A stretch of 64,000 bases of DNA, taken from positions 14,196 through 78,195 of the forward strand of contig CAYMXN010000002.1 of the NCBI GenBank assembly GCA_964394435.1, written 5' to 3'. Within the stretch, counting starts at the first letter, position 1, and each line of letters opens with the position of its first letter. This stretch comes from an uncultured Candidatus Saccharibacteria bacterium. Its GTDB lineage: Bacteria; Patescibacteriota; Minisyncoccia; UBA6257; 1-14-0-10-44-23. The translations under genes were made by a program, and so were the position numbers. This document shows, in pieces, positions 1-64,000 of the stretch. The notes under the pieces were generated by a model. It did not search any database, was not told where the DNA came from, and worked only from the letters and a program-made list of their open reading frames with translations.

Positions 1-303
1 CGAACTACCCGCTAACGCCCACCGCGGTGGCGGGCGTCTTCGAAGAGAGTTCCTCCCCCCAGACGCAAGTGCCACATCCCGCAACCTACCTTCAGGCAGA
101 GCTGGCACAGGGGCATGAACACCTCCTCGATCGTAGTCAGGGCGACCCCGCCCTCGGTTTCGGTCGTGAGGACCGTGCCATGACCACAGATTGGCCAAGA
201 CAGTCTGAACTTCTTCTATAACAAAAACTGCCCTACCAGCCTCAAGTACAGGCCTTGGACGGCTTTTTGGTTGGGGCGCTCCCTGCCCTCCTCTCCTTAT
301 CTC

Positions 304-795
304 TTAGTTACTCTCACGAAACGATTCTAAAACCTCCCGAACCGTGTCCGGCGTATTGAAATTAATCCACACCCGTTGCGCCTCGTCGAAGAACGTCTGA
401 CACTCGGCTACCCACTCCGCCCGACTCGCATCAGTTGCCTGCGCACTGCGAGTCCTACCGAGGATTATCATATCGTTACTACCAAGACGCTGCCTGACTC
501 CCATCAACCACCCGAACTGCGTGTTCGCGACAAAACTCGACTTTGCAGCCGATGCAGGCAAAAGATTATAAGCCTCAACCAGCTTGTCCCCTATTTTTCT
601 CATTTGCTGACCGAACTCAGTAGCATTTCTGACGGCCGCTTCAGGGTCCACCTTGCCGCCATTACGCCGCACAACCAACTCCGCCGAAGCCGCACACTCC
701 TCTAAAATCCGCTGAAATTGACCTAACTTCTCAAGAGCTTCCGGTGAGCCACCTCCCGCCCCCGCTGCGAAACTTTTTTCACCAGGCATCGCCAT
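304..795 (-). CDS. hypothetical protein, GC-rich orphan (163 aa)
   Basis: Intact ORF in a block (1-1600) whose GC is about 55 percent and whose codon third positions are GC-biased relative to the rest of the window. No motif recognised. Confidence 0.4.
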   Translation of the reverse strand: MAMPGEKSFAAGAGGGSPEALEKLGQFQRILEECAASAELVVRRNGGKVDPEAAVRNATEFGQQMRKIGDKLVEAYNLLPASAAKSSFVANTQFGWLMGVRQRLGSNDMIILGRTRSAQATDASRAEWVAECQTFFDEAQRVWINFNTPDTVREVLESFRESN

Positions 796-824
796 ATATG
801 TAGTGAATGTTTAATAGTAATATA

Positions 825-1082
825 TTAAATCAAGCCTATCACGAACAAATCCTGTTCGCAAACCCTTATTAAAAACTCCTTTGGTGGACCCCCTCTTATG
901 AGAAAACCCGCCGAAAAGTCGCGGAAGGTCTGGCCGAGGACGCAGAGCACCCGCCGTTTGAACTCTGCCCTGCTCGCGACCACCCCTGGAGTCACAAGAA
1001 CCTTCCCCCACTGGGAACCGTCCACGTGAGTCACGATGTGTCCGTGACCACACTCCGGAATCTTGATGCTGACCTTCTTGGG
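825..1082 (-). CDS. hypothetical small protein with CGHGH motif (start taken at MPKK, 86 aa)
   Basis: GGAGGG sits 4 nt before the ATG at 1082. A TTGACA-like box lies upstream at about 1150. GC-rich codons. Confidence 0.4.
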   Translation of the reverse strand, partial: PKKVSIKIPECGHGHIVTHVDGSQWGKVLVTPGVVASRAEFKRRVLCVLGQTFRDFSAGFLIRGGPPKEFLIRVCEQDLFVIGLI

Positions 1083-1260
1083 CATGACACCCTCCGCGAG
1101 CACGCAGACTATCTGCGCACCAACCCAAGCGCAATACATATTTTAAAAATAAAAGTCAATGTCAAATCTTTTGAAGTTATTTTTCCTATAGAAAATGAAA
1201 AGGCGCCAGATCTCCCAAAGGAAACCTGGCGCGATCGTAAAGCCAACTCGCTCTTCCCGA

Positions 1261-1581
1261 CTAATCTGGGTACGTCACCACTCGAAAACGAACTTCGTAC
1301 ACCTGCTCGCCGTGCGTGAACCGCTCGACTCGCTCGGTTGCTGGCGACGCAGATTCGTACGCCTGAGCCTTTTCCTTCTCAGGAAGGAGCGAACCGAGTC
1401 CAACCGGCTCACTAAGATGAGCCCTCATTGTGCGAAACAAGTTCTGCACCGCCTCGTCTTGGCTTGGGCCGAACTCATGCACCCAGGGATACAAGCAGTG
1501 TGCCACATAACAATTGTCAGAATACGGATCTTCTTCCAGCAACCCCAAGAGTTGCACGACCGCAGCTTGGACGCTCGACAT
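1261..1581 (-). CDS. hypothetical protein, GC-rich orphan (106 aa)
   Basis: ORF with an AAGGAG-like RBS (taaggagttctctcATG) directly upstream on the minus strand. Confidence 0.4.
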   Translation of the reverse strand: MSSVQAAVVQLLGLLEEDPYSDNCYVAHCLYPWVHEFGPSQDEAVQNLFRTMRAHLSEPVGLGSLLPEKEKAQAYESASPATERVERFTHGEQVYEVRFRVVTYPD

Positions 1582-1670
1582 GAGAGAACTCCTTAAGAAC
1601 TATCTTTAGGATACTCATCCGCAAACAAAAGTAAAACGGCCGGCTCTCGAAAGAGTCGACCGTACCAATA

Positions 1671-2018
1671 CTACTTCGCAAGCAGTGGCTCGAGCCACTG
1701 CCAAAATGGGCCGCGCATCTGAAACCCAAGCAACTTGCCGACTATACTGCCATCCTTCCAGACGAGGAAAAGCGGAACAGCCTTGGCTCCATAGCGACCA
1801 ATCAACTCGCCGTTCTTCTCCTCATCTACGTCTACCCGGACGAGCTTGAACCTATTCGGGTGAAGCTCGACGAGCTCGTCGATGACCTGCGTAGCGCGAT
1901 TGCATGGACCACACCAATCCGCGAAGAACTGCACCAGTACGGGGCCGGTCGCTTTGAGCACCTCGCGCTCAAAGCTGGCATCGCCCTTTACTGCGACAAA
2001 CGGAGCTTTTGCAGCCAC
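1671..2018 (-). CDS. trxA: thioredoxin
   Basis: Canonical WCGPC active site in FFADWCGPCNRATQVIDEL. Start reassigned to the GTG at 2018, which lies 6 nt after AAAGGAGGT. The longer listed ORF would run through the upstream terminator hairpin. Confidence 0.85.
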   Translation of the reverse strand: MAAKAPFVAVKGDASFEREVLKATGPVLVQFFADWCGPCNRATQVIDELVELHPNRFKLVRVDVDEEKNGELIGRYGAKAVPLFLVWKDGSIVGKLLGFQMRGPFWQWLEPLLAK

Positions 2019-2091
2019 AGGACCTCCTTTTTGCAGCCAGAGAACAATTGCAAGATGACCTACGCGCCACGATAGATTAGTTGAGCCAGCC

Positions 2092-2124
2092 CTAAAATGC
2101 AAATCCCGCCAGCTGGCGGGATTT
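2092..2124 (-). terminator. intrinsic terminator after rplK (hairpin AAATCCCGCC-AGCT-GGCGGGATTT plus T tract on minus strand)
   Basis: Perfect 10-bp inverted repeat at 2101-2124, followed on the minus strand by GCATTTT. Confidence 0.6.
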
Positions 2125-2174
2125 GTTTAGTACTATTTCTTAACTCTTCGCTGGACACTCAGAGTCTTCGAAGA

Positions 2175-2600
2175 TTACTTCTCGACCTCGATACCCATGT
2201 TGCGGGCGGTACCTTCGATGATGCGCATCGCTGCTTCATCGCTGTTGGCGTTGAGATCTGCCTTTTTCTGTTCGGCGATTTTCTTAACGTCAGCCTTGGT
2301 TACCTTTCCGACTTTCGTCGTGAGCGGGTTTCCACTTCCCTTTTCGATACCGGCTGCTTTCTTTAACAGCGCAGAAGCTGGAGGAGTCTTGAGGATGAAA
2401 TCAAACGTGCGGTCTTCGTAGATAGTGATAACGGCTGGGATTGTGTCACCGGCCATCGTCTTAGTTGCCTCGTTAAATTTCTTACAAAAATCCATCAGGT
2501 TGATACCATGAGGACCGAGAGCGGTTCCGATTGGAGGCGCTGGGTTAGCAGCTGCTCCCTGAATCTGGAGCTTGACGACTGATTTTACTGGTTTAGCCAT
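2175..2600 (-). CDS. rplK: 50S ribosomal protein L11
   Basis: 141 aa. [42 protein letters not shown] matches L11 along its length. Confidence 0.95.
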
Positions 2601-2609
2601 ATAATTTGT

Positions 2610-3191
2610 TTATAGTTTTTGCACTTGGAGACTGTCGAGTTCGAGTACGGTATCACGGCCGAAGATTGGAATAACCACTTTGATTACTGCACTCTTCTCG
2701 TCTACCTGACTGACTTTCGCCTCCTGGTCCTTAAATGGACCGTCGGTAATTTTTACCATGTCGCCTACAGCTAAGTCAACCGTAAAGCGCTTTTCGCCAC
2801 CACCCATCTTCGCCATCAAGCTATCAACTTCAGCCTGCGAGAGTGGGAGTGGAGTGGTCGTGTCAGAGCCGACAAATCCGGTAACGCGTGGCGTGTTTCG
2901 CACTACGTACCAGCTGTCATCGGTGAGAATCATATCAACGAGCACATAACCTGGAAACGTCTTTTCTTCGATCTCCTGGCGCTTGCCGTTTTTGATCTTA
3001 ATCTTCTTTTCCTTAGGAACGACAACACTGAAAATCTTATCGCCCATTTGGAGGCTGTCGACACGCTGGTTCAAATAGCGCGCAACTGCGTCTTCATATC
3101 CAGAGTACGTGTGTACCGCGTACCAGTGGCGGCCAGTGCTTCCCTGCTGCTTACCTCCGGTCGGAGCCTTTTTGTCCTTTTTTTCGTCCAT
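2610..3191 (-). CDS. nusG: transcription termination/antitermination factor NusG
   Basis: N-terminal WYAVHTYSGYE NGN motif and C-terminal KOW (GDMVKITDGPFKDQEAKV). Conserved secE-nusG-rplK order. Confidence 0.92.
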   Translation of the reverse strand: MDEKKDKKAPTGGKQQGSTGRHWYAVHTYSGYEDAVARYLNQRVDSLQMGDKIFSVVVPKEKKIKIKNGKRQEIEEKTFPGYVLVDMILTDDSWYVVRNTPRVTGFVGSDTTTPLPLSQAEVDSLMAKMGGGEKRFTVDLAVGDMVKITDGPFKDQEAKVSQVDEKSAVIKVVIPIFGRDTVLELDSLQVQKL

Positions 3192-3205
3192 AGGAAATGT
3201 ATAAA

Positions 3206-3394
3206 TTAGACGACTAATATTTTGCCTAAGAGATAGCTAAATGCGTAATCAAATACACCCAGGTAAATAGCTACAATGAGCGCGATCGCGATGACGGTAA
3301 TCGTCAAACCACGGGTTTGCGCGAAGGTTGGCCACTGGATGGACTTAAACTCCTGCTTGGCACCAATAAAGTATTCTTTGACTCGTGAGAACAT
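3206..3394 (-). CDS. secE: preprotein translocase subunit SecE
   Basis: 62-aa protein with a single TM helix, immediately upstream of nusG as in most bacteria. Confidence 0.8.
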   Translation of the reverse strand: MFSRVKEYFIGAKQEFKSIQWPTFAQTRGLTITVIAIALIVAIYLGVFDYAFSYLLGKILVV

Positions 3395-3434
3395 ATTGCT
3401 AGAGATTATACGATAAAGTTGGACAAAAAGTCAA

Positions 3435-5492
<2,058 letters not shown>

Positions 5493-5597
5493 TCAACTCA
5501 ATACGTCTAGTTTAGCAGATTTTGGGCTTAGAAACAAGGCGAAAATACTTGATTTTTATCGACGAAATCAGTCTAAATGTAAGCCTTTTCTTGCTAT

Positions 5598-6998
5598 TTA
5601 ATTATTACTATTTTGTGGGTTGGGCGTTGTCTGGGCACTACACGATGCGGGTGCACTACACGCGTAGCTCTGCCCTTTAGTGATCTCAACCCAGCTCAAC
5701 TCGCCCACTTTTTGATTATTAGCGTCATAGAGTACAACCGAGTTGTTGGTATAGGCGAGCGAGTATGAGGCGGGAAATGTAATGTCGGCCGAAACTGAAC
5801 CGGAGTATGATCCGTCATGACCAATTAAGAAATGCTTTCCGGCCGGGATCACCTTTCCTTCAAGCCTGCTTGTCGCAACCAGCGAGGACTCGGTGCCGGA
5901 AGAGGTTTTCTTTTTCAGCGAGTATCCGGTAAGGGTTATGTCACTCGCAGTCGTATTATACAGTTCGATAAACTCATCGCTGGCGTTTACTTCTGTGCCC
6001 GCCATCACCTCACTTATAAAGAGCGAGCCCACGGTTGTACTTGGCTGCGTAGGTTGCTCGGGCGCTGCTGGCGTCGAGGTTGGTTCTGATTGTGTTGGTG
6101 CTGGAGTTGGAGTTGACTCAACTGGTGCGGATGACGATGGCGCTTCGGCTACGGCAGAAGCTGGAGCGGGTGGTGGCGAGTTTTCGGCCTTAGGAGTACC
6201 GAAGATAGTACCTGCAGCACCTCCAAGATATGTGTGCCACGCGTAATTAGGTGATCGTTCCATCGAACGCTTTGCTTCTGCATCTCCAGCGGGCCAGTCC
6301 GGACTGGCGACCACCTCATCAATTAGAAAGCAGTTTTTATCAAACAGTCGCAGCGCCTCGTTGCTATTTGAAAGCGCACCAACATACACTGCGTCAGCTT
6401 TGATCGTTGGAAGTGCCGCCTCATCGCGCTCGAGCATAAAAAATCCGCCAATACCCAAATGGGTCTGCGGAGGAATACGAACCTTAATCTGCTCTGTCTT
6501 ATCGATGAGTTGCCAGCCGGAAATATCTAACTGACTCCCGCTGATATTTTTCAACTCTACCCACTCGTGATTACTATTAGCCGAACTGCCCATCCAACCA
6601 ACTTCATTTATAATCATTCCGCGGTAGCTCGGAAACTGATTAGTCATAAATGAGCATACCTTCTCTTCAACTGGCGGCGGAGCTTCTTTTGCGACTACCA
6701 CCGGTGAGGTGGTCGCCTCCTCGCTTTTTGTCGATTGCACACCAAGCACTGCGGGCGTATTCGTGTGACTAACTGGCACGCTCGACTTTTTTGCCACTAC
6801 CAAACCCTGCTCGGGTGCCTGACCTACTGTCGAGCTCGCCTCGGGACTCATCTGGGTACTCACCTGCGCCAAGTATTGAAAATTGCTTTGCGGTGAAGCT
6901 ACATTTTTCACGCTTGAAATACCGAGAATCGCCATCACTCCAACCAGCGCCGCACCGGCGATCCAGCCAATGAGAACTTTGAGTGATACCCCATTCAT
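5598..6998 (-). CDS. membrane-anchored protein with two lamin-tail domains (LTD)
   Basis: N-terminal TM helix. Two segments match the LTD signature (INEVGWMGSSANSNHEWVELKN.., FISEVMAGTEVNASDEFIELYNTT..). Pro/Ala/Ser-rich linkers. Confidence 0.75.
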   Translation of the reverse strand: MNGVSLKVLIGWIAGAALVGVMAILGISSVKNVASPQSNFQYLAQVSTQMSPEASSTVGQAPEQGLVVAKKSSVPVSHTNTPAVLGVQSTKSEEATTSPVVVAKEAPPPVEEKVCSFMTNQFPSYRGMIINEVGWMGSSANSNHEWVELKNISGSQLDISGWQLIDKTEQIKVRIPPQTHLGIGGFFMLERDEAALPTIKADAVYVGALSNSNEALRLFDKNCFLIDEVVASPDWPAGDAEAKRSMERSPNYAWHTYLGGAAGTIFGTPKAENSPPPAPASAVAEAPSSSAPVESTPTPAPTQSEPTSTPAAPEQPTQPSTTVGSLFISEVMAGTEVNASDEFIELYNTTASDITLTGYSLKKKTSSGTESSLVATSRLEGKVIPAGKHFLIGHDGSYSGSVSADITFPASYSLAYTNNSVVLYDANNQKVGELSWVEITKGQSYACSAPASCSAQTTPNPQNSNN

Positions 6999-7132
6999 AA
7001 AAAATTAACTGCCTTTTTGAATGATAATCGGTGGACGAGCGAACTCGCCCGAAACTAAAAATCCAATCCCAAAACTAATTGAGGCGATAAGAAGGAAGAG
7101 TAAAAAGATGAGAATGGTTTTGCGCTGCATAG

Positions 7133-7864
7133 CTAAAATGCGAGATACGTCTCCCACTTTTCATACAAGTCTCTGGTCGCAAATAAATCACGCGAGTTAT
7201 ATTTCGCGATATCTAAAAACTTTCCCTCTTTAAATAGCTTACCTACATCATCTCCGGTCACCCCGTCTTCCTTTGGGCTCTTAATGCCAAAAGCGCGCGT
7301 ATATAAGTGCAGCGTACCCTTGCGTCGCATCGAGCCGTAAAAACTCAACTGATCATATAGGTCGATATGCACCGCGTCAGCTGACTGTTGATAGAGGTAG
7401 CGGGCGCGCATTAAATCCTTCGTTGGACGAATCCCGTGAATCGCAGACCGGAGCATTAAGAATGGTGCGTCAAATTGGCGACCGTTAAACGTAATGAAGT
7501 GGTGATACTTCTGGCTAAGCTCCCAAAACTTTTTCAGCATCTCCGCCTCACTCATCTGCTTGAGCACGACGCCATTTTCGGTCTCTTCTTTGATTTTCTT
7601 TCCCGGAGCCTGGTAATATACCGCTCCTTGTTTTTTGTGATAGTCGAGCACTCCGATCGCAACTATCTCACCGGTAAGCGGCGAAAAGCCTAACCCTTGC
7701 TTAAGGTCTTCGAGTGCGATGCGATAGTCGTCTTCGTTGGTAGATTCTTTCTCTATCCAGCGCGTCAGATTGTCCTGCGTCGCCTCGTCTAACGAGTCAA
7801 AATCAGTGCCCACGGTCTCGATATCAAAAACGAGCTTTTGGGGAACCGAGTTGCTGTTTGACAT
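7133..7864 (-). CDS. predicted 3'-5' exonuclease, RNase H-like/DEDD fold (PolB-exo-like)
   Basis: LVFDIETVG acidic motif at the N-terminus and YNSRDLFATRDLY near the C-terminus, as in the predicted 3'-5' exonuclease family. Confidence 0.6.
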   Translation of the reverse strand: MSNSNSVPQKLVFDIETVGTDFDSLDEATQDNLTRWIEKESTNEDDYRIALEDLKQGLGFSPLTGEIVAIGVLDYHKKQGAVYYQAPGKKIKEETENGVVLKQMSEAEMLKKFWELSQKYHHFITFNGRQFDAPFLMLRSAIHGIRPTKDLMRARYLYQQSADAVHIDLYDQLSFYGSMRRKGTLHLYTRAFGIKSPKEDGVTGDDVGKLFKEGKFLDIAKYNSRDLFATRDLYEKWETYLAF

Positions 7865-7941
7865 ATGGCTTAATTATAGCGTATAATCCAATAATCATAA
7901 ATTGAGTAGCGGTATAGGCCGCAGCTCGCTTTACCAAGAAT

Positions 7942-8223
7942 ATGGCACATACAAAATCAGGTGGTTCCACAAAATTAGGACGAGATTCAGAAAGTAAGCG
8001 CCTTGGCGTCAAATTGAACCACGGCCAGTTAGCTCACGCCGGTCAGATTATCATCCGCCAGCGCGGTACCGCAGTTATCGCCGGAGTTAACGTTCGCCGC
8101 GGAGCTGATGACACCCTCTACGCTGCTAAGACTGGTACAGTCAACTTTAAACAGACCAAGAAGACTCGCTTTGATGGCACCCGCCGCTACGCGAAGATCG
8201 TCAGCGTTACTGTGGCTAAATAA
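7942..8223 (+). CDS. rpmA: 50S ribosomal protein L27
   Basis: [24 protein letters not shown] is the classic L27 N-terminus. A TATAAT lies about 40 nt upstream. Confidence 0.95.
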
Positions 8224-8235
8224 GAACTTCAAACT

Positions 8236-8259
8236 AAAAACCCGCTTGCGCGGGTTTTT
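8236..8259. terminator. bidirectional intrinsic terminator between rpmA(+) and rplI(-)
   Basis: AAAAACCCGC-TTGC-GCGGGTTTTT, a palindrome flanked by A and T runs. Confidence 0.65.
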
Positions 8260-8262
8260 AGT

Positions 8263-8685
8263 TTAGGCTTTAATCTCGATATTCATCTTGGCGTGAACGC
8301 CACGATGCAAGTCTATTTCTACTTGATGCTTGCCGAGTGATTTAATCGGATGATCGAGGAGCGGCTGAAAATTAGCATACCCTTTTTCCTTGAGTGCGAG
8401 CTCGATATCGTGCTTTGTGACCGAACCAAATACCTCACCTTTTACTCCCGCCTTAACTGTAAAGATAAAACTATCTTTACCGATTTTATCAGCGATGTTT
8501 TGAAGTTGCTTAAGCTCGGCGGCTAACTGCTCATCATTTTTTTCTTTTTCGGCGAGGTTTTTCACATTAGCTAATACGGCGAGCTTTTTAGGAAACAAAA
8601 AGTTGCGCGCGTAGCCGTCTGCTACCTCTTTAAGTTCGTTGCGTCGGCCGATCCCGCGCACATCTTGTAAAAGCACCACCTTCAT
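8263..8685 (-). CDS. rplI: 50S ribosomal protein L9
   Basis: MKVVLLQDVRGIGRRNELKEVADGYARNFLFP is the L9 N-domain. Confidence 0.93.
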   Translation of the reverse strand: MKVVLLQDVRGIGRRNELKEVADGYARNFLFPKKLAVLANVKNLAEKEKNDEQLAAELKQLQNIADKIGKDSFIFTVKAGVKGEVFGSVTKHDIELALKEKGYANFQPLLDHPIKSLGKHQVEIDLHRGVHAKMNIEIKA

Positions 8686-8700
8686 TGGATTGAATAATAA

Positions 8701-10041
8701 TTAAGGTTTACTGCTGGTTGCTGGAACGATTTGTATCTGCTGCCCAGTCACTCCGCCAAACGATGGAATCGTAGTTGGTTCAACGACGCTCCCGTTTGGA
8801 TTTTTTACAATCTCCTCCTGCAATACCTGTAAAGCCTTTGCGAGCTGTGGATCGCGCTTAGCCTTGATGTCTTCATCGGTAAGAGCTACCTCGTAGTCTG
8901 GTTTGATGCCGTTTTTGTCTAAGATCAATCCTTTTGGCATTACCCAGTGTGCGACGGTGATCTTGATGGTCGAGCCATCCTTTAGTTCGTTAATCTCTTG
9001 CACCGTACCCTTTCCAAAACTACGCTCACCGATAATCTTGGCGCCGCGGAGATCGCGCAACGCACCGGCAAGAATTTCGGATGCAGAGGCTGAACCGCGG
9101 TTAATCAGCACGACTACTGGAATATTCTTAAGCGAGGCGTTTCCATCAGCGCGCAACACCTTATCAGACCCCTCTCTAAAGCGCTCACTTACTACAACCG
9201 TACCACGATCAACGAAATAGCCGGCGAGATTCGAGGCCACTTCGAGATATCCGCCTGGGTTGTTGCGCAAATCAATAACCACTCCCTTCACATGACTATT
9301 GAGCAAGCCGTACACTGCTTTAAAGAACTGCAACGGAGCGTTCTCATTGAAACTGTAGAGCTGAATTTGGGCGATTTGATTGTTGTTGTGCAAAGTAAGG
9401 TCGAGCGTCGGAATCGTAATCAGCGCGCGGGTAAGCGTAAAGTCTTTAGCTTGCAACCAGCCTTCGCGAAAGATATTTAGTACCACCTTCGTCCCTACCG
9501 GCCCACGAATCTTTTTAACTGCTTCTGAAACATCTAACCCTTGAGTTGGCTCATCATCAATCTTTACGATAACGTCGCCACTCTTAAGTCCAGCAGCTTG
9601 CGAAGGAGTTCCTTTGAGTGGAGAAGTGATAGCGAGTTGTTCATTGAGAATTCCGATTTCAGCACCGATACCACCAAAGTTTCCATTGATATCCTCTTCG
9701 AACTTCTGCGCATCAGCTGGCTCGAAAAAGTTTGTGTGCGGATCGCCAAACGCGTTTGTGATTCCGCGGATTGCTCCATACACCAACTTCTGATCGGTTA
9801 ATTTGCCCGCATCAACGTGAAAACGCTTCAGTCGCTGCCACGCCTCCCAGAAAACTGAAAAGTCGGCATCAGTTGTTCCACTCCCATCAGTATTAGCGAC
9901 ATTGATCTGTACTTGGCTTGTTCCTACCTGTTCACCACGCTGATATCCAAACGCAAAGCCACCGAGGATAAGTCCGGCGACTACGAGCGCCCCAATCGCG
10001 CCAAGGGCTATCTTTTTAATACGTTCCTTTGATGTAGCCAT
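8701..10041 (-). CDS. ctpA: C-terminal processing (tail-specific) peptidase, family S41, with PDZ domain
   Basis: PDZ region followed by the S41 catalytic region (RGSASASEILAGALRD..GERSFGKGTVQ). N-terminal TM anchor. Start placed at MATSKER. Confidence 0.85.
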   Translation of the reverse strand: MATSKERIKKIALGAIGALVVAGLILGGFAFGYQRGEQVGTSQVQINVANTDGSGTTDADFSVFWEAWQRLKRFHVDAGKLTDQKLVYGAIRGITNAFGDPHTNFFEPADAQKFEEDINGNFGGIGAEIGILNEQLAITSPLKGTPSQAAGLKSGDVIVKIDDEPTQGLDVSEAVKKIRGPVGTKVVLNIFREGWLQAKDFTLTRALITIPTLDLTLHNNNQIAQIQLYSFNENAPLQFFKAVYGLLNSHVKGVVIDLRNNPGGYLEVASNLAGYFVDRGTVVVSERFREGSDKVLRADGNASLKNIPVVVLINRGSASASEILAGALRDLRGAKIIGERSFGKGTVQEINELKDGSTIKITVAHWVMPKGLILDKNGIKPDYEVALTDEDIKAKRDPQLAKALQVLQEEIVKNPNGSVVEPTTIPSFGGVTGQQIQIVPATSSKP

Positions 10042-10079
10042 AGTGTCGATACTACTACAAAACCCTGGCCATGACAAAA

Positions 10080-10637
10080 CTAGAAGGTAAAAGCGGAAAG
10101 CGACTCATACGTACTCCCTCCTCGGCTAAGATGCGACTCCATAAGTTCGATTTTCTCCGGTGTAAATACAAGCTCGAATGGTTCGGTCTTAGGAGCTTGA
10201 GCCGATCGACGCAATCTCCGTGCGAGCGTGATGTGTGCTGTATATTTTTTATAATCCTGACGAAACTGCACCCCTCCAGCTAACAACCGCTCAACGAGCT
10301 CGTCGCGAACTTGCCCGAGGACATGTGAAGTCTCCTCGCTCCCCTTGAGCCAGATCATATCCGGGTCTGCCTCGCTCGGCATCGGGGTGATTTCTGTAAA
10401 TCGAAGCTCGTCTATTTCAGCAAGCATCTCAACAACCCCTTCGGTCGCAGAAAGAATGGCTGGCATCTTCTCATCATCCTGATCACCAAGAAACGCGAGC
10501 GTAATATGCCAACTTTCTGGCTCGGTTAAACGAAAATCCTCTTCTGAAACCTCAGCACCAATGATATCTGACTGATATCGCAAAGACCTGGCTGCGTTAG
10601 TCGTTAACGGAATAGAGATGAATAATCGGCGCTTCAT
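10080..10637 (-). CDS. thpR: RNA 2',3'-cyclic phosphodiesterase / 2'-5' RNA ligase (2H phosphoesterase)
   Basis: Two H-x-T-x motifs (HITLAFLG and HITLARRL) spaced as in LigT/ThpR. Start taken at MKRRLFIS. Confidence 0.8.
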   Translation of the reverse strand: MKRRLFISIPLTTNAARSLRYQSDIIGAEVSEEDFRLTEPESWHITLAFLGDQDDEKMPAILSATEGVVEMLAEIDELRFTEITPMPSEADPDMIWLKGSEETSHVLGQVRDELVERLLAGGVQFRQDYKKYTAHITLARRLRRSAQAPKTEPFELVFTPEKIELMESHLSRGGSTYESLSAFTF

Positions 10638-10653
10638 ATGGTAGTATTCTAGC

Positions 10654-10938
10654 ATGCCAGAGATGAAATCAGTCCGTCCAGACAACTACCTCGCAACTCT
10701 TAAGTCTCGTGGTGCCAAAAACCGCGTTTCACAATCATTTCAGTTAGTAGGCTTAGAGATAGCAACGATTCTTCGTGATATGCCCCATAAGGCGCTGTAC
10801 ATCAAATTCGCGAAAGAGTACAATCCTGGCCAACTCCTTGCGCTCGCTAAAGACGTAGCTGAACGCCGGGAGGTTAAGAATCGGGGGGCCTATTTTATGC
10901 GCGTCGTACACGAGTTAAAATCAGGTAATACGCAGTAG
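10654..10938 (+). CDS. hypothetical protein (94 aa)
   Basis: ORF directly upstream of def. No motif recognised. Confidence 0.45.
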   Translation: MPEMKSVRPDNYLATLKSRGAKNRVSQSFQLVGLEIATILRDMPHKALYIKFAKEYNPGQLLALAKDVAERREVKNRGAYFMRVVHELKSGNTQ

Positions 10939-10942
10939 TACT

Positions 10943-11425
10943 ATGCACATCCTCAATAAAGACAATCCGACCGATAACGCTTTCCTGCGCACTAAGACGC
11001 GGGATTTCGACTTTGCAAAAATTGGCAAGCCAGAAATTCGCGAGCTGATTAAAACCATGCGAGAGATTATGCGCGACGCTCACGGTGTCGGCTTGGCCGC
11101 AAATCAAATTGGCATTGATGCGAATATGTTTGTCGCCCAGTGCGAGGGAAAATTCTACGCGATTTTTAATCCTAAAATAACTAAAACCTCAAAAGAGACC
11201 GCCCTTCTCGAAGAGGGTTGCTTAAGCGTCCCAGGATATCACGGCATAATGAAGCGCCATGAGCGCGTCACGCTCGATGGCCAAGATCAAAATGGCAAAA
11301 AAATAAAGATTAAGGCGTGGGGACTTTTAGCACAAATCTTTCAGCACGAAACTGATCATCTTGCGGGCAAGCTCTATATCGACAAGGCTCAAAACATTAT
11401 GAAGAATGCTGATGCTGAAGAATAA
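10943..11425 (+). CDS. def: peptide deformylase
   Basis: Three PDF motifs: GVGLAANQIG, EGCLSVPG, HETDHLAG. Confidence 0.95.
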   Translation: MHILNKDNPTDNAFLRTKTRDFDFAKIGKPEIRELIKTMREIMRDAHGVGLAANQIGIDANMFVAQCEGKFYAIFNPKITKTSKETALLEEGCLSVPGYHGIMKRHERVTLDGQDQNGKKIKIKAWGLLAQIFQHETDHLAGKLYIDKAQNIMKNADAEE

Positions 11426-11429
11426 TCCT

Positions 11430-12254
11430 ATGCGCTATATCTTTTTCGGAAGTCCTGAATTTGCAAAAGAAGTTCTCGCTACGCTGATTGAGGCCAACCT
11501 CCCTCCAGTGGCTCTTGTTTGTAATCCAGACAAACCGGTTGGACGCAAAAAAATCATTACCGCCCCGGACACCAAGCAATATATTCTTGACTCAAAACTT
11601 CCGATTGAGATTTTTCAACCTAAGCGCGTACTCGAAATCGAAGAAGCGCTCATCTCGCTGAAGCCGGACTTTTTTATCGTTGCGGCCTATGGTCAGATTA
11701 TCCCGAAAAAAATCCTCTCTCTTCCTCCGCTAGGCGTGTTAGGCGTGCACCCATCACTCCTGCCTAAATACCGCGGCGCCTCCCCGATTCAGTCCGCCCT
11801 CCTCGAAGGCGAGAGCGAAACGGGAACGACACTCTTTATGGTCGATGAGAAGGTTGATCACGGACCGATTGTCGCCCGCGAAGCGATGCCTATTGATATC
11901 GACGAGACATATATCTCTCTCGAGAAGAAACTCGCCCGCCTTGGTGGCGAACTACTGATTCGTACCCTGCCGAACTTTATCAAAGGAGGCATTTTAGCCG
12001 CCGTACAAAACGAAGAAGATGCGACGCTTACTAAAAAGTTCGAAACTGCGGATGCGGAGATTGATTTTGTAAAAGATAGCGCCCTCTCGGTCTATCGTAA
12101 GATTCAGGCGCTCAATCCGGAGCCGGGGGCGTATACAATGAACTATCCAGGTCACGAGGGTAAGCGCGTAAAGCTACTCGCAGCTGCGCTTGCTGACGGC
12201 AAGGTTGTACCAACTCAAATTCAGGTTGAGGGCAAAAAGCCCCAAGCACTGTAA
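11430..12254 (+). CDS. fmt: methionyl-tRNA formyltransferase
   Basis: Formyltransferase N-domain (IFFGSPEFA..., HPSLLPKYRGASPIQ) and C-terminal domain. ATG lies 4 nt after the def stop, giving the classic def-fmt operon. Confidence 0.92.
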   Translation: MRYIFFGSPEFAKEVLATLIEANLPPVALVCNPDKPVGRKKIITAPDTKQYILDSKLPIEIFQPKRVLEIEEALISLKPDFFIVAAYGQIIPKKILSLPPLGVLGVHPSLLPKYRGASPIQSALLEGESETGTTLFMVDEKVDHGPIVAREAMPIDIDETYISLEKKLARLGGELLIRTLPNFIKGGILAAVQNEEDATLTKKFETADAEIDFVKDSALSVYRKIQALNPEPGAYTMNYPGHEGKRVKLLAAALADGKVVPTQIQVEGKKPQAL

Positions 12255-12320
12255 TCTTGACTTTTTTCAAATAAATAGTAATACTATATTTTGTAGGCCA
12301 TTCAACCCTGGAGGCGTTTA

Positions 12321-12587
12321 ATGACTCGCGAAGAATTCCTTTCGCTCCTTTCGGAGCTGTACAAGAGCGGGAAGATCAAGGCGACCCTCGGACTCCGCAA
12401 GGGGTTCGATCGTGGGACGATTCTCCTGCGTAAGTCAGGCGACGAGGACTGCCACCTCTCTACCGGAACGGTGGTGGTGTTCATCGCCAAGTTCCTCAAC
12501 CCGGACAAGCCGAGCTGGCTCTGCATGGCCTACGTCAACGCGGGCAAGGACATCGACCTCTCCCCCGAGGACTCGACCGCGGCCTAG
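12321..12587 (+). CDS. hypothetical protein, GC-rich cassette A (88 aa)
   Basis: Promoter-like TTGACT-17-TAATAC at about 12266-12295 and GGAGG 6 nt before the ATG. The ORF is GC-rich (about 60 percent) and is followed by a hairpin terminator. Confidence 0.55.
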   Translation: MTREEFLSLLSELYKSGKIKATLGLRKGFDRGTILLRKSGDEDCHLSTGTVVVFIAKFLNPDKPSWLCMAYVNAGKDIDLSPEDSTAA

Positions 12588-12597
12588 ACCGACACGG

Positions 12598-12636
12598 CCT
12601 GACACTCGCATCGCGAGTGTCGGGCCGCTTTTTTTA
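12598..12636 (+). terminator. intrinsic terminator of cassette A
   Basis: GACACTCGC-ATC-GCGAGTGTC stem followed by GGGCCGCTTTTTTTATTT. Confidence 0.65.
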
Positions 12637-12651
12637 TTTCCAGCGATTTTT

Positions 12652-13266
12652 CTACTTACCCTCCCTGCTCGCTAGACCGTATTCAGCAACAATCTTATTA
12701 GCAAACTTCCAGTCGAGATTTTTAAAGAATGAGTCGATATACGCCTTACGGCTCGTGCCGTAATCAATAAAGTACGCGTGCTCGTACACATCTAATACGA
12801 TAACCGGAACTGCTGCCCAAACTGCTCCGACGTTGTGCGCGTCTGAAGCGTAGTTGTGCAAGCGGTTGTCCTTGAAGTCAAAAGCGGTGATCGCCCAGCC
12901 ACGCGCTGAAAGTCCCGTAGCAACAAGATCGGCCTTCCACTCATCAAGCGAGCCAAAGTCGCGCTCAATCATTTTCACGAGCTCACCTTCTGGCTTACCG
13001 TCGCCGCTTAAGTGACCAAAATATACTTCGTGCAGCTTCATTCCGTTAACTGCAAACGTCTCTTCGCGCTTAAGCTCACCAACTAAGCTATATACGCCAT
13101 TAGCCTCACTCTTGTCCGCCGTCTCAAGCTTAGCCTGAATCTCGTTGGTCTTTTTTACATACCCTTCGTACAGCTTAAAGTGCTGCTCGAGCATTTTTAC
13201 ACTAATCCCATCAATATCTTTCGTAAACGGAAACTTATCAGCTATAAAATCTTTTCTGTTTTTCAT
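12652..13266 (-). CDS. sodA: superoxide dismutase [Fe/Mn]
   Basis: Metal ligands in context (HHxKHH-type N-domain, DVYEHAYF near the C-terminus). 204 aa. Confidence 0.93.
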   Translation of the reverse strand: MKNRKDFIADKFPFTKDIDGISVKMLEQHFKLYEGYVKKTNEIQAKLETADKSEANGVYSLVGELKREETFAVNGMKLHEVYFGHLSGDGKPEGELVKMIERDFGSLDEWKADLVATGLSARGWAITAFDFKDNRLHNYASDAHNVGAVWAAVPVIVLDVYEHAYFIDYGTSRKAYIDSFFKNLDWKFANKIVAEYGLASREGK

Positions 13267-13298
13267 TTGTTTTGGGTTGAATTATCCCGTTAGAGGTA

Positions 13299-13407
13299 AT
13301 TATTAATAATTATTTCCAAGACTATACACCTTAATAGATTTTTATCATTATATCACCGCGAAAGTACGGATGTGCTTTAAGCACATCCTACCTCTAACGG
13401 GACGCCC
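13299..13407. repeat. inverted-repeat-bounded element (CCCGTTAGAGG ... CCTCTAACGGG), copy 1, in the sodA promoter region
   Basis: Perfect 11-bp terminal inverted repeats 98 bp apart. The same termini bound two further elements at 40726-40853 and 41107-41235. Confidence 0.55.
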
Positions 13408-13434
13408 TTAGTATATCTTGCTCGCCGCTAAACA

Positions 13435-13462
13435 AAAAGACCGCCCTTAGGCGGTCTTTTCT
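13435..13462 (-). terminator. intrinsic terminator after pilin gene 1
   Basis: AAAGACCGCCC-TTAG-GCGGTCTTTT. Confidence 0.65.
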
Positions 13463-13467
13463 AAATA

Positions 13468-13941
13468 CTAGCGAGTTACCGAGATCGTCTGTCCGAGCTC
13501 TGCCGATGGAGCAGAAACCGTCACGCGACCAGTCGTACCACCGGTCTGACTGACGTAGTAGCCGGAGTTGTATGAGCTCGTCGAGGTCCAAGCAGCATTC
13601 GCAGCCGATGGGTCAAACGGCATAGATGGAATATACGTGTCTACTAAACAAGGACCGATATTGTAGCCACCCGAAGACGCCATAAGACTCGAGCTAGCTG
13701 GAATTGCCGATCCGCAAGTAAAGACACCACGGTTATCAGCCATATTTTGGCCAATAGCGTTAAGGATCGCGTTCACGTTCGCAGAGCGCTGCGTGTTGCG
13801 AGCCTGGGCAAACTGACGGGCTGGGTTCAAAGCTACGATGACGACAGACGCCAAGATAGCGATGATACCGATTACTACTAATAACTCAATAAGCGTAAAA
13901 CCCTTCGACTGACTCAGGACGATGCCTTTTTGTTTGTTCAT
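13468..13941 (-). CDS. pilA: type IV pilin (major pilin paralog 1, extended leader)
   Basis: Class III signal peptide MNKQKGIVLSQSKG/FTLIELLVVIGIIAILA with Glu at +5. Divergent C-terminal domain. Confidence 0.85.
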   Translation of the reverse strand: MNKQKGIVLSQSKGFTLIELLVVIGIIAILASVVIVALNPARQFAQARNTQRSANVNAILNAIGQNMADNRGVFTCGSAIPASSSLMASSGGYNIGPCLVDTYIPSMPFDPSAANAAWTSTSSYNSGYYVSQTGGTTGRVTVSAPSAELGQTISVTR

Positions 13942-13997
13942 ATGGTAGAAATTATATCATATTCTGTTCAATTCCCTATCTAGGCTTATCCACAAAC

Positions 13998-14026
13998 AAA
14001 AAGAGCCCGTTGGGCTCTTTTTGTTT
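13998..14026 (-). terminator. intrinsic terminator after pilin gene 2
   Basis: AAAGAGCCCG-TTG-GGCTCTTTTTG. Confidence 0.6.
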
Positions 14027-14034
14027 GCTCATGA

Positions 14035-14484
14035 CTAGCGGCTAACGGAAATTACCTGGCCCAACTCTTGAGCTGGGGCGGCAACCGTTACGCGACCACT
14101 GGTCGCATCACGCAAAACTGTGTAACCAGTCTTGTATGAGCTCGTCGAGGTCCAAGCAGCATCTGCAGCTGATGGGTCAAACGGCATAGATGGAAGGTAG
14201 GTCGTGACTAAGCAAGAAGCGATGTCGTAACCACCTGACGAAGCCATCTCTGTCGCGGTTGATGGCAAAGCGCCGGCACCACACGTCCAGTTACCACGGT
14301 TATCGGCGATATTCTGACCGATAGCGTTAAGGATCGCGTTAATGTTCGCAGAGCGCTGCGTGTTGCGAGCCTGGGCAAACTGACGGGCTGGGTTCAAAGC
14401 TACGATGACGACAGACGCCAAGATAGCGATGATACCGATAACCACGAGAAGTTCGATGAGGGTGAAACCCTTTTGTTTGTTCAT
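14035..14484 (-). CDS. pilA: type IV pilin (major pilin paralog 2)
   Basis: MNKQKG/FTLIELLVVIGIIAILASVVIVALNPARQFAQARNTQRSAN. 97 nt are identical to paralog 1. Confidence 0.88.
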   Translation of the reverse strand: MNKQKGFTLIELLVVIGIIAILASVVIVALNPARQFAQARNTQRSANINAILNAIGQNIADNRGNWTCGAGALPSTATEMASSGGYDIASCLVTTYLPSMPFDPSAADAAWTSTSSYKTGYTVLRDATSGRVTVAAPAQELGQVISVSR

Positions 14485-14593
14485 TTTTTCGTTTTGAAAA
14501 TAAAACTCGACCTTTCCTATACCCTAAGAATAGCAAAGCTATGCAAAGCTCGCCATTTATCGCTGTGTATAACTACCCAAGCTATAGCCTTAT

Positions 14594-16087
14594 CTATCTC
14601 ACCTCTTCCCAGCTGATAATATCGTATTGACTCGCGGTAATTGGGAAACTCGGCGGTGGCCCGTAGAGCAAGTTCCCGTCGTACGTAATAATGCGCGTGT
14701 TATACCCCGTACCGTCCGTATACGCAAACCCGTAACGCTGATTAGTTGCGAGCATACCATAGAGCGTAATTTTGCTACGCTTATACTCTGTACCGCAGCT
14801 TGAGCTGTAGTAGTACCGGCCGATGCGACCGTTTTGAGCCACGAGCGCCGCATCAATCTCGAGATCATCATCACTCTTTAAGGCGGCGTTGATATTTCCC
14901 TGGGTCATCAAACTGATCACGTCTTGCCCGTCGTAGTTTGTATACAATAAGTCGCTGTTAATAGTGATGTTGGCGTAGGTATTAGAACTTACTGGGAAGC
15001 GGCCGGAGGCGATCGTAAGTCGCGCGGTGTTGATTTTGCCACGCACCCAAATATCATCTTCGAAAAAGAGTAGACCGTTAGCCGGGAACGCGACATTAGT
15101 CGCTACTGATGAGGTCGTGTTGATAGACCACGTTCCCCAGCCGGTCGACCCATCACTATTACAGTTATTTGGAGCATTTTTTAATCCCGTCACCTTATAC
15201 ACATCAAAGGTGTCGTTTGTTTTTAACACAATCTCATACCCCTTTGAGCCCGATGGTCCTTTGTAATATCCGCTTGATGAGGCGGCGGTTTTTATATTTG
15301 CGAGATCGGTTGTAATACCGTTAAAGTCAACGGCTGGTACGGGGAAGCTGCGACCGGCAGTAAATACATCGGTACGCGTCGGCACTGCGGCTGGCGGTAG
15401 CGGGTCAACAGTTCCCGAGTGCGTATGCACGCCAAACTCCTGTCCACCGGAGTGGTCCGGATCATCATACTTATCTTTCGCGCTCGTCACGACGTTATGC
15501 GCCACACCGTCAAAACGAATACCGCCATTACTGTGCAGCTGACCATACACATCGGTTCCCTCTCCAAAACGAATATCTGCATTAGCAGCAACCGAATAAC
15601 GCGCGAGTGATGGCAAACCCATCTTTACCTTAATCACCTTATACGCGGTTGGGTCCGAATCAACGCGACCAGTTGAAGTAATCGTGGTAATCGTAGTGCC
15701 ACTCGCTGGCGTAGTAATTTGTAGCTCAAACTGACCAAGCCGATTTCCGTCTTTGTCGTTATATACGTGTACATAAGGCTGTGTAGACGTTCCTGTTCCA
15801 TCCTTAAAATCTTGCGGGGCGTGGGCTAAGTGCCAGCGATAATACTCGATACCACTCTCGGCGATTGTAAAAGCGAGCGACTTATACTGATCACGGCTCA
15901 CGCTCTTTACATACGTATCAGACCAGAGCACAAATCCCGATATCAATAAGATTGAAATGAATCCGAATAAAAGAACCTGGATAGCCAGCTGACCTGACAT
16001 AGCTGATGGCCTTCGACTCGCAAATGTTAGTTTGAAAAAAGGAATATACATACTATTTGTATCGAAGATTACGAATCGTCGCCTCAT
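14594..16087 (-). CDS. pilus-associated large secreted protein (possible PilX/PilY-like tip or assembly factor; start may be the internal Met at 16000)
   Basis: N-terminal TM helix, then a long Thr/Ser/Gly-rich extracellular region. It sits between the minor pilins and the major pilin genes in one operon. Confidence 0.55.
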   Translation of the reverse strand: MRRRFVIFDTNSMYIPFFKLTFASRRPSAMSGQLAIQVLLFGFISILLISGFVLWSDTYVKSVSRDQYKSLAFTIAESGIEYYRWHLAHAPQDFKDGTGTSTQPYVHVYNDKDGNRLGQFELQITTPASGTTITTITSTGRVDSDPTAYKVIKVKMGLPSLARYSVAANADIRFGEGTDVYGQLHSNGGIRFDGVAHNVVTSAKDKYDDPDHSGGQEFGVHTHSGTVDPLPPAAVPTRTDVFTAGRSFPVPAVDFNGITTDLANIKTAASSSGYYKGPSGSKGYEIVLKTNDTFDVYKVTGLKNAPNNCNSDGSTGWGTWSINTTSSVATNVAFPANGLLFFEDDIWVRGKINTARLTIASGRFPVSSNTYANITINSDLLYTNYDGQDVISLMTQGNINAALKSDDDLEIDAALVAQNGRIGRYYYSSSCGTEYKRSKITLYGMLATNQRYGFAYTDGTGYNTRIITYDGNLLYGPPPSFPITASQYDIISWEEVR

Positions 16088-16685
16088 TTTCTACCCCAAC
16101 GATTGATGGCGTACTTGTTGAAGGGCTTTGATTTGCGATTAGCGATATTTTCACTGTCTTTATTTTCAGCGGATCAACCGGCGATGGAAGTGCTATAGAT
16201 TGAGTGCTGGTTGCGCTCGCGTCGTAATACGAAAATATCTGCCCACTCATCATATTATGAACCATATCTCTTACATCTTCACTGGAGCTTGGGTACGTTA
16301 CTGGGTTACCAGTTGGGCGAATCACCCCCTTCTGGAAGGTTGTACCGTTAAGAAAATATCGCACCTGATCGTACCCGCCATCACGATCAATGTCGCTGTA
16401 AAACGCAAATGAACCCGAAGCGGCGCTGATAATCGGATATGCTCCATTGTTTGATTGCGCGATCGAACGAATCTCCGGCAGCATAATCTGTAATGTTTGC
16501 TGCATCTCTTGCTGTACGATCAGACTGTTATTAAAACGAAGGCTATATTTTGTCAGATCACTTCCCAATAAACCGACCGCCATTGCGATTCCTGCAACAA
16601 TACCCATCACAATAAGAAGCTCGATAAGCGTAAAGCCACGCGTCTCGCCTTGATCCCTCCAGCTCTGTATCTGTATTTTTTTCAT
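16053..16685 (-). CDS. type IV minor pilin / pseudopilin
   Basis: Prepilin N-terminus ..ETRG/FTLIELLIVMGIVAGIA. Confidence 0.78.
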   Translation of the reverse strand: MKKIQIQSWRDQGETRGFTLIELLIVMGIVAGIAMAVGLLGSDLTKYSLRFNNSLIVQQEMQQTLQIMLPEIRSIAQSNNGAYPIISAASGSFAFYSDIDRDGGYDQVRYFLNGTTFQKGVIRPTGNPVTYPSSSEDVRDMVHNMMSGQIFSYYDASATSTQSIALPSPVDPLKIKTVKISLIANQSPSTSTPSIVGVENEATIRNLRYK

Positions 16686-16692
16686 ATATCTA

Positions 16693-18468
16693 TTATTGGA
16701 GAGTTAAGCGTTTTTCTTGCCAGCCACTTACGACCGAAACCGAACTGGTCGCAGTAGTATAGCCGGACTTACTAACCGTCATCGTATAGGTGCCGGTTGG
16801 GATATTACTAAATAATGTTTGCCCCTGTGGTACACAGCTTGATGTGAATCCGATCTGAACACTTGAGAGTGTCGGCGTATAGTTTTGATCAACCGTGTTT
16901 AAGTACGCCTTATAACGCAGATACCGATGCCCATCATGCATAGTTCCGATCGTACTTGTTGCGGTGTAATAGGTGCTGCCCGTGCCATCTGGGCCGAGGT
17001 AGTTCCATGTACTGTTGTCGGTATTTGATGCGATCTGGAATTTTAGACAGTTTGTTCCACACTGGCTTGGTTGGGTAGTCGGCGTCCAAACAAGGTCGTA
17101 CAGTACGGTGCCGGTAGTCGTGCCAAGGTCGTATGTGTTTGAGATTAAATAGCTATTCGTACTAGTTGGATATACTCCCCCATTTTGTGCGAGCTTCACA
17201 TCACCAGCCGGATTAGCGTCGGCAAGATTGCCGTCTTGTGCGTTGTAATTTCCATTAGACCAGTCGGTTTGGCTTAAAAACTTTTTACCAGTAATTTGCG
17301 TAAGGTTTGTGCCGGTCTTAGCGATAGTAACCGTCGCTCCCAAAATCGGCGTGCTTGAGGCGTCCACAACTGTCGCCATGAGCGATGTCGAAGCTTTTGG
17401 TTCAAGTAAAAACGAAAGTCCGACCGTCGTATTTGGATCGATCGTTAATGGGGCGAGCGGAATACTGCCCGCGAGATCATACACCGCAGAAGTGTTGGTA
17501 AACGTATAGGTATCCCACTCGAGTGATGAGATCGTTTTTAACCCAGAGGTATCAGTAGTAAAACTCGAGCTATATTTATTTACATTTGGGCCGGAGCCGA
17601 TTAATTTACTGCCTACCTGATTAAATGGAATTGAGGCGACTCCGTTACACTGCGCATCTTGCGTCTTCACGTTTAGCGTACTCACCCGGTCAACACCGAA
17701 ACTGATTGAAGTTATTTGCTGCGTCGCAACCGTCGCGTGCGGCTGAATTGGATTTGGGTTAGCGGCCGCACCTGGTTTATAGGTTTGCGCTGACGAGTAC
17801 CCATTTTTACTTACCGTAATCTGATACGCGGTTGTGCTAGTCGGAATATCAACTAATTGGAGCGTGCCGGAGTTGTTTGTGCTGTCTGTGATTGAGATGG
17901 CTGGTGAAGTGCTATTGTTTACAACACTCACCGAGACGTTTCCAACTGGCTGACCGTTCGCATCAAACGTGTTGATAAAGAGTGATCCATTTTTACTGGT
18001 GGACTCGAGCGTTTGCGGTGCGACCCAGGTCGTATAGGTAACTGGGGCGAACCTAAAACAAGTTGGACAGCTCACCTCGAGCTGCACCATACGATAGTCA
18101 GCTGGCGCGGTATCGTTTGGTGTCCCGCCCTGCTTGCCATCAAACGCGTCATCGATATTACGCACATACGACTTTACGACAAATGAGTTGTTTTCGTAGA
18201 GCACGGTCTTTTGAGCCAGCAACACTCCAGCTGGCGAACCGCTGACTGTACCGACTTGGTCAAACGGAACGTTGCGCAGGATTTCGATTTCTTTATTAAG
18301 CACTGATGTCGCGAGCGTACGGAGTCTCGTGCGTCCCATAATCTCTAGCACGTTGGCGAATGTAAAATAGATACCGCCAACTAAAATCAAAAAGATGCAG
18401 ATCGTGATGAGTACCTCGATCAAACTGACGCCAGATTGGCTGTGAAGTTTACTACGCGATTGAGACAT
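16693..18468 (-). CDS. large pilin-like protein with prepilin-type N-terminus (591 aa, candidate tip adhesin)
   Basis: N-terminus SGVSLIEVLITICIFLILVGG resembles a pseudopilin. The rest is a long T/S/N-rich extracellular domain. Confidence 0.7.
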   Translation of the reverse strand: MSQSRSKLHSQSGVSLIEVLITICIFLILVGGIYFTFANVLEIMGRTRLRTLATSVLNKEIEILRNVPFDQVGTVSGSPAGVLLAQKTVLYENNSFVVKSYVRNIDDAFDGKQGGTPNDTAPADYRMVQLEVSCPTCFRFAPVTYTTWVAPQTLESTSKNGSLFINTFDANGQPVGNVSVSVVNNSTSPAISITDSTNNSGTLQLVDIPTSTTAYQITVSKNGYSSAQTYKPGAAANPNPIQPHATVATQQITSISFGVDRVSTLNVKTQDAQCNGVASIPFNQVGSKLIGSGPNVNKYSSSFTTDTSGLKTISSLEWDTYTFTNTSAVYDLAGSIPLAPLTIDPNTTVGLSFLLEPKASTSLMATVVDASSTPILGATVTIAKTGTNLTQITGKKFLSQTDWSNGNYNAQDGNLADANPAGDVKLAQNGGVYPTSTNSYLISNTYDLGTTTGTVLYDLVWTPTTQPSQCGTNCLKFQIASNTDNSTWNYLGPDGTGSTYYTATSTIGTMHDGHRYLRYKAYLNTVDQNYTPTLSSVQIGFTSSCVPQGQTLFSNIPTGTYTMTVSKSGYTTATSSVSVVSGWQEKRLTLQ

Positions 18469-18482
18469 AGATAGGTACGCGC

Positions 18483-19616
18483 TTATACCTTGATGCTCTG
18501 ACTGATTTGATAGATTGGAGTGATAACCGAAAGTGCGATGAATCCGACAAGCAAACCCATAAAGAGCAACAAGGCTGGCTCGATAACGCTGCCGATATTT
18601 TTCAAAAACTCATCAACTTCAGACTGATAAAATTCGGAAAGGTACTTTAGGTTTTCAGTTAAGTTTCCTGTGTTCTCCCCCACCTCTATCATGTTAGCCA
18701 AAATAATCGGGAATAATCTCTCATTCTTTTTTAAATAGCTTGAGAAAAAATCACCGCGGCGGAGCGTCTCGCCGGCATTTTTGAGCTCGTGACGGTAGAC
18801 GAGGTTATCGAGTGTTTCGGCAGTAATATTTACCGCCTCGATAATTTTCACACCCGAGTTGAGCAACAATCCGAGCGTACGCGTCATCGTAGTTGCGTTT
18901 ACGCGCACTGACATCTTGCCGATAACAGGTAGGCGCAAAATGAAATGGTGCCACGCGTGACGATACCAGTAGTAGTGCGAAAGAATCCAGAGTACGGCGA
19001 TAAAGAGGAAAAAGCCCAGCGCGAGCCAGATACTATTAGCAGTCATAAACTTGGAACTGGCGATAAGAATCTTGGTTGTGATAGGTAAGTCTACGCGCAA
19101 ACTGGTAAAGACCGGCAAAATTTTTGGAAATACGCCGATCATAAGCGTGGCGACAATACCAATCGTCGCGAAAAAGATAACAGCTGGGTAAATAAGTGCA
19201 CCGCGAATCTTACTGCGCAACTCCTGCTTCTTTTTAAGCTCTTCGGCGAGGTAGTTAAGGTTTTCAGTTAATGTACCAGAGGTTTCACCGACGTGAACGA
19301 TGTTAATAAAGAGCTCACCAAACACGCTCTGGTACTTGCGCATACTCTCTGACAAAAACATACCGTTGGCAGTATCAGAAATAATTTGGTCAAGGATTTT
19401 CTTAAATGAGGGCGACTTGGTTTGTCTATAAATAAGACGCAAACTATCCTGCATCGTCATGCCCGAGCGAATACCAACAGCTAAGTGGCGGGCAAAAACA
19501 ACGCGCTCCTGAAGACCAACGCGCAAAAATATATTTTGAAAAATAGACTTAGCGACCGCACCCTTTGGCTGGTCGTCGTTTTCAGTTTTCTTAACTTTTT
19601 CGGGTAAGCCTAACAT
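18483..19616 (-). CDS. pilC: type IV pilus inner-membrane platform protein PilC (GspF family)
   Basis: Two GspF-type repeats, each with three TM segments. Located directly downstream of pilB. Confidence 0.9.
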   Translation of the reverse strand: MLGLPEKVKKTENDDQPKGAVAKSIFQNIFLRVGLQERVVFARHLAVGIRSGMTMQDSLRLIYRQTKSPSFKKILDQIISDTANGMFLSESMRKYQSVFGELFINIVHVGETSGTLTENLNYLAEELKKKQELRSKIRGALIYPAVIFFATIGIVATLMIGVFPKILPVFTSLRVDLPITTKILIASSKFMTANSIWLALGFFLFIAVLWILSHYYWYRHAWHHFILRLPVIGKMSVRVNATTMTRTLGLLLNSGVKIIEAVNITAETLDNLVYRHELKNAGETLRRGDFFSSYLKKNERLFPIILANMIEVGENTGNLTENLKYLSEFYQSEVDEFLKNIGSVIEPALLLFMGLLVGFIALSVITPIYQISQSIKV

Positions 19617-19657
19617 GAGAGTTCTGTATATAAGTATACACTAGAACTACTCCACTG

Positions 19658-20917
19658 TTATTCGTGAAAGACTCTTAACACTTCTTCGATAGTTGTCATC
19701 CCCTTTACCGCTTTCTCAAAGCCATCTTCCATCATCGTTTTCATTCCTTCAGCAATCGCCTGGCGACGGATTTCGTCTGCATTAGCTTTTTTCATAATAA
19801 GTTCACGAATTTTTTCTGTAATCTCAATAACCTCGTGAATACCAATACGGCCGCGGTACCCACTCCCGTTACAGCGTGCGCACCCCTGCCCTTTATAAAA
19901 CGCGTTGGTATCGCCAAGCATCTTTTCAGAAATCGAATCTTTGAGCGCCTTTAGCTCAACGTCAGTAAATACTTTTTTAACCTTACAGTCCGGGCAAATC
20001 GTGCGCACGAGACGCTGACCAATGGCGATGTTGAGTGTTGAGGCGATCAAAAATGGCTCGACGCCTAAGTCGAGTAAGCGCGGCAAGGTCGTCGGTGCAT
20101 CGTTAGTGTGAAGTGTTGAGAGCACTAAGTGACCAGTCATAGCGGCGTTGACGGCGATACTCGCTGTTTCGCCGTCACGAATCTCACCCACCATGATGAC
20201 GTTTGGGTCCTGACGCAAGATAGAACGCAGTCCGGTTGAAAATAGTAAGCCGGTTTTGACGTTGACCTGAATCTGGTCGACGCCCGGGAGTGAGTATTCG
20301 ATTGGGTCTTCGATGGTAACAATCGAGACGTCCGGCGTATTAATTTTTTTCAAAATCATGTATAGGGTCGTCGTCTTACCCGAACCAGTTGGACCGGTCG
20401 CGAGGATTAATCCATATGGCTTTTTCATCGCACGCGCGATGCGTCCAAGATTGAGCTCGGAAAATCCAAGCTTTTCCAAACTAAACTCATCACTCGAGTG
20501 GTCGGCGAGCAAACGCATGACGCAGTTTTCGCCGAAATAGGTCGGGGTAATAGAAACACGTACGTCGAGGTTAGCTCCGTCTTTTAAGACAATACGCAGA
20601 CGGCCGTCTTGAGCGGCTTGGTGTTCGTCGGTACGTAGTCCAGAGAGCACTTTGATACGCGTAATGATTTCCGAGTGGAGCTCTTTCGGAAACTTATAAA
20701 TATCGTGGAGTACACCGTCAACGCGAAAGCGCAGACGTAAGGCGTGCTCTTCTGGATCCATATGGATATCTGAAGCGCGCATTAAAAACGCCTGCTGAAT
20801 AATAACATCAACGATTTTGATGATTGAGCGAAACGCGTCAGCCTTTTTTACCTCCTTATCAAGCGCTTCTACGTCGGCTTGGAGTTGGGGTTCTTTTTCT
20901 GTTTCGGTTTCCGCCAT
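19658..20917 (-). CDS. pilB: type IV pilus assembly ATPase PilB (GspE family)
   Basis: Walker A GPTGSGKTT, Asp box, Walker B and a tetracysteine motif (CPDCKVK...CARCNGSGYRGR). Start set at MAETETE with TATAAT just upstream. Confidence 0.92.
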   Translation of the reverse strand: MAETETEKEPQLQADVEALDKEVKKADAFRSIIKIVDVIIQQAFLMRASDIHMDPEEHALRLRFRVDGVLHDIYKFPKELHSEIITRIKVLSGLRTDEHQAAQDGRLRIVLKDGANLDVRVSITPTYFGENCVMRLLADHSSDEFSLEKLGFSELNLGRIARAMKKPYGLILATGPTGSGKTTTLYMILKKINTPDVSIVTIEDPIEYSLPGVDQIQVNVKTGLLFSTGLRSILRQDPNVIMVGEIRDGETASIAVNAAMTGHLVLSTLHTNDAPTTLPRLLDLGVEPFLIASTLNIAIGQRLVRTICPDCKVKKVFTDVELKALKDSISEKMLGDTNAFYKGQGCARCNGSGYRGRIGIHEVIEITEKIRELIMKKANADEIRRQAIAEGMKTMMEDGFEKAVKGMTTIEEVLRVFHE

Positions 20918-21125
20918 AGCGATATATCTATTATAGTACAGTTTCATTTCGCTCACGAACAAAACCGGCGCATATTGCGAAAATATGTCAAAATCTATAG
21001 AATAACGGCACGCTTCAATATCGGTAGCCAAGTGCCCCTTCTCTGCACTTCGTGACGATATTGTGGGCTCGCCAAACCGAAAGTCTTAATCAAAAGGACT
21101 GTAGGTGCTGAGCGCAGTGAAGCAT

Positions 21126-21167
21126 TGCCAGATCGCCTGCCTGCGCAGGCAGGTCTAATGGTAGGAC
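21126..21167 (+). pseudogene. duplicated 5' fragment of tRNA-Gln (nt 1-24) interrupted by an 18-bp perfect palindrome
   Basis: TGCCAGATCG[CCTGCCTGCGCAGGCAGG]TCTAATGGTAGGAC matches the first 24 nt of the intact tRNA-Gln at 21425, apart from the palindromic insertion. Confidence 0.6.
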
Positions 21168-21171
21168 TAAT

Positions 21172-21420
21172 ATGTGGCACGTCTATCTTCTAAAAAGCCA
21201 GAAACAAAAATGGTATTATGTCGGGAGTACAAACCGACTCGAAGAAAGACTTAGCGAGCATAATCAGGGTCGAGTGCGATCGACTAAGAGCTATCGTCCA
21301 CTAGATATTGCCTACGCTAAGGAGTTCGGAAGCGAGAAAGAAGCGAGAAGTTATGAGAGAATGATAAAAGACAGGCGCATACTAAAGGAAGCGATTGTAC
21401 GAGAAATTGAAGGAAGGTAA
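21172..21420 (+). CDS. GIY-YIG nuclease family protein (YhbQ/Slx1-like, 82 aa)
   Basis: WHVYLLKS...KWYYVGSTNRLEERLSEHNQG is the GIY-YIG signature. The gene fills the gap between the tRNA fragment and the intact tRNA exactly. Confidence 0.8.
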   Translation: MWHVYLLKSQKQKWYYVGSTNRLEERLSEHNQGRVRSTKSYRPLDIAYAKEFGSEKEARSYERMIKDRRILKEAIVREIEGR

Positions 21421-21424
21421 ATAT

Positions 21425-21495
21425 TGCCAGATCGTCTAATGGTAGGACAGCGGACTCTGAATCCGCGAATCTTGGTTCGATTCCAGGTCTGGCAG
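21425..21495 (+). tRNA. tRNA-Gln (anticodon CUG)
   Basis: Manual cloverleaf: acceptor TGCCAGA/TCTGGCA, D arm GTCT..GGAC, anticodon stem GCGGA/TCCGC with loop CTCTGAA, T arm CTTGG-TTCGATT-CCAGG. U1-A72 as in bacterial tRNA-Gln. Confidence 0.85.
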
Positions 21496-21551
21496 CAAAG
21501 TTAAAATAGGTTCGGAGTCCGAGGAGCTTAACAGATTTAAATAATTAAATT

Positions 21552-21953
21552 ATGAATAATTTTGAGCTGGAAGGATGGGACGAAATAAATCAAAACGGAG
21601 GTACTATTGGAACGGGTATAAATAAATCTATTCACAAGCTCACCGTTGCAATATTCAACTCTGGCTCAAAAACCTCTACTCATGTAGGTTATCTTAAGGA
21701 TAAGGTTGAACAGCTAAATAAGAATCTGGAAGAATCGAGTAAATCCTCCGATAGGAATTCCAGAGCGATGAAGTATTTAACCGGAGCTTTGGTTTTTCTG
21801 GGTATCGTGCAAGTTCTAGTAGCTTGGTTAAGCTATTCTGCCGATCGATCAATAATTGGAACTAAGAAAAATTGCTATAAAACTGCACTTCAAACTTCTG
21901 ATATAGAATTAAACTATAGAAGCTGCCTTCATAGCAATGGACTTTCAGAATAA
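21552..21953 (+). CDS. hypothetical single-TM protein in AT-rich island
   Basis: 133 aa with one predicted TM helix (YLTGALVFLGIVQVLVAWLSY). About 33 percent GC. Confidence 0.4.
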   Translation: MNNFELEGWDEINQNGGTIGTGINKSIHKLTVAIFNSGSKTSTHVGYLKDKVEQLNKNLEESSKSSDRNSRAMKYLTGALVFLGIVQVLVAWLSYSADRSIIGTKKNCYKTALQTSDIELNYRSCLHSNGLSE

Positions 21954-21977
21954 ATATGCTTCAAATAGTGTAATTCT

Positions 21978-23009
21978 ATGGAAGAAAGAACAAGTCCTAA
22001 GCAACTTAAGTCAGATACAAGACAGTGGAATTCTGGCAGGGTTCATTTTGCAGTCATTGGTTGGCCAGGAAAACCTGAGGATAATTATATTGTTTTTCAA
22101 AAAAATTTCTTTGGAAAAACGAAAAACCAAGACCAAAAATTCAATTTACGTTTTAGAGATTGGCAAAATCTCAAGAAGCTTATTGATGGCGAGTTGACCC
22201 CTATTACTGAGTGGGAAAAGACAATTTCTGTCGTTGACAAAGAAAGTCTCGAAAAACTCATAAATGATGATCCTGATATTTTTTCAAAAGTCCTAGCAAG
22301 TCCGAATATATTAAAGTTGAGCGATTCCAGCTTCGAATCTCTTGATCGAATTGCAGTAAAAATATACGAAGTTAAGGCAGAAAAAATTGATCTAATCTTA
22401 AAAAAGATAGCTGAGACGCCATCAGCAGATCTCGAAAAGTTTAGTACCCTATTGAATGATTTGAGACTAAACCAGATTTCAATGATGACCACTTTGGTTT
22501 ACCAGAAATTAAAAATAATTGATTTGCTTGAAAAAGTTATCATATCTCCTAGAAGTAAAGAAAAGGATGTACATCAGATTTTTGAAAAACACCCATGGCT
22601 TTTGGGGAGAGCTTTCGAAATCGTTTCAAGTGATAAGGCGCTTATAAATTATCTAGAAACAAATTTACAAGAAGACCCAGAAACCCGCGTAAGACCTGAT
22701 ATAATCGCCAGCACTATTCCTTACACAAATGATGTCGTAATTATTGAACTTAAAAAACCAGGGATTAAACTTAAGGCAAAACATATTGGACAAGTCCTGG
22801 AGTATAAGGCATTAGTACAAAGACATAAGCCAAATGTAAAGAATATAAATTGTTTTGTTTTTGGTTACGAGAAAGATACCACTTTTACTTTTTCAAAAGA
22901 TGCAACAATAAAGACTTTCTCAGAATTAGTATCAGAGCTTAGGCATGAATACAAAGAATATCAAAAAGTATTAGATGTAGGAAAAGATCTTGAAGTAGAA
23001 AATTTATGA
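21978..23009 (+). CDS. PD-(D/E)xK nuclease-domain protein, Shedu(DUF4263)/NERD-like candidate anti-phage defense protein
   Basis: C-terminal region KEKDVHQIFEKHPWLLG...RPDIIAS...NDVVIIELKKP...QVLEYK shows the D...E-x-K restriction-endonuclease-fold motif and the hPWLlG element I associate with DUF4263. The N-terminal 200 aa were not recognised. Confidence 0.55.
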   Translation: MEERTSPKQLKSDTRQWNSGRVHFAVIGWPGKPEDNYIVFQKNFFGKTKNQDQKFNLRFRDWQNLKKLIDGELTPITEWEKTISVVDKESLEKLINDDPDIFSKVLASPNILKLSDSSFESLDRIAVKIYEVKAEKIDLILKKIAETPSADLEKFSTLLNDLRLNQISMMTTLVYQKLKIIDLLEKVIISPRSKEKDVHQIFEKHPWLLGRAFEIVSSDKALINYLETNLQEDPETRVRPDIIASTIPYTNDVVIIELKKPGIKLKAKHIGQVLEYKALVQRHKPNVKNINCFVFGYEKDTTFTFSKDATIKTFSELVSELRHEYKEYQKVLDVGKDLEVENL

Positions 23010-23107
23010 TATTCCGAAAAATGGTGAAGTGATAAGATTATTGTAATTATTATAAAACACTTGTGGGGGTGAGGTATGAAAATATCCAAATCCGATGAGG
23101 TCGACAA

Positions 23108-23704
23108 ATGAATAAAAACGAATTCCCTCGAGCAATTCAGTTTCTAGAAAGTTTAAATGTCTCCTACTATATCCATGCCGGATTTGCGATGCACCTACAT
23201 GGACTCCTGTCTGACCTCGATGATTTAGATGTGCGCATCGACCACCCAAATCTCGAGCAGGTTTTAAAACAAGCAAAGGAAAATTTTGCCTGCCCCGTGC
23301 TATTAACCATCGGTGGCGAATATGATAATGGGCAGTATCGCTTTGGTCGTATAGAGATCGAAGCATCAACCCCTATCGATATCTGCTCATCAATGGGAGT
23401 TATTAATGATTGGGGCACCGTCGACTTCCCTCCCTTCGCGACCTCTTCGCTGAATAGCACGGCAATCAACTATCATGGTGTGTCGGCGCGAGTTGCCTCC
23501 CCGGAGACATTGCTGTTGTATTACCTTATCTTACGCCGGAAGCAGAATAAAAATGACAAAGAAAAAATTAGAGCCCTATTTTTATCAGGGAAAATTAATG
23601 AGGATCGATTCCGCGCGCTCTTAAAAAATAACAAACATGAATCTCAAATCCTAAACCTATATCGGTATTATAAAAAAATAGCTTCTAAACCTAGGAATAA
23701 GTAG
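23108..23704 (+). CDS. nucleotidyltransferase, Lnu/ANT-like (Pol-beta superfamily)
   Basis: VSYYIHAGFAMHLHGLLSDLDDLDVRID follows the hG[GS]x9-13Dh[DE]h NTase signature. Overall pattern resembles lincosamide/aminoglycoside nucleotidyltransferases. Confidence 0.5.
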   Translation: MNKNEFPRAIQFLESLNVSYYIHAGFAMHLHGLLSDLDDLDVRIDHPNLEQVLKQAKENFACPVLLTIGGEYDNGQYRFGRIEIEASTPIDICSSMGVINDWGTVDFPPFATSSLNSTAINYHGVSARVASPETLLLYYLILRRKQNKNDKEKIRALFLSGKINEDRFRALLKNNKHESQILNLYRYYKKIASKPRNK

Positions 23705-23726
23705 TTTTTACCAAGAAAATAATTTT

Positions 23727-24503
23727 ATGCTTCACGATTTCCTCATCTTCGCCCTTAAACAGGCGCGGGCGGCGCTGTTTGCCGGAGTGTTTTTGTTTTT
23801 GATTTTCGCCTCAAAATATATTGCGATTCCGGGATTATATCGCTACGACTTTCTCTTTTTGGCCGCAGTAGCCATTCAGCTCCTGATGCTTCTGTTTAAG
23901 CTCGAGACAGTAGATGAAGCTAAGACTATCGTCCTCTTTCACCTCATCGGTCTTATCCTTGAGATTTATAAAACCAGTCCAGCGATTGGGTCGTGGACGT
24001 ATCCGGAGCCTGGGTACCTGAAGATTTTTACCGTGCCACTGTATAGCGGATTTATGTACGCTTCGATTGGCAGCTATATCGCTCACGCGTGGAAGGGCTT
24101 TAACCTTAAACTCATCAACTCCCCTCGCTATCTCTATAGCATCATCCTCTGCGCACTTATCTATCTCAACTTTTTTACCAACCACTTTATATATGACTTT
24201 CGTCTTTTTCTTATCGCGGGAATCTTTATCTTATACCGAAAAGCTTACGTTGAGTTTACGCCGGATAAGCGCACCTATCGCCTTCCGCTTAATGTCAGCT
24301 TTTTACTCATCTCGCTCTTTGTGTGGATAGCGGAAAATATCGGAACGTTTTATGGCGCGTGGCAGTACCCTTCGCAGATTCACGCGTGGCAAATTGTTTC
24401 GTTTCAAAAAATCACCTCGTGGTTTTTGATGGTGATTATCTCCTTTATCATCGTCGCGTATTTAAAACATGTTAAGGCGGAGCGTACTTTGAATGCCGCT
24501 TAG
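23727..24503 (+). CDS. polytopic membrane protein (DUF817-like)
   Basis: 258 aa, about 8 predicted TM helices. Length and hydrophobicity pattern are consistent with the DUF817 family. Confidence 0.5.
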   Translation: MLHDFLIFALKQARAALFAGVFLFLIFASKYIAIPGLYRYDFLFLAAVAIQLLMLLFKLETVDEAKTIVLFHLIGLILEIYKTSPAIGSWTYPEPGYLKIFTVPLYSGFMYASIGSYIAHAWKGFNLKLINSPRYLYSIILCALIYLNFFTNHFIYDFRLFLIAGIFILYRKAYVEFTPDKRTYRLPLNVSFLLISLFVWIAENIGTFYGAWQYPSQIHAWQIVSFQKITSWFLMVIISFIIVAYLKHVKAERTLNAA

Positions 24504-24575
24504 TTTCTTGGCTGGTTTTTTGCTTTATGTAAAAATACTGCTTCCGTTTGTCGGCGTAGTGTCGACGATGGACCT

Positions 24576-24989
24576 ATGAGGTGTACTTTGAAGCGTTCCT
24601 TTCTGCTCGCACTCGCGCTGATCGTGATGGCACTCGGCTTCCTGAACTCCCCGCTGGTCGAGCCGGCCAACGCTGGCGGCTTCACCATGCTGCTGCCGAA
24701 CACCCCGGTGTTCTCGATTGGGGTCTGGAGTCTGGAGACCGACGACTTCAAGTCGGTGGTCGTCCCTGCGGACCGGGCCGCCGACCTCTGCGCGGCGCTG
24801 GGCATCTCCATAAGCCAGGGCACGTTTAGCACGGCGGCCCAGGTCGTCACACTCAACCCGAACGCCACGGCGATCGTGACGTGCGATTGTCAGCCCACCC
24901 AGGGCCTATCCACGTACTGGGGAGTCCAGAGTACGTGCTGGCAGGACCAGTACGCACAGTTCTCTTTCGAGCAGGTCAACACACGCTGA
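24576..24989 (+). CDS. secreted Cys-containing small protein, GC-rich cassette B
   Basis: Signal peptide (..LLALALIVMALGFLNSPLVEPANA), mature domain with CDC...C...C. GC is about 62 percent. Terminator follows. The start could instead be the TTG at 24588. Confidence 0.5.
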   Translation: MRCTLKRSFLLALALIVMALGFLNSPLVEPANAGGFTMLLPNTPVFSIGVWSLETDDFKSVVVPADRAADLCAALGISISQGTFSTAAQVVTLNPNATAIVTCDCQPTQGLSTYWGVQSTCWQDQYAQFSFEQVNTR

Positions 24990-24995
24990 CCCGCT

Positions 24996-25032
24996 CTCGC
25001 CCCAACGACTTCGGTCTGCGGGGCTTTTTTAT
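24996..25032 (+). terminator. intrinsic terminator of cassette B
   Basis: GCCCC...GGGGC stem followed by TTTTTTAT. Confidence 0.55.
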
Positions 25033-25063
25033 ATCATAGCTTTTCGTGATACGATGCGTATAT

Positions 25064-25606
25064 ATGAAACTTTTTTACCGCCTCTTACTCGCACTGATTA
25101 TCGGCGCGGCGGCCTGGTTCTTTTTCTTGCGCGACACCACCTCTTCACTTAACACATATACAAGCGCTGAATATGGCATCTCATTTTCGTATCCTAGTAT
25201 GTATCTCCTAGAAGAAATGGACGCGCCAGGAAACGAACTACGCAAACATCACGTAATTACGTTGATGCGCAAAGACTCACTCCCAGCTCCCGAAGGTGGC
25301 GAGGGTCCGACCTATATCGCGCTGGAGATATATCAGAACAATTTAGATAACCAAACAGCGGAGGGTTGGATTAAACATACGAGCGAGTCGAACTACAAGC
25401 TTAGCGATGGAACGCTTACATCGATCACGCTCGCTAATGGACTCCCTGCCACCTCGTATCGCTGGTCCGGATTATATGAAGGAACGACGATTGTGACCGC
25501 CCAGCCGAAATGGATATATGCGTTTACGGCAACCTATATGGAGATGGGTGAACAGATTATTCAAGACTTTGTCGCGATTCGGGATAGTATTCGTATAACC
25601 AAATAA
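25064..25606 (+). CDS. hypothetical membrane-anchored/secreted protein
   Basis: N-terminal hydrophobic segment MKLFYRLLLALIIGAAAWFFFL. No domain recognised. Confidence 0.5.
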   Translation: MKLFYRLLLALIIGAAAWFFFLRDTTSSLNTYTSAEYGISFSYPSMYLLEEMDAPGNELRKHHVITLMRKDSLPAPEGGEGPTYIALEIYQNNLDNQTAEGWIKHTSESNYKLSDGTLTSITLANGLPATSYRWSGLYEGTTIVTAQPKWIYAFTATYMEMGEQIIQDFVAIRDSIRITK

Positions 25607-25622
25607 CCACTATACTGTTAGT

Positions 25623-26408
25623 ATGGAGCAACCAACAGGACTACATTTTGATGACGCGAATAAGTTTGAAGTGCCTCGCGGCATCGTTGACGAGAGTGGA
25701 ATCGAACAGGTGCGCAAGTTCGAGATACCGGGTGGACGATTTGCTTTTATTACTCACCGAGGTGGACGGCCGGAAAAACCAAACGAGGACTGTGTAGTGC
25801 TCGATCCTGAACATAAAGCGTTTGCGGTTGTTGACGCGATGGGTGGACAGAGCAACCCCCTACTCTCTAAGCAACTGACGAGCGAGGAGCTCTTGAAAGC
25901 GTTTACTACTAATGAGCCTCTTGTGCGCGCACACTATAGTGCGATGAGGCGAATGGAGAGCGAGAACCGTAATGGTGGTGCGTGTTATAGCGCCTTTCGT
26001 ATTAATGGCAAGATGCTCGAAGCTATCCAAGGAGGAGACACGAGCATTGTTGTTGTAAATACGATCAATAGAAAAGTAAAACTAGGAGCTACGGGAGGCG
26101 AAAACCTTGCAATGGATCTGCGCCAGGCGATACAAAAAAGCTATCATGGCGTAGAGCCTCCAAGTACCGCAGCTATTGAGCTCCAAAATGGTGATCGCAT
26201 CTATGCTATGAGTGATGGCGCGTGGGAAAACTTCAGCACCGAAAGACTCTTAAGCAAAGAGATGCTTCGACTTCCTATTGATACGGTCCTTAAAATGGCA
26301 TACGAAGAAGCACTTCAGGAGATGTTTCAAAAAACAAGAGGACCTGAATGGGGCAATCCTGATAACTTTACGCTTTTCGTCTACGAAAAAGACTCTGCGA
26401 TTACATAG
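25623..26408 (+). CDS. PP2C-family Ser/Thr protein phosphatase
   Basis: NEDCVV...AVVDAMGG (motifs 1-2) and AMSDGAWENF (the xSDG motif) of PPM phosphatases. Confidence 0.78.
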   Translation: MEQPTGLHFDDANKFEVPRGIVDESGIEQVRKFEIPGGRFAFITHRGGRPEKPNEDCVVLDPEHKAFAVVDAMGGQSNPLLSKQLTSEELLKAFTTNEPLVRAHYSAMRRMESENRNGGACYSAFRINGKMLEAIQGGDTSIVVVNTINRKVKLGATGGENLAMDLRQAIQKSYHGVEPPSTAAIELQNGDRIYAMSDGAWENFSTERLLSKEMLRLPIDTVLKMAYEEALQEMFQKTRGPEWGNPDNFTLFVYEKDSAIT

Positions 26409-26412
26409 CTTT

Positions 26413-26447
26413 AAAAAAATACTCGCTCATTGAACGAGTATTTTTTA
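26413..26447. terminator. bidirectional terminator between the PP2C gene (+) and the TPM gene (-)
   Basis: AAAAAAATACTCGCTCATTGAACGAGTATTTTTTAC. Confidence 0.6.
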
Positions 26448-27302
26448 CCATTTTCCGGAGGCGCCGCCACCACCTGAACCTCCTCCACCGAATCCACCAA
26501 ACCCGCCGCCGCCGCTGTGCCCGCCTCCGCCAAACCCGCCACCAAATCCACCTCCACCACGGAACCAGTTTGAGCCACCGGCTTTTGAAGCTATGAAATC
26601 AATAAGGAGACCGAGCGGAATTAAGACTATGGCTGAAAGTGCACCATAAACAAATGAGGCGAAGACAAAACCGATAGCGGTACCAGCTACTCCGCCCAAG
26701 ACTCCGCCAAGCCACCACGACTTTGTGCGAGCGAGGACTCCAAGTACTAAACTCAAGAAAAACCAGATGCCAAAAATTAAAAATGGAAAGAGGTCGCCAA
26801 TAGACTGACTAGATACTGGGACTGGCGGAGCGTACTCGCTGGCGATCGCCTGCTCAATCGCACCCACTCCTTGCGTAATGCCCGCATCAAAATCACCCTG
26901 CGCAAATGCGGGCACGATCACCTTGTCGATAATCTGCTTACTTTCTAAGTCGGTGAGCGCGCCCTCGAGACCGTAACCGACTTCGATACGCACTTCGCGC
27001 TCATCGCGGGCGATAAGCAGTAAGACTCCATTGTCTTTTTCTTTGCCTCCAATCCCCCACTCGGCAAATAGTTTTACCGCGTACGTCTCGATCGTTTCAT
27101 CTGTAAGCGTTGGGATAGTTACTACCGCTATCTCGTGCGCTTTTTCAGCACGAAAATTTTTCAACTCTTGCTCGAGTGAGGCGCGCACCCCACTACTCAT
27201 CATCTGCGCAAAGTCGTTCACAAATCCGACCGGCTTTCCTGGGCTGGTGTACGCAAAAACAGTTAGCGGCAAAAATACTATCAGTGCGAACAAACGTCGC
27301 AT
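26445..27302 (-). CDS. TPM-domain protein (TLP18.3/Psb32/MOLO-1 family) with Gly-rich C-terminus
   Basis: Signal peptide, TPM phosphatase-like domain, TM helix, then a GGGFGGG repeat tail. Classic partner of LemA. Confidence 0.85.
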   Translation of the reverse strand: MRRLFALIVFLPLTVFAYTSPGKPVGFVNDFAQMMSSGVRASLEQELKNFRAEKAHEIAVVTIPTLTDETIETYAVKLFAEWGIGGKEKDNGVLLLIARDEREVRIEVGYGLEGALTDLESKQIIDKVIVPAFAQGDFDAGITQGVGAIEQAIASEYAPPVPVSSQSIGDLFPFLIFGIWFFLSLVLGVLARTKSWWLGGVLGGVAGTAIGFVFASFVYGALSAIVLIPLGLLIDFIASKAGGSNWFRGGGGFGGGFGGGGHSGGGGFGGFGGGGSGGGGASGKW

Positions 27303-27314
27303 ATCGTGTTGAGA

Positions 27315-27869
27315 TTATTGGAGATCGACTTTCGGAGCCTCTTCTGCGCCCTGCGCGGCTTCAAAATATGCGCGCTCATCAAACCCAGAGATACCGGCGA
27401 TGAGGTTAGATGGGAAACGCTTAATCGCGAGGTTGAATGCTTTGACCGCTTCGTTAAAGCGCATACGCTCTACGCTCACCCGGTTTTCGGTTCCCTCGAG
27501 CTGCGTCATTAAGTTCGTTACTGCTTCCGAACTGCGCAGCTGCGGATAGTTTTCGATAATTACGAGCAAACGAGAAAGCGCCCCTTCTACCTCGGTTGCG
27601 GCGGAGGCTTTTTGATCAATGGTCTGGGCGCCGGAGTATTTCGCGCGAGCGTCAGCGAGCGCGGTGAATACTGTTTTTTCTTGCGTGAAAATGCCCTTTA
27701 CGGATTCGGTTAAATTTGGAATCAAATCAAAGCGACGCTGATACTGACTCTCAACTTGTGCCCACTGACTGTCGACTCCTTCATTTAAACTTACAAAGCG
27801 GTTGTACGAACTAATACCCCAGACTGCGAGAACGATGACGATTGCGAGAACAATAAGTGATTTTTTCAT
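27315..27869 (-). CDS. lemA: LemA family protein
   Basis: N-terminal TM helix followed by the LemA domain (NRFVSLNEGVDSQWAQVESQYQRRFDLIPNL). Start taken at MKKSLIV. Confidence 0.85.
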   Translation of the reverse strand: MKKSLIVLAIVIVLAVWGISSYNRFVSLNEGVDSQWAQVESQYQRRFDLIPNLTESVKGIFTQEKTVFTALADARAKYSGAQTIDQKASAATEVEGALSRLLVIIENYPQLRSSEAVTNLMTQLEGTENRVSVERMRFNEAVKAFNLAIKRFPSNLIAGISGFDERAYFEAAQGAEEAPKVDLQ

Positions 27870-27915
27870 ATGAGATGTATTGATTACTGAATAATACTGA
27901 CAACGACTCAATCGC

Positions 27916-28116
27916 CTAGAGCTTACCGAGCTCTTTGAGGTCGTGGTCGGGAATGTAGAGGATAAGAAGCCCAAGGATTAAGCCGGCGATAGTGGTGATG
28001 ATATGGCTTCCTCCGAAGACTACTTTATCAATCCAATCGAGAACGTACCAAATGCCGCGCCAGACGAGAACGATACCGATAATGACCGAAAGATTTTTTA
28101 GCAAGTTTAGTTTCAT
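27916..28116 (-). CDS. small two-TM membrane protein (66 aa)
   Basis: Hydrophobic ORF immediately upstream of lemA. Weak support. Confidence 0.3.
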   Translation of the reverse strand: MKLNLLKNLSVIIGIVLVWRGIWYVLDWIDKVVFGGSHIITTIAGLILGLLILYIPDHDLKELGKL

Positions 28117-28200
28117 ACCTCAACAATATCATCCTCTTCATTCTCATTCAATTGCGCAAAGCGATTTGATTTTTACCCTACTTCCTATACTCTAGCAATC

Positions 28201-29211
28201 ATGGATACTACACTGCTCGCCCTGGCGACTAAGAACATCGGAGATACTGTCCGCCTCGCACTCGAACACACTTCTAACCATAAAGCTTTGGTGGTTTATG
28301 ATACGCAAAATGGACTGACTAATATTTTGACGGCTGCGTATCGTGCCACCCTGCCAGACGCGACCTATATCGATTTTGATAAGACCTCGCGCGAAGAGGT
28401 TATTGCTGCGTTTGATACGATGAGCCCGGGCGACTTGGTTGTTTTGATTCAGTCATCAAACTTCCGCTTAAACGAGTTTCGTATTCGTCTGCATCTCTTT
28501 AGCAAAAAGCTCAAAGTGATTGAGCATATGCACCTCTACCGCAATACCCCGGATGTGTGGGACGTGTATATCAACTCGATCGCGTATGATATCAATTGGT
28601 ATCGTAATGTTGGTCCAAAACTTAAGGCTAAGCTTGAGCCGATCAAGACATTGCGCATCCAGGCGATGGGTCAGGAGCTTGCTATTACCGGCGGACTGGA
28701 AACTCCAAAGTTAAATATCGGAGACTACACAGGGATGGAAAATGTCGGGGGAACGTTTCCGATTGGCGAAGTGTTTACCGAGGCACTCGACTTCAGCACG
28801 ATGAACGGCTCATTTATGATTTATGCGTTTGCGGGTGCGGAGTTTACCGTTGATATGCATGAACCGTTTCGCGTTGATATCAAAGAGGGTCAGGTAGTTG
28901 GCTGGGGAGAAAACACACCGAAAAATTTTATTGAAATTGTCGGAGCGATTAAGGCTGAAGAGCGCGCTATTATTCGCGAGATCGGGTTTGGACTTAACCG
29001 TGCGATTACCCGCCAGCGCTATATGCAAGATATTACCGCGTTTGAACGTATCTTAGGCATGCACCTCTCGCTCGGCGAAAAGCACGCGGTCTATAAAAAA
29101 GAAGGTATTGTTACCGCAAAAGCACGTTTTCACGTCGACCTCTTCCCTGTTGTCGATAAAGTAATCGCTGACGAGACGGTTATTTTTGAAAACGGTCAGT
29201 ACGTTGTCTAG
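28201..29211 (+). CDS. aminopeptidase-like protein (distant peptidase M29/AmpS resemblance)
   Basis: [13 protein letters not shown] and [14 protein letters not shown] resemble the PDGEVFTGP and GEFAIGLN motifs of M29 aminopeptidases. Assignment is tentative. Confidence 0.45.
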
Positions 29212-29435
29212 CCGTTATCTGCGTAAACTGTTTCGACATACAACCCCTCTACTTTCTCCCGCGCCCACGGTGTTTTACGCAAAAATGTCAGACTCGAGTT
29301 AATACTCGGGTTGCTCATAAAGCAGTTGATTTTGATACGCGCGCCCAACTCGGCCCAGCCGTAACGCTCAACTAAAAATTCTAAAATCGCCTGGAGTGTT
29401 TTGCCATGCAGCGGATTATTGAGGTGCGCGTGCAT
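29208..29435 (-). CDS. small conserved protein, DUF2132/VF530-like
   Basis: 75 aa with [34 protein letters not shown], as I recall for DUF2132. Confidence 0.45.
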
Positions 29436-29437
29436 AC

Positions 29438-30076
29438 TTATTGTCCTAATCCGGTACAGCGCCAGTTTATTTCGGCGGTCTTGCTTTCTTCGAGCACTAC
29501 GCAGGCCGGATTACAGCCAGGCTTGGTTGCGTTTAGGTTTGCGTCAAACCACCAGGTCTTCGTTATTTCGTTATACTGCCCGGCGGCGAGCGCCTCCCCT
29601 CCTTTGATGCAGGCTTGTTCGGCGATGGTGCGCGCTTGAGCCTCGGTGAGCGAACTCTTTATTTCAACGATTGGCGTAGGAGAGTTGGTGGTCGCGATAG
29701 TGAGTTGAAGTACGGTCGCAAAACTACCCCACAGCAAATATGGAAGTAAGAGCCAGAAGATAAGCTTGGAGAATTTAACTACTTTTACTTCTAGAATAAG
29801 CAGCGTGATTAAAACCGCGAGGATGTCGATTGAGGCTGGCCAAAATGCGGCGTAGTCAAGTTGAAGCGGCGTAAAGAGCAGGTTGGCAACAATGTTAAGC
29901 GCAAACACAATGATTAGATATGGCGGGACGCGTTTTTTGACCGTGAGATACAGCAAATAAATACCAGCGATAATAATCAGCGGATAGATAATCCCCCACG
30001 CGACTCCAAACACCCAGTCAGGCGGAGCAAATGATGGCTTGATAATACCCGCATAAAATTCTTGATAGGTACGCAT
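29438..30076 (-). CDS. tspO: TspO/MBR (tryptophan-rich sensory protein) fused to a C-terminal Cys-containing extracytoplasmic domain
   Basis: [22 protein letters not shown] and 5 TM helices (about 150 aa), then a roughly 60-aa tail with 4 Cys. Confidence 0.7.
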
Positions 30077-30093
30077 ATAGTATCAGTATACTC

Positions 30094-30609
30094 TTACATC
30101 TTTCGGCTGTCGTACGCCCAGTGGAGTAAGGCTTGGCGCTGTTTCGTGTGGCAACTAAAATCCCCTATGCGGCAGCTCTTTTTGATTTGCGCGATATGGC
30201 GCACCATCGCCTTCCAGCGCTTAATTTGGCGGACATCTTCATCTGGAATGCGCCTGCCCATATAGTAGCGACAGTACCACTGAAACCAACCACGCGGATC
30301 ATCTTTATATATCCACCCCTTCGCCTGCCAGACTGCGATCGGCTGACTCGCGTCTACTTTAAAAAAGTTAAGCTTGGGGTCGTGTCCCGCCACCCCCTGG
30401 GGTAACAGAATAGCTTTTGCAAACCAAGCTGCGGGAAATTCTTTTTGGCAGTCTCGCATATAGCGCCCACCAAATACGCCAAGCTCGAGCATCTGCTTTG
30501 GTGTCAGATCGGGCTTAAAGTCTGACGCAAAATTACGTCCCTCTGGCTCGGTGAGCTCGTAGGAGTAGTTTTTCTGCATCAGGTCATTTACCGTTATTCG
30601 ATTACCCAT
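30094..30609 (-). CDS. conserved hypothetical protein (171 aa)
   Basis: Intact ORF with Trp-rich motifs (KGWIYKDDPRGWFQWYCRYY). Family not recognised. Confidence 0.45.
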   Translation of the reverse strand: MGNRITVNDLMQKNYSYELTEPEGRNFASDFKPDLTPKQMLELGVFGGRYMRDCQKEFPAAWFAKAILLPQGVAGHDPKLNFFKVDASQPIAVWQAKGWIYKDDPRGWFQWYCRYYMGRRIPDEDVRQIKRWKAMVRHIAQIKKSCRIGDFSCHTKQRQALLHWAYDSRKM

Positions 30610-30610
30610 A

Positions 30611-31087
30611 CTATTCTTTTGCTTCTTTAAGGTCGGTGAGCACCTCGCCAGCGTGTAGCTCGGGCTTTACCTTTTCGTACACTTTAGCAATCCTTCCTTT
30701 TGGGTCGATTAAAAATGAGGTGCGGAGCGTACCCATATACTCACGACCCATAAACTTTTTCAGCTGCCAGACGCCGTACCGTGCGACTACTTTCTTTTCT
30801 TCGTCAGACAGTAGTGTAAATGGGAGCTTATATTTTTTCGCAAACTTCTCATGACTTTTCACCGAGTCGGTACTTATGCCAAACACCTTCGCCTTGAGCT
30901 TTTCAAACTTTGGAAACTCGGCGGCGATTGAGCACGCTTCTTTTGTGCACCCTGGAGTGTCATCTTTTGGATAGAAATACAACAAAACCCACTGACCCTG
31001 ATAGTCAGAGAGTGTATGTTGTTTGCCTTGTTGATCGAGTAATTGGAAATCCGGAGCCTGGTCGCCGACTGATAGGTTATTGGCCAT
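30611..31087 (-). CDS. bcp: peroxiredoxin Bcp (thiol peroxidase, PrxQ type)
   Basis: PKDDTPGCTKEAC with the peroxidatic Cys in a thioredoxin fold. 158 aa. Confidence 0.9.
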   Translation of the reverse strand: MANNLSVGDQAPDFQLLDQQGKQHTLSDYQGQWVLLYFYPKDDTPGCTKEACSIAAEFPKFEKLKAKVFGISTDSVKSHEKFAKKYKLPFTLLSDEEKKVVARYGVWQLKKFMGREYMGTLRTSFLIDPKGRIAKVYEKVKPELHAGEVLTDLKEAKE

Positions 31088-31106
31088 ATATCCGGATTAT
31101 AGCACT

Positions 31107-32408
31107 TTAGCCCTGATGGCGGCTGCCGTGAAACCCTCCACCCCTGCTGCGATTGCCCTGGCGACGCCACGGACCACGCTGCGGATGATTCGATGAACCG
31201 CGACGGTGATGATTTGATCCTGACTCACGAAATCCGCGCTGTGGCAGATCTGGCTGCAGATGAGCGAGTTTAATCTTTGGACGAGCTGGCGGAAGAATTG
31301 GAAGCTTAGAAACTGGAAGCGTTGCTTTAATTAAGCGTTCGATCGACATAACGTCGCGGCGCTCGGTCGGCATCGCAAATGAGATCGCGTGGCCACTGCC
31401 TCCGGCACGGCCGGTACGACCGATGCGGTGCACGTAGTCTTCGCTCGCTGCCGGTAAGTCGTAGTTGATAACGAGCTCGATATTATTGACGTCGATACCA
31501 CGGGCGGCGATGTCGGTCGCGACCAATACGCGATAACGACCGGTCTTAAATCCCTCTAAAGCGTCTTTGCGCTGATTCAGTGAGCGGTTGGCGTGAATCT
31601 CGCTCGCCTGGTGCCCCATTTCGCGGACTGCGGCAGCGACACGCTTCGCCTGAAACTTCATACGACAAAATACTAATACTGAACCACGATACTCCTGAAG
31701 TAATTTTTCGAGCAAGCGCGACTTGTCGTCTTTAGAAACGAAAAATACTTCTTGCGTAACATCTTTCGCGGTCGTTCCCGGACGGGCGATCTCGACGCGA
31801 ATTGGCAACTTTAAATAAGTGTTTGCGATTTTTACAATTTGTTCAGGCATCGTCGCTGAAAATAGCATCGTTTGACGCTCTTTTGGAACGGCCATCAAAA
31901 TCTGCTTCAGCTGTACCTCAAAACCCATATCAAGCATGCGATCGGCCTCATCTAATACGAGCGTCTTTACCTTCGCGAGATTAACGGTCTTTTGCATCAT
32001 ATGGTCGAGCAAGCGACCCGGGGTAGCGATAATCACATGCGGATTGGCACGTAAGCGCTGGTGCTGACGAAACATTGGTTCGCCACCGATTAAGCACGCG
32101 TTGCGCATACCAAGCGGGCGACCGATTTTCTCAAATGTTTCAGCGATTTGCAGAGCGAGCTCGCGCGTTGGAGCGATGACCAAGCCGATGCCGGCTCCCT
32201 TTAATACCGACTGAAGAAGCGGTACGCCAAAAGCGAGCGTCTTCCCTGTTCCGGTTTGGGCGATACCCATTAGGTCTTTTCCTTCGATGGCGATAGGAAT
32301 CGACTGTTTTTGAATTGGAGTCGGCGCCTTATACCCGATTTGATCGAGGACCGTTAAAATACCCGGTGCGATGCCCAACCCCTGAAAGCTTTGTTCACTG
32401 TTTTCCAT
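31107..32408 (-). CDS. DEAD-box ATP-dependent RNA helicase with R/G-rich tail
   Basis: Q motif, AQTGTGKT, DEAD, SAT and HRIGRTGRAG. C-terminal RGG-like low complexity. Confidence 0.93.
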   Translation of the reverse strand: MENSEQSFQGLGIAPGILTVLDQIGYKAPTPIQKQSIPIAIEGKDLMGIAQTGTGKTLAFGVPLLQSVLKGAGIGLVIAPTRELALQIAETFEKIGRPLGMRNACLIGGEPMFRQHQRLRANPHVIIATPGRLLDHMMQKTVNLAKVKTLVLDEADRMLDMGFEVQLKQILMAVPKERQTMLFSATMPEQIVKIANTYLKLPIRVEIARPGTTAKDVTQEVFFVSKDDKSRLLEKLLQEYRGSVLVFCRMKFQAKRVAAAVREMGHQASEIHANRSLNQRKDALEGFKTGRYRVLVATDIAARGIDVNNIELVINYDLPAASEDYVHRIGRTGRAGGSGHAISFAMPTERRDVMSIERLIKATLPVSKLPILPPARPKIKLAHLQPDLPQRGFRESGSNHHRRGSSNHPQRGPWRRQGNRSRGGGFHGSRHQG

Positions 32409-32503
32409 AAGAACATCACTCTAGCAGACTATTGCCAAAATAGCTAATATTTGTTGCTATAAAGAAAAACCCGCCAAACCATTGCTGCTTTGGCGGGTGC
32501 GAT

Positions 32504-33610
32504 TTATTTGTGGCGCGAAAGGTTGAAATTACTCCATTCTGGATTACCAGTCACCTCTTTGATGACCGTGATGAACGGTGGTAACTCAACGCGTTGCTGC
32601 TCTTCGGTAAGCTCAACCTCTAGCAGGTACATCCCCGCTAGATGATCGCAAAATCGGTCGAGCTCGAAGTACTGGTTTTTCCAGAGAAATGGATATCGCA
32701 TCTTGCGTATGCGTCGCCTAGACGGATCCGCCTCTTCGAGCAGGAGATTGTATCCGCCTAAATCCAGCTGACGCGTGCGCTCACCCCGAGCGTTTGTGTC
32801 CGGGAGCTTACGTTTCGTCGTCTGGAAAAAGGTAGAACACCCATCAAGCGTGCGCCGGCGCACACGGCGCTCTTCTCCCGGTCTGTGCGAGTGCAAATAC
32901 TGCTGCGTAATCATCACGCCGCGAGTATGCACGGGAAACTCTGACGGCTTACACGCCATAACGACAAACTTTCGTTCGTCCTCGATTGGCACAGGGATAC
33001 CCAGTCCGCGCGCCAACACCTGCTTGAGGCGCAACAACTTTCTGGGAAAGTCAGTCGAGTTATCGATGACGCGCAAGTGCTCGGCACCAACCCAGGCGTT
33101 TTGCGTGAGCAGATCTAACTCGCGCGCCCTACTTGGACTCTCGGTGCGCACCTTGTTGTTCTCGAGCGTGTAAAACGCCTCGGCACCATTCGCAGCGGTT
33201 ATCAAGTGAGCAATCACATCGTATCTATCCAAAAGCGCTAGCTCTCTGACGCCGGTACGCTTTAAGATTTTCTCGACGTGAATGGGATCTACATACGCCC
33301 TGAAATCGAGCGCTCCGCGATCACACAGCAGAATTCGTCCGCGCTCCCCTGGCTCAACTTGAGCGAGCGCTTCTGCATACGCCTGTTCAGTTGCGAGCTG
33401 AAGCTTGAGCAGATGGACTTGAAATGCGAGTGGGTCTTTCCATCGCTGCATCGGACTCAAGCCCGCGTTTGCAATGCGAGTCGCCTGCTCTTCAACCACT
33501 GCGACCGAGTATCCCGCCGCCCTAAGCCAGTCGGGAATTTCGAGCACTGCCGTCGTCTTGCCGCTGCAAGGACCGCCGGTGATTACTGCACGACTAAGCT
33601 TTTCTTCCAT
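32504..33610 (-). CDS. P-loop NTPase/kinase domain fused to C-terminal CYTH (triphosphate tunnel) domain
   Basis: Walker A GGPCSGKTT at the N-terminus. IEDERKFVV (the ExExK hallmark of CYTH) begins the C-terminal half. Confidence 0.6.
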   Translation of the reverse strand: MEEKLSRAVITGGPCSGKTTAVLEIPDWLRAAGYSVAVVEEQATRIANAGLSPMQRWKDPLAFQVHLLKLQLATEQAYAEALAQVEPGERGRILLCDRGALDFRAYVDPIHVEKILKRTGVRELALLDRYDVIAHLITAANGAEAFYTLENNKVRTESPSRARELDLLTQNAWVGAEHLRVIDNSTDFPRKLLRLKQVLARGLGIPVPIEDERKFVVMACKPSEFPVHTRGVMITQQYLHSHRPGEERRVRRRTLDGCSTFFQTTKRKLPDTNARGERTRQLDLGGYNLLLEEADPSRRRIRKMRYPFLWKNQYFELDRFCDHLAGMYLLEVELTEEQQRVELPPFITVIKEVTGNPEWSNFNLSRHK

Positions 33611-33684
33611 GACTACCAACCTCCGTAGGATGTACCGCAGGCATCATACCCCACCTGTCTTCTCCTAATCAAGCTATCCAAAAC

Positions 33685-33713
33685 TAAAAACCACCAGGCA
33701 GCCTGGTGGTTTT
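33685..33713. terminator. intrinsic terminator downstream of membrane protein gene 33719-34177
   Basis: AAAAACCACCAGG-CAGC-CTGGTGGTTTTT. Confidence 0.65.
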
Positions 33714-33718
33714 TAGTT

Positions 33719-34177
33719 TTACTTTTGCTGCGGAGGAATCATCGGCTCCATCTGCCCAGTGTAGAGCGGGCGAACCTGGAACAAGATGTAAAACCCAATC
33801 GCGAGACTAATAATCATTCCGACAATATTCATCATTAGGAGATTTTGTAATCCACTTACAAGCACTCCATAAAATATGAAGTTCCAACCAACAAGCGAGC
33901 GCTTGCGAAGCCCTGGAATAGCAAGGGCGTTTAAAATAACGCCCACTAAAAGAAAGATCCAGGCGGCACCAAATCCACTATACGCCATATAGCCGTACCC
34001 TCCCATCATCGCGAAACGCGAAAATCCAAATACGGTAAGGATTGCCGGAATGGCCAATACGACACCGATAATTGCGAGCCATGGCGCGATTTTCACCAAA
34101 AACTCTTTCGCCTTTCCTGGTAGCTGCGGAGCCTTTTGCCCAAAGTACAGATCAAGCCACTTGATAAGCTGATTCAT
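33719..34177 (-). CDS. hypothetical polytopic membrane protein
   Basis: 152 aa with 4 predicted TM helices. Confidence 0.5.
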   Translation of the reverse strand: MNQLIKWLDLYFGQKAPQLPGKAKEFLVKIAPWLAIIGVVLAIPAILTVFGFSRFAMMGGYGYMAYSGFGAAWIFLLVGVILNALAIPGLRKRSLVGWNFIFYGVLVSGLQNLLMMNIVGMIISLAIGFYILFQVRPLYTGQMEPMIPPQQK

Positions 34178-34255
34178 AGGTATGTTTATAATTACTTAAT
34201 TAGTATCTAGTATACTCCTTCTGCTTGCGAGCGCAAAAACTGATATACTTTATAT

Positions 34256-35752
34256 ATGATGCGCTTACGCGGCCTCTTTCTTTTCTTTACTCTTCTTTCT
34301 TCACTCACCTCACCACTCATTACCCAGGCGCATGACGAAGGATTTTTTGAGTTCGCACCAGATGCGTGGCAGTCAGAACGAGTACTCGTCTCCAGCCTCC
34401 AAACTCCGATTCAAATATTTCAACCGGCTATTAGCACTACCTTAACCGGTTTTTCATTTTGGGTAGACAACACTGGAAGTGCGGGCGATGTAAGCTTTGC
34501 ACTTATTGATAGCGACTACAATACACTTGCTACAAAAACTGTAACTCTCCCCGCTACCGCAGCAGTTGATGGTGGCACAAAATTTCACGTAGACCTCACA
34601 ACCCCGATTACTCTGACTGCCGGAGCTACCTATGGAATTCAGATCAACTCCACACTCCCGGGATTTGGCATATATTACGCTAACCGCATCACCATCCTTG
34701 AACACAACCTCCCCTACACCCTAACCTACCAGTATGGTGCGGCTCGCGTTGGTGGCGACGATCAGTCGTATACTTTTAAATTCGCACTCTATCGTCCGCC
34801 GACCGGCTCGGCGACTATCACCAGCCCAACACCAGATCCGACGCCAACTAGCACTGCACCGACATCGGCCGTGATGAATAATGTGCACGCGGTACTCATC
34901 ACTGGTACGAGTGCGACGTTTGCCTGGTCAACAAATATCGCCACTGACTCACGTATTGCGATTCGTACCCAGCTCAACTCACTCTATACCATCGCCACGA
35001 CCTTTGATCCGACGCTTGAACTCGAACACACGCTCACCATCTACGGACTTAGTCCAAGTATCGCCTACTTTGCGGATATCAGCTCGGGCTTAGGAGAGCA
35101 ATACACCCTCGCAACTTATACGCTCGGGTTTAGTACGACAGCCAGCGGACAAGAGAGTACGACGGTGTATCAAAATCCAGGAACAACAACCAACTCAACG
35201 ACTACGAGTAATACGAATACGAACTCAAACACTTCGACGACAAACACAAATACATCAAGCTCGAGCACTTCCAATAACACAAATTCGAATACTACCGGGA
35301 GCCAATCTAACACTTCTAACTCCGGACAGAGCACTTCAAATACAACTAGCTCAAACACTCCTCCTGATTTAGTAGTCGAGTCAGGTACTAAAGCTGACAA
35401 CTTTACGCTCGCCTGGGAAGAGCCAACTACTGGCGCGCCAGCAAACGGATATCGTGTCGATATCTTTGATGCAAATAATGGCCTTGAGCGTCAGTTTCAT
35501 GTTGGCGCGAGCACTACCGAACAGGTCATTGGAGGTTTACCAGCTGGCGATCACCGCGCGATTGTGTATGCGAATAATGAGGGAACGTTTACGAAAGTAG
35601 CGCCAAGCAAGGAGTTTAGTATTAAGTCGCAAGTTAATAAGCATATCTGGATTTCGGTCACTCTCGCCGCGCTCTTTTTCCTCCTCTCGTCTGCGGCAGT
35701 AATCTGGTGGTTTACTAAAGAGAAATCTCCGTTGCCGGTTATTGAGGAGTAG
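34256..35752 (+). CDS. cell-surface protein with signal peptide, S/T/N-rich linker and C-terminal TM anchor
   Basis: Signal peptide LLSSLTSPLITQA/HD, a roughly 60-aa Thr/Asn/Ser-only linker, and a C-terminal hydrophobic anchor WISVTLAALFFLLSSAAVIWWF. Confidence 0.6.
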   Translation: MMRLRGLFLFFTLLSSLTSPLITQAHDEGFFEFAPDAWQSERVLVSSLQTPIQIFQPAISTTLTGFSFWVDNTGSAGDVSFALIDSDYNTLATKTVTLPATAAVDGGTKFHVDLTTPITLTAGATYGIQINSTLPGFGIYYANRITILEHNLPYTLTYQYGAARVGGDDQSYTFKFALYRPPTGSATITSPTPDPTPTSTAPTSAVMNNVHAVLITGTSATFAWSTNIATDSRIAIRTQLNSLYTIATTFDPTLELEHTLTIYGLSPSIAYFADISSGLGEQYTLATYTLGFSTTASGQESTTVYQNPGTTTNSTTTSNTNTNSNTSTTNTNTSSSSTSNNTNSNTTGSQSNTSNSGQSTSNTTSSNTPPDLVVESGTKADNFTLAWEEPTTGAPANGYRVDIFDANNGLERQFHVGASTTEQVIGGLPAGDHRAIVYANNEGTFTKVAPSKEFSIKSQVNKHIWISVTLAALFFLLSSAAVIWWFTKEKSPLPVIEE

Positions 35753-35770
35753 GAGCGTTACTTATAGTAG

Positions 35771-35796
35771 GTCTGGCTTATAAGCCAGACTTTTTA
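35771..35796 (+). terminator. intrinsic terminator of the surface-protein gene
   Basis: GTCTGGCTTATAAGCCAGAC followed by TTTTTA. Confidence 0.6.
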
Positions 35797-35878
35797 TTAG
35801 GATATTTTCGAAAATAAAAACAGCCCAGTGACAGACGCTTGCGCGTATGCACCGGGCTGAACAGGGCCGAACTGCTGA

Positions 35879-36562
35879 CTACCCCTTGCCCCCTGGAGGA
35901 GGCGCGAAGGCGGCGATCGGAGTCCAGCCGAGCAACTTGTCACCTGGCTTGGACCCCTCCGGACCCTGGATCATCGGGAGCGGATCGGTCCGCTGCCCGA
36001 AGTTGAGCTCGAAGCCCGTCGCCAGACGCGAGATGAGCACGTACTCCTTCTCCTGCCCCACCGGAGCCGTGGGCAGGACCGTCGCCCCGTTGAGGACCCA
36101 GGCGCGGCGCTTGTCGCACGTGCCGACGTTGCCGCAGACCTTGACCCAGCCCGCCTCGCCGACCTGCAGCGTCGCCACCGTGAGGTGGTAGAACTGCGAG
36201 GGAACGACGGCCGGGACCGGCTTGGACGACTCGCTGGGCGACTTCATCGCCGGCACCGTCGGGCAGTCCATGTCCGACTGCGGGAGACCCGGTACGGTCG
36301 GAGCCATGAGCCACTCGTTGAAGCCCGAGGCCTCCTTGGAGTTCGGCGAGGACGTGAACGTCTTCACCGCCTGCTTCGTCTCCTTGTCGTCGCCGCTGTT
36401 CCAGCAGAGGCCGACGATGATGACGATGATCAGGACGATGATACCCCCGATCGCCACGAGGCGACCGCGGGTGATCCCCCCGGGCACCTCGTGCGGGACG
36501 GGGTCGCCGCCGGACGAAGCCGGGGCGTGGGGGTCGTGGGAATCGTGGGAATCGGCGGACAC
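35879..36562 (-). CDS. single-pass membrane protein, very GC-rich cassette E (about 66 percent GC)
   Basis: His/Asp-rich cytoplasmic N-terminus, TM helix LVAIGGIIVLIIVIIVGLCW, Pro/Cys-containing ectodomain. AGGAGG 5 nt before a GTG. Strong promoter immediately upstream. Confidence 0.55.
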   Translation of the reverse strand: MSADSHDSHDPHAPASSGGDPVPHEVPGGITRGRLVAIGGIIVLIIVIIVGLCWNSGDDKETKQAVKTFTSSPNSKEASGFNEWLMAPTVPGLPQSDMDCPTVPAMKSPSESSKPVPAVVPSQFYHLTVATLQVGEAGWVKVCGNVGTCDKRRAWVLNGATVLPTAPVGQEKEYVLISRLATGFELNFGQRTDPLPMIQGPEGSKPGDKLLGWTPIAAFAPPPGGKG

Positions 36563-36600
36563 AGACACCTCCTTATTGGACTAGAGACATAGCCGTTTTG

Positions 36601-36640
36601 GCTTTTACTATAATAGCATACTATTTATATAAAGTCAATA
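36601..36640 (-). promoter_or_regulatory. near-consensus sigma70 promoter (TTGACT-17-TATTAT) driving cassette E
   Basis: Minus strand reads TTGACTttatataaatagtatgcTATTATagt, about 35 nt before the RBS. Confidence 0.55.
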
Positions 36641-36744
36641 GTTCGGGCAAAGGCGGCAATTCGAACATACCCCCTTCGACTTCCTATCTCAGGCCATTCG
36701 GCTCTGAAAGCTTCAGGCTCGATGAGGTCATTTCCCTTTGGAAA

Positions 36745-36980
36745 ATGAAATAAAAAGCAGCGCCGAAGGAAGGTCCTTCTGCGCTGCGGAGAGAAAGCCG
36801 GGTGACTCTTTGGTTTGCTTTGGCCTGGGAAATGGGGATGTGGAGGTCGAGGTCCGCAGGGACGCCCGACGAAAGCCTTAGCTCACCGCTAAGCCACCCG
36901 GAAAAGCGGTATCGCCGAGGGTTTGGAGACTACCCTCTTTGATGTACTCAAAGAGTACCCTTCCTCCGAAGGCTCGTCAA
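36745..36980 (-). other. structured noncoding region downstream of ftsX (about 235 nt) ending in an intrinsic terminator
   Basis: Multiple nested inverted repeats (CCGGGTG...CACCCGG, GCTTAGC..GCTAAG, GTCCCTGCGGAC). Terminal hairpin CAGCGC-N17-GCGCTG plus CTTTTTATTT. Confidence 0.4.
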
Positions 36981-37889
36981 CTAGACTTTGAGGTAGCGCC
37001 TGATAGCGATCCAACTACTGATAATACCGAGACCACAGCCGGCTAAGATGAGATATCCAAACAATTGAAATAGATTTGAGTAGAAATACACTTCGATATT
37101 AACCTCGGGTATAACTGCAGCAAAATATGGCGAGGCGAAGTTGATTGCCGGAGCGGCGATAAGCATCGTAAAGACGGCTCCAAATACTCCGTACAAGATT
37201 CCGTTTACAATATATGGCCCTTTGATAAAGGTGTTAGACCCTCCGACTAAACGCATAATCGCGATCTCTTCTCGATTGCTGTAAATCGCCAGACGAATCG
37301 TGTTGAATGCGACAAGACAAGCGGCGATGGCGATAAATACAGCGAGAACAAATCCAACTTTATTGACCGTATCAATAATCTTGTTGAGGCGCTCGATCGC
37401 TTTTTGGTTTTGGGCGTAGGTAATTTTCTCGACAATTGATTTAAAGTTGTCGTTTTCTAAATATGAGGCGATGATTGGATAATCCTTTGTGTCGTTCGCT
37501 TTAATGTTTACCGAGGCACGCAACGGATTAGCACTTAACTCCTGAAGCGCCTGACTGATGGTCGGGTCTTCTTTGTGGTTCTCTTTAAAAATTTCAAGCG
37601 CTTTGTCGCGCGAGATATACTCGACGCTCTTTACCTCCGGGAGTTGCTCGAGTGCTTTTTCGATTTTCAAAATATCATCTTCTGGAGCGGCAACTTTGAA
37701 ATACACGGCGATGTCTATTTTGTCGCGTAATGAGTCGGTAGCGGTCTTAGTTAACACATCAAACATCGTAAGTCCGTTGAATAAGAGTAGCGCCAATACC
37801 ATAACCACGATGGTCGCGATTGAAAGTGAGCTGTTACGCCAAAAGCTCTGGAAGCCGTATTTAATCATTCGTAATAGTCCGGTAAGCAT
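36981..37889 (-). CDS. ftsX: cell division permease FtsX
   Basis: 4-TM FtsX topology with a large first periplasmic loop. Follows ftsE. Confidence 0.88.
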   Translation of the reverse strand: MLTGLLRMIKYGFQSFWRNSSLSIATIVVMVLALLLFNGLTMFDVLTKTATDSLRDKIDIAVYFKVAAPEDDILKIEKALEQLPEVKSVEYISRDKALEIFKENHKEDPTISQALQELSANPLRASVNIKANDTKDYPIIASYLENDNFKSIVEKITYAQNQKAIERLNKIIDTVNKVGFVLAVFIAIAACLVAFNTIRLAIYSNREEIAIMRLVGGSNTFIKGPYIVNGILYGVFGAVFTMLIAAPAINFASPYFAAVIPEVNIEVYFYSNLFQLFGYLILAGCGLGIISSWIAIRRYLKV

Positions 37890-37893
37890 ATGA

Positions 37894-38577
37894 TTACATT
37901 ATGACGTATTTACCGTTTGCCTCATCTCGTACGATGCGCCCATCAACGAGGGTAATAACGCGCTTATTTAACTTATTAACCACATCTTTGTTATGGCTCG
38001 CTAAAATAATCGTCGTGCCAAGCTCGTTAATGCGCTGAAGCAACTTAATAATTTCATCGGTATTTAAATCATCGAGGTTTCCGGTCGGCTCGTCAGCGAC
38101 GATGACTGATGGGTGGTGGATCATAGCTCTTGCGATTGCGACGCGTTGCTTTTCACCGCCAGACAGTTCGTGTGGAAAGTTGTGATGTTTGTCGGAAAGA
38201 CCGACGAGGTCGAGCACCTGCGGTACAAACTCTTCGATCTCATCTTGAGCGCGTCCCCCTACTTCGAGCGCGAATGCAACGTTTTCATACGCAGTTTTTT
38301 TCGGCAATAATTTAAAGTCTTGGAATACGATGCCGATTTGTCGGCGCAGTCGTGGAAGCTCATTATTTTTAAGCTTATTCACTTCTTTGTCTTCAATAAC
38401 AATCCGCCCTTTGCTTGGGCGGTCTTCGCCGATCATTAGCTTAATAAGCGTGCTCTTACCCGCTCCGGACTTACCTACCAGCGACACAAACTCACCCGGC
38501 TTTATCTTAAAGCTAATATCTTCGACACCAACAGACTTATTACTGTAGATTTTAGAAACGCCAAAAAATTCAATCAT
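37894..38577 (-). CDS. ftsE: cell division ABC ATPase FtsE
   Basis: Walker A GKSGAGKST, signature LSGGEKQRVAIARA, Walker B IVADEPTGNLD. Start set at MIEFFG. Confidence 0.92.
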   Translation of the reverse strand: MIEFFGVSKIYSNKSVGVEDISFKIKPGEFVSLVGKSGAGKSTLIKLMIGEDRPSKGRIVIEDKEVNKLKNNELPRLRRQIGIVFQDFKLLPKKTAYENVAFALEVGGRAQDEIEEFVPQVLDLVGLSDKHHNFPHELSGGEKQRVAIARAMIHHPSVIVADEPTGNLDDLNTDEIIKLLQRINELGTTIILASHNKDVVNKLNKRVITLVDGRIVRDEANGKYVIM

Positions 38578-38647
38578 AGTAGGTGCGCTTTTTCTGACTA
38601 CAACGCTCACTTAGCGCATACCGTATAGTATAGCAAATTTTCACCTC

Positions 38648-39391
38648 TTACGGCAGTTGCAACTCGGCCTCGATAAACTTATCAAGATCACCCTTGAGTA
38701 CGTTTTCAACTTGCGTTGTTTCTGCCTTAGTGCGGTGGTCCTTAACCATCTTGTATGGGTTGAGCACGTACGAGCGAATCTGGCTCCCCCACTCCGGCTT
38801 GGCGTGGACGCGCAAATCCGACATCTCCTGTTTTTGATGCACCTCCATCAAATGAATCAATTTTGATTTTAACAATGCGACCGCCTTTTCTTTGTTTTGC
38901 GCCTGGCCGCGCTCGGCCTGACTTTCGGTCGCAATACCGGTCGGAATATGTACGACTCGCACCGCGGTCTCGCGCTTGTTCACATTTTGTCCGCCCGGAC
39001 CCGATGAGCGCGTAGTCTCAAATCGCAAGTCAGCATCTGGAATACGAAACTTCATATGTTCAACAGCCGGCAAAATTGGAACAACCTCAACGAGCGCGAA
39101 GCTCGTATGGCGAGCTTTTTTTGAATCAAATGGACTGATACGTACGAGACGATGTACGCCTGATTCTTTTCTAAGCGTTCCATACGCAAAATCACCCTTA
39201 ATCTCAATCGCACGATCAGTAATAAGCGAAACTTTAAATCCTCGCTTACCGCAGTACTTGATATACATCTCGACAAGCATATTTGCCCAATCTTTAGCAT
39301 CATCGCCGCCGACGCCAGGATAGACTGAAAGATGAGCCGAACCTTTGTCATATTTGCCGGTAAGAGGTTTTAACGGAAGTGTTGTTTCCAT
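38648..39391 (-). CDS. prfB: peptide chain release factor 2 (domains 2-4 only, 247 aa)
   Basis: SPF tripeptide (RISPFDS) and GGQ (SSGPGGQNVNK). No N-terminal domain and no CUU-UGA frameshift site upstream. Confidence 0.78.
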   Translation of the reverse strand: METTLPLKPLTGKYDKGSAHLSVYPGVGGDDAKDWANMLVEMYIKYCGKRGFKVSLITDRAIEIKGDFAYGTLRKESGVHRLVRISPFDSKKARHTSFALVEVVPILPAVEHMKFRIPDADLRFETTRSSGPGGQNVNKRETAVRVVHIPTGIATESQAERGQAQNKEKAVALLKSKLIHLMEVHQKQEMSDLRVHAKPEWGSQIRSYVLNPYKMVKDHRTKAETTQVENVLKGDLDKFIEAELQLP

Positions 39392-39415
39392 GATTTGTTT
39401 ACTGTAACAGACTTA

Positions 39416-39913
39416 TTAAACTATCTCCATCTCATCTTTATGCCTCGCTTTTATCAGCCCGCGCCCTTCTTTTGCCCGCTTACTTAAAACCCGATTTCCT
39501 CTTCCCCTCCCTCTATTCAAACCAGCATACGTTGCAGTAAGCGAATCGCAATTTGGACAGATCAACCGTAAATTCCTTTCGCTATTATTACGCCAATTCC
39601 CATCAATATGATCAGCTACTAATGGAGAGTATCCTATCTTCGTGTTAATTTTTGCCCATCCACAGAGACAGCATTTATCTTCAAATTTCCGCCTTAAATA
39701 TCTCTTGATGTATCCCGATACAATACCAAGACCTTGTAGCCCGCTCACCTCTCCCGCCTGCCACTTTTTTATATACAGTTGATACTGATATTCAATCTGG
39801 CAAGCATTACTACAATACTTGTATTGAGAACGTGCAGTTTGGCTACCGCATAAGAGACAAGCGGCTCTCGGCTTTTTAATTTGAGGCATACTAATATACT
39901 TCAATATTATCAA
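39416..39913 (-). CDS. HNH endonuclease
   Basis: CxxC...HIDGNWRNNSERNLRLICPNCDS is the HNH/His-Me finger with a zinc-binding Cys pair. Probable start at MPQIKK. Confidence 0.8.
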   Translation of the reverse strand: MIILKYISMPQIKKPRAACLLCGSQTARSQYKYCSNACQIEYQYQLYIKKWQAGEVSGLQGLGIVSGYIKRYLRRKFEDKCCLCGWAKINTKIGYSPLVADHIDGNWRNNSERNLRLICPNCDSLTATYAGLNRGRGRGNRVLSKRAKEGRGLIKARHKDEMEIV

Positions 39914-39957
39914 AAAACAACCAGTTTTGAAATATAGACTGGTCGCATTTTATCTTG

Positions 39958-40030
39958 AGCCACCTCGCGGATTTGCACCGCGGACCTTCTCGTTACGAGT
40001 GAGATGCTCTACTATCTGAGCTAAGGTGGC
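39958..40030 (-). tRNA. tRNA-Thr (anticodon CGU), probable
   Basis: Reverse-complement folds as acceptor GCCACCT/AGGTGGC, D arm GCTC..GAGC, anticodon loop CTCGTAA, T arm CGCGG-TGCAAAT-CCGCG. One A-C mismatch at 31-39 lowers confidence. Confidence 0.6.
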
Positions 40031-40073
40031 AGTTAGTGCCTACTATACCGATTTTAGAAAGTAATTTCAATGC

Positions 40074-40147
40074 TGGAGCGGGTAACGAGAATCGGACTCG
40101 TGTCTCAACCTTGGGAAGGTCGCGTTCTACCACTGAACCATACCCGC
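40074..40147 (-). tRNA. tRNA-Gly (anticodon CCC)
   Basis: Reverse-complement GCGGGTA..TACCCGC acceptor, D arm GTTC-AGTGGTA-GAAC, anticodon loop TTCCCAA, T arm ACGAG-TCCGATT-CTCGT, encoded CCA. Confidence 0.8.
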
Positions 40148-40151
40148 GCTT

Positions 40152-40721
40152 TTAACGCGTCAGTAGCTCACCTTCTTGCCATTGATAACTGGCGAGGAAG
40201 ATACTGACATCTGCGTCTTTACGCTTCTGTAGTATCCAATCATTTAGATTGGTTTTTTGCAAGATAAGCGAACTGCTTAAGATATTTCGCTGCGCCTGTG
40301 GAACTAAAATAAGGCGGGTAAAATCTCCGGGCATCAGACCATAGAGCTCGTTGATCGCTGGCGCGAGAGCTTGCGAGCTGGTTGTATTACCAATCATTTT
40401 CGAAAGGTCTTCTTCTCCCTGTTTGCCAAGCGTCAGAAATCCAGCCTCTACGACCTTATTTTCAATAAGCGTATCAAGACTTACTCGACGGAGTTCGATT
40501 AAAAACTTCGGATCAGCTAATTTTTCTTTTTCAGCAACAGAAGCGTTTCTCGAGGCTTTCTCGTAATAGTGATAGGCGGCATCAAAATGCTTCTGTACAT
40601 CTCCCGCCCAGATCATCTCACCGTTTACGCTTGCAACTGGATATAAATTAAAAACACTCGCAAAGTATACAATCCCGAAAATACCAACAAGCGCGGCAAG
40701 AATAATCGCGGTTCGTTTCAT
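40152..40721 (-). CDS. hypothetical secreted/membrane-anchored protein (189 aa)
   Basis: N-terminal TM/signal MKRTAIILAALVGIFGIVYFASV. The start codon abuts the end of IR element copy 2. Confidence 0.5.
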   Translation of the reverse strand: MKRTAIILAALVGIFGIVYFASVFNLYPVASVNGEMIWAGDVQKHFDAAYHYYEKASRNASVAEKEKLADPKFLIELRRVSLDTLIENKVVEAGFLTLGKQGEEDLSKMIGNTTSSQALAPAINELYGLMPGDFTRLILVPQAQRNILSSSLILQKTNLNDWILQKRKDADVSIFLASYQWQEGELLTR

Positions 40722-40725
40722 TGCG

Positions 40726-40853
40726 CTAGAGGCAATCCTGATGTTGTATAAGCGACCGGTAGGAGTTCATAGGTATTGATATATTGTAGCGTATATTCGT
40801 ATGTAGCATCGGCGGCAGAGCCGCTCTGCCTCTAACGGGATTCATTGGTAGTT
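40726..40853. repeat. inverted-repeat-bounded element, copy 2 (GCGCTAGAGG ... CCTCTAACGGG)
   Basis: About 128 bp and about 90 percent identical to copy 3 in direct orientation. The right terminus contains the stop codon of the ftsB-like gene. Confidence 0.6.
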
Positions 40854-41113
40854 GAAGGCACGAGAATAAAGAGCTTCTCGTCTGGCTTCTTGTAATTAAA
40901 CTGGGCGGTAGATTCTTTGGCAAGATTTGGATCTTGACGATAGTACTCAAGGTCCTGCTCAAGCTTAGCATTTTCCGCCTCGAGCGCCTTCATCTGCAGA
41001 CCCAACTCGTCTGAACGCTTAGTTAGCTCATTTTTCTGATCAATAAGCTGGTATAGCTGAAAGCTTGCAAAGACTAGAATAGCAGCTAAAAACAATATGA
41101 GAAAGAATTTCAT
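40832..41113 (-). CDS. FtsB/DivIC-like septum formation initiator (TM plus coiled coil, 93 aa)
   Basis: N-terminal TM helix followed by a coiled coil (ELGLQMKALEAENAKLEQDLEYYRQD). The gene is bracketed by IR element copies 2 and 3. Confidence 0.55.
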   Translation of the reverse strand: MKFFLILFLAAILVFASFQLYQLIDQKNELTKRSDELGLQMKALEAENAKLEQDLEYYRQDPNLAKESTAQFNYKKPDEKLFILVPSTTNESR

Positions 41114-41235
41114 CCCGTTAGAGGCAACTCTTATATTGTATAAGCGACCGGTAGGAGTTCATGGGTATTGATATATTGTAGCGTATATTCGTATATAGCA
41201 CGGGTGGCAGAGCCGCCCTGCCCCTAACGGGATGA
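41107..41235. repeat. inverted-repeat-bounded element, copy 3 (CCCGTTAGAGG ... CCCCTAACGGG)
   Basis: On the minus strand the terminus CCTCTAACGGG is directly followed by the ATG of the ftsB-like gene. The internal sequence carries TACAAT/TATAAG -10-like boxes. Confidence 0.6.
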
Positions 41236-41272
41236 GTCGCCTTTCATTATAGCGGAAAATGTACGACCAACC

Positions 41273-41296
41273 AAAAAACCGCTGACGCGGTTTTTT
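41273..41296 (-). terminator. intrinsic terminator after the SIMPL gene
   Basis: AAAAAACCGC-TGAC-GCGGTTTTTT. Confidence 0.65.
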
Positions 41297-41308
41297 GAAA
41301 GGAAAGGA

Positions 41309-42067
41309 TTACTTAATCTCGTATGTAACGTTAACCGTTACGTTGATGTCCTGCTCTCCCGGCTGAATGCTTGGAGCAACTGGCGCAGAAGATCCAGCTT
41401 CTGCCTTTACTGCGTACACTCGGTCGTAGTATGGCATAGGGTATCCGCCGTTTGACTCACTAAATGTGATCACACGAGCGATGCGGACTCCATTGGCGCG
41501 CGCCATTGACTCGGCCTTGGCGCGTGCCTGCTCAAACGCTTCGGCGCGTGCCTCTGCTTGCTTTGCCTCTGGGTTCTCAACGCTAAAGCTTAATTGACTA
41601 ATCTGATTAACCCCCTGCGCAGTGAGCCCACCCATTACCTCGCCCACCTTGGCAAGATTACGCATCTTTACCGTAACCGTCTGACTTAGCTCATATCCGA
41701 TAATGTTTGATTGGCTTGAGAGCTTGTCGTACTGATATCGTGGGTACAAGTTGTAGCCAGTGGTCGTGATATCCTTTTCGGCAATATCTTTTGACTTCAA
41801 GTACTCGATTACTTTATTGATTTTCGTGGTATTCGCGGTTTGAATTGCGGCTGGATCGGTTCCATTAGAAACGACCGAGAAAGAAGCCGTGGCGATATCT
41901 GGAGCGACACTTACCTTGCCCTCTCCGCTTACCATAATCGTGCGACTTGGATTTACCGCGTTACTTCCTCGAACAATTGCCTGAATGCCTACAAGCCCGA
42001 ACACAATCGCTACAATGAGCGAAACATTTACGAGCTTCCACATAATCGACTTTACTGAATAATCCAT
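41309..42067 (-). CDS. SIMPL-domain protein (DUF541, YggE-like)
   Basis: Signal/TM segment, then the fold-typical VSGEGKVSVAPDIATASFSV ... QPGEQDINVTVNVTYEI. Confidence 0.78.
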   Translation of the reverse strand: MDYSVKSIMWKLVNVSLIVAIVFGLVGIQAIVRGSNAVNPSRTIMVSGEGKVSVAPDIATASFSVVSNGTDPAAIQTANTTKINKVIEYLKSKDIAEKDITTTGYNLYPRYQYDKLSSQSNIIGYELSQTVTVKMRNLAKVGEVMGGLTAQGVNQISQLSFSVENPEAKQAEARAEAFEQARAKAESMARANGVRIARVITFSESNGGYPMPYYDRVYAVKAEAGSSAPVAPSIQPGEQDINVTVNVTYEIK

Positions 42068-42121
42068 ACTGTTTAATAAATTAATTGTTAATACTTGCTT
42101 ATATACTGTACAACGCGCGGA

Positions 42122-42859
42122 CTATGCTTTTGTGACAATTTTAGTAATCGATTTTATTTCTGCCACTTTGAGACTCGCTCCCCCAATCAACACTCCATCA
42201 ATCTGCGCCTCTGTTAAAAATGAAAGGATGTCTGACGAACTTACCGAACCACCATATAACACCTTTACTGGTTTTGAGAGGTCAGTAGTTTGACTCTTGA
42301 TATACGAAGCAATCTCATTTGCATCAGTCGGCGTCTCCACGCTTAATCCGGCAGTCTTTTCGGAAGTTGAGATCGCCCAAACTGGCTCGTAGGCTACGAT
42401 GAGCGGCTTTTTAAACTCGCGACCTCTTACTTGGACTAATGCGACTCGCAACTGATGATCAAGAACTTCGTGCGTCTGTCCAAGCTGTCGCTGCTCACCG
42501 GTTTCACCCACGCACAAAATTGGGGTAAGTCCGGCTTCAAATGCACATACGAGCTTTTGCCCAATCTCCTCATCAGTCTCCCCTAATGCTCGCCGCTCGG
42601 AGTGCCCAATAATTACATACTCTGCTCCCACTGCTTTAATTTGATCCGCAGAATACTCGCCCGTCAGCGGGCCCATTCGTTTTACTGATACGTTTTGCGC
42701 ACCCACCTTTGCCTTCGTTAATACCTTCTTCGCCTCGCCAATAAACGGTGCTGGTGGACAGACTACCCACTGGACAGCATCTGTTGCCTTAAATAATTTC
42801 AGCGCTTCAGCCTTGGTTTGCGGATTCATCTTCCAGTTTGCGATAAGTAGTTTTTTCAT
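42122..42859 (-). CDS. tpiA: triosephosphate isomerase
   Basis: IANWKMN, catalytic IIGHSERR, YGGSV. 245 aa. Confidence 0.93.
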   Translation of the reverse strand: MKKLLIANWKMNPQTKAEALKLFKATDAVQWVVCPPAPFIGEAKKVLTKAKVGAQNVSVKRMGPLTGEYSADQIKAVGAEYVIIGHSERRALGETDEEIGQKLVCAFEAGLTPILCVGETGEQRQLGQTHEVLDHQLRVALVQVRGREFKKPLIVAYEPVWAISTSEKTAGLSVETPTDANEIASYIKSQTTDLSKPVKVLYGGSVSSSDILSFLTEAQIDGVLIGGASLKVAEIKSITKIVTKA

Positions 42860-42862
42860 AGA

Positions 42863-43321
42863 TTAGAAAATAGCGGCGATACCGAGCGTGGCGACCAGCA
42901 CGATACAGCCAGCAGTAATTACCCCTAATGATATCGCATAGAATGACTTCCTCAAAGGTAGGTCAAAGATGAATGCGGCGATGGTCGCACTCCACGCACC
43001 GGTCAGCGGAAACGGAACAGCGGTAAAGATAAATAACCCAATCACCCCCATTGCGGTGAACAACTGGGTATGTCTTACCCGTGTACGCTCAAATAGCCAG
43101 TTAAAAAATCGATTTGCCCAATACAAATGCTGACTCAATACTTTTGAAAGCTTGTGCCAGAAATACAGAAGTGGAAGTATCGGCGCAATATTACCAATTA
43201 CTGACAAGAGGAGTGCCTTGATCGCTGAAAAATGAAACACCCCGATGGCGAGCGGAATAGCGCCACGCAATTCAGAAATAGGCGCAGCTGCGACAAGCAT
43301 CGTGATTAGTTCTTGCTTCAT
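42863..43321 (-). CDS. small polytopic membrane protein (COG2426 / small multidrug export-like)
   Basis: 152 aa, 4 TM helices, ELRGAIPLA motif near the N-terminus. Confidence 0.45.
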   Translation of the reverse strand: MKQELITMLVAAAPISELRGAIPLAIGVFHFSAIKALLLSVIGNIAPILPLLYFWHKLSKVLSQHLYWANRFFNWLFERTRVRHTQLFTAMGVIGLFIFTAVPFPLTGAWSATIAAFIFDLPLRKSFYAISLGVITAGCIVLVATLGIAAIF

Positions 43322-43324
43322 AGA

Positions 43325-45211
43325 TTATTCAGTCGGCGCTACATTAATACGATTATCGTAATACCATTGTAGTACATCTTTAGCGATTGGCACTGCGTTT
43401 AAGCTTCCCTCTTTTGCATCTTCGACGAGCACGAGAATTGCGATCTCCGGCTCGTCAGCAGGAGCGTACCCGACAAAAAAGGCGTTTGTTTTTGTGTTGT
43501 TTTGAATCTGTGCACTACCTGTTTTCGCCGCCACTGACATTGGTAAATCGGCGAGCTTATACGACGTACCATAACTCTTACTCGCACCATCACGCATACC
43601 CTGCCTGACATCAGCTAGCTCACTCTTAAATGCTGAACTGTAATCAAGTAAGAGCTGGGGTTCTTGTAAGTCTTTTGTTATCTTTCCACCCGCACTCATC
43701 TCTAAGGCGAGCTTAGGCGCGAATAACTTACCGCCATTAGCGATCGAGGAGATAAAGTTAATCAACTGAATCGGCGAGACGAGGAGATCTCCCTGTCCAA
43801 TCGAAACGTTATACGTATCACCAATACGCCACGGCTGTCCGGTGCGTTTTTCCTTTTCGGCGGCGTCTGGAAGAAATCCTGTATTTTCAGAATCAGCATC
43901 GATATTGGTTTTTTGTCCAAATCCAAAATACTGCCAATACTGCTTAAGCTTATCAATACCTAACCCTTTTATCGCTGGCTCACCCGGACTTCCCGGAAAG
44001 CCACCACCAACCTCATAGAAGTATACGTTTGAAGAACGCGCGAGTGCCGAGTGCACATCTACCCATCCCTGCGGTCGCCAGTCAACAAATCGGCTCGGTT
44101 TATCCGGGAAAAACGGGTTAGCGATCTCAATATAGCCTTTTGAGTAAATCTGAAAATCTGGCGTGACAATATTTTCTTTTAAAGCGGCGAGTGCTACCAA
44201 TGGCTTAATGATTGATCCTGGGTTGTATGCTCCTAATAATGCGCGATTAAATAATGGCTTGCGCTTATCAGTAAAGAGCGAGGTAAGCTCGCTACCTGCA
44301 CCGGGAGTGACGAACAAATTGTTGTCATAGCTTGGCTCACTAATGAGTGCCAATACCTGGCCAGTCTTTGGCTGCATCGCAATCCCAACGCCACCACTCA
44401 CCCCAAGACTGCGCAGACTTTGTGATAGTCTTTGATGAAAATACTCTTGGAGCTTGGCATCGATTGTCGTCTTTAATATCTGCCCCGCCTCTGGCTCGCT
44501 GACAATGCGCTCATCAATCTGCTTACCCTTAGCATCTTTATATATAGCTTTCGCACCGTCGGTTCCGCGCAGCGATGCATCATAATAACTCTCGAGCCCA
44601 CTTTTTCCGACGATATCATTACTCGTCTTACTCACCCCGGTATAGCCAATCACCTGACTAAATACTGGCCCCTCAACATACTCTCGTCGATAGTCATTGC
44701 GCACCTCTACTTCAGGAATCGCCAACCCTTTAATCGCAATCGCTGTCTCTGGCGAGACGTTGCGCGCTACAGCAACAGTGCTTTTTTTCTCAAAATCATT
44801 GGTTTGAATAATCGTACGAACCTCATCTGGAGCAAGCTCAAGCGCCTGGGAAAGTTTATCAATCACCTCTTCAAAATGACGCCTATCTTTTAAAAGACTC
44901 GCGGTACTCACAAACACACTGAATGTTTCGGCATTTTTCGCGAGCACCTCACCGTACCGATCGGTAATTAATCCACGATGCGCCGGAAGCGAAACTTCTT
45001 GGTTAGCGTTAGCCTGTGCACGAGCTGCGTAGAAACTCTTTTTCGTCATATTTAAAAACGCAACGCGCCCAAGGACAATAAAGCTTGTAATCCCAGCGAG
45101 AATCAATACAAACAAAAAGACGCGTTGCGAAATCGGAAGCTCTACATAGCCAGCATCCTTATCTGCAAACGCTTCTGACACAAAATCATCGAATTGAAGA
45201 TCGTGCTTCAT
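43325..45211 (-). CDS. mrdA: penicillin-binding protein 2 (class B transpeptidase)
   Basis: SxxK (GSIIKPLV), SxN (SSNVYFY) and KTG (KTGSAQ) motifs. N-terminal TM anchor. Downstream of mreBCD. Confidence 0.9.
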   Translation of the reverse strand: MKHDLQFDDFVSEAFADKDAGYVELPISQRVFLFVLILAGITSFIVLGRVAFLNMTKKSFYAARAQANANQEVSLPAHRGLITDRYGEVLAKNAETFSVFVSTASLLKDRRHFEEVIDKLSQALELAPDEVRTIIQTNDFEKKSTVAVARNVSPETAIAIKGLAIPEVEVRNDYRREYVEGPVFSQVIGYTGVSKTSNDIVGKSGLESYYDASLRGTDGAKAIYKDAKGKQIDERIVSEPEAGQILKTTIDAKLQEYFHQRLSQSLRSLGVSGGVGIAMQPKTGQVLALISEPSYDNNLFVTPGAGSELTSLFTDKRKPLFNRALLGAYNPGSIIKPLVALAALKENIVTPDFQIYSKGYIEIANPFFPDKPSRFVDWRPQGWVDVHSALARSSNVYFYEVGGGFPGSPGEPAIKGLGIDKLKQYWQYFGFGQKTNIDADSENTGFLPDAAEKEKRTGQPWRIGDTYNVSIGQGDLLVSPIQLINFISSIANGGKLFAPKLALEMSAGGKITKDLQEPQLLLDYSSAFKSELADVRQGMRDGASKSYGTSYKLADLPMSVAAKTGSAQIQNNTKTNAFFVGYAPADEPEIAILVLVEDAKEGSLNAVPIAKDVLQWYYDNRINVAPTE

Positions 45212-45656
45212 ATAATCGTCTTAGCACTGCAGCAAGCAGTAAACCAATACACCCATTATAGATGATTTCTTTCACGACAATGACTGGGTGGGTATAGATA
45301 AAGTCTGGAGCGACAATTAGCGTATTAATGAGCGTCGCAACGACTACCACAATCAGGGTCGCTCCAGTAGCAACTTGTACTACGCGCTCTTTGAGCCAAA
45401 AAATAATAAGCATCGCGCTTAATAGACCGATCGCCTCCTTGCTTACCCCAGGCGTAAATCTGGCAAAAATAAGACTGAAGAATAATAGCCAACCATATGC
45501 TGCGAAGTCTTGCGCAAAGAGCGTGCAGACTGCGGCCACTACAAGAATAAGGTTGGGTTTTATACCAAACGCAGTCAACACTCCCATTTGCTCAACTACA
45601 GCAGAAAAAAATAGGAGGGAGAAAAAAACTACTACCTGATAATTACCTTGGCGCAT
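45186..45656 (-). CDS. mreD: rod shape-determining protein MreD
   Basis: About 156-aa polytopic membrane protein in the canonical mreC-mreD-pbp2 position. Confidence 0.65.
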   Translation of the reverse strand: MRQGNYQVVVFFSLLFFSAVVEQMGVLTAFGIKPNLILVVAAVCTLFAQDFAAYGWLLFFSLIFARFTPGVSKEAIGLLSAMLIIFWLKERVVQVATGATLIVVVVATLINTLIVAPDFIYTHPVIVVKEIIYNGCIGLLLAAVLRRLYEARSSIR

Positions 45657-45659
45657 ATA

Positions 45660-46379
45660 CTATTTAACTCGGACCAGTACGGTTTCAATATCGCTCATTT
45701 GGTATGGAATTGTGATGTCGGCCTCACGAAACACTCCTTCAACCGTCTCTCGCAACTCACCTACCTGACCAAGCTCAATCCCGAATGGTAAATCCTTACT
45801 CGCACTGATTACCGTCTCGCCACCAAGCACTGTTTTCTTCTTGGAGATCAGCGTTAGCTTTGGCGTATGCCCTCCAACATAGAGTGCATCAACTTTATTC
45901 GCCCCAATCTTTACCGGAATCTCCCAATTAGGAGTTAAGATCGTCTTTACGACACTCTGATTGCTATACACGTTAATAATCTGACCCAGTAAAATACCCT
46001 TATCGGCGTATACTGCCATTCCTTCTTTGATGCCCTGTTCGCTTCCCGCATTGATGAGCAGCTCATCGCTCACATTGAGCGGATAGTATGAGTACACGCT
46101 CGCGCTTACATATAACTCCTTCCCCTCCTCTACAAACTGCGGCCGCTGGAGCAACTCAACGAGTTGAGCGCGCAAGCTCTGATTTTCCAATTGTAATGTT
46201 TGGATCTGCCGTGAAAGTGCGACGCGATTAAATAAACTTTGAATGAACACCACTGGCGCCTGAAACGCCTGGCCAAATCTCGAAACAAGATATGTCTTAG
46301 GGGCGAACAAAAGCTGGCTTAAAAAAAACAATACTGAAAGCGCTAGTACGAGCGCCAAGATAGTACTTCGTCCTCTCAT
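45660..46379 (-). CDS. mreC: rod shape-determining protein MreC
   Basis: N-terminal TM, coiled coil (LQLENQSLRAQLVELLQ), C-terminal beta domain. Confidence 0.8.
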   Translation of the reverse strand: MRGRSTILALVLALSVLFFLSQLLFAPKTYLVSRFGQAFQAPVVFIQSLFNRVALSRQIQTLQLENQSLRAQLVELLQRPQFVEEGKELYVSASVYSYYPLNVSDELLINAGSEQGIKEGMAVYADKGILLGQIINVYSNQSVVKTILTPNWEIPVKIGANKVDALYVGGHTPKLTLISKKKTVLGGETVISASKDLPFGIELGQVGELRETVEGVFREADITIPYQMSDIETVLVRVK

Positions 46380-46384
46380 AGATG

Positions 46385-47434
46385 TTAAAGCTTAATATCC
46401 CGTGGCTTAAGCGGGTTGTCGAGAATGTAATCGTACTTCTCGAGATTTTCTACTGCCAGGCCGGTGCCGCGAGCAACACATGTAAGTGGGTCATCTACGA
46501 TATTCACGAGCACAGAAAGTTCCTTGCTGATTAGCTGATCAATCCCACGCAAAAGTGATCCCCCACCACACATATAAATACCACGTTTTAAGATATCGCC
46601 GACGAGCTCTGGTGGTGCGACCTCAATAACCTCGCGCACCGACTCAACGATCTGCTTAAGCGATTTTGCGAGTGCGGCTCGAATATGCGTGTCTTTTAAA
46701 AGAATTTCTTTCGGCAACCCCGTGGCGAGATCGCGCCCGCGCACCGGCATCTCAAGCTTTTCAGTTGGCGGAATTGCTGACCCGATTGATATTTTTAAAT
46801 CTTCTGCGGTCGGCTCGCCAATTGCCAAGTGGAACTCATCGCGAACGAACTTAATAATATCGTCATTAAACTTATCGCCGGCAACCTTCAAGCTTTTTAC
46901 AGTAACCGTGCCACCCATTGAGATAATCGCCATCTCGGTCGTTCCTCCGCCGATGTCGATAATCATATTCGCAACTGGCTCGTGAACCGGTAAGCGCGCG
47001 CCTAATGCGGCAGCGAGTGCGGACTCGATTACGTACGCCTTAGAAACTCCGGCGCCAATAACCGCATCTTCAACTGACTTGCGCTCAACTTCGGTTAGGT
47101 CGGCTGGTACGCCGATAACTGCTTTGTGGTAGTAGCTGAAAAAATTATTCTGCCCGAGCTTTTTTAAAAATGCGCGCAAAATCTCCTGCGCCATTTCGAA
47201 GTCAGAAATAACTCCATTAACGAGCGGACGGATAACGCTGATCTGCAGCGGTGTGCGCCCAAGCATCTCTTTGGCCTCTTTGCCAACCGCAACCACCTTA
47301 CCGGTTTTGTTGTTGACGGCGACGCAGCTCGGCTCATTAATCACAATGCCCCGCCCCGCGAGATACACGAGAGAGTTGGCTGTGCCTAAGTCGATACCGA
47401 CGTCACGCTTAAAGATGCCAAATGGATTCTTCAT
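46385..47434 (-). CDS. mreB: rod shape-determining protein MreB (actin homolog)
   Basis: DVGIDLGTANSLVY phosphate-1 motif, IIDIGGGTTE phosphate-2, adenosine motif. A TTGAAT-18-TATGAT promoter lies upstream. Confidence 0.93.
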   Translation of the reverse strand: MKNPFGIFKRDVGIDLGTANSLVYLAGRGIVINEPSCVAVNNKTGKVVAVGKEAKEMLGRTPLQISVIRPLVNGVISDFEMAQEILRAFLKKLGQNNFFSYYHKAVIGVPADLTEVERKSVEDAVIGAGVSKAYVIESALAAALGARLPVHEPVANMIIDIGGGTTEMAIISMGGTVTVKSLKVAGDKFNDDIIKFVRDEFHLAIGEPTAEDLKISIGSAIPPTEKLEMPVRGRDLATGLPKEILLKDTHIRAALAKSLKQIVESVREVIEVAPPELVGDILKRGIYMCGGGSLLRGIDQLISKELSVLVNIVDDPLTCVARGTGLAVENLEKYDYILDNPLKPRDIKL

Positions 47435-47532
47435 ATCGTGCCCGTATCATAGCAGACGGCCCGTAGATTATTCAATAGGACCCTTCGGGCATACTCAGGG
47501 CGAGCACGACTTGACTAAATCGACTGAAATCT

Positions 47533-47555
47533 AAAACCGCCCAGCGGGCGGTTTT
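47533..47555 (-). terminator. intrinsic terminator after proS
   Basis: AAAACCGCCC-AGC-GGGCGGTTTT. Confidence 0.65.
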
Positions 47556-47564
47556 AGGCAGTCA

Positions 47565-48806
47565 TTATTTGATGTGGTCGATGAGATGGTCGGCTTTCAC
47601 TATCTTCTCCTCACCTGTCCGGCGGTGGCGTACTTCGTACCCACCTTTCTCGAGCGTCTTCTCGCTTACTACTATACGATATGGAATACCAAGCAAATCG
47701 GCGTCATTGAGTTTTTGGCCGGCGGTTGCGTCGCGATCGTCAAACAATACTTCGACATTTTCGTTACGAAGTTTTTTATACAACTCTTCAGCCGCTTTTT
47801 CTGCCTCTCCGGTTTTACTCTTAAGCGAGATCAAGTGTGCGCGAAATGGCGCGACTGATTCTGGCCAGACAATTCCCTTTTCGTCTGAAAGCACTTCGAC
47901 GATCGTACCCATCACGCGCCCCAAACCGATACCATAACAACCCATTACCACCGGCTGAAGCTCACCCTTTTCATCTTTATAGGTAACTTTAAACGGCTCG
48001 GTAAACTTAGTCTTGAGCTCAAAGATGTTTCCCACCTCAATCGCCTTTTCTTCTCGTAGGCCGGTCGCGCCACATTGCGGACAGTTCGGTTGATCGGCTT
48101 TGATTTCTTTGTTCACTGCGATCGCGCACTGGTCGCAAAGATAGATGATATCCTCACCAGCCGAGGTAAGTGTCTGAAACTCGTGGCTATACTTACTAAA
48201 ACTTCCACCTGAAGCGTAGGTTACATAGGTGCGCTCACCAATACCAACGCGCTTAAATATTTCGCGATACGCCTGCTTCATAATCTCGTAGTACATCTTT
48301 AAATCTTTCTCATCGCGATGGAACGAATAGAAGTCCTTCATAATAAACTCACGGCCGCGCAAAATACCGCTCTTCGCGCGCAGCTCCATACGGAACTTGT
48401 TTTGGAATTGATAGACGCCAAACGGCAGGTCTTTATAGGAAGAGATAAACTGCTTAGCGAGCGGAACTACGATTTCTTCGTGGGTTGGACCGAGAGCGTT
48501 TTCACGACCCGAAGCGTCTTTGACTTTGTACAAGTCATCCATCGTCGTCCAGCGACCGGTCGTCTCCCAGTTTTCTTTTGGATGGAGCGACGGCATCAGT
48601 ACCTCTTGTCCGCCAACCTTATTCATCTCCTCGCGGATAATCGTTTCGATTTTTCGCAGCACGCGAAGACCAAGCGGTAAGTAGGTGTATACCCCGGCTT
48701 GAAGCTTATCGATATAGCCAGCACGAATTAAGAGCTGGGCGTTTTTAGCCACCTCTTCAGACGGATTGTCTTTTTGAGTGCGGGTAAATAGTTCGGTTTG
48801 TCTCAT
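47565..48806 (-). CDS. proS: prolyl-tRNA synthetase (short form lacking the INS editing domain)
   Basis: Class II motifs 1-3 (e.g. FRMELRAKSGILRGREFIMKDFYSF) and C-terminal anticodon-binding domain. 413 aa. Confidence 0.88.
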   Translation of the reverse strand: MRQTELFTRTQKDNPSEEVAKNAQLLIRAGYIDKLQAGVYTYLPLGLRVLRKIETIIREEMNKVGGQEVLMPSLHPKENWETTGRWTTMDDLYKVKDASGRENALGPTHEEIVVPLAKQFISSYKDLPFGVYQFQNKFRMELRAKSGILRGREFIMKDFYSFHRDEKDLKMYYEIMKQAYREIFKRVGIGERTYVTYASGGSFSKYSHEFQTLTSAGEDIIYLCDQCAIAVNKEIKADQPNCPQCGATGLREEKAIEVGNIFELKTKFTEPFKVTYKDEKGELQPVVMGCYGIGLGRVMGTIVEVLSDEKGIVWPESVAPFRAHLISLKSKTGEAEKAAEELYKKLRNENVEVLFDDRDATAGQKLNDADLLGIPYRIVVSEKTLEKGGYEVRHRRTGEEKIVKADHLIDHIK

Positions 48807-48910
48807 ACGCCCATTATACAGAAATAATCGTCCTATACAAAAATTGACACCCCACTCGGCTTTTGATAAAAATCAGCTAGCACCTTTCATCCTCTTTTGG
48901 AGAATGCGTT

Positions 48911-49291
48911 ATGCGCAAGCACCAGGCTGGTTATACGGGAACTGAAGTAATCATCACTTTCGCCCTCATCGCCCTTTTAGCGTCGGCGGTGGCCGGGCTT
49001 CTAAGCGTGACTCGAAGATACAAAGAGCAGACTGAACGAACGACTGCTCTCGCAGGCTGGCTCACTGCCAACAACCCCGAGATGAACTTCTCGGCGAAGG
49101 TTGGTGATACGTGCGGATGCGATCACGGCAAGACCGTCCCCTATCAGCTCGAGCTGATGGACAAGGTCTCGGACAAGTTCGCTCCCGGACTCATCTTCGT
49201 CGTCGAGCAACCGAAAGAACGCCCACTCCAGAAGGGGCAGCTCGTCACGCTCCACCTAGTCGACGGCAAGATCGAAGTCGAAAGCCCTTGA
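48911..49291 (+). CDS. prepilin-like small protein, GC-rich cassette D
   Basis: N-terminus AGYTGTEVIITFALIALLASAVAGLL has Gly then Glu at +5 and a hydrophobic helix, a class III signal-like pattern. TTGACA-17-TAAAAAT promoter, GGAG RBS, about 58 percent GC. Terminator follows. Confidence 0.5.
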   Translation: MRKHQAGYTGTEVIITFALIALLASAVAGLLSVTRRYKEQTERTTALAGWLTANNPEMNFSAKVGDTCGCDHGKTVPYQLELMDKVSDKFAPGLIFVVEQPKERPLQKGQLVTLHLVDGKIEVESP

Positions 49292-49298
49292 TTCTCAA

Positions 49299-49330
49299 AG
49301 CCCCACCTCCCTGCGGAGGTCGGGCTTTTT
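49299..49330 (+). terminator. intrinsic terminator of cassette D
   Basis: CCCCACCTCC-CTGC-GGAGGTCGGG followed by CTTTTTAATTTTT. Confidence 0.55.
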
Positions 49331-49335
49331 AATTT

Positions 49336-50382
49336 TTAAAATAATCGAATGATATCCCGACCCGTAATTGCAATCATCAGAATAAAGAGTAGCCCAAACC
49401 CAACGAGGTTAAAGACAAGCTCTTTTTTCTGACCAATTGGCGAACCCTTTATTTTTTCAATGATGATAAATAAGAAACGACCGCCGTCTAAAGCAGGAAA
49501 TGGAATCGCGTTAAGAATTGCGAGGTTGAGCGAGATCATGCCAAGTAGCTGCATCAGATAAACGAGACCGAGGCCGCCAAGCTGATTGGCTACGCCCCAG
49601 ATACCAATTGGCCCAACTACGCCCTCAAGTAGTTCCGCGTGTACAAATAGCCGACTCACCATCGAGCCGAATGTCTGAAGAATCTGACCCATCACTTCGA
49701 GCGAGGTCGTCAGCCCTTTCCAAAGAGCGGTGAAAAATGGAAGCTTTTCAAATCCGGCTTCAGAAATAATAACGCCGGTTGCGCCCTGCCCTTTTATATT
49801 TTCTAAGCGCGGCGTAACTTCAACATTTATTTTCTCTCCATTGCGGGTTATCTCAATCGGAAATACTTGGCCACGATGAGCCTCGGTTGCCTGAATAAAA
49901 TCTGAAGCGGTTTTAAACTGTAATACTTGGTCGCCTGGAAGGATACCGGCGAGTGCGGCCGGAGAGTCCGGCATCACATTGGTAATCACTACCGCTTGCG
50001 GTGCGCCCACCATAAATACTGCCGAGAGTAAGAGCCAGCCGGCGAAGAAGTTAATCGCCACCCCGGCAAATACAATCGTTAAACGGCGCCAGGCGCTTTG
50101 GTGCGCAAAGCTACGCGAAGGTTCGATGATCTCCCCGGTCTGTGCGGCTCGGCGCTCCATCTGCTCCTTGCTTTCACCATAGATTTTTACAAATCCGCCA
50201 AACGGGATCCAGTTAAAGCTGTACTCGGTCTCCCCTTTTTTAATCGCAAAGATGCGCGGCGGAAACCCAAAGCCAAACTCCTCGACTTTCAGCCCCGCTT
50301 GCTTAGCGGCGATAAAGTGACCAGCCTCGTGGACGATAATAAGCAGTGAGATTCCAATAACAATGATTAATCCAAATAACAT
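49336..50382 (-). CDS. rseP: RIP metalloprotease RseP (site-2 protease, M50) with PDZ domain
   Basis: HEAGHFIAAK zinc motif in TM1, PDZ insert, C-terminal LDGG motif (PALDGGRF). Confidence 0.88.
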   Translation of the reverse strand: MLFGLIIVIGISLLIIVHEAGHFIAAKQAGLKVEEFGFGFPPRIFAIKKGETEYSFNWIPFGGFVKIYGESKEQMERRAAQTGEIIEPSRSFAHQSAWRRLTIVFAGVAINFFAGWLLLSAVFMVGAPQAVVITNVMPDSPAALAGILPGDQVLQFKTASDFIQATEAHRGQVFPIEITRNGEKINVEVTPRLENIKGQGATGVIISEAGFEKLPFFTALWKGLTTSLEVMGQILQTFGSMVSRLFVHAELLEGVVGPIGIWGVANQLGGLGLVYLMQLLGMISLNLAILNAIPFPALDGGRFLFIIIEKIKGSPIGQKKELVFNLVGFGLLFILMIAITGRDIIRLF

Positions 50383-50427
50383 ATGTGCTTATTGTAAGGG
50401 AAAATAGGTACTAGCGCCACTCAATGA

Positions 50428-50464
50428 ATCACCCCCACTAGAAGTCTGGTGGGGGTGATTTTTA
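50428..50464 (-). terminator. intrinsic terminator after frr
   Basis: ATCACCCCCAC-N9-GTGGGGGTGAT followed by TTTTAT. Confidence 0.65.
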
Positions 50465-51013
50465 TTCCAAGATTTCTTTTTCCTTTTTCTTGAGCAAGTT
50501 CTCGATTTCCATATTACCCTTATCGATCAACTCCTGAATCTTTTTGCGTCCGCGGGTTTTTTGATCTTCGGTGATCGCTTTCATCTTTTCAGCAGCATCG
50601 GTTTTTTTATTCGCATCATCGCGAATACCGCGAAGCTGAATCTTTGACTTCTCTGTAGTTGCTTTTAATAACTTAATGAGCTCGTCGCGACGCTCCTGAC
50701 TAAGTGGCGGAAGCGAAACACGGATACTACTCCCTTGGGCAGCGAGAGAAAACCCGCGCTTAGAATCTTCGAGCGCTTTCATTACTTGTTCAGTGCCTGA
50801 TGGGTCCCAGAGTGTGATGACCATTTCGCGTGGTGGGACAACTGAAATTGAGCCAAGCTGCTTAATCTGAAGCTGCTGACCCATGTAGTCGATTTTTACA
50901 TCCTCAACCAACGCCGGAGACGGGCGGTTGGTTCGAATCGCGCCCGCCTCACCTACTAAGGCGGCAAGGGCGGAAGCGATGCGCTGTTCTAACTCTTTAA
51001 TGATTTGGTCCAT
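50462..51013 (-). CDS. frr: ribosome recycling factor
   Basis: 183 aa. ALVEDVKIDYMG...IRVSLPPLSQERRDELIK match RRF. Confidence 0.95.
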   Translation of the reverse strand: MDQIIKELEQRIASALAALVGEAGAIRTNRPSPALVEDVKIDYMGQQLQIKQLGSISVVPPREMVITLWDPSGTEQVMKALEDSKRGFSLAAQGSSIRVSLPPLSQERRDELIKLLKATTEKSKIQLRGIRDDANKKTDAAEKMKAITEDQKTRGRKKIQELIDKGNMEIENLLKKKEKEILE

Positions 51014-51017
51014 AATT

Positions 51018-51305
51018 TTATTTTAAGAAATTCTCGATAAGCTTTTCTACTTGTTTTCCATTCGCCCTCTCTAGATCGAAATCCCAATCCTTTGGAACTT
51101 CATATACTGCATTGCAGTATCCGCACTTGAAACACTCCTTTGTATCGCTAGTTGGGAAAAGTGAAATGAAAAACATCTGGAAATACCTCCTACCCCTCAC
51201 CCTAATTAACGGGGCCTCTTTCTTGCAATGTGGACATGTCGCTTTTTGCACCTTTGCATAAGGGACTTCCTCATTTACAAACTTTTCACCAAAGATAGCA
51301 AACAT
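51018..51305 (-). CDS. zinc-ribbon domain protein (two CxxC pairs)
   Basis: CPHCK ... CFKCGYC pattern. 95 aa. Confidence 0.5.
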   Translation of the reverse strand: MFAIFGEKFVNEEVPYAKVQKATCPHCKKEAPLIRVRGRRYFQMFFISLFPTSDTKECFKCGYCNAVYEVPKDWDFDLERANGKQVEKLIENFLK

Positions 51306-51306
51306 A

Positions 51307-52065
51307 TTAACTGATAAATGGTAAGACTGATTCTAATTGTAATCGTTTATTGGTTGAGTAGTCGCCCATCGCGGTCTGGCGATAGAGCAGTGCTTTGAGC
51401 GCGCGCCAGTTGAGTTCGGGCTTTTTCGCCAGCTCCTCAATTAGTGCGTCGACGAAAGTATCTATCATTTTGTCCCCTTTTTCAAGAATCTCTTTCTCAT
51501 TCGTCGCCAACTCTTTAATCATATCACTGCGCCCTTTTGCGGTTGAGCCAAGAAACTTACGCACGAGCTCATCTGCCTGACTTTCGATTTCAGAGCGATT
51601 TGGACGGGCACCTTTGGCCGCACTGATATACAGTTTTTGAAAGCGTGAAAGGAGCGGAGGAAGTAAGACCCCGAGATCTCGCACCACTAAAATAATCAGC
51701 GCGTGCTTTGGGGGCTCTTCGGCGATTTTCAGCAAAGCGTTTTGCGCTTGCGTAGTCAGGTCACCGGCGGCATGAACGATGAGCGTACGCTTTTGTGAGG
51801 CGACTGGCTGCTTATATAAAAAGGATGAGAACTCGCGCGCTACATCAACGCCCAAGTCTTGCTTTTTGCCGTCGATAACCAACGCATCAAACAAAACTGC
51901 TTGTGATTGCTCCCATTGTTTGGTTTCTAAGTAATTTGCGATTGAGTGTGCGGCAAGAAACGCCTGCGCCATATCCGGACCAAAAAAAATATATCCTTGA
52001 GCGAGGGTTTCTTTTTCGGCGAGCTTTTTAAAATCAGACTCTATTTCTTTAATTGACGCCATCAC
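51307..52065 (-). CDS. holB: DNA polymerase III delta-prime-like clamp-loader subunit (degenerate P-loop)
   Basis: NALLKIAEEPP matches the clamp-loader sensor region (LLKtLEEPP). The Walker A position reads IFFGPDMA, which lacks Lys/Thr. Confidence 0.6.
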   Translation of the reverse strand: MMASIKEIESDFKKLAEKETLAQGYIFFGPDMAQAFLAAHSIANYLETKQWEQSQAVLFDALVIDGKKQDLGVDVAREFSSFLYKQPVASQKRTLIVHAAGDLTTQAQNALLKIAEEPPKHALIILVVRDLGVLLPPLLSRFQKLYISAAKGARPNRSEIESQADELVRKFLGSTAKGRSDMIKELATNEKEILEKGDKMIDTFVDALIEELAKKPELNWRALKALLYRQTAMGDYSTNKRLQLESVLPFIS

Positions 52066-52072
52066 CCTTATC

Positions 52073-52687
52073 CTACCTCTTCTTACTGATTATTTGTATC
52101 CAGTTCGTTTTGCCAGTCTTTTCAATCTGTTTGTGCACTACCTGAAGTCCCACCTGCTTGAAATATCCCTCGAGCTCCGGGATAGTGTAATAGCTGAAGA
52201 AGATCTCCTGCGGCTGGTCATAGTCGGTATCGATCTTCACCTCTTCATCAGGTTGCCCCTCCCACACCTCTTTGACGGCGACATAGAACAATCCACCTGG
52301 TTTCAACTTACTATTAAGCGCTTTCATCGTTGCGAGAATATCTTTCTTGGCGACGTGTAAAAGTGAAGCCTGCGCAAAAATAGCATCAAACTCTTTCGTT
52401 AGTTTTCCTGTCTCTTCGAGACTCAGCACCTGATACTCCCCCGCCGGTGCGGTCTTTTTGGCGATCTCAATGAAAGATTCTGCGATGTCAGTCCCATACA
52501 CCTTCATCCCTCGGTCAATTAAGTATTTCGACTTCATGCCGCCGCCACAGCCAGCGTCTAGAACAAGTGAGCCCGACTTGAGCATCGAAATAAACCGGTC
52601 CGTCCCGGCAACCCACCAGGTATCAGAAGAGTGAGTAGCGTGCCAATCTGCAGCTATTTTGTTATAGGTTTCTTTTAATGAAGCCAT
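52073..52687 (-). CDS. class I SAM-dependent methyltransferase
   Basis: Motif I VLDAGCGGGMKS, motif II spacing, and the acidic residue of post I (YGTDI). Confidence 0.8.
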   Translation of the reverse strand: MASLKETYNKIAADWHATHSSDTWWVAGTDRFISMLKSGSLVLDAGCGGGMKSKYLIDRGMKVYGTDIAESFIEIAKKTAPAGEYQVLSLEETGKLTKEFDAIFAQASLLHVAKKDILATMKALNSKLKPGGLFYVAVKEVWEGQPDEEVKIDTDYDQPQEIFFSYYTIPELEGYFKQVGLQVVHKQIEKTGKTNWIQIISKKR

Positions 52688-52911
52688 TATGCTCGGCCTC
52701 GAATAATTAATTCTACTTGTCTAAGAAATTTATCGAGGTTTTTCTGATCTTTCTCCCGAATGATTCTTTCTCGCTCTGCATTAAATTGAGCGACAAGAGC
52801 GTCTATTCTTTTGACGTTCTCTGCATTACTTAACTCTACTATCTTCTTTACTTCACTTCCCCACCCCTTCTCTCGAAAATATTCCTCATAGGATCGGACA
52901 GGCTTTTCCAT
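52687..52911 (-). CDS. hypothetical small protein (74 aa)
   Basis: Charged, helical ORF between mreB2 and the methyltransferase. Confidence 0.4.
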   Translation of the reverse strand: MEKPVRSYEEYFREKGWGSEVKKIVELSNAENVKRIDALVAQFNAERERIIREKDQKNLDKFLRQVELIIRGRA

Positions 52912-52914
52912 ATT

Positions 52915-53922
52915 TTACCTCTTATTTAAGAGTGTACGCTTGTATACGTCGAGGTGGCCCAAGATAAGGCCGGTGCCTTTAGCAACGCAGAACAGTGGCT
53001 CGTCGGCGATATAGGTCGCGACGCCAGTAATACGCTTAAAGAACTCATCAATATTGCGGAGATTCGCACCACCGCCGGAAACGATAATACCCTTTTCCAT
53101 AATGTCAGCAACGAGCTCCGGAGGCGTGTTGTTAAAGACACTCTGTACCCCACCGGCGATATCCATCAAATGTGGGTTAAGTGCCTCGGCGATTTCGTTG
53201 GAGGTAAGCGTGATGTCTTTTGGAAGTCCGCTGGCGATATCGCGTCCGCGAACTTTAGTTGAAAGTTTTTCTTTGGTCGGAAGTGCGGAACCGATTTCAA
53301 TCTTTACCGCTTCGGCAGTTTGCTCACCGATAAAGACGCCATATTTCTTTTTCACATAATCCATAATCGCCTGGTCAAACTTGTTACCGGCGACGCGCAG
53401 CGACGACCAGCTCACGATGCTCCCCAGGGATACCACCGCGACTTCAGCCGTTCCACCTCCGATATTAATGATCATATTACCCGAGTGTGAGTTGATAGGA
53501 ATATCAGCGCCGAGCGCGGCGAGAATTGGTTCTTTGACGATATAGACTTCTTTCGCTCCGGCTTCACGCGTTGCGTTAGTTACCGCACGACGCTCGGTCT
53601 GCGTAATACCTGCAGGAACAGAGATAACAACGTCTGGGCGGAAGACGTTAAATGAACCGGTAGCTTTGGCGATAAAATACTTGAGCATCGCCTTAGTAAT
53701 ATAGTAGTCGGCGATCACTCCATCTTTGAGAGGCTTGTACGCGGTAATATCTTGCGGAGTGCGGCCGATCATATTCTTTGCTTCTTGGCCGACGGCGAGT
53801 ACTTGGTTATCCGGAGAACCCAACGCGACAATAGTCGGCTCATTCACAATAAACCCTCTTCCTGGAACGAAGACGATGGTGTTTGCGGTACCTAAGTCTA
53901 TGCCGATTTTGCGTACAAACAT
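52915..53922 (-). CDS. MreB-like actin homolog (second paralog)
   Basis: KIGIDLGTANTIVFV, IINIGGGTAEVAV and the same motif order as the mreB at 46385. It is not followed by mreCD. Confidence 0.88.
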   Translation of the reverse strand: MFVRKIGIDLGTANTIVFVPGRGFIVNEPTIVALGSPDNQVLAVGQEAKNMIGRTPQDITAYKPLKDGVIADYYITKAMLKYFIAKATGSFNVFRPDVVISVPAGITQTERRAVTNATREAGAKEVYIVKEPILAALGADIPINSHSGNMIINIGGGTAEVAVVSLGSIVSWSSLRVAGNKFDQAIMDYVKKKYGVFIGEQTAEAVKIEIGSALPTKEKLSTKVRGRDIASGLPKDITLTSNEIAEALNPHLMDIAGGVQSVFNNTPPELVADIMEKGIIVSGGGANLRNIDEFFKRITGVATYIADEPLFCVAKGTGLILGHLDVYKRTLLNKR

Positions 53923-53961
53923 GTGCAGGTATCCTAGCAGATAGGCATTAAGAATTCAATA

Positions 53962-54004
53962 ATATTTAAAAATAAACGGGGCGCGACTAACTAGTCACGC
54001 CCCG
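53962..54004 (-). terminator. intrinsic terminator after membrane protein gene 53987-54577
   Basis: GGGGCG-N16-CGCCCC with a T-rich stretch on the minus strand. Confidence 0.55.
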
Positions 54005-54577
54005 AGAACGATCCGCCATTAACCCCACCGCTGCATGCAACATCAGGCAATTGACCGGATAGACGAAATCCTGCCATTGCCCTCGCCATCGCATAACAAT
54101 GACAACGATACTGAGAACATACGCCACACTCCAAATGAACCACGGAAGAGGCTTTTCACTTGTTCGGTCGAGCCTTATGCTCCGCAGGGTTGGCGCAAAC
54201 GAGATAGCGATCGAACCCTGAAGGATTAGGTTCGCGTACGTAGCAGAGTTGTATTGCCACCACGCAAAGCCGGCAATGATGCCAACTCCGAGTGCCGCCC
54301 CATCCCAAGGATCGATTTTTGAAAGCTTCCCTTTCGCGAGAGCAAAGATAAAGGTGAAAAGGCAGGCAGTCGAACTCGCCAATGGAAGAATGCTCTTCAC
54401 CCAATCGCCGCTCATCGCGCGGTAACTTCCGAGATTCAGAAACGTAAGAAACACCCACAGTGTCCAAGTCGCCGTATTAGGACGAGAAACGCCCTTGAGC
54501 ATCTGTCTATTGTAAAGAACAAACGCTACCACATGCATCACCCCAGCAATCACGCCAAGAAAAAGATCGGTAGACAT
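53987..54577 (-). CDS. hypothetical polytopic membrane protein (196 aa)
   Basis: 6 to 7 predicted TM helices. Confidence 0.5.
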   Translation of the reverse strand: MSTDLFLGVIAGVMHVVAFVLYNRQMLKGVSRPNTATWTLWVFLTFLNLGSYRAMSGDWVKSILPLASSTACLFTFIFALAKGKLSKIDPWDGAALGVGIIAGFAWWQYNSATYANLILQGSIAISFAPTLRSIRLDRTSEKPLPWFIWSVAYVLSIVVIVMRWRGQWQDFVYPVNCLMLHAAVGLMADRSRGVTS

Positions 54578-54753
54578 GATTACCTTTCTCCCAGTGAAAT
54601 ACTGAGGCTTGGAGAAAAATGTCAGTAAATATTATACAATACTTCTCAATTTTTGCAATTCCTAACTAAGAATTCAACCAGATGCGTTTTAAAATAATAA
54701 CGCCCCGAACCTCTTGCGAAGGCGCGGGGCAGGAACGAGGCGAGACGCGAAGA

Positions 54754-55104
54754 CTAGGGCCGCTGACCAACCAGCTGGGCCACCAACCTCTTCGTCTTCG
54801 GATCGCCGCGGCACTCGAAGCTCCACGTCGGCTCGCCGTGACGAATGAGATTGTTCGGAGGAAGCTGGATCTGGATGGATCCTTCCAAGCCCTGAACGAT
54901 CGCATTCGCAGAAACGTGGACGTCCGGGTAGATGAGGATGCTGAGAACCACGCGCCTCTCCGAGGCATCATGACCCTCCATCTCGAAGTTCATCTGCATG
55001 AACATCGAACTGAGCTCGAGTTCACGCCCTGGGATGAGGGGCAGGCACGCGCGGACCATCTCGAGCGCGAACACAACACTTCTGCTGAGTTGGATCTTGG
55101 ACAC
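54754..55104 (-). CDS. hypothetical cytoplasmic protein, GC-rich cassette F (116 aa, GTG start)
   Basis: Perfect TTGACA-17-TATAAT promoter upstream, GGAG 7 nt before the GTG, GC-rich hairpin terminator downstream. The (+) overlapping ORF reads as an Arg-rich antisense artefact. Confidence 0.5.
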   Translation of the reverse strand: MSKIQLSRSVVFALEMVRACLPLIPGRELELSSMFMQMNFEMEGHDASERRVVLSILIYPDVHVSANAIVQGLEGSIQIQLPPNNLIRHGEPTWSFECRGDPKTKRLVAQLVGQRP

Positions 55105-55170
55105 GAGAAACTCCTGTCAAAGGAGGCGCATGGGCGAGCTGCCCACACGAATGCCGTCAAAGCATTAGAT

Positions 55171-55201
55171 ATATTATACTCTTAATTATGATAAGTGTCA
55201 A
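55171..55201 (-). promoter_or_regulatory. consensus sigma70 promoter (TTGACA-17-TATAAT) for cassette F
   Basis: Minus strand reads TTGACActtatcataattaagagTATAATat. Confidence 0.6.
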
Positions 55202-55256
55202 TAGTAAATAGCCCTTGTTTCAAGGTTTTTGTAGCTTCCTAGTACTAAATAAGCTA

Positions 55257-56561
55257 CTAGTCTACCCTCTGAATATCCGCACCGAGACTGCGAAGGCGTT
55301 CATCAAGATACTGATAGCCACGGTCGATTTCTTCAACACCGGTAATGGTCGACGGACCTTCGGCGATAAGTGCGGCGATGACATTTACCATACCGCTGCG
55401 TAAGTCCTTAACGGTTGTGTCGGCGGCTTTCAGTTTGGTCGGACCACTGATAATCGCGCTGTGTGGAAAGTTTTGTCCGTTGAATCGGCAAGTTAGCTCA
55501 CCCATACATTTAGAGAGCACTTTGATATCCGCGCCCATGCTATTTAAATCTTTCGTGTAGCTAAAACGGTCTTCGTAAATTGTTTCGTGAATAACCGAGA
55601 GGCCAGCGGCTTGAGTAAGCACAACTGAAAATGGCTGCTGCCAGTCAGTCATAAATCCCGGGTGAGTGTCGGTTTCGATTTCGATACCCTTGAAGTGTTT
55701 TAGATTTTTCGGTCGATAAAAAACGATACCATCTTCGCGCACCTCGTACTCCCCTCCGATACGGCGTACCGCGTTTAAAAAGGTGATGAGGTCGTGCTGG
55801 CGCGCGTCTTTAACCAGCACCGGCCCACCACAGGCGAGACCGAGACAGGCGAAACTTACCGCTTCGTTGCGGTCCGGGATAATCTTGTGCTTTACGCCAT
55901 GTAGGCGCTCAACACCCTCAACGCTAATAACACGATTAGCTCCGCGCTCGATAATCGCGCCCATATTTTGGAGCATCTTAATCAAGTCAACGATTTCCGG
56001 CTCAACGGCGCAGTTGTTAATCACCGTGCGCCCTTTCGCGAGTACGGCGGCGAGAATCGTATTTTCGGTAGCGCCGACGCTCGGAAACTTTAAATCGATA
56101 CGCGTACCTTTGAGGCCGTTTTTCGCAATCGCATAATAACTGTTTTCACGCACTTCGATTTGCGCACCCATCGCGGTTAACGCAGCGAGGTGTAAATCAA
56201 CCGGACGTGGGCCGATCTTGTCCCCGCCTAAAAACGGTACTTCGGCTTCGCCAACGCGTGCGAGCAAAGGACCGAGCGCGAGAATTGGAATACGATTACG
56301 ACGAGAGAGTGAAACTACGCGATGATTTTTTATTTTCGGCGTGCTAATGGTGACCACCGACCCGTCACGCTTCACATTGCTACCAATCGCCTCGCAAAGC
56401 TCGGTAACAATTTCCGTCTCACCAATATTTGGAGCGTTTTCGATTACACACTCGTCTTCAGTTAAGAGCGTAGCGATCATCGCCTTACTGATACTGTTTT
56501 TCGCGCCAGCTAAGGTGATTTCTCCGGTTAGATTTTTTCCACCGTTAATAACGAATCTCAT
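55257..56561 (-). CDS. murA: UDP-N-acetylglucosamine 1-carboxyvinyltransferase
   Basis: 434 aa. Active-site loop with Cys (LACGGPV... / KNSISKAM.. pattern) and EPSP-synthase fold repeats. Confidence 0.93.
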   Translation of the reverse strand: MRFVINGGKNLTGEITLAGAKNSISKAMIATLLTEDECVIENAPNIGETEIVTELCEAIGSNVKRDGSVVTISTPKIKNHRVVSLSRRNRIPILALGPLLARVGEAEVPFLGGDKIGPRPVDLHLAALTAMGAQIEVRENSYYAIAKNGLKGTRIDLKFPSVGATENTILAAVLAKGRTVINNCAVEPEIVDLIKMLQNMGAIIERGANRVISVEGVERLHGVKHKIIPDRNEAVSFACLGLACGGPVLVKDARQHDLITFLNAVRRIGGEYEVREDGIVFYRPKNLKHFKGIEIETDTHPGFMTDWQQPFSVVLTQAAGLSVIHETIYEDRFSYTKDLNSMGADIKVLSKCMGELTCRFNGQNFPHSAIISGPTKLKAADTTVKDLRSGMVNVIAALIAEGPSTITGVEEIDRGYQYLDERLRSLGADIQRVD

Positions 56562-56622
56562 ATAGCTCTATAGTACTTTACTCCTATGTACTAAGTACAT
56601 AGCCTGGTGGTATTCTATATAT

Positions 56623-56976
56623 ATGATTTCACGTATTATCCGCTCGCTGATCGCTAATGGTATCGCGTTTGCGCTCGCCGCCTACTTTTTACCGGGATTT
56701 GTTCTTTCGGGAGATATTGTCTCCATAGCAGCGCTTGTCCTTGTCTTTACCGCGATTAACGCGTTTATCTATCCAATTATCAAGCTTGTCTTGAGTCCGA
56801 TCATCTTTTTCACTCTCGGACTCTTTACGATTGTCATTCACGCAGGAATCCTCTATATCATTGACATTTACTCTACAAACATTAGTATAAGTGGACCAAT
56901 TACCCTGCTCTACGCGACCCTGATTATTACCGCAGTTAACATCCTGTTCGGCGTAGGCAGTAAACTATCTAAGTAA
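56623..56976 (+). CDS. phage-holin-4-2 / DUF360 (YvlD-like) family membrane protein
   Basis: 117 aa, 4 TM helices. The N-terminal pattern LIANGIAFALAAYFLPGFVLSG matches YvlD-like proteins. Confidence 0.55.
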   Translation: MISRIIRSLIANGIAFALAAYFLPGFVLSGDIVSIAALVLVFTAINAFIYPIIKLVLSPIIFFTLGLFTIVIHAGILYIIDIYSTNISISGPITLLYATLIITAVNILFGVGSKLSK

Positions 56977-56980
56977 TCAT

Positions 56981-57205
56981 ATGCAAACAATCATCTCAAT
57001 CGCTCAAATCGTCGTTTCGGTTCTTTTAATGATCTTGATCCTTCTTCAGGAGCGTGACAGCGATATGTCTGGATTTTTAAGCGGCGGTAGCGCCGGTGGT
57101 GGTTTCTATCAACAGCGCCGCGGCCTCGAGAAAGTCATGTTCTATGCTACGATTATTTTAGTGTTCGTATTCGCAGGTTTGGCGCTTGCCAGCCTTTTCG
57201 TCTAG
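56981..57205 (+). CDS. secG: preprotein translocase subunit SecG
   Basis: 74 aa with two TM helices, LLQERDSDMSGFLSGGSAGGGFYQQRRGLEK central loop. Confidence 0.78.
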   Translation: MQTIISIAQIVVSVLLMILILLQERDSDMSGFLSGGSAGGGFYQQRRGLEKVMFYATIILVFVFAGLALASLFV

Positions 57206-57286
57206 ACCCTCCTCTCGTCGGAATCGATTTTTGTTTTGAATTAGCTCTCGTATCATTAGGAGCTTACTCTTTTATATCTCGACTTC

Positions 57287-58945
57287 ATGTTTTCCGATAT
57301 TGTCAGTCTTCTCAAATCCCTAACCCGACGCGAACGACTAGTCTTTTTTGGCTCGGTCCTCATTTTTTTCGTCGCTCTTATCTTTACACTCATTGCTGTT
57401 TTTTATCGCAATACGGTACTCGAACCAGCCCAGGGTGGTGAGTATCGCGAAGGACTTGTTGGTCAGCCGGTAGTCATCAACCCGATTCTTGCGGGCAATA
57501 ACGATGTCGACCGGGACTTATCAGAAATTTTATTTTCAGACCTCATTACGCTTGCCGACCGCTTTGCGACGAGCACTGACGGAAAAACATTTACGATTAC
57601 ACTCAAGCCAGATCTTCGCTGGAGTGATGATGAGCCGCTCACCTCTGACGATGTTATTTTTACGCTTGAGATGATTCAAAATCTCGACACCAACTCCCCG
57701 CTTCTTACCAACTGGCAGGGTGTAATTGCGGAGCGTTTGAGTGAGCGCGAAATTCGCTTTACCATTCGCACCCCATACGCGTTTTTCATCGACAACTTGC
57801 GCATGCTCCGCCCGATTCCAAAACATATCTTTGAAAGTGTTCCACCGGCCAATCTCCGTCTCTCAACATACAACCTTGAGCCGATTGGCAGCGGGCCGTA
57901 CCAATTTAGCCGATACGAAAAACAAAAGACCGGATTCCTCTCTTCTTACGTCCTCGAACTTAATCACAACTTCGCAGGCACGAAGCCACACATTCAGACT
58001 ATTCGGCTCGTCTTCTACCAAACCTACAAGGATGCGCTAACCGCGTTTAATACGAAAGAGATTGATGGCTTGGGCGGACTCGACCCTGCGCAACTCCCCG
58101 ATTTACGTGTTGTACATCAGATTTTTGAACTCAATATTCCTCGCTACTACGCGATCTTCTTTAACCAGACCGTTCAGCCGCTCCTTAAAGAGCTCGCAGT
58201 ACGCCAAGCCCTTGAGCTCGCAACTGACAAAGAAGAGATTATTAAAGCGGTGTTTGATAATCACGCACTCATTGTTAACGGCCCACTCCTTCCTTATATC
58301 GAAGGATATGATGCGGCCAGGTATGCGAGCGATACGCTCTCGCTTGAGCTCGCCTCTTCAACACTCAACAAGGCTGGGTGGAAGCTCGGTGACGACGGAA
58401 TACGCGCCAAGACGGTCAATAAAACTGTCCAGAGACTTTCGTTTGAAATCGTAGTTCCGCAAATTCCTTTCCTAGTTAACACCGCCAACCTACTCAAGGC
58501 GCAATGGGGAAAAGTTGGTATCGAACTCACGCCTATCGTGCTTACCCCGCAAGAAGTTGCCAATAATGCGATCAAGACTCGTAGTTATCAGATGCTTCTT
58601 TTTGGAAACATTCTTCGTGGCAATCCAGACATCTTCTCCTTCTGGCACAGCAGTCAGCGCTTCTCGCCAGGACTTAACTTATCGCTCTATGAAAATAAAT
58701 CGGTAGACGCCCTCCTCGAGTCACTTCGCAAAGACAGCAAAAAGGAGTCTCGCCAACAGAGCCTCGCTAAGATTCAAAAATCAATCGCAGACGATCGCCC
58801 AGCTATCTTCTTGTACTCGCCAACCTATCTGTATGCCGGCCCGAAAGACTTAGGTGGATTTGGTGCGCCATTTATCACCTCGCCCGCAGAACGTCTCCGC
58901 ACTATCGAGTCCTGGTATCTCGAAACGACTCGCGTCTTTAAATAA
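57287..58945 (+). CDS. ABC transporter substrate-binding protein, family 5 (peptide/oligopeptide-type)
   Basis: N-terminal TM anchor, then the SBP_bac_5 fold (e.g. LRWSDDEPLTSDDVIFTLE.., GSGPYQFS..). Confidence 0.82.
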   Translation: MFSDIVSLLKSLTRRERLVFFGSVLIFFVALIFTLIAVFYRNTVLEPAQGGEYREGLVGQPVVINPILAGNNDVDRDLSEILFSDLITLADRFATSTDGKTFTITLKPDLRWSDDEPLTSDDVIFTLEMIQNLDTNSPLLTNWQGVIAERLSEREIRFTIRTPYAFFIDNLRMLRPIPKHIFESVPPANLRLSTYNLEPIGSGPYQFSRYEKQKTGFLSSYVLELNHNFAGTKPHIQTIRLVFYQTYKDALTAFNTKEIDGLGGLDPAQLPDLRVVHQIFELNIPRYYAIFFNQTVQPLLKELAVRQALELATDKEEIIKAVFDNHALIVNGPLLPYIEGYDAARYASDTLSLELASSTLNKAGWKLGDDGIRAKTVNKTVQRLSFEIVVPQIPFLVNTANLLKAQWGKVGIELTPIVLTPQEVANNAIKTRSYQMLLFGNILRGNPDIFSFWHSSQRFSPGLNLSLYENKSVDALLESLRKDSKKESRQQSLAKIQKSIADDRPAIFLYSPTYLYAGPKDLGGFGAPFITSPAERLRTIESWYLETTRVFK

Positions 58946-58948
58946 TCC

Positions 58949-59932
58949 ATGAACTCACTCGATCGCTTTGAAAAGCACATTTTCACCCTTGGCGAGCAGT
59001 TTTCGCCGAGTGCGGTTATCGTTGAAGACGTAAAGCAGCTTAAAGGCGCAAAGCCTGATGTAGTGGTGCTTTGTGGCATGGGCGGCTCGGGGATTCCGGC
59101 CGCGGTCTTGCAAAATATCGCAGAGTATGCTAATATAACTATACCGTTAGTTTCTTGGCATGATTTCGGCTTGCCTGCCCTTTCCTCCTATAGGCGGCCA
59201 CTCTTCATTTTTGTTTCCTTTTCCGGAGACACCGAAGAGACACTTTCCAGCTTTGAATTGGCACACAAAGCAAAGCTACGAGCGGTTGTCACTAGTGGTG
59301 GCAAGCTACTGGATCACGCACGCACCGAAGGGATAGCGCGTGCGATCGTTCCGGTTGCGCCAGGTATTTTAGCTCGGCAAACGAGTGGTGCTCTTCTTTA
59401 TGGAGTCCTATCGATACTGCAAGCCGTACTAACTACCACTGCCCTCCCTGATCTTTCAAACTCACTCCGCCCAGAGCTTTTTCGCACTATCGGCAAAGAT
59501 ATCGCCCGCGAACTGCTCTATAAAACGGTTTTAATCTACACCCCTACGCGCGAAAGCCATATCGGGCAGCTGATTAAAATCCAGCTGAATGAGTCGGCAA
59601 AAACACCGGCCTTTGCAAACACGTATCCACATATAAATCATTTTGAGATATCGGGGTTTGATCGAAAGCCGCAACACTTTGTCGCGCTACTCCCTGCGAG
59701 TCAGCATCAAAACGCGATTACTAAGAAGCTCTTAAAAATCGTGCGCGAAACACTTGAAAATGATGGGGTCAAAACAATAACCGTGAGCATCCCTGGGGAG
59801 AGCTCACTGGAAATTGTCGCTAACTCGTTTATACTGGCAAATTGGATTGGCCTTGAGCTTGCGAGACTGCTTAACCTCGACCCTTCGCAAAATGAGACGG
59901 TCGCTAAAATTAAGCGGAAGCTGCGAAGCTAG
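58949..59932 (+). CDS. SIS-domain bifunctional phosphoglucose/phosphomannose isomerase
   Basis: CGMGGSG and SFSGDTEET motifs of the archaeal-type PGI/PMI family. Confidence 0.68.
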   Translation: MNSLDRFEKHIFTLGEQFSPSAVIVEDVKQLKGAKPDVVVLCGMGGSGIPAAVLQNIAEYANITIPLVSWHDFGLPALSSYRRPLFIFVSFSGDTEETLSSFELAHKAKLRAVVTSGGKLLDHARTEGIARAIVPVAPGILARQTSGALLYGVLSILQAVLTTTALPDLSNSLRPELFRTIGKDIARELLYKTVLIYTPTRESHIGQLIKIQLNESAKTPAFANTYPHINHFEISGFDRKPQHFVALLPASQHQNAITKKLLKIVRETLENDGVKTITVSIPGESSLEIVANSFILANWIGLELARLLNLDPSQNETVAKIKRKLRS

Positions 59933-59954
59933 AGACTGATCAGGGTTTAAACGG

Positions 59955-60035
59955 GGGGATGTGGCGAAATGGCAGACGCGCACGTTTCAGGTACGTGTGA
60001 GGCAACTCATGTGGGTTCAAGTCCCACCATCCCCA
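59955..60035 (+). tRNA. tRNA-Leu (anticodon CAG), type II with long variable arm
   Basis: Acceptor GGGGATG/CATCCCC, anticodon stem CACGT/ACGTG with loop TTCAGGT, long variable arm, T arm GTGGG-TTCAAGT-CCCAC. Confidence 0.85.
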
Positions 60036-60203
60036 CCCTTCGGTGCGCTCAGGGCGTGCCAGAAATAGCAAAAAGTTTATAGTTGTGAGTTGAGGTTTGT
60101 CCCTCATCTGACCACTGTAAGCTTACAGCTATAAGCTACGTTATCTTGTCGGAGATATACGAACTACAAAAATTATAATTTATTATTAACATTAAAATTA
60201 TTT

Positions 60204-62315
60204 ATGGCACCAAAGCCACCGAAAATTAGGCCTCGTCCGCAGCGAACCGTGATTACCAATGACGTTTCTCGTGGACCATCGGCCCACCCTGCCCCAAAGC
60301 AGGACGCACCAAAACACGTCGCCCATTCAGCAAAAGCGAAAGATTTCGACCAAGTGAAGGATGCGATGTTTTATAAACCACAAGCTTCGTCAGCACCGAT
60401 TGATCCGAGCGCTATTGTCGTTCGCAAGCGAACTGACCCAGAGCACTCTTCGCATCGCCACGCACCACACCAACACGGTGCGGCCCGTCCACACGGACAC
60501 GGCGACGCGAGTCGGCGCACAGAAAAGATGTACCGCATGTCTTCAGCGATTAAGCGCAACCCGATTGCTGACAAGAAACTTTACGCTCAAGAGAACTCAC
60601 TCAAAGGACATGAGCAAAAAGACGAACACGGCACTACCGGCGGACTCAAGCGCGACACACTCTACTACGTCCCGCTCGGAGGACTCGAAGAGGTTGGACG
60701 CAACTCGATGTTTTTCGAATACAACGATGAGATCGTTATTGTTGATATGGGTATTCAGTTCCCGGTTGAAGAAACGCCGGGCGTAGACTGGATTATTCCA
60801 AACGTCAGCTACCTCGAAAAGAAAAAACAGAATATCAAAGCACTTATTATTACCCACGCACACTACGACCACTTTGGCGCCGTGCCGTATGTACTTGAGA
60901 AACTTGGTAATCCGACCATTTATGGAACTGCACTTATTCGTGCTGTTTTGGAAAAGCGCTTAGCTGAAATTCCTAACGCACCGAAAATGAAGTTCCACGA
61001 AATCAAGAATCACGACAAGATTAAGCTTTCTGAAAACTTCACCTCCGAGTTCTTTGGCGTAAGCCACACCGTACCGGATACGACCGGCGTCGCGCTCCAC
61101 ACCCCTGCCGGACTGATGGTGCACTTTGCCGACTTCCGCTTGGACTACAACGAAGAAGGAACGGCAGAAAATCTTCAAGAGTTTGAGCGCCTCGGTAAGA
61201 TGAACGTGCATACGCTCTGCATCGACTCAACTAACGCTTGGGAGTCTGGACACTCGGTTTCCGAGAAGATTGTTGAAGCGAACTTGGAAAAGATGATGCT
61301 TGAAGCCGAGGGACGTATTATTCTCTCGACCTTTGCTTCGATGATCACGCGTATCGCCGAGATCGTAAAAATCGCCGAGAAAATTGGGCGCAAAGTTATG
61401 ATTAACGGGCGCAGTATGAAAGAAAACCTGGAGATTGCGCGCAGCCTTGGTTATGTGAAGTTTAAACCAGGTAGTGTTGTTCCAATTGAAGACATTGCTA
61501 AGTATAAAGACGACAAAATTTTGATCCTCTCTACTGGAGCACAGGGTCAAGAAAATGCTGGACTTATGCGCATCGTGAATGGCGAACACCGCTTTGTGAA
61601 GGTAAAAGCTGGCGACACCGTCATCTTTTCTTCCTCGGTCATCCCGGGTAACGAGCGTGGCGTACAGACGCTTAAAGATAACTTTGCCCGTCAGGGAGCG
61701 ACAGTTATTACAAACAACGACCTCGACATTCACTCCTCCGGACACGCTCCGGGAGCAGACCTGGGCCTCGTCGCACAACTCTGTAAGCCAAAGTTTGTTA
61801 TTCCAGTTCACGGCCACTACTTTATGCGCGCGTCTAACGTGCTCAACATGAAGCGTATTGGCATCGCAAAAGAACGCGTCATTTTGATGGATAACGGACA
61901 GATCGCTGAAGTTACTCCAGATAATGTAAAAATCACTGATAAAACTGTTGATGCGTTTTACGTACTCGTCGACGGTCTCGGCGTCGGTGATGTCGAAGCG
62001 GTTGTACTTCGCGATCGCAAACTCCTCTCACAAGAAGGAATGGTGGTTATTATCTCGACCGTCGACCGTCGCACGGGTAGGTTAATGAAAAATCCAGACG
62101 TGATTAGCCGTGGATTTATTTACCTCAAAGACCATACCTCGCTCATTGATGAGATTCGCACAAAGATTCGCAATATTCTTACGCAAACCCAGCATAAGAA
62201 ACAGGCTCCAGAAAGCGACTACATCAAGGGACTGATTCGCGATCAAGTTGGGCTCTTCCTGTACAACAAGACGATGCGTCGTCCGATGATTCTTCCGGTA
62301 ATTATCGAAGTCTAG
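60204..62315 (+). CDS. rnj: ribonuclease J (beta-CASP metallo-beta-lactamase) with an extension of about 150 aa that is basic/His-rich
   Basis: HAHYDHFGAVPY (HxHxDH), beta-CASP motifs, C-terminal domain. The first 150 aa are low-complexity and the true start is uncertain. Confidence 0.88.
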   Translation: MAPKPPKIRPRPQRTVITNDVSRGPSAHPAPKQDAPKHVAHSAKAKDFDQVKDAMFYKPQASSAPIDPSAIVVRKRTDPEHSSHRHAPHQHGAARPHGHGDASRRTEKMYRMSSAIKRNPIADKKLYAQENSLKGHEQKDEHGTTGGLKRDTLYYVPLGGLEEVGRNSMFFEYNDEIVIVDMGIQFPVEETPGVDWIIPNVSYLEKKKQNIKALIITHAHYDHFGAVPYVLEKLGNPTIYGTALIRAVLEKRLAEIPNAPKMKFHEIKNHDKIKLSENFTSEFFGVSHTVPDTTGVALHTPAGLMVHFADFRLDYNEEGTAENLQEFERLGKMNVHTLCIDSTNAWESGHSVSEKIVEANLEKMMLEAEGRIILSTFASMITRIAEIVKIAEKIGRKVMINGRSMKENLEIARSLGYVKFKPGSVVPIEDIAKYKDDKILILSTGAQGQENAGLMRIVNGEHRFVKVKAGDTVIFSSSVIPGNERGVQTLKDNFARQGATVITNNDLDIHSSGHAPGADLGLVAQLCKPKFVIPVHGHYFMRASNVLNMKRIGIAKERVILMDNGQIAEVTPDNVKITDKTVDAFYVLVDGLGVGDVEAVVLRDRKLLSQEGMVVIISTVDRRTGRLMKNPDVISRGFIYLKDHTSLIDEIRTKIRNILTQTQHKKQAPESDYIKGLIRDQVGLFLYNKTMRRPMILPVIIEV

Positions 62316-62324
62316 CACTTCATC

Positions 62325-62354
62325 AAAAAACCAGCTCGCGAGGGCTGGTTTTTT
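62325..62354 (+). terminator. intrinsic terminator after rnj
   Basis: AAAAAACCAGCTCGCGAGGGCTGGTTTTTTGATTTTT. Confidence 0.65.
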
Positions 62355-62425
62355 GATTTTTAAAGCATAATTCGTTAGGGTTGGGGTAGAACCTTTCACT
62401 AATCCAAACTTCATGGAGGGATGTC

Positions 62426-63220
62426 ATGAAGAAGATTTCAGACAAAGAGGTCGCCCCTCTCTGGACAGCCTACCACGATGGGTGCACGGACGAGCAAAAA
62501 CTCGACCTGCGTAATCGCCTAGCTACTCACTATTACCTTCTTGTTAGATTTCATGCAGAACGCATGGCCTCAACCCTTCCTGCTTCGGTTGATGTTGATG
62601 ATCTGATTTCTATGGGTACTTTTGGTCTCCTGGAGGCGATTGAGAATTTTGATCCCACTCGAGGATTCCAATTCAAGACATACGCAGTAGATCGTATCCG
62701 TGGAGCGATGTTTGACGGGCTAAGAAAAAGTGACTGGGTTGCTCGCCTCGTCCGGATCAGGCAAAAACTTTACCGGCGAACGCTTGATGGGCTTCGCGCA
62801 ACGCTTGGTCATGAGCCGTCTGACGATGAGGTGCGAGCTAAGCTCAAAATGAGTCGTCAGGAATACGAGAACTTCATGTCTGATGCCCAGGAAGAGATCT
62901 CGGTCCTCTCGCTCACCGATGAGGCTGAAGGTGCCGAAGATGAGGGCGGGGCACGAATGATCGACCTGATTGAGGATAAGAGTACACCCTCTCCGCTCAC
63001 CTCCAGTCTCCAAAATGACAACTTCAGATGGATACTGCGCGCCCTACCGAGAACAGAGCGCGCAATACTACTCCTCTACCTAAGCAGCGGAATGACTATG
63101 GCAGAGATTGCCGAAGAGCTTTTGCTCACCGAAAGTAGAATATGCCAACTCTATTCCCGAGCGCTTGAACGCCTCCGCGAACATCTCTCACGGCATAATT
63201 ACCTCGAACGCAATACCTAA
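62426..63220 (+). CDS. RNA polymerase sigma factor, group 3 (FliA/WhiG/SigB-like)
   Basis: Region 2 (GLLEAIENFDP..FKTYAVDRIRGAM), region 3 and region 4 HTH (MTMAEIAEELLLTESRICQLYSRAL). Confidence 0.85.
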   Translation: MKKISDKEVAPLWTAYHDGCTDEQKLDLRNRLATHYYLLVRFHAERMASTLPASVDVDDLISMGTFGLLEAIENFDPTRGFQFKTYAVDRIRGAMFDGLRKSDWVARLVRIRQKLYRRTLDGLRATLGHEPSDDEVRAKLKMSRQEYENFMSDAQEEISVLSLTDEAEGAEDEGGARMIDLIEDKSTPSPLTSSLQNDNFRWILRALPRTERAILLLYLSSGMTMAEIAEELLLTESRICQLYSRALERLREHLSRHNYLERNT

Positions 63221-63356
63221 ACAGAGCTTTCCGCGAAGATGCCATTGGTTTTCTTGGCCGCCCACTTAGAGATGAGTAGGCGGCCATTTATTTTAGAAAC
63301 CCTTGAAAAGAATCTTTCAATTGTATAGGATTCAGCTAGTCTTAGGAGGATTTCCC

Positions 63357-64000
63357 ATGGCTTCCCAACCCGCACTGAAGATCGACAACCAGATCGTTCT
63401 AATTCCGCGCGTACGGATTCGGCCCTTCAAAGACCAGCCGCGTACCTACTTTGATCCCGATGCCCTTGAGGAGCTCGCAAATAGCATCTCCGAGGTTGGA
63501 CAGCTAACCCCCGTACTCGTTCGCCGCATCGATGGCGACCCTGAGCATGACTATCAGCTTATCGCCGGGCAACGACGCTGGCATGCGTGTGAGGCTGCGG
63601 GTGTGGCGTTGATGCGTGCCGAGATCAAGGACGTTAAGAGCGAAGAAGAGGCTTATCTCCTTTCTGCAGTTGAGAACTTTGCTCGCCTTGACCTTTCGGA
63701 CATCGAGACGGCTCGGACACTCAAGAAGGTCAGGGATCAGCAAAACTGGACCGCTGATCGACTCGCTCGTGCTTTCGGTCGAACGAGATCTTGGGTTACC
63801 CAGCGTCTCCAACTTCTCACGCTACACCCTGGCGTTCAGGCAATGATGGAGCCGAGGCCGGGCGTCCCAGAAAATCAGCGCATCACCTTCTCGTTTGCGC
63901 TTCGTCTCGCCGGTATCCGCCGTGATCTCCAGCTGGATATTGCGCGTACCGTCATCGAACGTGGAATGAAACTCAATCAGGCGACCGCCTTTTTGAAGCG
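63357..64000 (+). CDS. ParB/Srx-like nuclease-domain protein (partial, continues past window end)
   Basis: IRPFKDQPRTYFDPDALEELANSI...LIAGQRRWHACEAAG is the ParB N-terminal box with the GxRR motif. AGGAGG RBS 7 nt upstream. Confidence 0.7.
   Translation, partial: MASQPALKIDNQIVLIPRVRIRPFKDQPRTYFDPDALEELANSISEVGQLTPVLVRRIDGDPEHDYQLIAGQRRWHACEAAGVALMRAEIKDVKSEEEAYLLSAVENFARLDLSDIETARTLKKVRDQQNWTADRLARAFGRTRSWVTQRLQLLTLHPGVQAMMEPRPGVPENQRITFSFALRLAGIRRDLQLDIARTVIERGMKLNQATAFLK

Follow-up and report, generated by a model that had tools for sequence, protein, structure and literature searches.

A GC-rich, lineage-restricted gene for a putative exported small protein in Candidatus Saccharibacteria, whose third codon positions are probably kept at G or C

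The DNA analyzed here is a stretch of 64,000 nucleotides from an uncultured Candidatus Saccharibacteria bacterium, referred to below as the window. Its GC content of 48% fits the range given for G1 Saccharibacteria (47 +/- 3%; PMC7427843), and its gene content, which includes a type IV pilus operon, DUF817, TPM, LemA and ribosomal proteins, fits Saccharibacteria as well. Positions 24540-25032 of the + strand hold one complete single-gene transcription unit, cassette B. Judged from its signals, this unit is probably monocistronic and would consist of a promoter, a short structured leader, a ribosome-binding site, a coding sequence (CDS) and an intrinsic terminator, with the following features:

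24508 to 24536, + strand: putative promoter, with a -35 element TTGGCT, a 14-nt spacer and an extended -10 element TGTAAAAAT
24544 to 24571, + strand: 5' UTR hairpin (UCCG..GUCGGC..GUCGAC..GGA)
24578 to 24583, + strand: Shine-Dalgarno sequence GAGGTG, overlapping the ATG at 24576 and lying 4 nt before the TTG at 24588
24588 to 24989, + strand: CDS of a 133-residue precursor (MKRS...) with a probable TTG start; the alternative ATG at 24576 would give 137 residues
24588 to 24674, + strand: putative signal peptide of 29 residues, MKRSFLLALALIVMALGFLNSPLVEPANA, with predicted cleavage between A29 and G30
24675 to 24986, + strand: predicted mature domain of 104 residues, about 11.2 kDa, acidic, with four cysteines
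24882 to 24890, + strand: codons TGC GAT TGT of the T-C-D-C-x-P motif, invariant in the family
24999 to 25031, + strand: intrinsic terminator, GCCCC-aac-GAC-TTCG-GTC-tgc-GGGGC followed by TTTTTT

The neighbors of cassette B in the window are genes for DUF817 and a PsbP-like protein, and the other surrounding genes are likewise cellular (PP2C, TPM, LemA and the pilus operon). A tRNA-Gln(CTG) gene is located at 21425-21496, 3 kb upstream.

The protein encoded by cassette B had no family match in Pfam, NCBIfam, PHROG or PADLOC, and a sequence profile search of the PDB returned nothing significant (best match E=1.5). Across about 15 billion proteins, only four sequence clusters were found. The same four (P0001-P0004) came up when 5.8 billion clusters were searched with a single sequence and with a profile, and an exhaustive phmmer search over 1.84 billion representatives gave three relatives. 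A tblastn search of 72,556 plasmid and 50,697 phage records detected no relative, and scanning JGI contigs of metagenomic and viral origin for the pattern added nothing to the four clusters. When one genome per GTDB species was scanned, a single locus (L007) was recovered, in a metagenome-assembled genome of an uncultured Candidatus Saccharibacteria, with 82% protein identity. Wherever the context of a homolog was readable it was of the Saccharibacteria type, in genomes of about 49% GC. Every copy had a GC content at third codon positions (GC3) of 0.85-0.93, compared with about 0.5 in the flanks. Within a sample as tiny as four clusters, the family occurs in no more than a small clade of Candidatus Saccharibacteria, which are epibionts of other bacteria. 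The initial annotation had pointed to Actinobacteria as the place to look for homologs, and no actinobacterial relative was present among the 1.84 billion representatives or the 5.8 billion clusters.

Comparison of the homologous loci allows the elements of the transcription unit to be evaluated. A promoter function of the block at 24508-24536 is suggested by its conservation and its consensus elements: in the alignment it is kept in the window, L004, L008, L005 and L006, with proteins that are just 44-46% identical, and its pattern occurs twice in the window, as against 0.1 occurrences expected by chance. The -35 element reads TTGACC in the homologs and TTGGCT in the window, whose copy lies under the threshold of a generic promoter scan. 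Promoter and leader are AT-rich, of the native type, and homologous across the loci of the five-locus alignment. The leader, approximately 45 nt long, is capable of forming a hairpin, which appeared in all four loci folded alone and was retained in the five-locus consensus; with one compensatory pair only and energy z-scores of -0.8 to -2.0, it might perhaps contribute to mRNA stabilisation or translational control. Neither the 5' UTR nor the transcript matched Rfam even at E<=1. GAGGT is invariant in the five aligned loci, 4-8 nt upstream of the start codon of each. The ORF finder had reported 24576-24989 on the + strand (137 residues from the ATG), but TTG 24588 is the more likely start because the Shine-Dalgarno sequence overlaps the ATG and precedes the TTG, and because the gene calls that JGI made for the orthologs begin at this position and distant homologs begin with MK or MR. 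At the 3' end, the gene's own terminator, already proposed in the initial annotation, was confirmed as a hairpin with a T-run, and a terminator hairpin occupies the matching place in every homologous locus. Overall, the promoter and ribosome-binding blocks are nearly invariant across loci, and leader and terminator are homologous in all.

The ORF proved to be real and GC-rich, with 63.4% GC (the previous estimate was about 62 percent). GC1, GC2 and GC3 of the CDS are 0.58, 0.48 and 0.85, respectively; the first two positions are thus raised together with the third, and GC3 in the neighbors is only 0.43-0.56, or 0.27-0.56 in one tally of the six nearest genes. Of the window's approximately 80 ORFs, no more than three have a GC3 above 0.7:

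24588 to 24989, + strand: cassette B, GC3 0.85
12321 to 12587, + strand: cassette A, an 88-residue ORF between fmt and sodA, GC3 0.85
35879 to 36568, - strand: cassette C, a 229-residue membrane-anchored ORF with its own promoter, ribosome-binding site and terminator, GC3 0.91

In the GC-rich cassettes the jump in GC content is sharp at the CDS borders. In DNA this rich in G and C, long ORFs arise in more than one frame (24500-24868 on the - strand is one of them), and the folding of the transcript is slightly better than that of shuffled controls (z -2.1 and -3.0). It could therefore be argued that the locus encodes no protein and is instead a structured RNA of high GC, an ORF that arose by chance or an assembly chimera. 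The terminator and leader hairpins form part of the whole transcript for which this folding excess was seen, and z-scores for the CDS alone are inconsistent (-2.5 in the window and -1.3 in L005). Codon-position periodicity is strong (GC1 < GC3 > GC2) and marks the frame of 24588-24989 as coding, and comparison with the L007 ortholog gave a dN/dS of 0.29 (dN 0.10, dS 0.35), so that the protein is under purifying selection. Six sequences share 35 invariant positions, which persist together with the frame and the signal peptide down to 44% identity, and indels between homologs are multiples of three and keep the reading frame over the same range. No better ORF was found in another frame: the ORFs in other frames differ between loci and lack conservation, and the absence of any Rfam match at E<=1 also speaks against a structured RNA. 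The frame 24588-24989 is therefore regarded as translated, on the grounds of periodicity, dN/dS, invariant residues and in-frame indels. Three Logan runs and one NCBI record arrived at the junctions of cassette B in separate assemblies, and orthologous loci are present in other lineages; the cassette is therefore not a chimeric assembly. Taken together, the probability that there is no protein gene at this locus is close to negligible.

The product was previously described as a small secreted protein containing cysteines, and the sequence features of all homologs support this view. The predicted signal peptide of the window protein comprises MKR, a 16-residue uncharged hydrophobic core and NSPLVEPANA|GG, in which positions -3 and -1 are both Ala. 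This n-h-c layout with an A-x-A site is common to all four family members, which have a positive n-region (MKR in the window, MK or MRR in homologs), an uncharged core of 13-17 residues with a maximum Kyte-Doolittle(11) value of 2.2-3.6, and cleavage sites A-N-A|G, A-S-A|D or A-T-A|D; a second hydrophobic segment is absent from the mature part (maximum KD(19) <= 1.4). A lipobox L-x-x-C is missing from all four members, which have no Cys in the signal peptide or immediately behind it. The twin-arginine motif S/T-R-R-x-F-L-K is also absent from the four, the window protein having K-R, and the TAT_signal model TIGR01409 scored one of the four members at E=0.16 and 12.4 bits, below its cut-off of 16.7. 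Export by the Sec route with processing by SPase-I is therefore a probable fate as far as such motifs can tell.

The mature window protein (104 residues; about 100 had been estimated) contains 8 D/E and 3 K/R, and across the family the mature parts are 101-104 residues long, about 11 kDa, with 8-12 D/E and 2-4 K/R. The number of cysteines varies from three to five per member. In the window they lie at mature positions 39, 70, 72 and 88, giving the order C...CDC...C; the CDC unit and the total of four thus agree with the earlier description, and its order of CDC...C...C does not. The two cysteines of the CDC unit are the only ones conserved in all members. The extra Cys of the window protein at mature position 88 is replaced in its 82%-identical relatives by one at position 52, such that the position shifts and the total of four stays the same. 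The C-terminal motif Y-x-Q-F-x-(F/L)-E-Q-x-N-x-R is conserved as well. Mixed alpha/beta content is predicted for the mature protein. Structure prediction, which had been proposed as a check, was carried out with AlphaFold2 and gave no usable fold, with a pLDDT of 41.0 for the precursor (4 sequences) and 41.8 for the mature domain (6 sequences).

With respect to function, the product has been likened to a bacteriocin. It is small, predicted to be secreted, cysteine-containing, fast-evolving and lineage-specific, and an ABC-transporter ATPase gene lies directly downstream in L005 and L006, all of which would suit an antimicrobial peptide of this kind. Nevertheless, no bacteriocin, leader or immunity match was obtained in Pfam, NCBIfam, PHROGs or PADLOC; the leader has a Sec A-x-A site and not a double glycine, and the mature part is acidic in the whole family and not cationic. 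In addition, the ABC neighbor is missing from the window, L004, L007 and L008, so that no partner gene is conserved, and 104 residues with mixed predicted alpha/beta content exceed the size of typical class II peptides. A bacteriocin-like function is thus very improbable, and this part of the initial annotation is not sustained. Protein identity to L007 is 82% for cassette B and 88-99% for most core neighbors, and the cassette B protein evolves faster than its neighbors do. It has been reported that signal peptides occur in <3% of the CDS of TM7x (McLean et al. 2020, PMC7427843). On account of predicted export, fast evolution and the scarcity of proteins with signal peptides in epibionts, the product could be an extracellular protein at the host-bacterium interface, acting in binding or in redox or metal chemistry through its CxC motif.

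The genomic position of the gene is informative about its history. The order DUF817, cassette B gene and a gene of 186 residues was observed in the window, L001-L003, L004, L007 and L008. In L005 the gene directly follows tRNA-Gln(CTG) and is followed by the ABC ATPase gene, and the proteins of the adjoining pilus operon are 58-76% identical to those of the window; L006 has the same upstream spacer and downstream gene as L005. The low-GC genes that separate tRNA-Gln from DUF817 in the window differ from those in L007, which defines a variable islet. A further small membrane ORF with a GC3 of 0.90 adjoins the cassette B homolog in L006. The flanks of cassette B contain short repeats at chance level only, including the 10-nt GTACTTTGAA present twice, and no integrase or transposase was detected among the Pfam-scanned neighbors. 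No phage genes were found in the neighborhood, no PHROG match was obtained and no cassette B locus occurred in viral contigs. Compared with integrons, no integrase was found among the Pfam-scanned ORFs (a part of the ORFs in the window), the three cassettes are scattered instead of arrayed, and at the 3' end the hairpin is an ordinary terminator followed by a T-run.

Synonymous sites were compared between the window and L007, in one gene pair with 62-65 sites for cassette B. Nucleotide identity is about 85% in cassette B and in DUF817 alike. None of the other genes among the 13 compared has a dS as low as that of cassette B (0.35); their values are 0.62-1.8 or saturated. Among differences at four-fold sites, C<->G changes make up 12 of 19 (63%) in cassette B and 82 of 563 (15%) in nine neighbors (Fisher p=3e-6). 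When four-fold sites that are G/C in at least one of the two genomes are considered, those discordant in class (G/C versus A/T) amount to 7/62 (11%) in cassette B versus 433/918 (47%) in neighbors (Fisher p=8e-9). GC<->AT synonymous change is about four times rarer in cassette B than in its neighbors, whereas C<->G changes per four-fold site that is G/C in both genomes are equally frequent (12/55 versus 82/485 in nine neighbors). Since C<->G divergence equals that of the flanks, cassette B has diverged for as long as they have and thus descended vertically; since GC<->AT change is four-fold rarer, some force keeps its third positions at G or C. Distant homologs extend this observation: 43-56% of their four-fold sites are identical, compared with 39-45% expected at full saturation, and about 93% of these sites are still G/C despite saturation. 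The high GC of cassette B is thus probably maintained and not the residue of a recent import.

These data bear directly on the proposal of a foreign origin, read as a recent horizontal acquisition from a high-GC donor, either an actinobacterial host or a phage, that left a scar not yet ameliorated. Saccharibacteria live on high-GC Actinomycetota, a GC3 of 0.85 together with an elevated GC2 looks like that of a 65-70% GC genome, and the gene is located in a zone that varies, 3 kb from tRNA-Gln on its downstream side. High-GC DNA could also arrive by way of a prophage of Schaalia, the host of TM7x, since this phage binds and can infect TM7x (PMC13578794). On the other hand, no strong sign of horizontal transfer from Actinomyces was found in TM7x (McLean et al., PMC7427843). 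Relatives of cassette B came only from the four Saccharibacteria-type clusters in all searches described above, phages and plasmids included. The syntenic site is occupied in L004, L007 and L008, with divergence from L007 the same as in the flanks, and synonymous C<->G divergence equal to that of the neighbors goes along with a four-fold suppression of GC<->AT change. Distant copies are saturated and yet remain G/C at synonymous sites, the AT-rich promoter and leader are of the native type and homologous across loci, and neither flanking repeats beyond chance level nor mobility genes were found among the sequences scanned. For the time span between the window and L007, recent transfer is largely refuted, and as a general account it is improbable. 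Hence, what stands of the suggested foreign origin is a composition like that of a high-GC organism; a donor relative was not found, recent import is contradicted by synteny, flank-like divergence and retained G/C third positions, and a foreign source would be ancient at best.

Accordingly, cassette B would be a resident gene whose vertical inheritance reaches back at least to the point where the window and L007 lineages parted. Descent from a common ancestor with L005 and L006 is plausible and probably applies, although the gene sits at a somewhat different spot there (after tRNA-Gln and before the ABC ATPase), and whole cassettes may have moved between Saccharibacteria. Its high-GC codon make-up may stem from an ancient transfer from a high-GC organism, and a directional force, by way of synonymous-site selection or GC-biased conversion, would now remove GC->AT changes. 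That the force is directional and present today is the likelier case; as to its nature, the sharp GC step limited to the CDS fits selection, and the allele-like divergence of cassette C, described below, fits GC-biased conversion. Codon optimisation for high expression was considered and rejected, as L11, L9, NusG and the pilins have a GC3 of 0.48-0.57. Selection for mRNA structure was considered too, and the inconsistent folding z-scores of the CDS alone (-2.5 and -1.3) do not demonstrate it.

The other two GC-rich ORFs of the window provide a comparison. Cassette A has its own TTGACT promoter, GGAGG ribosome-binding site and terminator, and gave no match in Pfam, PHROG, PADLOC or phages. Cassette C shows no protein similarity to cassette B; its homologs (47-70% identity) occur only in Saccharibacteria-type contexts and have a GC3 of 0.88-0.89. 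At its border, GC content passes from 33-40% in the 60 nt upstream to 70-75% in the first 60 nt. In a further locus, L009, the neighboring proteins are 97-98% identical to those of the window, whereas cassette C is only 45% identical; promoter, leader and terminator are nearly identical there, and nucleotide identity is 47-65% in the CDS versus 83-85% in the flanks. In one genome pair, 13/71 four-fold sites of cassette C were discordant in class, as against 369/676 (p=3e-9), and C<->G change exceeded that of the flanks (19/58 versus 47/307, p=0.003). Cassette C is thus both GC-locked and hyperdivergent, and cassette B is GC-locked only.

Such a pattern raises the question of whether GC-richness simply results from GC-biased gene conversion at a hot spot of recombination, with no selection on codons or mRNA, in genes for surface or secreted proteins that are under diversifying selection and frequently exchanged between strains. 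GC-biased gene conversion has been proposed for bacteria (PMC4450053). The bias against GC->AT change would act at all codon positions, in line with the raised GC1 and GC2 of cassette B, and an identity of 45% between flanks of 97-98% in cassette C is what would be expected for allele swapping through conserved flanks. However, the GC step coincides with the CDS borders, which conversion tracts should ignore, and cassette B shows no excess of divergence or mosaicism relative to its flanks. Moreover, a shift in GC3 from 0.5 to 0.9 far exceeds the effects of GC-biased conversion reported in bacteria. Conversion as the sole cause is therefore considered unlikely.

A more speculative extension, which is also rather unlikely but slightly better placed, is that the clade keeps a set of self-contained GC-locked genes in which selection preserves the G/C-ending codons for the sake of a function. 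Each such gene would possibly combine a native AT-rich promoter, a strong ribosome-binding site, approximately 90% G/C at third positions and a terminator, and would encode a fast-evolving exported or membrane protein, cassette B being tentatively an extracellular CxC factor at the host interface. These codons might conceivably serve mRNA stability, or might tie expression to the supply of nucleotides or tRNAs from a high-GC host. No earlier description of such GC-rich genes in Saccharibacteria was found in the literature searched, the coverage of which was incomplete. The explanation favored overall, and with somewhat better than even confidence, is the simpler one of a resident, lineage-restricted, Sec-exported gene whose GC content is held by a directional force.

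Several known systems resemble cassette B in part. Phage morons, a concept of Hendrix and Juhala, are single genes with their own promoter and terminator and deviant composition. Cassette B is likewise a lone gene of deviant composition with a putative promoter and a terminator of its own among resident genes, but it lies outside any prophage with cellular neighbors, is syntenic across lineages, and its composition is maintained. In the model of Lawrence and Ochman, atypical islets acquired horizontally ameliorate toward the recipient genome. The GC and GC3 of cassette B are similarly far from the genome mean, and a tRNA gene and a variable islet lie nearby; in contrast to such islets, no donor was found for it, and it is not absent from relatives and shows synonymous C<->G turnover with no drift toward a GC3 of about 0.5. 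Small hypothetical proteins with Sec signals have been described near VirB4/VirB6 in Saccharibacteria, with SPase-II signals and in arrays of 4-6 genes by the T4SS (PMC7427843). By that description cassette B is comparable in encoding a small, signal-peptide-bearing protein in an epibiont, and differs in having an SPase-I A-x-A site, in standing alone and in lacking a T4SS neighbor. Small secreted cysteine-containing effectors of eukaryotic pathogens are also lineage-restricted and fast-evolving, with a small number of conserved residues and shifting cysteines. This is an analogy only, as the domain of life and the export route differ and there is no homology, and an effector role for cassette B would be a guess.

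Saccharibacteria need physical contact with their host and possess few export signals. The product of cassette B, a conserved, fast-evolving and probably secreted protein with a transcription unit of its own, is therefore a sensible candidate for a part in host interaction. An atypical GC3 is commonly taken to mean that a gene arrived horizontally not long ago, whereas two genes of the window have retained extreme GC3 values through vertical descent, with a measurable four-fold deficit of GC<->AT synonymous change. If this holds generally in Saccharibacteria, such genes would offer a clean natural case of gene-specific synonymous constraint or of very local GC-biased conversion in a minimal bacterium, and would call for caution in composition-based calls of horizontal transfer in Saccharibacteria genomes.

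The surroundings of cassette B, the GC-rich gene for a small protein with a Sec signal, were compared with those in L007, a Candidatus Saccharibacteria locus carrying a syntenic ortholog:

Window 21425-23704: tRNA-Gln(CTG), then an islet of three ORFs, low GC (33-42%)
L007 5057-9132: corresponding site
Window 25623-26408, + strand: PP2C/SpoIIE-like phosphatase gene, ~45% identical to its L007 counterpart

At the same site after tRNA-Gln, L007 has entirely different low-GC genes, which suggests that the stretch in the window may be a variable defence islet. Its 343-aa protein showed a sub-threshold similarity to the C-terminal nuclease domain of Shedu SduA (E=6e-5; 23.6 bits, where 27 is the cut-off), and PADLOC gave no match for the islet. 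The phosphatase gene is surrounded by genes that are 76-96% identical between the window and L007, and its synonymous sites are saturated in the same comparison; judging from these sequences, it is either replaced or very fast-evolving.

A short repeat was also detected at cassette B itself:

Window 24484-24493 and 24583-24592: exact 10-nt direct repeat GTACTTTGAA, on either side of the promoter and leader

By chance alone, about 0.5 such 10-nt repeats would be expected per 1 kb of sequence, and in L004, a further syntenic locus, the first copy is not preserved; the repeat is therefore probably meaningless.

Four tRNA genes are present in the window:

21425-21496: tRNA-Gln (CTG)
39957-40030: tRNA-Thr (CGT)
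40074-40147: tRNA-Gly (CCC)
59955-60037: tRNA-Leu (CAG)

All of them have C at the wobble position and therefore read G-ending codons, which may have a bearing on codon usage in the GC-rich cassettes.

Additional GC-rich ORFs, one of them next to a non-coding stretch of note, were found in the window, in L006, a locus with a distant cassette B homolog, and in L009 and L011:

Window 12321-12587, + strand: cassette A, 88-aa ORF between fmt and sodA, GC3 0.85
L006 2-154, - strand: small membrane protein ORF truncated by the contig end, GC3 0.90
Window 35879-36568, - strand: cassette C, 229-aa membrane-anchored ORF, GC3 0.91
L009 2859-3524 and L011 1039-1734: cassette C counterparts at two other loci
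Window 36640-36980, - strand: non-coding stretch of ~300 nt separating ftsX from the promoter of cassette C

Cassette A lacks a signal peptide. It carries a TTGACT promoter, a GGAGG RBS and a strong terminator of its own, and had no match in Pfam, PHROGs, PADLOC or phages. The L006 ORF is transcribed divergently from the cassette B homolog, and its AT-rich, TTGACT-type promoter is similar to those of cassettes A and C. The non-coding stretch beside cassette C, which ends in a terminator-like hairpin and T-run, is partly conserved with L009 (~82% across 36810-36900) and had no credible match in Rfam; either a small RNA or a small ORF is conceivable here. Between the window and L009, the flanking proteins are 97-98% identical, whereas the cassette C protein shares only 45% identity; its promoter, 5' UTR and terminator are near-identical. 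At the sequence level, cassette C looks like a hypervariable, allele-like gene inside a conserved expression frame.

What the first reader, a model, noticed from the sequence alone, without database searches (positions are those of the whole stretch)
35879..36640. Cassette E: membrane protein gene at about 66 percent GC with consensus promoter, embedded in a 48 percent GC genome
This is the most extreme of six compositional outliers. The ORF is GC-rich from start to stop with GC3 near saturation. The flanking DNA is native, including a TTGACT-17-TATTAT promoter, AGGAGG and a terminator. The protein has a His/Asp-rich cytoplasmic tail, one TM helix and a Pro/Cys ectodomain. The composition would fit an origin in a high-GC organism, for example an actinobacterial host if this is an epibiont.
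Basis: partly seen in the sequence, partly recalled or inferred. Interest (0 to 1): 0.75.

Follow-up and report, generated by a model that had tools for sequence, protein, structure and literature searches.

The report
GC-rich orphan surface-protein gene in Saccharibacteria
A small membrane-protein gene with 69% GC sits in a 48% GC Saccharibacteria genome; it was gained by one narrow clade, has no relative anywhere else, and has lost its GC-rich codons several times more slowly than its neighbours' substitution pattern predicts.

Summary
A 227-aa ORF (35879..36562, minus strand) has GC 0.686 and GC3 0.913, in a window of GC 0.480 and median GC3 0.51. It has a near-consensus extended -10 promoter, an AGGAGG ribosome-binding site and an intrinsic terminator. 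It is not an assembly artefact, because independent assemblies reproduce both junctions.

The "transfer from an actinobacterial host" reading is only partly supported.
- For a gain: four more distant relatives have an empty ftsX|p498 site, and the codon usage is the high-GC type (A-ending codons 3 of 229).
- Against a named donor: profile searches of 1.84 billion representatives, plus phage, plasmid and viral collections, find the family only in a few Saccharibacteria contigs.
All relatives keep GC3 0.88-0.92, although flanking genes differ at 35-52% of 4-fold sites.
- GC-to-AT synonymous turnover is about 3-5x slower than in the flanks, while G<->C changes are not reduced. A second cassette (24576..24989) behaves the same way.

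The protein evolves fast (dN/dS 0.56-0.88). It has two deep allele classes that co-occur in one metagenome.

Best reading: a foreign-type, moron-like cassette encoding a variable surface protein, with retarded amelioration of unknown cause.

The parts
36610..36638 (-). Sigma-70-type promoter: -35 TTGACT, 17-nt spacer, extended -10 TGcTATTAT
   Evidence: 10/12 match, TG before the -10. Nearly invariant in L006 and L001, so it is better conserved than 4-fold sites of the flanking genes.
36563..36609 (-). AT-rich 5'UTR (GC 0.43) with a small hairpin (AGCCAAAACGGCU, 36591-36603) and the Shine-Dalgarno AGGAGG at 36573..36568
   Evidence: The spacing to the second GTG is 5 nt, read directly from the sequence.
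35879..36562 (-). CDS of 227 aa with a GTG start (ORF listing extends it to GTG 36568, giving 229 aa). GC 0.686, GC3 0.91. N-in single-pass membrane protein: cytoplasmic His/Asp tail, TM helix at residues 35-53, variable Pro/Ser linker, and a conserved C-terminal ectodomain of about 125 aa with invariant Cys (C102 and C151 in 229-aa numbering)
   Evidence: P0001 (100% identical, 227 aa) was called independently in two Logan assemblies.
35811..35859 (-). Intrinsic terminator of the cassette (stem CAGCCCGGUG...CACUGGGCUG, then UUUUUAUUUU)
   Evidence: Sequence. It is the 3'-terminal hairpin in the MFE fold.
35787..36641 (-). The unit of homology shared with relatives (promoter to terminator). 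It is bounded on both sides by indel-rich, non-alignable spacers
   Evidence: blastn of the window against L006 and L003. Spacer comparison.
36745..36982 (-). Neighbouring lineage-specific structured RNA candidate between ftsX and the cassette. It is context only and not shown to be functionally linked

Best explanation
This is a self-contained expression cassette: a strong extended -10 promoter, a Shine-Dalgarno sequence, a GTG start and an intrinsic terminator.

It was inserted once, in the ancestor of a narrow Candidatus Saccharibacteria clade. The insertion site is the short spacer between ftsX and a convergent fn3-like surface-protein gene (p498).

It encodes an orphan 227-aa type II (N-in/C-out) single-pass membrane protein with a Cys-containing, beta-rich ectodomain.

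All three codon positions are shifted to GC, and A-ending codons are almost absent. This is the signature of a gene that originated in a high-GC genome. A foreign origin is therefore the most likely source (inferred), but the donor is unidentified.

Since acquisition the gene has stayed in the Saccharibacteria. There it evolves very fast at the protein level. It exists as two deeply diverged allele classes that are shuffled between lineages. This is what is expected of an exposed surface protein under diversifying selection at the epibiont-host or epibiont-phage interface (inferred).

Its GC-rich synonymous codons are decaying, but 3-5 times more slowly than the neighbours' substitution pattern predicts. 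Some force limited to the coding or transcribed region disfavours GC-to-AT changes. Purifying selection on synonymous sites, for example for mRNA structure or stability, is the leading candidate. That force is shown to exist; its nature is not shown.
For: Real gene:
- The promoter, SD and terminator are in the right orientation.
- The promoter is almost invariant in three lineages.
- The GC3>GC1>GC2 periodicity matches the sense frame.
- Conserved motifs and invariant Cys are present.

Gain:
- The site is empty in L010-L013, while the p498 orthologue is present there at 38-42% identity.

Organism:
- L006 is an uncultured Candidatus Saccharibacteria MAG.

Foreign-type composition:
- GC3 is 0.913, and there are 3 A-ending codons in 229.

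Fast evolution and allele classes:
- Amino-acid identity is 54-72%, against 97-99% for FtsE, FtsX and the DEAD-box helicase.
- dN/dS is 0.56-0.88, against 0.01-0.04.
- Type I and type II alleles both occur in metagenome 3300045394.
- The allele tree is (win,L006),L001. The flanks give (L006,L001),win.

Retarded amelioration:
- At 4-fold sites, S<->W differences are 0.12-0.17 against 0.28-0.40 in the flanks.
- S<->S differences per S-S site are 0.20-0.33 against 0.09-0.16.
- Fisher P = 8e-9.
- Tip-branch third-position changes are S>W 14, W>S 3, S>S 16.

Same regime in a second cassette:
- At 24576..24989, S<->W is 7/65 against 19/57 in its flank. The relative's GC3 is 0.918.

Other:
- The CDS folds slightly better than synonymous-codon shuffles (z -1.5 and -2.1). 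A native control gives 0.07.
Against: - No donor homologue was found anywhere, so foreign origin rests on composition plus the empty site only.
- No mobile-element scars are present. The only cassette-flanking inverted repeat (I6) is not conserved in L006.
- The surface-protein and diversifying-selection role is inferred from topology and rates. There is no fold (AF2 pLDDT 40 and 47; Foldseek found nothing), no family hit and no expression data.
- dN/dS below 1 is also compatible with relaxed constraint.
- The rate comparison rests on 75-101 four-fold sites per pair and on three to five sequences.
- The mRNA-structure signal is weak.
Confidence: 0.55

Rival explanations
1. Plain recent horizontal transfer from the actinobacterial host of the epibiont. 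The gene is GC-rich simply because it has not yet had time to ameliorate.
For: The composition and codon usage are typical of high-GC Actinomycetota (the comparison with actinobacterial usage is from general knowledge). The site is empty in outgroups. Saccharibacteria are epibionts of Actinobacteria (PMC11659515, PMC7427843). The window carries a type IV pilus cluster at 13.4-21 kb.
Against: The gene is present at the same site, with GC3 0.88-0.92, in lineages whose flanking genes differ at 35-52% of 4-fold sites. S<->W turnover is 2.7-5.5x slower than in the flanks (derived from the counts with a symmetric two-state model), while G<->C changes are at least as frequent. No actinobacterial homologue was found among about 15 billion proteins.
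Confidence: 0.12
2. The alleles diverged inside a high-GC gene pool (host, host phage or plasmid) and were imported repeatedly. Each import replaced the resident allele by recombination within conserved parts of the gene. On this view the GC-conserving substitution pattern was made in the donor, not in the Saccharibacteria.
For: The substitution spectrum (S<->S at least equal to S<->W) looks like evolution in a high-GC genome. There are two allele classes, and their tree conflicts with the flanks. The flanks are a recombination mosaic: L006-L001 dS is 1.43 for p498 but 0.25 for the DEAD-box helicase.
Against: Every copy with visible context lies in Saccharibacteria-type flanks of 0.47-0.51 GC. 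No high-GC-context copy exists in Logan, JGI or NCBI data, although hosts should be abundant in the same samples.
Confidence: 0.1
3. The gene is native or arose de novo in the lineage. Its GC-rich codons were created and are held at equilibrium by selection, for example for a very stable, highly structured mRNA or a special translation regime. No transfer is involved.
For: The GC step coincides with the start codon; the 5'UTR has GC 0.43. S>W changes are depleted. Two cassettes share the pattern. The CDS folds better than synonymous shuffles. There are no homologues elsewhere.
Against: Tip branches show a net S>W excess of 14:3, so the composition is decaying and not at equilibrium. GC1 and GC2 are also shifted. 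Native ribosomal-protein, pilin and MreB genes have GC3 0.48-0.57, so there is no general preference for GC-ending codons. The empty site in outgroups fits insertion.
Confidence: 0.15
4. GC-biased gene conversion at a recombination hot spot raised and keeps the GC content.
For: There is evidence of allele exchange and mosaic flanks.
Against: The borders are sharp. The presumably neutral spacer 36641-36744 (GC 0.52), the 5'UTR (0.43) and the adjacent p498 3' end are not GC-enriched. The net direction on tip branches is S>W.
Confidence: 0.05
5. The feature is an artefact: a chimeric assembly or contaminant insertion, or the real feature is on the other strand.
For: Long antisense ORFs exist: 114, 120 and 135 aa in the window, and 250 aa in L006.
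Against: Independent assemblies from at least 6 samples show the same junctions. The antisense frames are open only because A3 is almost absent (0-1 stops), and they translate to Arg-rich nonsense. The signals and the codon periodicity fit the minus strand.
Confidence: 0.02

Closest known systems
Horizontally acquired ORFan or genomic islet undergoing amelioration (Lawrence and Ochman model; recalled from general knowledge)
   Same: Atypical base composition at all codon positions, lineage-restricted presence with an empty site in relatives, and a net drift of third positions towards the host genome's composition.
   Different: No donor or any outside homologue. It is GC-rich rather than the usual AT-rich foreign DNA. 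S<->W turnover is 3-5x slower than in the neighbours, so the composition has survived heavy (35-52%) 4-fold-site divergence in the flanks.
Phage 'morons' (Hendrix/Juhala: an extra gene with its own promoter and terminator, and a composition unlike its neighbours; from general knowledge)
   Same: A single gene bracketed by its own promoter and intrinsic terminator, inserted between two resident genes, with deviant composition. It often encodes a membrane or surface protein.
   Different: It is not in a prophage. The neighbours are prfB-ftsE-ftsX and cellular genes. There are no PHROG, phage or viral-contig matches.
Polymorphic surface-protein loci under diversifying or frequency-dependent selection (a general class)
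   Same: Single-pass membrane topology, dN/dS 0.56-0.88 against 0.01-0.04 for neighbours, two deep allele classes co-occurring in one community, and an allele tree incongruent with the flanks.
   Different: Function, exposure and ligand are all unknown. dN/dS is below 1, and no site-level test of positive selection is possible with 5 sequences.

Membership tests
Xenologue transferred from Actinomycetota (host-to-epibiont HGT) | Composition and codon usage deviate from the recipient and match the donor type | tested here: met
   GC3 is 0.913 against a median of 0.51. A-ending codons are 3 of 229. The match to actinobacterial usage is judged from general knowledge and was not computed against a reference genome.
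Xenologue transferred from Actinomycetota (host-to-epibiont HGT) | Patchy distribution: absent from the orthologous site in related genomes | tested here: met
   The ftsX|p498 spacer is empty in L010-L013.
Xenologue transferred from Actinomycetota (host-to-epibiont HGT) | Homologues in the donor group, with the recipient's gene nested among them | tested here: not met
   Only 5 related proteins exist, all in Saccharibacteria context. tblastn against phages and plasmids and a viral-contig scan were negative. The JGI metagenome-contig scan was also negative but is uninformative, because it missed known family members.
Xenologue transferred from Actinomycetota (host-to-epibiont HGT) | Neutral amelioration at the recipient's substitution pattern after transfer | tested here: not met
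   S<->W differences at 4-fold sites are 0.12-0.17 against 0.28-0.40 in the flanks.
Phage moron | Own promoter and terminator, with composition unlike the neighbours | tested here: met
Phage moron | Located within a (pro)phage genome | tested here: not met
   The neighbours are prfB, ftsE, ftsX, an fn3-like surface protein, an AAA ATPase and a DEAD-box helicase. There are no phage matches.
Integron or other mobile gene cassette | Recombination site, terminal repeats or target-site duplication at the borders | tested here: not met
   Only a 14-nt imperfect inverted repeat is found (I6). It is absent in L006 and L001. The cassette has its own promoter, unlike integron cassettes.
Pfam PF18895 T4SS_pilin / PF13572 DUF4134 | Score at or above the gathering threshold | tested here: not met
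   The scores are 16.2 and 13.0 bits against cut-offs of 26.6 and 26.5, and the matches cover the TM helix only.

The most novel reading that the evidence does not exclude
This Saccharibacteria clade carries a class of small, strongly promoted orphan genes for secreted or membrane proteins. There are at least cassettes at 12321, 24576, 35879 and perhaps 48911. Their host-like, GC-rich synonymous codon usage is actively protected from the genome's own mutational drift. That would be gene-specific selection on synonymous composition, for example for mRNA stability or structure, or for some interaction with the high-GC host. It would be strong enough to hold GC3 near 0.9 in a 48% GC genome over dS>1.
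Probability: 0.25. Interest if true: 0.75.

Novelty: new variant of a known kind. Interest (0 to 1): 0.55.

Why it matters
Compositional outliers are routinely read as recent transfers, and in epibionts they are used to guess the host. Here the outlier is old relative to the heavy synonymous divergence of its neighbours. It has no detectable donor, and it resists amelioration. A second cassette in the same window does the same.

If the cause is selection on synonymous sites, this would be an unusually strong, gene-specific case in a reduced-genome bacterium. It would also mark a set of fast-evolving surface or secreted proteins that are good candidates for host-interaction factors in Saccharibacteria.

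If a donor is eventually found, the locus would be direct evidence for host-to-epibiont gene flow. Either way, GC content alone should not be used to date or source such genes.

Tried and rejected
- Family and fold assignment: Pfam, NCBIfam, PHROGs, PADLOC and PDB sequence searches gave only sub-threshold hits to the TM helix.
- Structure prediction: AlphaFold2 on the full protein and on the ectodomain gave pLDDT 39.9 and 47.4, with only 4 sequences in the alignment. Foldseek against PDB gave nothing with E<1. The afdb50 library was unavailable.
- Donor search: the 5.8-billion-cluster word search, an HMMER profile against 1.84 billion representatives, tblastn against phages and plasmids, and scans of IMG/VR and genome contigs found nothing outside the clade. 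A scan of JGI metagenome contigs also returned nothing, but it missed known family members, so it is uninformative.
- Promoter as a shared module: an exact-pattern scan of metagenome contigs found no other copy.
- Mobile-element scars: none are conserved.
- Antisense or dual coding: rejected. The open antisense frames are a by-product of A3 avoidance.
- gBGC: judged unlikely because of the sharp borders.
- mRNA structure: the dinucleotide-shuffle z of -3.55 shrinks to -1.5 and -2.1 against synonymous-codon shuffles. This is suggestive only. The first attempt timed out.
- Rfam: no family in or beside the cassette.
- Literature: no description of such GC-rich cassettes in Saccharibacteria was found. 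Sample accessions were not found in any paper.

Full report
**1. The observation**

The window has GC 0.480. The largest ORF in the flagged interval lies on the minus strand at 35879..36568 (229 aa from the first GTG).

The Shine-Dalgarno AGGAGG occupies 36573..36568 and overlaps that first GTG. The second GTG at 36562 lies 5 nt downstream of it (sequence). Two independent Logan assemblies call the 227-aa form (P0001). I therefore take 35879..36562 as the CDS.

- The CDS has GC 0.686.
- Codon-position GC is 0.63/0.51/0.91.
- Among 74 non-overlapping ORFs of the window, the median GC3 is 0.51 with a robust SD of 0.044. This gene therefore lies 9 robust SD out.
- The most GC-rich 690-bp stretch of the whole window starts at 35851.
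- The promoter TTGACT-17-TATTAT, with TG upstream of the -10, is confirmed at 36638..36610.
- The terminator hairpin (35821-35859) plus T-run (35811-35820) is visible in the sequence and in the fold.
- The GC step is sharp. The 5'UTR has GC 0.43, the upstream spacer 0.52, and the DNA beyond the terminator 0.36.
- The protein has a His/Asp-rich tail and one strong TM helix (residues 35-53). Arg residues precede the helix, which suggests an N-in topology. It has 10.9% Pro and four Cys.

**2. Not an artefact, and which organism**

- L004 and L005, from two different runs, are 100% identical to the window across both junctions.
- L001, L002, L003, L006, L014 and L015, from other samples, carry diverged copies with the same step: gene GC 0.66-0.69 in flanks of 0.47-0.51.
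- L006 is titled as an uncultured Candidatus Saccharibacteria MAG.
- The neighbours are prfB-ftsE-ftsX upstream and a convergent 498-aa Ser/Thr/Asn-rich protein (p498) downstream. The outgroup orthologues of p498 carry a faint fn3 hit.

**3. Phyletic distribution**

The family is tiny.

- Four proteins turn up in 5.8 billion clusters.
- An HMMER profile against 1.84 billion representatives returns two cluster representatives, both from this family.
- tblastn against phages and plasmids, and the IMG/VR scan, gave nothing. The JGI contig scan also returned nothing, but it missed known family members, so it adds little.
- Every copy with visible context is in the same position, in Saccharibacteria-type DNA.

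I used FtsX as an anchor. Four more distant genomes were examined (FtsX 66-73% identical, p498 orthologue 38-42% identical). In each, ftsX is followed directly by the convergent p498 orthologue, with spacers of 7, 104, 120 and 307 bp. There is no similarity to the cassette in any of them.

The cassette is therefore a gain in the ancestor of a narrow clade.

**4.

That is what is found.

- GC3 is 0.913 (window), 0.885 (L006), 0.883 (L001) and 0.876 (L014 and L015).
- These lineages are not close. FtsE, FtsX and the DEAD-box helicase are 97-100% identical in protein. They nevertheless differ at 38-55% of 4-fold sites between the window and L006 or L001, and at 17-41% between L006 and L001. Their dS is 0.25-1.8.

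At 4-fold sites of the GC-rich gene:

| Measure | GC-rich gene | Pooled flanks |
|---|---|---|
| S<->W differences per site | 0.12-0.17 | 0.28-0.40 |
| G<->C differences per S-S site | 0.20-0.33 | 0.09-0.16 |

Under a symmetric two-state model, the expected S<->W difference does not depend on the starting composition. The deficit is therefore a real rate difference. The binomial P values are 2e-9, 2e-5 and 1.5e-3 for the three pairs, and the Fisher P is 8e-9. Converting the differences to relaxation rates gives a turnover 2.7-5.5x slower than in the flanks. This conversion is my own arithmetic on the counts.

The G<->C "clock" shows that the alleles are at least as old as the flanks. Recent spread therefore cannot explain the deficit.

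On tip branches polarised by an outgroup, third-position changes are S>W 14, W>S 3 and S>S 16. Composition is therefore decaying, not at equilibrium, but slowly.

A second cassette (24576..24989) encodes a secreted 137-aa protein with GC3 0.84. It has only two homologues. Its relative has GC3 0.918 in a 0.50-GC flank. It shows the same spectrum: S<->W 7/65 against 19/57 in its flank, and S<->S 12/55 against 3/23.

**5. What maintains the composition**

- gBGC is unlikely. The presumably neutral spacer 80 bp upstream and the 5'UTR are not GC-enriched, and the net direction is S>W.
- General translational selection is unlikely. Ribosomal-protein, pilin and MreB genes have GC3 0.48-0.57.
- Selection on mRNA structure has weak support. 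The CDS folds better than synonymous-codon shuffles (z -1.5 and -2.1; cassette C -1.3). A native control gives 0.07.
- Repeated import from a high-GC pool would produce exactly this spectrum, but no high-GC copy exists in any database searched.
- A context effect on cytosine deamination in very GC-rich DNA is conceivable (general knowledge) and could not be tested here.

I conclude that a force exists and is confined to the CDS or transcript. Its nature is open.

**6. The protein and its evolution**

- Amino-acid identity among clade members is 54-72%.
- dN is 0.18-0.39 and dN/dS is 0.56-0.88, against 0.01-0.04 for most neighbours.
- There are two allele classes: type I (window, L006, L015) and type II (L001, L014). 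They are about 70% identical in DNA and 47-56% in protein.
- Both classes occur in one metagenome. The two contigs share their first 55 nt, within the stretch encoding the TM helix, and then diverge.
- The allele tree is (win,L006),L001, while the flanks give (L006,L001),win.
- Between L006 and L001, p498 next door is far more diverged (dS 1.43) than the DEAD-box helicase gene (dS 0.25). This indicates a recombination mosaic.
- The conserved parts are the juxtamembrane PVPxxVPGGITRGRL motif, DCPxVP, two invariant Cys, and the C-terminal FGQRxxPLPMIxGPxGxKPGDK motif.
- No family or fold could be assigned.

The most economical functional reading is an exposed, strongly expressed, variable surface protein at the epibiont-host or epibiont-phage interface. 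This is an inference.

**7. Comparison with known kinds**

- The anatomy is that of a phage "moron": its own promoter and terminator, deviant composition, inserted between resident genes. There is no phage context, however.
- It meets two criteria for HGT: atypical composition and an empty site in relatives.
- It fails two others: a donor homologue and neutral amelioration.
- No paper in the held library describes GC-rich cassettes in Saccharibacteria.

**8. Verdict**

The feature is real and the gene is real. "Foreign origin" is plausible but unproven. "Actinobacterial host" is unsupported by homology.

The interesting result is the persistence of GC-rich codons in two independent orphan cassettes, together with fast, allelic protein evolution.

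- Interest: 0.55.
- Novelty: a new variant of a known kind, namely an acquired orphan cassette with retarded amelioration.

Noticed in passing
window 36745..36982 (-): A conserved RNA candidate of about 235 nt lies directly downstream of the ftsX stop and ends in an intrinsic terminator. Its MFE is -99 kcal/mol, with z = -5.0 against 200 shuffles. RNAalifold finds 63 pairs, 6 of them with compensatory changes among only three sequences. There is no Rfam match even at E<=1. It is absent from the four outgroup loci, so like the cassette it is specific to this clade.
   Followed up: partly
window 24576..24989 (+): A second GC-rich cassette (GC 0.63, GC3 0.84) encodes a 137-aa signal-peptide, Cys-containing orphan protein with its own terminator. 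Only two homologues exist. The relative L009 has GC3 0.918 in a 0.50-GC flank and shows the same S>W deficit.
   Followed up: yes
window 12321..12587 (+) and 48911..49291 (+): There are two more small GC-enriched ORFs, each with its own promoter and terminator. One is an 88-aa soluble orphan (GC3 0.85). The other is a 126-aa protein with a prepilin-like N-terminus, QAGYTGTEVIITFALIALL (GC3 0.69; weak XpsI and LPXTG-region hits on the TM segment only). Both are singleton clusters at 90% identity.
   Followed up: partly
window 12271..12280 (+) and 36619..36628 (-): The 10-mer ATAAATAGTA occurs only twice in 64 kb, where 0.07 occurrences are expected. Both copies lie in the spacer of TTGACTTT-type promoters of GC-rich cassettes. 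This may be a shared regulatory element, or simply a strong-promoter signature.
   Followed up: partly
window 21172..23009 (+): A low-GC island (GC 0.33-0.37, GC3 0.27-0.31) follows tRNA-Gln (21425-21496) and a GIY-YIG-like small ORF. Its 343-aa protein has weak, sub-threshold hits to Shedu SduA_C (E = 6e-5, 23.6 bits against a cut-off of 27) and to SIR2 in PADLOC (E = 0.015). It may be an acquired defence islet of opposite compositional sign.
   Followed up: partly
L006 2343..3095 (-); window 35847..36592 (+): Long antisense ORFs overlap the GC-rich gene: 250 aa with an ATG start in L006, and 114, 120 and 135 aa in the window. They are open because A-ending sense codons are nearly absent, and they are a trap for gene callers. 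P0001 and the 88-aa cassette protein are on record only from Logan assemblies. The NCBI record that carries the neighbouring P0006 and P0129 does not hold them, which suggests the deposited annotation does not call them in this form.
   Followed up: partly
L013 2768..3850 (-): In one outgroup genome (a 634-kb contig), a reverse-transcriptase gene (RVT_1, 360 aa) sits just upstream of prfB-ftsE-ftsX. It was not examined for DGR or group II intron features.
   Followed up: no
window 36641..36744; L001 about 2650..2820: The spacer between the RNA candidate's terminator and the cassette promoter is hypervariable in length: about 105 nt in the window, about 40 nt in L006, and about 170 nt in L001. 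It contains short degenerate '..GTCGAAGG..' repeats in L001 and in the window. This is unexplained.
   Followed up: no

Follow-up and report, generated by a model that had tools for sequence, protein, structure and literature searches.

The window, by which we mean the whole 64-kb stretch of DNA analysed here, encodes a release factor 2 (RF2) that has no domain 1. We consider it very probable that this gene is an intact, housekeeping prfB, and that a derived clade of Paceibacteria/Parcubacteria has lost both domain 1 and the programmed frameshift, leaving a minimal RF2 without RF3 coupling. Domain 1 is where a release factor contacts the L11/L7-L12 stalk and RF3, and to our knowledge nearly every bacterial RF1 and RF2 described so far has it. 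With much less assurance, we also lean slightly towards a broader claim, namely that the only RF2 in a large and deep clade of Paceibacteria is a domain-1-less one, which terminates translation at all UGA and UAA codons.

The short prfB (38648..39391, minus strand) codes for a 247-aa protein composed of domains 2, 3 and 4 only. Its reading frame can be extended 5' of the ATG by at most 7 codons before it is closed. In terms of Pfam domains, RF-1, which contains the GGQ, is complete, while PCRF is matched only at profile positions 94-194 of 194. The NCBIfam prfB model, TIGR00020, aligns at profile positions 109-352 of 353 with 315 bits, below its cutoff of 370, and positions 1-108 of the profile are unmatched. 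A similar picture is given by the PDB comparison, where query residues 10-245 correspond to residues 119-362 of E. coli RF2 and to residues 118-362 of B. subtilis RF2. The stop-codon recognition motif SPF (residues 86-88; 39128..39136, minus strand) and the catalytic motif GGQ (residues 133-135; 38987..38995, minus strand) were both read directly from the sequence. The earlier note on this DNA had described an ORF that begins about 110 residues into a canonical RF2 and retains both motifs, and these results agree with it on the two points.

Conservation is high in the functional regions. In an alignment of 46 sequences (A1), S86, P87, H95, T96, G133, G134 and Q135 are invariant, together with many other positions, and F88 is conserved at 90% or more. 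RHTSF and other motifs are also invariant across these sequences. The window protein retains the decoding module of domains 2 and 4 (SPF, the GG-D-A-x-DW helix tip and RHTSF) as well as the GGQ loop of domain 3. Its AlphaFold model has a mean pLDDT of 84.5, with a TM-score, normalised to the query, of 0.82 against free E. coli RF2 (1GQE), and a TM-score of 0.78 against T. thermophilus RF2 (2IHR).

Some local changes were also observed. The strand-loop of domain 2 near residues 57-61 is approximately 10 residues shorter than in the RF2 of B. subtilis and E. coli, and the same shortening is found in full-length relatives, such as P0121. At the GGTE helix tip, the conserved Glu is replaced by Asp (D31), which is nearly invariant across the group.

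As for the identity of the protein among related factors, the profile scores are 315 bits for prfB, 178 for prfA, 88 for prfH and 47 for ArfB. The top PDB matches are RF2 chains, with PrfH chains reaching only 64 bits. Judged by sequence, the window protein is an RF2 and not another paralogue. It has the PCRF and RF-1 domains, prfB as its best profile, SPF and GGQ, and positional orthology with prfB; it stays under the TIGR00020 cutoff, which needs the N-terminal helical domain 1, and it has no +1 frameshift site. This frameshift (CUU UGA C after a Shine-Dalgarno-like element) is typical of prfB, but not universal. Since the curated prfB model falls below its cutoff on these proteins, genomes of the clade can be wrongly scored as RF2-less. 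Such a false absence matters wherever the reassignment of a stop codon is inferred from a missing release factor.

The absence of the N-terminal part extends to the surrounding DNA. Within 450 nt upstream of prfB, CTTTGA, CTTTAG and CTTTAA are absent in the required frame, and no programmed +1 frameshift site was found in the window or in any locus with the short form. The gene immediately upstream encodes an HNH-like protein; its stop codon is a TAA at 39416-39418, and the 24-nt spacer between this stop and the prfB ATG (39392..39415, minus strand) has no Shine-Dalgarno-like run and no CUU-UGA. A domain-1 profile (HMM), constructed from 63 full-length relatives, found nothing in all six frames of the 64-kb window, with a best E-value of 0.33, and nothing in the short-form loci (approximately 4-9 kb each). 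Two further statements of the earlier note are thus borne out, that the upstream region has no CUU-UGA frameshift context, and that the HNH stop lies directly upstream, leaving no room for domain 1.

These searches also bear on a split prfB, in which domain 1 would be supplied in trans by a separate small gene. A split is conceivable, as domain 1 is a loosely attached helical bundle. However, the profile was empty in both the window and the short-form loci, and no small gene is conserved beside the short prfB across genomes, which makes this arrangement very unlikely.

It had also been suggested that a sequencing or assembly error conceals a full-length, frameshifted prfB. Gene callers do often mis-annotate prfB owing to its natural frameshift, which speaks for such an error. 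Against it, four contigs, each assembled from a different sequencing run, agree at 100% over the segment 38001-40200 (2.2 kb), and this identity over four independent assemblies excludes an artefact. Furthermore, the six frames of the window hold no domain-1 coding potential, a tRNA gene and an HNH gene that is intact and conserved occupy the upstream space, and the same architecture is found in more than 120 relatives. We therefore give a hidden full-length gene next to no probability. The short gene does not appear to be decaying either. Compared with its closest relative, L008, prfB has a dN of 0.018 and a dS of 0.98, and the resulting dN/dS of 0.019 indicates that it is not a pseudogene. 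The prfB of the window is intact and under strong purifying selection.

We observed the short form throughout the nearest relatives. The 120 nearest protein clusters, with 67-98% identity, range from 226 to 306 aa, being mostly of 240-255 aa, and none of the 120 matches the domain-1 profile; the matches listed are those closest to the query. Where names are given, these clusters belong to Candidatus Harrisonbacteria, Pacebacteria, Parcubacteria or Patescibacteria. At a library clustering threshold of 50% identity, the representatives closest to the query share 61% identity with it and are full-length RF2 proteins, such as P0121 (347 aa), on which Pfam PCRF covers positions 2-194.

In terms of genomic loci, the set comprises the best 80 genome matches, taken from species-representative genomes, plus 8 earlier loci and the window. 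Three forms of prfB are present. The first, without domain 1, occurs in 27 loci, which are all those with at least 65% identity plus L025, L027, L028 and L032 (Jorgensenbacteria). The second has a full domain 1 and is found in 16 loci. Among these, 14 have the classical +1 frameshift site, in which ...GGAGGAC..GT CTT TGA C follows an ORF0 of approximately 22 codons and the main frame is open for approximately 83 further codons; the other two, L035 and L029, have a full-length prfB without frameshift. The third form is partial and was found in approximately 42-46 loci (Nomurabacteria, Paceibacterota and others), the count of 46 including four loci cut by a contig end. It has an N-terminal stub of approximately 45 residues, a DFW motif and no frameshift, with the Pfam PCRF match starting only at profile position 95. 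This form, in which the stub is helical, is distributed among L030-L088, with examples in L057:2866-3744, L038:2857-3741 and L060:2857-3744. Taken together, the full, stub and domain-1-less forms look like a reduction series for domain 1.

A simple neighbour-joining tree of the shared region, built without support values, places the frameshift forms as basal and paraphyletic, and the stub form as a separate clade. The domain-1-less genes occupy one derived part of this tree, where they make up two adjacent sub-groups and are nested among full-length genes. By this topology, the domain-1-less prfB is a derived state, found in a group near Candidatus Harrisonbacteria and Jorgensenbacteria. Of the two origins offered in the earlier note, a lineage-specific minimal RF2 gains support: the short form is seen in 120 of 120 nearest clusters and in 27 of 27 loci of the derived group, and the upstream neighbours differ between these loci. 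The same note had allowed that all relatives might be short, which would make the form merely lineage-typical. This holds within one clade, but deeper relatives keep domain 1 and the frameshift.

The upstream neighbourhood of prfB consists of the HNH gene and two tRNA genes. The HNH gene (39416..39913, minus strand) encodes a protein of 165 aa that combines a zinc ribbon with an HNH-like region, and for which Pfam gives only a weak match to HNH_3 (E=0.0035). It is followed, further upstream, by tRNA-Thr(CGU) (39957..40030, minus strand), a gene that lies directly upstream of prfB in most relatives, and by tRNA-Gly(CCC) (40074..40147, minus strand), which belongs to the conserved neighbourhood. 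Between the two tRNA genes there is a promoter-like site, TTGAAA-17-TATAGT (40042..40070, minus strand), a consensus match only, whose position suggests a candidate promoter for a tRNA-Thr–HNH–prfB–ftsEX transcript. An Rfam scan of the window returned four tRNAs and nothing else.

The other origin offered in the earlier note was that an HNH endonuclease gene had been inserted into a full-length prfB, cutting it short. The HNH stop codon, only 24 nt upstream of the prfB ATG, fits such an event, as does the variable position of the HNH gene, which is missing from this spot in L008. That same locus is, at the same time, strong evidence against it. In L008, which has 98% amino-acid and 86% nucleotide identity to the window gene, the same short prfB lies 6 nt after tRNA-Thr(CGU), without any HNH gene. 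In other short-form loci, the upstream neighbours of prfB are unrelated, being an opposite-strand NUDIX gene, a bAvd/DGR reverse transcriptase or an unknown gene, with gaps of 17-83 nt. Moreover, no remnant of domain 1 was found in any frame.

HNH homologues, with 62-72% identity, were found beside prfB of every architecture. They are present in L018 and L004, which have no domain 1, in L078, which has the full domain 1 and the frameshift, and in L057, L049 and L086, which are partial (coordinates L004:427-876, L018:2449-2925, L078:2123-2578 and L057:2331-2777). The homologue in L004 is 65% identical to that of the window. In those loci the HNH gene is just upstream of tRNA-Thr, which in most of them adjoins prfB. 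The window is peculiar in having the HNH gene on the prfB side of tRNA-Thr, opposite to the usual position. As the homologues accompany all three architectures, the HNH gene is an old neighbour of prfB. The suggested check, that the HNH gene should be absent where prfB is full-length, gave the opposite result, since a homologue sits beside the full-length frameshift prfB of L078. A recent mobile insertion as the cause of the truncation is ruled out by L008, short without HNH, and by L078, full-length with HNH, and we see hardly any chance, at the level of the sequencing error above, that this gene truncated prfB.

In terms of the HNH family itself, proteins of 150-165 aa occur across deeply diverged Paceibacteria, always adjoining tRNA-Thr(CGU) and prfB. 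An identity of 62-72% is apparently unusually high conservation for a selfish homing endonuclease.

The spacing between tRNA-Thr(CGU) and prfB is short in many relatives, where 0-15 nt separate the end of the tRNA from the start codon of prfB, in both full-length and short forms. This abutting arrangement is found in L008:2448-2530 and also in L018, L009, L014 and L025. After 3' processing of the tRNA, the prfB mRNA of such relatives would be nearly leaderless.

Other elements were observed in the same region. Between tRNA-Gly and tRNA-Thr, L008 carries an insertion of 2.3 kb compared to the window (L008:56-2400). It contains a reverse-transcriptase-like ORF (107-1246, minus strand) with a YTDDLTF motif and approximately 1.1 kb of GC-rich non-coding sequence, and is possibly a retron-like element or a group II intron. 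In L004:2498-3981 and L005:39-1522, the short prfB is preceded, at a distance of 19 nt, by bAvd and an RVT_1 reverse transcriptase, which together are characteristic of a diversity-generating retroelement (DGR).

Downstream of prfB, the window has ftsE, an ABC ATPase (37894..38610, minus strand), directly after the gene, followed by ftsX (36981..37889, minus strand). This order is widely shared. We found ftsE directly after prfB in 24 of the 27 domain-1-less loci, 12 of the 16 full-length loci and 36 of the 46 partial loci, with the exceptions being mostly short overlaps or single inserted genes. On the other side, each of the three forms has loci with tRNA-Thr(CGU) upstream of prfB, immediately next to it in most of those checked. 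The order tRNA-Thr–prfB–ftsE–ftsX is thus common to the three forms, which identifies the short gene as the housekeeping prfB, the positional orthologue of the full-length one.

This gene order bears on the possibility that the short protein is an accessory release or rescue factor, PrfH-like or a partner of ArfA/BrfA, with a full-length RF2 encoded elsewhere. Such a role has precedent, as natural domain-1-less RF homologues (PrfH) are rescue factors, and the NCBI annotation pipeline calls many of the nearest clusters, whose sequences are public, only "peptide chain release factor-like protein". It is also compatible with the span of our search for release factors, which covered 64 kb plus approximately 20 kb of flanks of the genome, and the locus regions of the relatives. 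However, the short gene occupies the same tRNA-Thr–prfB–ftsE–ftsX slot as the full-length prfB of sister lineages and is nested among those genes in the tree. It keeps SPF, scores 315 bits with the prfB model against 88 with prfH, and has no rtcB nearby. No second release-factor gene was found in the 64-kb window, in 88 related loci or in the approximately 20 kb of extra flanks from other assemblies; within the window, a tblastn search with E. coli RF2 was equally empty, also for a domain 1 in another frame or elsewhere. Among the best 80 genome matches, no short-form genome contributed a second locus. In addition, these genomes are reduced, which makes a redundant copy of RF2 less likely. We regard the accessory role as unlikely, though it deserves more weight than a split gene, and favour the reading of the short gene as the housekeeping prfB.

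Elsewhere in the window, a 229-aa ORF lies just downstream of ftsX (35879-36568, minus strand), in a segment with approximately 61% GC compared to a window mean of approximately 48%. Several frames of this segment hold long ORFs. The 229-aa product contains much proline, glycine and histidine and a single hydrophobic segment; the ORF could represent foreign DNA, or else a membrane protein of odd composition. At 1671-2600 (minus strand), the gene for ribosomal protein L11 (2175-2600, with both domains present) has a thioredoxin gene (1671-2102) after it, where L1 would be usual. Positions 1-1600 of the window are GC-richer and have no convincing ORFs.

As for stop-codon usage, counts rest on crude ORF calls of at least 100 aa. 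By these calls, TGA ends 23 of 144 ORFs (16%) in the domain-1-less loci, compared to 17% in full-length and 17% in partial loci. With approximately 16% of short-form ORFs ending in UGA, a factor that reads this codon is still needed. We considered a lower use of UGA in the short-form clade and rejected it on the same crude calls, as its 16% is close to the 17% of each of the other two forms. Within the window, 4 of 68-74 crude ORFs stop at TGA, compared to approximately 16-17% in related loci, which is a small sample. This rarity could be a hint of a weaker RF2.

We propose the following course of events. Within the derived clade, prfB would have lost roughly 105 codons of domain 1 and, with them, the ancestral +1 frameshift by which RF2 regulates its own synthesis. 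Expression of the gene would no longer be tuned by RF2-sensitive frameshifting, and prfB is probably co-transcribed from the tRNA-Thr region with HNH, ftsE and ftsX. At UGA and UAA, the protein would bind to the A site of the ribosome and release the peptide like a canonical RF2, a prediction based on the conserved motifs and on the 16% of crude ORFs that end in TGA in the loci of the clade. With no domain-1 contacts to the L11/L7-L12 stalk and no RF3-stimulated recycling, it would then leave the ribosome by spontaneous dissociation. E. coli with a truncated RF2 reportedly grew poorly, so full function without compensation is not guaranteed.

The expected loss of RF3 and stalk contacts is drawn by analogy from published E. 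coli work. According to PMC1586002, which summarises Mora et al. 2003, E. coli RF1 and RF2 from which domain 1 had been deleted kept their codon specificity and peptide release, but no longer stimulated nucleotide exchange on RF3. The same source describes prfC as dispensable, with RF3 orthologues not found in small genomes (PMC1586002).

In the openly searchable literature, we found no description of a natural housekeeping RF2 without domain 1, Patescibacteria included. A domain-1-less RF2 in Patescibacteria is not described in the 2019 survey of release-factor evolution (PMC6514570) or in the 2025 survey of prfB frameshifting (PMC12421855), and a domain-1-less RF2 is likewise not described in papers on ribosome features and ribosome biogenesis of the candidate phyla radiation (CPR).

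If the broader claim is true, the clade is a natural experiment in which both the domain that interacts with the stalk and RF3, and the widespread autoregulation of prfB, are dispensable in vivo. These losses may have co-evolved with the disappearance of RF3 and with the reduced CPR ribosomes. Furthermore, if these bacteria rely on the short RF2, it would offer a natural minimal factor for studies of the structure and kinetics of RF3-independent termination. The frameshift autoregulation of prfB would have been lost clade-wide, and translation termination would join the pared-down translation components of the CPR.

Finally, we compared the window protein with known systems. It shares with canonical RF2 (TIGR00020; 1GQE, 2IHR) the fold, domains 2, 3 and 4 at approximately 45% identity, and the SPF, GGQ and RHTSF motifs. 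It differs in the absence of the whole of domain 1 (about 108 residues) and of the +1 frameshift autoregulation and, compared to B. subtilis RF2, in the deletion of approximately 10 residues in domain 2. It has the same architecture as the engineered E. coli RF1 and RF2 with a truncated N-terminus (Mora et al. 2003, summarised in PMC1586002), which also consist of domains 2-4 only. Those are laboratory constructs, whereas the window protein is natural, conserved in its clade and under purifying selection.

The known natural RF homologues without domain 1, PrfH and ArfB, are rescue factors in which the decoding elements are altered or absent. PrfH/RFH (TIGR03072) is, like the window protein, a natural class-I RF homologue with GGQ and a decoding-type domain. 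However, the decoding residues of PrfH are altered and its gene always comes with rtcB, while the window protein keeps SPF and scores 88 bits against the TIGR03072 cutoff of 167. The neighbours of the window gene are HNH, tRNA-Thr, ftsE and ftsX, and no rtcB was found in the window region or in the loci of the relatives. ArfB/ICT1 is also a GGQ peptidyl-tRNA hydrolase without domain 1. The match to ArfB reaches 47 bits against a cutoff of 100, and is confined to 33 residues around the GGQ. In contrast to ArfB, which has no codon-recognition domain and ends in a C-terminal basic tail, the window protein has a decoding domain.

Follow-up and report, generated by a model that had tools for sequence, protein, structure and literature searches.

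The 64-kb window, by which we mean the whole stretch of DNA that was analysed, carries three short elements of ~118-120 bp (a length that counts a covarying outer T:A pair) at 13285-13402 (copy 1), 40721-40840 (copy 2) and 41113-41232 (copy 3), all assigned to the plus strand and all devoid of a conserved ORF. Copies 2 and 3 bracket a 93-aa divIC/ftsB-like gene (PF04977; 40832-41113, minus strand): copy 2 lies between divIC and a 189-aa SurA_N-like gene (40152-40721, minus strand, starting at 40721), and copy 3 lies between the terminator of a SIMPL gene and the divIC ATG. Copy 1 is located between the terminator of an upstream pilin gene and the Fe/Mn superoxide dismutase gene sodA (12652-13266, minus strand), whose start at 13266 is found 19 nt (13267-13285) below the inverted repeat of this element. 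The space between the upstream terminators and the start codons is almost wholly filled by the elements.

Each element is bounded by (Y)CCCGTTAGAGG...CCTCTAACGGG(R), with inverted-repeat arms of 12-17 nt (14 nt in copy 1; 17 nt at 94% in copy 3). The initial annotation of this DNA had described three elements with common termini, and our searches bore this out: all five matches to CCCGTTAGAGG in the window (exact or with one mismatch) fell within the three elements, compared with a mean of 0.79 matches in the shuffled window, where five were reached in 1/100 shuffles, and a relaxed search (up to 3 mismatches per terminus) retrieved only three real terminus pairs in the window. The 11-bp termini attributed to all three elements turned out to be exact in copy 1 only (13286-13296 and 13391-13401, with the outer pair T13285:A13402); copy 3 (41114-41124 and 41221-41231) has one mismatch, CCCCTAACGGG, and the left (5') terminus of copy 2 at 40722-40732 is degenerate (TGCGCTAGAGG, 3 mismatches), its 3' terminus being found at 40829-40839. 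The coordinates given above also replace an earlier length of 128 bp and an earlier position of copy 1 at 13299-13407.

In direct orientation, copies 2 and 3 align over 126 nt with 89% identity (88.3% in a global alignment), in agreement with the ~90 percent first reported together with their position on either side of divIC. The identity of copy 1 to copies 2 and 3 is 60-64%, which is the background level; the termini and a hairpin adjoining one of them are common to the three elements. This hairpin is found at 13368-13388 in copy 1 (GGATGTGC-TTTAA-GCACATCC, with a TACGG at 13365-13369), at about 40810-40830 in copy 2 and at 41202-41218 in copy 3 (GGGTGGC-AGA-GCCGCCC). When folding was compared with that of shuffled sequences, copies 1 and 3 gave z values of -4.6 to -6.9, and copy 2 a value of about -1.3.

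As first annotated, the 3' terminus of copy 2 contains the divIC stop codon (TAG, 40832-40834, minus strand) and the divIC ATG directly adjoins copy 3; in addition, the A of the ATG of the SurA_N-like gene is the outer base of copy 2. Copy 2 is flanked by a TTCA target-site duplication (40717-40720 and 40841-40844), the left copy of which, read as its reverse complement, is the TGAA of the ATGAA with which the SurA_N-like gene starts, and the last residues of DivIC (ESR) and its stop codon derive from this target duplication plus the element terminus. No flanking direct repeat was found for copies 1 and 3, and the flanks of copy 3 form an inverted extension (TCAT/ATGA) instead.

Insertion polymorphism and the wider element family

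All three window sites were found without an element in related genomes. Both divIC-flanking copies are absent from loci L254 and L257, which display a clean empty site for copy 3; the copy 2 site is also empty in L118, where divIC and the next gene overlap (caATGAag), and the sodA site of copy 1 is empty in L260. Where the divIC-flanking site is empty, divIC alleles encode 91 aa with a C-terminus in ...TNQ, and in the empty divIC allele a native TATAAT already precedes the ATG by 8-12 nt. In contrast to L257, both divIC-flanking sites are filled in L255, including the site orthologous to that of copy 3, so that this pair differs by two elements in spite of divIC genes that are 96.7% identical. 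The converse case was found at a murA site, which carries an element in L030 and none in the window, and three different elements occupy the divIC/surA-like junction across lineages. Altogether, genomes whose flanking genes are 87-97% identical differ in the presence of elements, a pattern that could reflect loss instead of gain.

Searches beyond the window retrieved paired termini at 85-115-nt spacing at at least 117 loci in species-representative genomes, nearly all of them from Patescibacteria, when about 8 such loci would be expected by chance according to our own estimate. Among the matches listed, one MAG could have copies of the short element on as many as 4 contigs, and the genes beside family elements have no relation to one another. 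Conservation of the termini concerns their sequence and not only their pairing, and was partly imposed by the search, since exact termini were demanded in the database scans. In 119/120 elements, the two outer bases are complementary. As a proof of pairing, compensatory changes between the termini were rejected, as a single subfamily variant (GAAG/CTTC) dominates and the other deviations are one-sided.

An exact 4-nt direct repeat flanks 79/120 family elements and usually corresponds to the TGAA of a start codon; other repeats are of 3 or 5 nt. At non-TTCA targets, the repeat is found in 33/60 cases, where permutations gave 4 on average and 10 at most. About one third of the family is without a direct repeat, and one class displays inverted flanks instead. 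The family is also strongly oriented: 81/100 short elements have a sense ORF of at least 60 aa starting exactly at the hairpin end, and the overall bias is 81 versus 3. The plus strand assigned to the window elements corresponds to the sense strand of the ancestral cassette described below, so that copy 1 is antisense to sodA; the window copies are antisense to their adjoining genes, which is the rare orientation in the family.

The -10-like boxes noted in the initial annotation do exist in these elements, but no full sigma-70 promoter was found in copies 2 and 3 by a consensus scan, and copy 1 gave only a marginal match (9/12). Among 100 oriented family members, -10-like hexamers are about equally frequent on the two strands (63 versus 71 elements), and a conserved sigma-70 promoter in the element was rejected on these grounds. 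Promoter donation by the window elements is possible.

A GIY-YIG nuclease cassette with identical termini

Identical termini also bound a longer cassette of 272-284 bp that encodes an 86-aa GIY-YIG nuclease. Such termini surround a GIY-YIG ORF (Pfam PF01541, E 1e-18) at four loci (L046, L115, L124 and L127), and metagenomes yielded at least 120 more cassettes, 272-284 nt long. The nuclease falls into about 4,532 protein clusters, mostly of exactly 86 aa, and 78 of the best 120 clusters end in [SP]LTG; the 3' terminus of the cassette codes for these last residues (..FLSLTG). At the junctions with host genes, the stop codon lies at flank nt 2-4 in 99/121 listed cassettes, overlapping the host ATG as ATGA, an ATG is found at the junction in 79/118, and an exact 4-nt repeat flanks 57/118 of the listed cassettes (permutation mean 28, maximum 37).

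The 64-kb window contains no full-length cassette with these termini. Its sole GIY-YIG gene (21172-21420) is 35% identical and has different ends, with a TIGR01453 match below cut-off. About 900 kb of loci contained no DDE or HUH transposase enclosed by matching termini, and a long IS-like element with identical termini and a classical transposase was discarded, as no terminus pair at IS-like spacing enclosed one. IMG/VR gave 0 matches to either pattern when searched for carriage by phages. In the titles and abstracts of the searchable literature combining GIY-YIG or MITE with CPR/Patescibacteria (PMC12455944 included), the element is undescribed. The nuclease-gene cassette is very abundant in CPR/Patescibacteria and apparently undescribed.

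Short elements and cassettes were then related by nhmmer, which replaced a gap-tolerant global alignment that was too noisy. Short elements align to cassette positions 1-97 and ~250-275, and the 3' end of copy 1 aligns to positions 248-275; most short-element interiors have no detectable similarity to the cassette, and homology rests on ends, architecture and size. In the cassette, an inner stem joins synonymous third-codon bases that are 160 nt apart and that covary (AT 50, GC 41 and other 4 for the first pair; CG 67, TA 24 and other 4 for the second). Deletion of the loop of this stem predicts a product of ~119 nt, and the observed length mode is 115-118 nt. The corresponding hairpin (at least 6/8 paired) is kept in 59/100 short elements compared with 4/100 shuffles, and the 39 short elements with at least 7/8 paired bases have 25 distinct arm sequences. 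The short elements resemble the cassette minus the loop of its conserved internal stem, which would make them its MITE-like derivatives.

Origin of the window elements and rival readings

These analyses demonstrate that the window elements belong to a family with insertion polymorphism and target duplication, whose ends and architecture are common with those of the cassette. From these sequence comparisons, we consider it probable that a mobile gene cassette widespread in Patescibacteria gave rise to the three elements, which would be its non-autonomous, ORF-less (MITE-like) derivatives. The suggestion of a MITE-like element in the initial annotation is supported here by a size below about 300 bp with no coding capacity, the dispersal of the family, its inverted repeats, its 3-5-nt duplications, the empty orthologous sites and the existence of a gene-carrying partner.

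The parent would be the cassette of ~275 bp with 12-bp inverted termini and one gene for an 86-aa minimal GIY-YIG nuclease, which as a rule lies right on a host start codon, where the TGAA of ATGAA is duplicated. The upstream TGAA copy can then provide the ATG of the nuclease (MNPVRE...), and the nuclease stop codon overlaps the re-created host ATG (GGG-A|TGA-A), which suggests that the host gene is still translated through stop/start coupling at the cassette. The ~118-bp form would correspond to the cassette minus ~155 nt, being the loop of a long-range stem GGAARCGY/RCGYTTCC, and would retain the two termini, ~75 nt of decayed 5' sequence and the hairpin by the 3' terminus. The three window copies would be separate and recent insertions, absent from related genomes: copy 2 would have split the divIC/surA-like junction, copy 3 would have separated the divIC ATG from its native -10 box, and copy 1 would have entered a short sodA leader or promoter region. 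We infer that the GIY-YIG nuclease mobilises both the cassette and the short form, possibly via folded ends, and that expression of the window genes now starts either at the native promoter, with read-through of the folded element, or at a promoter that happens to lie inside the element.

The strong folding of copies 1 and 3 and the position of most family members directly before a start codon, in one orientation, raise the possibility of a conserved structured cis-regulatory RNA, a non-mobile 5' leader whose long closing stem and inner hairpin would act on the translation or stability of the downstream gene. Such a leader would also fit the covariation of the inner stem at synonymous sites in cassettes and the hairpin kept in short elements, as well as the uORFs ending at the TAA in the 3' terminus, which are about 2-fold more frequent than expected (21 versus 9.3). 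We nevertheless find this reading unlikely: target duplications flank the elements, which are present or absent among close relatives, the downstream genes are unrelated, the window copies are antisense to their genes, and copy 2 folds no better than shuffles. Moreover, a scan with Rfam 15 at gathering thresholds returned only 4 tRNAs and no element match, and even at E <=10 the only matches were terminator-like chance matches outside the elements. The RNA structure may instead be part of the mobile element's own biology. General translational coupling via a uORF from a vestigial ATG was also rejected, as the 21 uORFs concern only 21/74 elements.

The initial annotation had also proposed a paired operator coordinating sodA with division genes. 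In this scenario, a regulator would bind the 11-bp termini, loop the ~105 bp in between and co-regulate sodA, divIC and the surA-like gene, and identical termini at a distance of ~10 helical turns, immediately before three genes and conserved as sequence instead of pairing alone, would be well suited for this. However, identical termini are found beside hundreds of unrelated genes across Patescibacteria, and close relatives carry these three genes without the sites, so that the empty orthologous sites contradict an operator function; the 3' terminus is also coding sequence in the parent cassette and one terminus of copy 2 is degenerate, making this scenario most improbable. We would give just as little credit to an inverton, a promoter segment that a site-specific recombinase would flip at the inverted repeats. 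An AT-rich segment with -10-like boxes near start codons and inverted repeats at its bounds might evoke one, and the element at the divIC/surA-like junction is indeed oriented opposite to those of L255 and L120, but these oppositely oriented elements have unrelated interiors (60-63% identical), showing that they are different insertions rather than flips. The orientation bias of the family (81 versus 3), the target duplications and empty sites that indicate insertion, and the fact that no recombinase association was seen also argue against inversion.

Several other candidates were discarded. A diversity-generating retroelement with a TR/VR pair does not fit copies 2 and 3, whose differences, judged by eye, are not adenine-specific. 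The window copies are not GIY-YIG homing endonuclease genes, as they contain no such ORF, unlike the parent cassette. An integron attC site, whose core sites run RYYYAAC ... GTTRRRY in arrays beside intI/attI, was rejected on the reversed order of the core sites (GTTAGAG ... CTCTAAC) and on copies scattered at gene starts, and an IS200/IS605-derived PATE/REP on the presence of inverted termini and of variable duplicated targets that match on both sides.

Returning to the derivation of the window elements from a mobile cassette, a broader and more tentative proposal, which we hold to be possible but somewhat short of likely, is that the ~275-bp cassette represents a new class of prokaryotic transposable elements, whose only protein, the nuclease, recognises the element's folded ends and which lands on start codons, and that the ~118-bp elements are its MITEs. 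Such a cassette would borrow the host ATG and ribosome-binding site and hand translation back to the host gene through the ATGA stop/start overlap, a design that would permit it to reach thousands of copies among streamlined Candidate Phyla Radiation genomes. We know of no GIY-YIG protein acting as a transposase in bacteria.

CPR/Patescibacteria genomes are of ~1 Mb and are generally portrayed as streamlined, with few classical insertion sequences. With at least 117 genome loci, at least 120 metagenome cassettes and ~4,500 protein clusters, the family would thus rank among the major sources of genome change in these bacteria, and an overlooked one. It would also cause assembly breaks and gene mis-annotation, for example through 'MNPVRE' N-termini or, in the window, through the altered C-terminus of DivIC. 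The 5' regions of sodA, divIC and the surA-like gene in the window are remodelled compared with those of relatives. A start-codon-targeted and translationally coupled design would offer a selfish gene a way into essential operons that the host survives. Should mobilisation be the work of the minimal GIY-YIG protein, this would provide a function for UPF0213/YhbQ-type proteins and add a nuclease-based mechanism to the known transposition chemistries.

Comparison with known mobile elements and nucleases

The cassette nuclease shares its size class and its single GIY-YIG domain with minimal proteins of the UPF0213/YhbQ type, which, to our knowledge, have not been reported as the cargo of mobile cassettes bounded by repeats. 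Its closest solved relatives by sequence, PDB 1zg2 (BH0048, E 1.2e-8) and 1ywl (EF2693, E 9.5e-4), were deposited as hypothetical. Like free-standing or intron-encoded GIY-YIG homing endonuclease genes (phage T4 seg, I-TevI), the cassette is a selfish small nuclease gene that is located between host genes or at their edges and that is patchy among close relatives. Homing endonucleases exceed it in size through additional DNA-binding domains, cleave the empty form of a single cognate allele and spread by its repair, and come without terminal inverted repeats or target duplications, unlike the present family with its hundreds of insertion sites, its 12-bp inverted termini and its ORF-less derivatives. 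The link between the two consists of weak profile matches, that of the cassette protein to PHROG 314 'homing endonuclease' (E 1.4e-3) and that of the other GIY-YIG gene of the window to TIGR01453, below cut-off.

As for IS200/IS605 elements and their relatives (PATEs; REP/RAYT), short ORF-less derivatives are abundant and folded sub-terminal hairpins seem important, so that an enzyme recognising structure on single-stranded ends is plausible. Elements of the IS200/IS605 family rely on an HUH Y1 transposase, insert 3' of a fixed tetra- or pentanucleotide and lack terminal inverted repeats and target duplications, both of which are found here. Integron cassettes also carry small promoterless ORFs between imperfect inverted repeats capable of folding, and the present elements have a terminus core that resembles GTTRRRY/RYYYAAC; no integrase association was seen, however, the core order is reversed (GTTAGAG...CTCTAAC) and the elements are scattered rather than arrayed at attI.

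The Correia elements of Neisseria, the pneumococcal RUP and the enterobacterial ERIC/IRU are bacterial MITEs that reshape 5' regions. The window elements resemble them in size (~100-150 bp), in the absence of an ORF, in their terminal inverted repeats, short target duplications and many dispersed copies, and also in their intergenic location near gene starts, with the formation of a long hairpin once transcribed and a possible capacity to alter expression. Correia, RUP and ERIC/IRU elements derive from, or are attributed to, insertion sequences with DDE transposases, and Correia elements duplicate TA. In contrast, the partner of the present family carries only the gene for an 86-aa GIY-YIG nuclease and the preferred target is the TGAA of start codons; the family is also strongly orientation-biased, and its internal hairpin stems from a stem in the coding region of the cassette.

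Repeat-bounded elements beside sodA and divIC

Three elements of the window are bounded by CCCGTTAGAGG...CCTCTAACGGG, and an 11-mer search confirmed that these termini are shared, all five window matches with at most one mismatch lying in the three elements (shuffle mean 0.79). A relaxed terminus search of the window gave no real pair beyond these. Counting in the outer T:A pair, which covaries at the element ends, copy 1 occupies positions 13285-13402 (corrected from 13299-13407 in the initial annotation), copy 2 40721-40840 and copy 3 41113-41232, so that the proposed length of 128 bp comes down to about 118 bp; length and copy 1 coordinates aside, the initial description is correct. Copy 1 has an inverted repeat of 14 nt; copy 3, with a 17-nt repeat, shows one terminal mismatch, and copy 2 has one degenerate terminus (TGCGCTAGAGG). 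Copies 2 and 3 are in direct orientation and 88-89% identical, close to the 90% first estimated, and the ftsB-like gene that they flank is divIC (PF04977; 40832-41113, minus strand); copy 1 has only the termini and a GC-rich hairpin adjoining one terminus in common with them.

All genes adjoining the three elements lie on the minus strand, and each copy runs antisense to its gene. As initially described, divIC starts directly at copy 3 and its TAG stop lies within the copy 2 terminus; copy 2 directly abuts the start of a 189-aa SurA_N-like gene, and the sodA start is found 19 nt (13267-13285) below the inverted repeat of copy 1. A recent duplication just upstream of copy 1 (13468-14484) consists of two type IV pilin-like genes in tandem, of 157 and 149 aa, with repeats that are 82-88% identical at a spacing of about 565 nt.

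When a single genome of each species was scanned for termini paired 85-115 nt apart, more than 117 loci were among the matches listed, compared to about 8 expected by chance from our own arithmetic. Nearly all listed loci belong to Patescibacteria (Paceibacteria, Kaiser-, Lloyd-, Azam- and Yanofskybacteria, and MAGs labelled Saccharibacteria), and one MAG can contribute several element-bearing contigs among these matches. Element size peaks sharply at 100-139 nt, and interiors are AT-rich with no relatedness between subfamilies. YAG(G) and a hairpin follow one terminus in 100 of the 120 elements listed, which gives the element a polarity. In 81 of 100 short elements, the start of a sense-oriented ORF of at least 60 aa coincides exactly with the hairpin end (sense being the coding direction of the nuclease gene described below), while a gene abuts the opposite end divergently in only three, namely window copy 3 and elements in L030 and L092 (loci fetched from relatives or other Patescibacteria carry L handles); copy 2 has this same arrangement. 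Among 74 ORF-less sense copies, only 21 contain a uORF ending at the terminal TAA, against 9.3 expected.

Variant forms were also seen. With the same or GAAG-variant termini, very short versions (46-62 nt) are found at L096 4478-4523, L069 ~4050-4113 and L102 1254-1316, and an apparently nested composite of about 240 nt at L061 3199-3439; one of these four is flanked by a GTTAA target duplication. At L003 3986-4085, termini of the same kind (CCCGTTAGAG ... CTCTGACGGG) surround a complete tRNA-Thr(UGU) gene (3995-4068), which takes the place of the nuclease gene or decayed interior. Comparable sites also carry elements of identical layout whose termini differ from those of the CCCGTTAGAGG family: a ~120-bp element upstream of divIC in L118 (3868-3990; ATTCGCGAACGTAGCGAAT), one in L120 (~2313-2425; CAACGAAT, flanks ATGAAT and ATG) and a GIY-YIG gene within 22-bp inverted repeats in L039 (~3950-4290; CCCGGTAGGACAATTTCGAAT). 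The CCCGTTAGAGG family may be one of several such families.

Target duplications and unoccupied sites

An end-anchored alignment of the 120 elements listed showed that the bases just outside the two termini are complementary (T:A or C:G) in 119 and that a four-base direct repeat, exact in 79, lies immediately beyond them. Where the left flank differs from the commonest TTCA, 33 of 60 elements still display an exact 4-nt repeat (permutation mean 4, maximum 10), and several further elements have 3- or 5-nt repeats; examples of repeats are GTTGAC/GTTGAC, GCAAGC/GCAAGC and ATTGCAT/ATTGCAT. Copy 2 is flanked by TTCA at 40717-40720 and 40841-40844. No direct repeat flanks copies 1 and 3 or roughly a third of the family, and one class of elements has inverted flanks instead (TTCAT before, ATGAA after).

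Orthologous sites are polymorphic. In the related loci L254 (GCA_964523595) and L257, the region reads SIMPL, 71-75 nt, divIC, 3 nt and a surA-like gene, with no element at either divIC-flanking site, while both sites are filled in L255 (GCA_964602135), as in the window. Since divIC is 96.7% (L255 versus L257) or 87.2% (window versus L254) identical between filled and empty genomes, gain or loss must be recent. Empty alleles give a 91-aa product with TNQ at its C-terminus, and filled ones a 93-aa product whose final (E/P)SR is encoded by the element terminus; the empty allele's divIC stop codon and spacer are absent from the window. L118 is more distant, and its divIC overlaps the next gene (caATGAag), this overlap being the unoccupied copy 2 target. 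The divIC/surA-like junction was hit repeatedly, considering that it carries three different elements across lineages: antisense copy 2 in the window, a sense element with termini CCCGTTAGAAG/CTTCTAACGGG in L255 and another sense element in L120-L123. The sodA site is empty in L260 (terminator-to-ATG distance 60 nt), and a copy 2/3-type element is located at the murA start in L030, which is about 85% identical to window 54691-59377, where none is present. Adjoining this murA-associated element, L030 2572-3505 (~930 bp) has no counterpart in the window (61 bp intergenic there); its contents include a run of repetitive sequence with ..cctcg.. motifs and an ORF of ~160 aa that may encode a membrane protein.

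In empty alleles, a native TATAAT lies only 8-12 nt before the divIC ATG, so that copy 3 now parts this promoter from the start codon. The whole element might be transcribed as a folded leader whose terminal stem would bring the 5' end beside the ATG, or a fortuitous internal -10-like box might be used. Copy 1 offers TGATATAAT as such a box, its TATAAT hexamer occupying 13347-13352 of the minus strand.

A GIY-YIG cassette with the same termini

Searching the fetched loci for unpaired termini revealed a longer cassette (~275 bp). In L046 and L115, the same termini enclose a small gene: CCCGTTAGAG, 3-7 nt, ATG and 86-88 codons, ending in ...AAG CGY TTC CTN TCT CTA ACG GG, then stop. Its product is a GIY-YIG domain protein (PF01541, E 1e-18); among solved structures, the UPF0213 proteins 1zg2 and 1ywl are most closely related to it. 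The family comprises 4,532 clusters at E <=0.001, mostly of exactly 86 aa, and several members are named 'GIY-YIG nuclease family protein [Patescibacteria group bacterium]'; the best 120 of these clusters are 72-94% identical to the query, and 78 of the 120 have the C-terminus [SP]LTG, the residues encoded by the cassette 3' terminus. Ten gene calls among the proteins listed start with MNPVRE or MSPVRE (ATG AAT CCC GTT AGA G), MNPVRE being a host-type ATGAA, a T and the 5' terminus read in frame, and since the internal Met is Ile in proteins P0045 and P0077, translation must begin at the upstream ATG. In L124, tATGAAT precedes CCCGTTAGAG and CTCTAACGGG is followed by ATGAATaag, opening a host gene of 224 aa with an ATGA overlap; L127, with termini CACGTTAGAG/CTCTAACGTG, is laid out in the same way.

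In a metagenome scan for this full-length layout, more than 120 further cassettes of 272-284 nt were listed (modes 275 and 278). Among those listed, the nuclease stop falls at flank bases 2-4 (GGG A-TGA) in 99/121, the junction carries ATG in 79/118 and GTG in 10, and another ATG lies six bases upstream in 56/118; exact 4-nt repeats flank 57/118 (permutation mean 28, maximum 37), and 12 more have 3 or 5 nt. No cassette was detected in the 64-kb window, and neither form among 2.9 million viral contigs.

The window does contain an 82-aa GIY-YIG gene (21172-21420, plus strand; PF01541, E 3.5e-16) that is 35% identical to the cassette nuclease. It lies directly upstream of tRNA-Gln(CUG) (21425-21496) and is preceded by a duplicated 5' part of that tRNA (ATTGCCAGATCG..TCTAATGGTAGGAC), interrupted by the 18-nt palindrome CCTGCCTGCGCAGGCAGG; region 21109-21496 seems to hold a second GIY-YIG insertion of a different kind, whose target was a tRNA gene that it rebuilt. 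Between prfB and a tRNA-Thr/tRNA-Gly pair, a 165-aa ORF (39416-39913, minus strand) displays, by eye, Cys-rich and H-N-type motifs (..HIDGNWRNN..CPNCD..), which suggests a candidate HNH-type endonuclease, possibly another selfish gene beside tRNAs.

Origin, mobility and classification

Within the cassette gene, the mid-gene RKR codons (CGG AAR CGY) can pair with the KRF codons near the C-terminus (AAR CGY TTC) as GGAARCGY/RCGYTTCC. Across 95 cassettes, two synonymous third-position pairs covary (AT 50, GC 41, other 4; CG 67, TA 24, other 4), while adjacent wobble sites, at a distance of only 3 nt, vary almost independently, indicating selection on a long-range stem within the coding region. 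Deleting this stem's loop (~156 nt) from the 275-nt cassette predicts about 119 nt, and the short-element mode is 115-118 nt. The architecture of short elements is that of the deletion product (...TACGG-hairpin-TR-CCTCTAACGGG), as illustrated by L109, where ..CTACGGAAGCGCTGCGCTTCCTACCTCTAACGGG can be compared to cassette mid-gene GATTTACGGAAGCGCTT and 3' end AAGCGCTTCCTAACTCTAACGGG. Using a DNA profile built from four cassettes, the short elements L107 and L109 align to cassette positions 1-97 and 255-275, and the 3' ends of a dozen others, window copy 1 included, to positions ~206-275; hairpin and ends aside, short-element interiors are too decayed to align. At least 6/8 hairpin positions still pair in 59/100 short elements versus 4/100 shuffles, with 25 distinct arm sequences among the 39 showing at least 7/8 pairing; RNA or single-strand structure within the element is clearly under selection. 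On this comparison, the short form would be the cassette minus its internal loop.

Altogether, these results show that the window elements were inserted and belong to a dispersed, ORF-less family bounded by repeats, that this family and the GIY-YIG cassette have common ends, polarity and internal stem, and that both prefer TGAA at start codons, usually duplicating it. The nuclease, whose consensus is a minimal GIY-YIG domain with a basic C-terminal tail, probably mobilises both forms and may recognise folded element ends; the 4-nt repeat could stem from a staggered cut or from microhomology-guided repair. In sense insertions, the nuclease would borrow host start signals, and the ATGA overlap would hand ribosomes back to the host ATG.

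Other readings of the termini are contradicted by these observations. A shared operator, which the initial annotation had proposed as a paired site coordinating sodA with division genes, conflicts with empty orthologous sites and with hundreds of unrelated neighbouring genes. A purely cis-regulatory RNA does not account for target duplications, presence/absence polymorphism or antisense copies, and an inverton is at odds with oppositely oriented elements that have unrelated interiors at one site and with the strong orientation bias.

No Rfam family matches the elements, and no description of the cassette or its derivatives was found in Rfam, the protein-family and structure databases or the literature searched, an absence that is not proof of novelty. 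The defining features of attC sites and of IS200/REP-type elements are lacking. The suggestion of a MITE-like element holds, given dispersed, repeat-bounded, ORF-less copies with duplicated targets and polymorphic sites: we classify the window elements as MITEs, and their parent cassette could represent a new class of transposable element.
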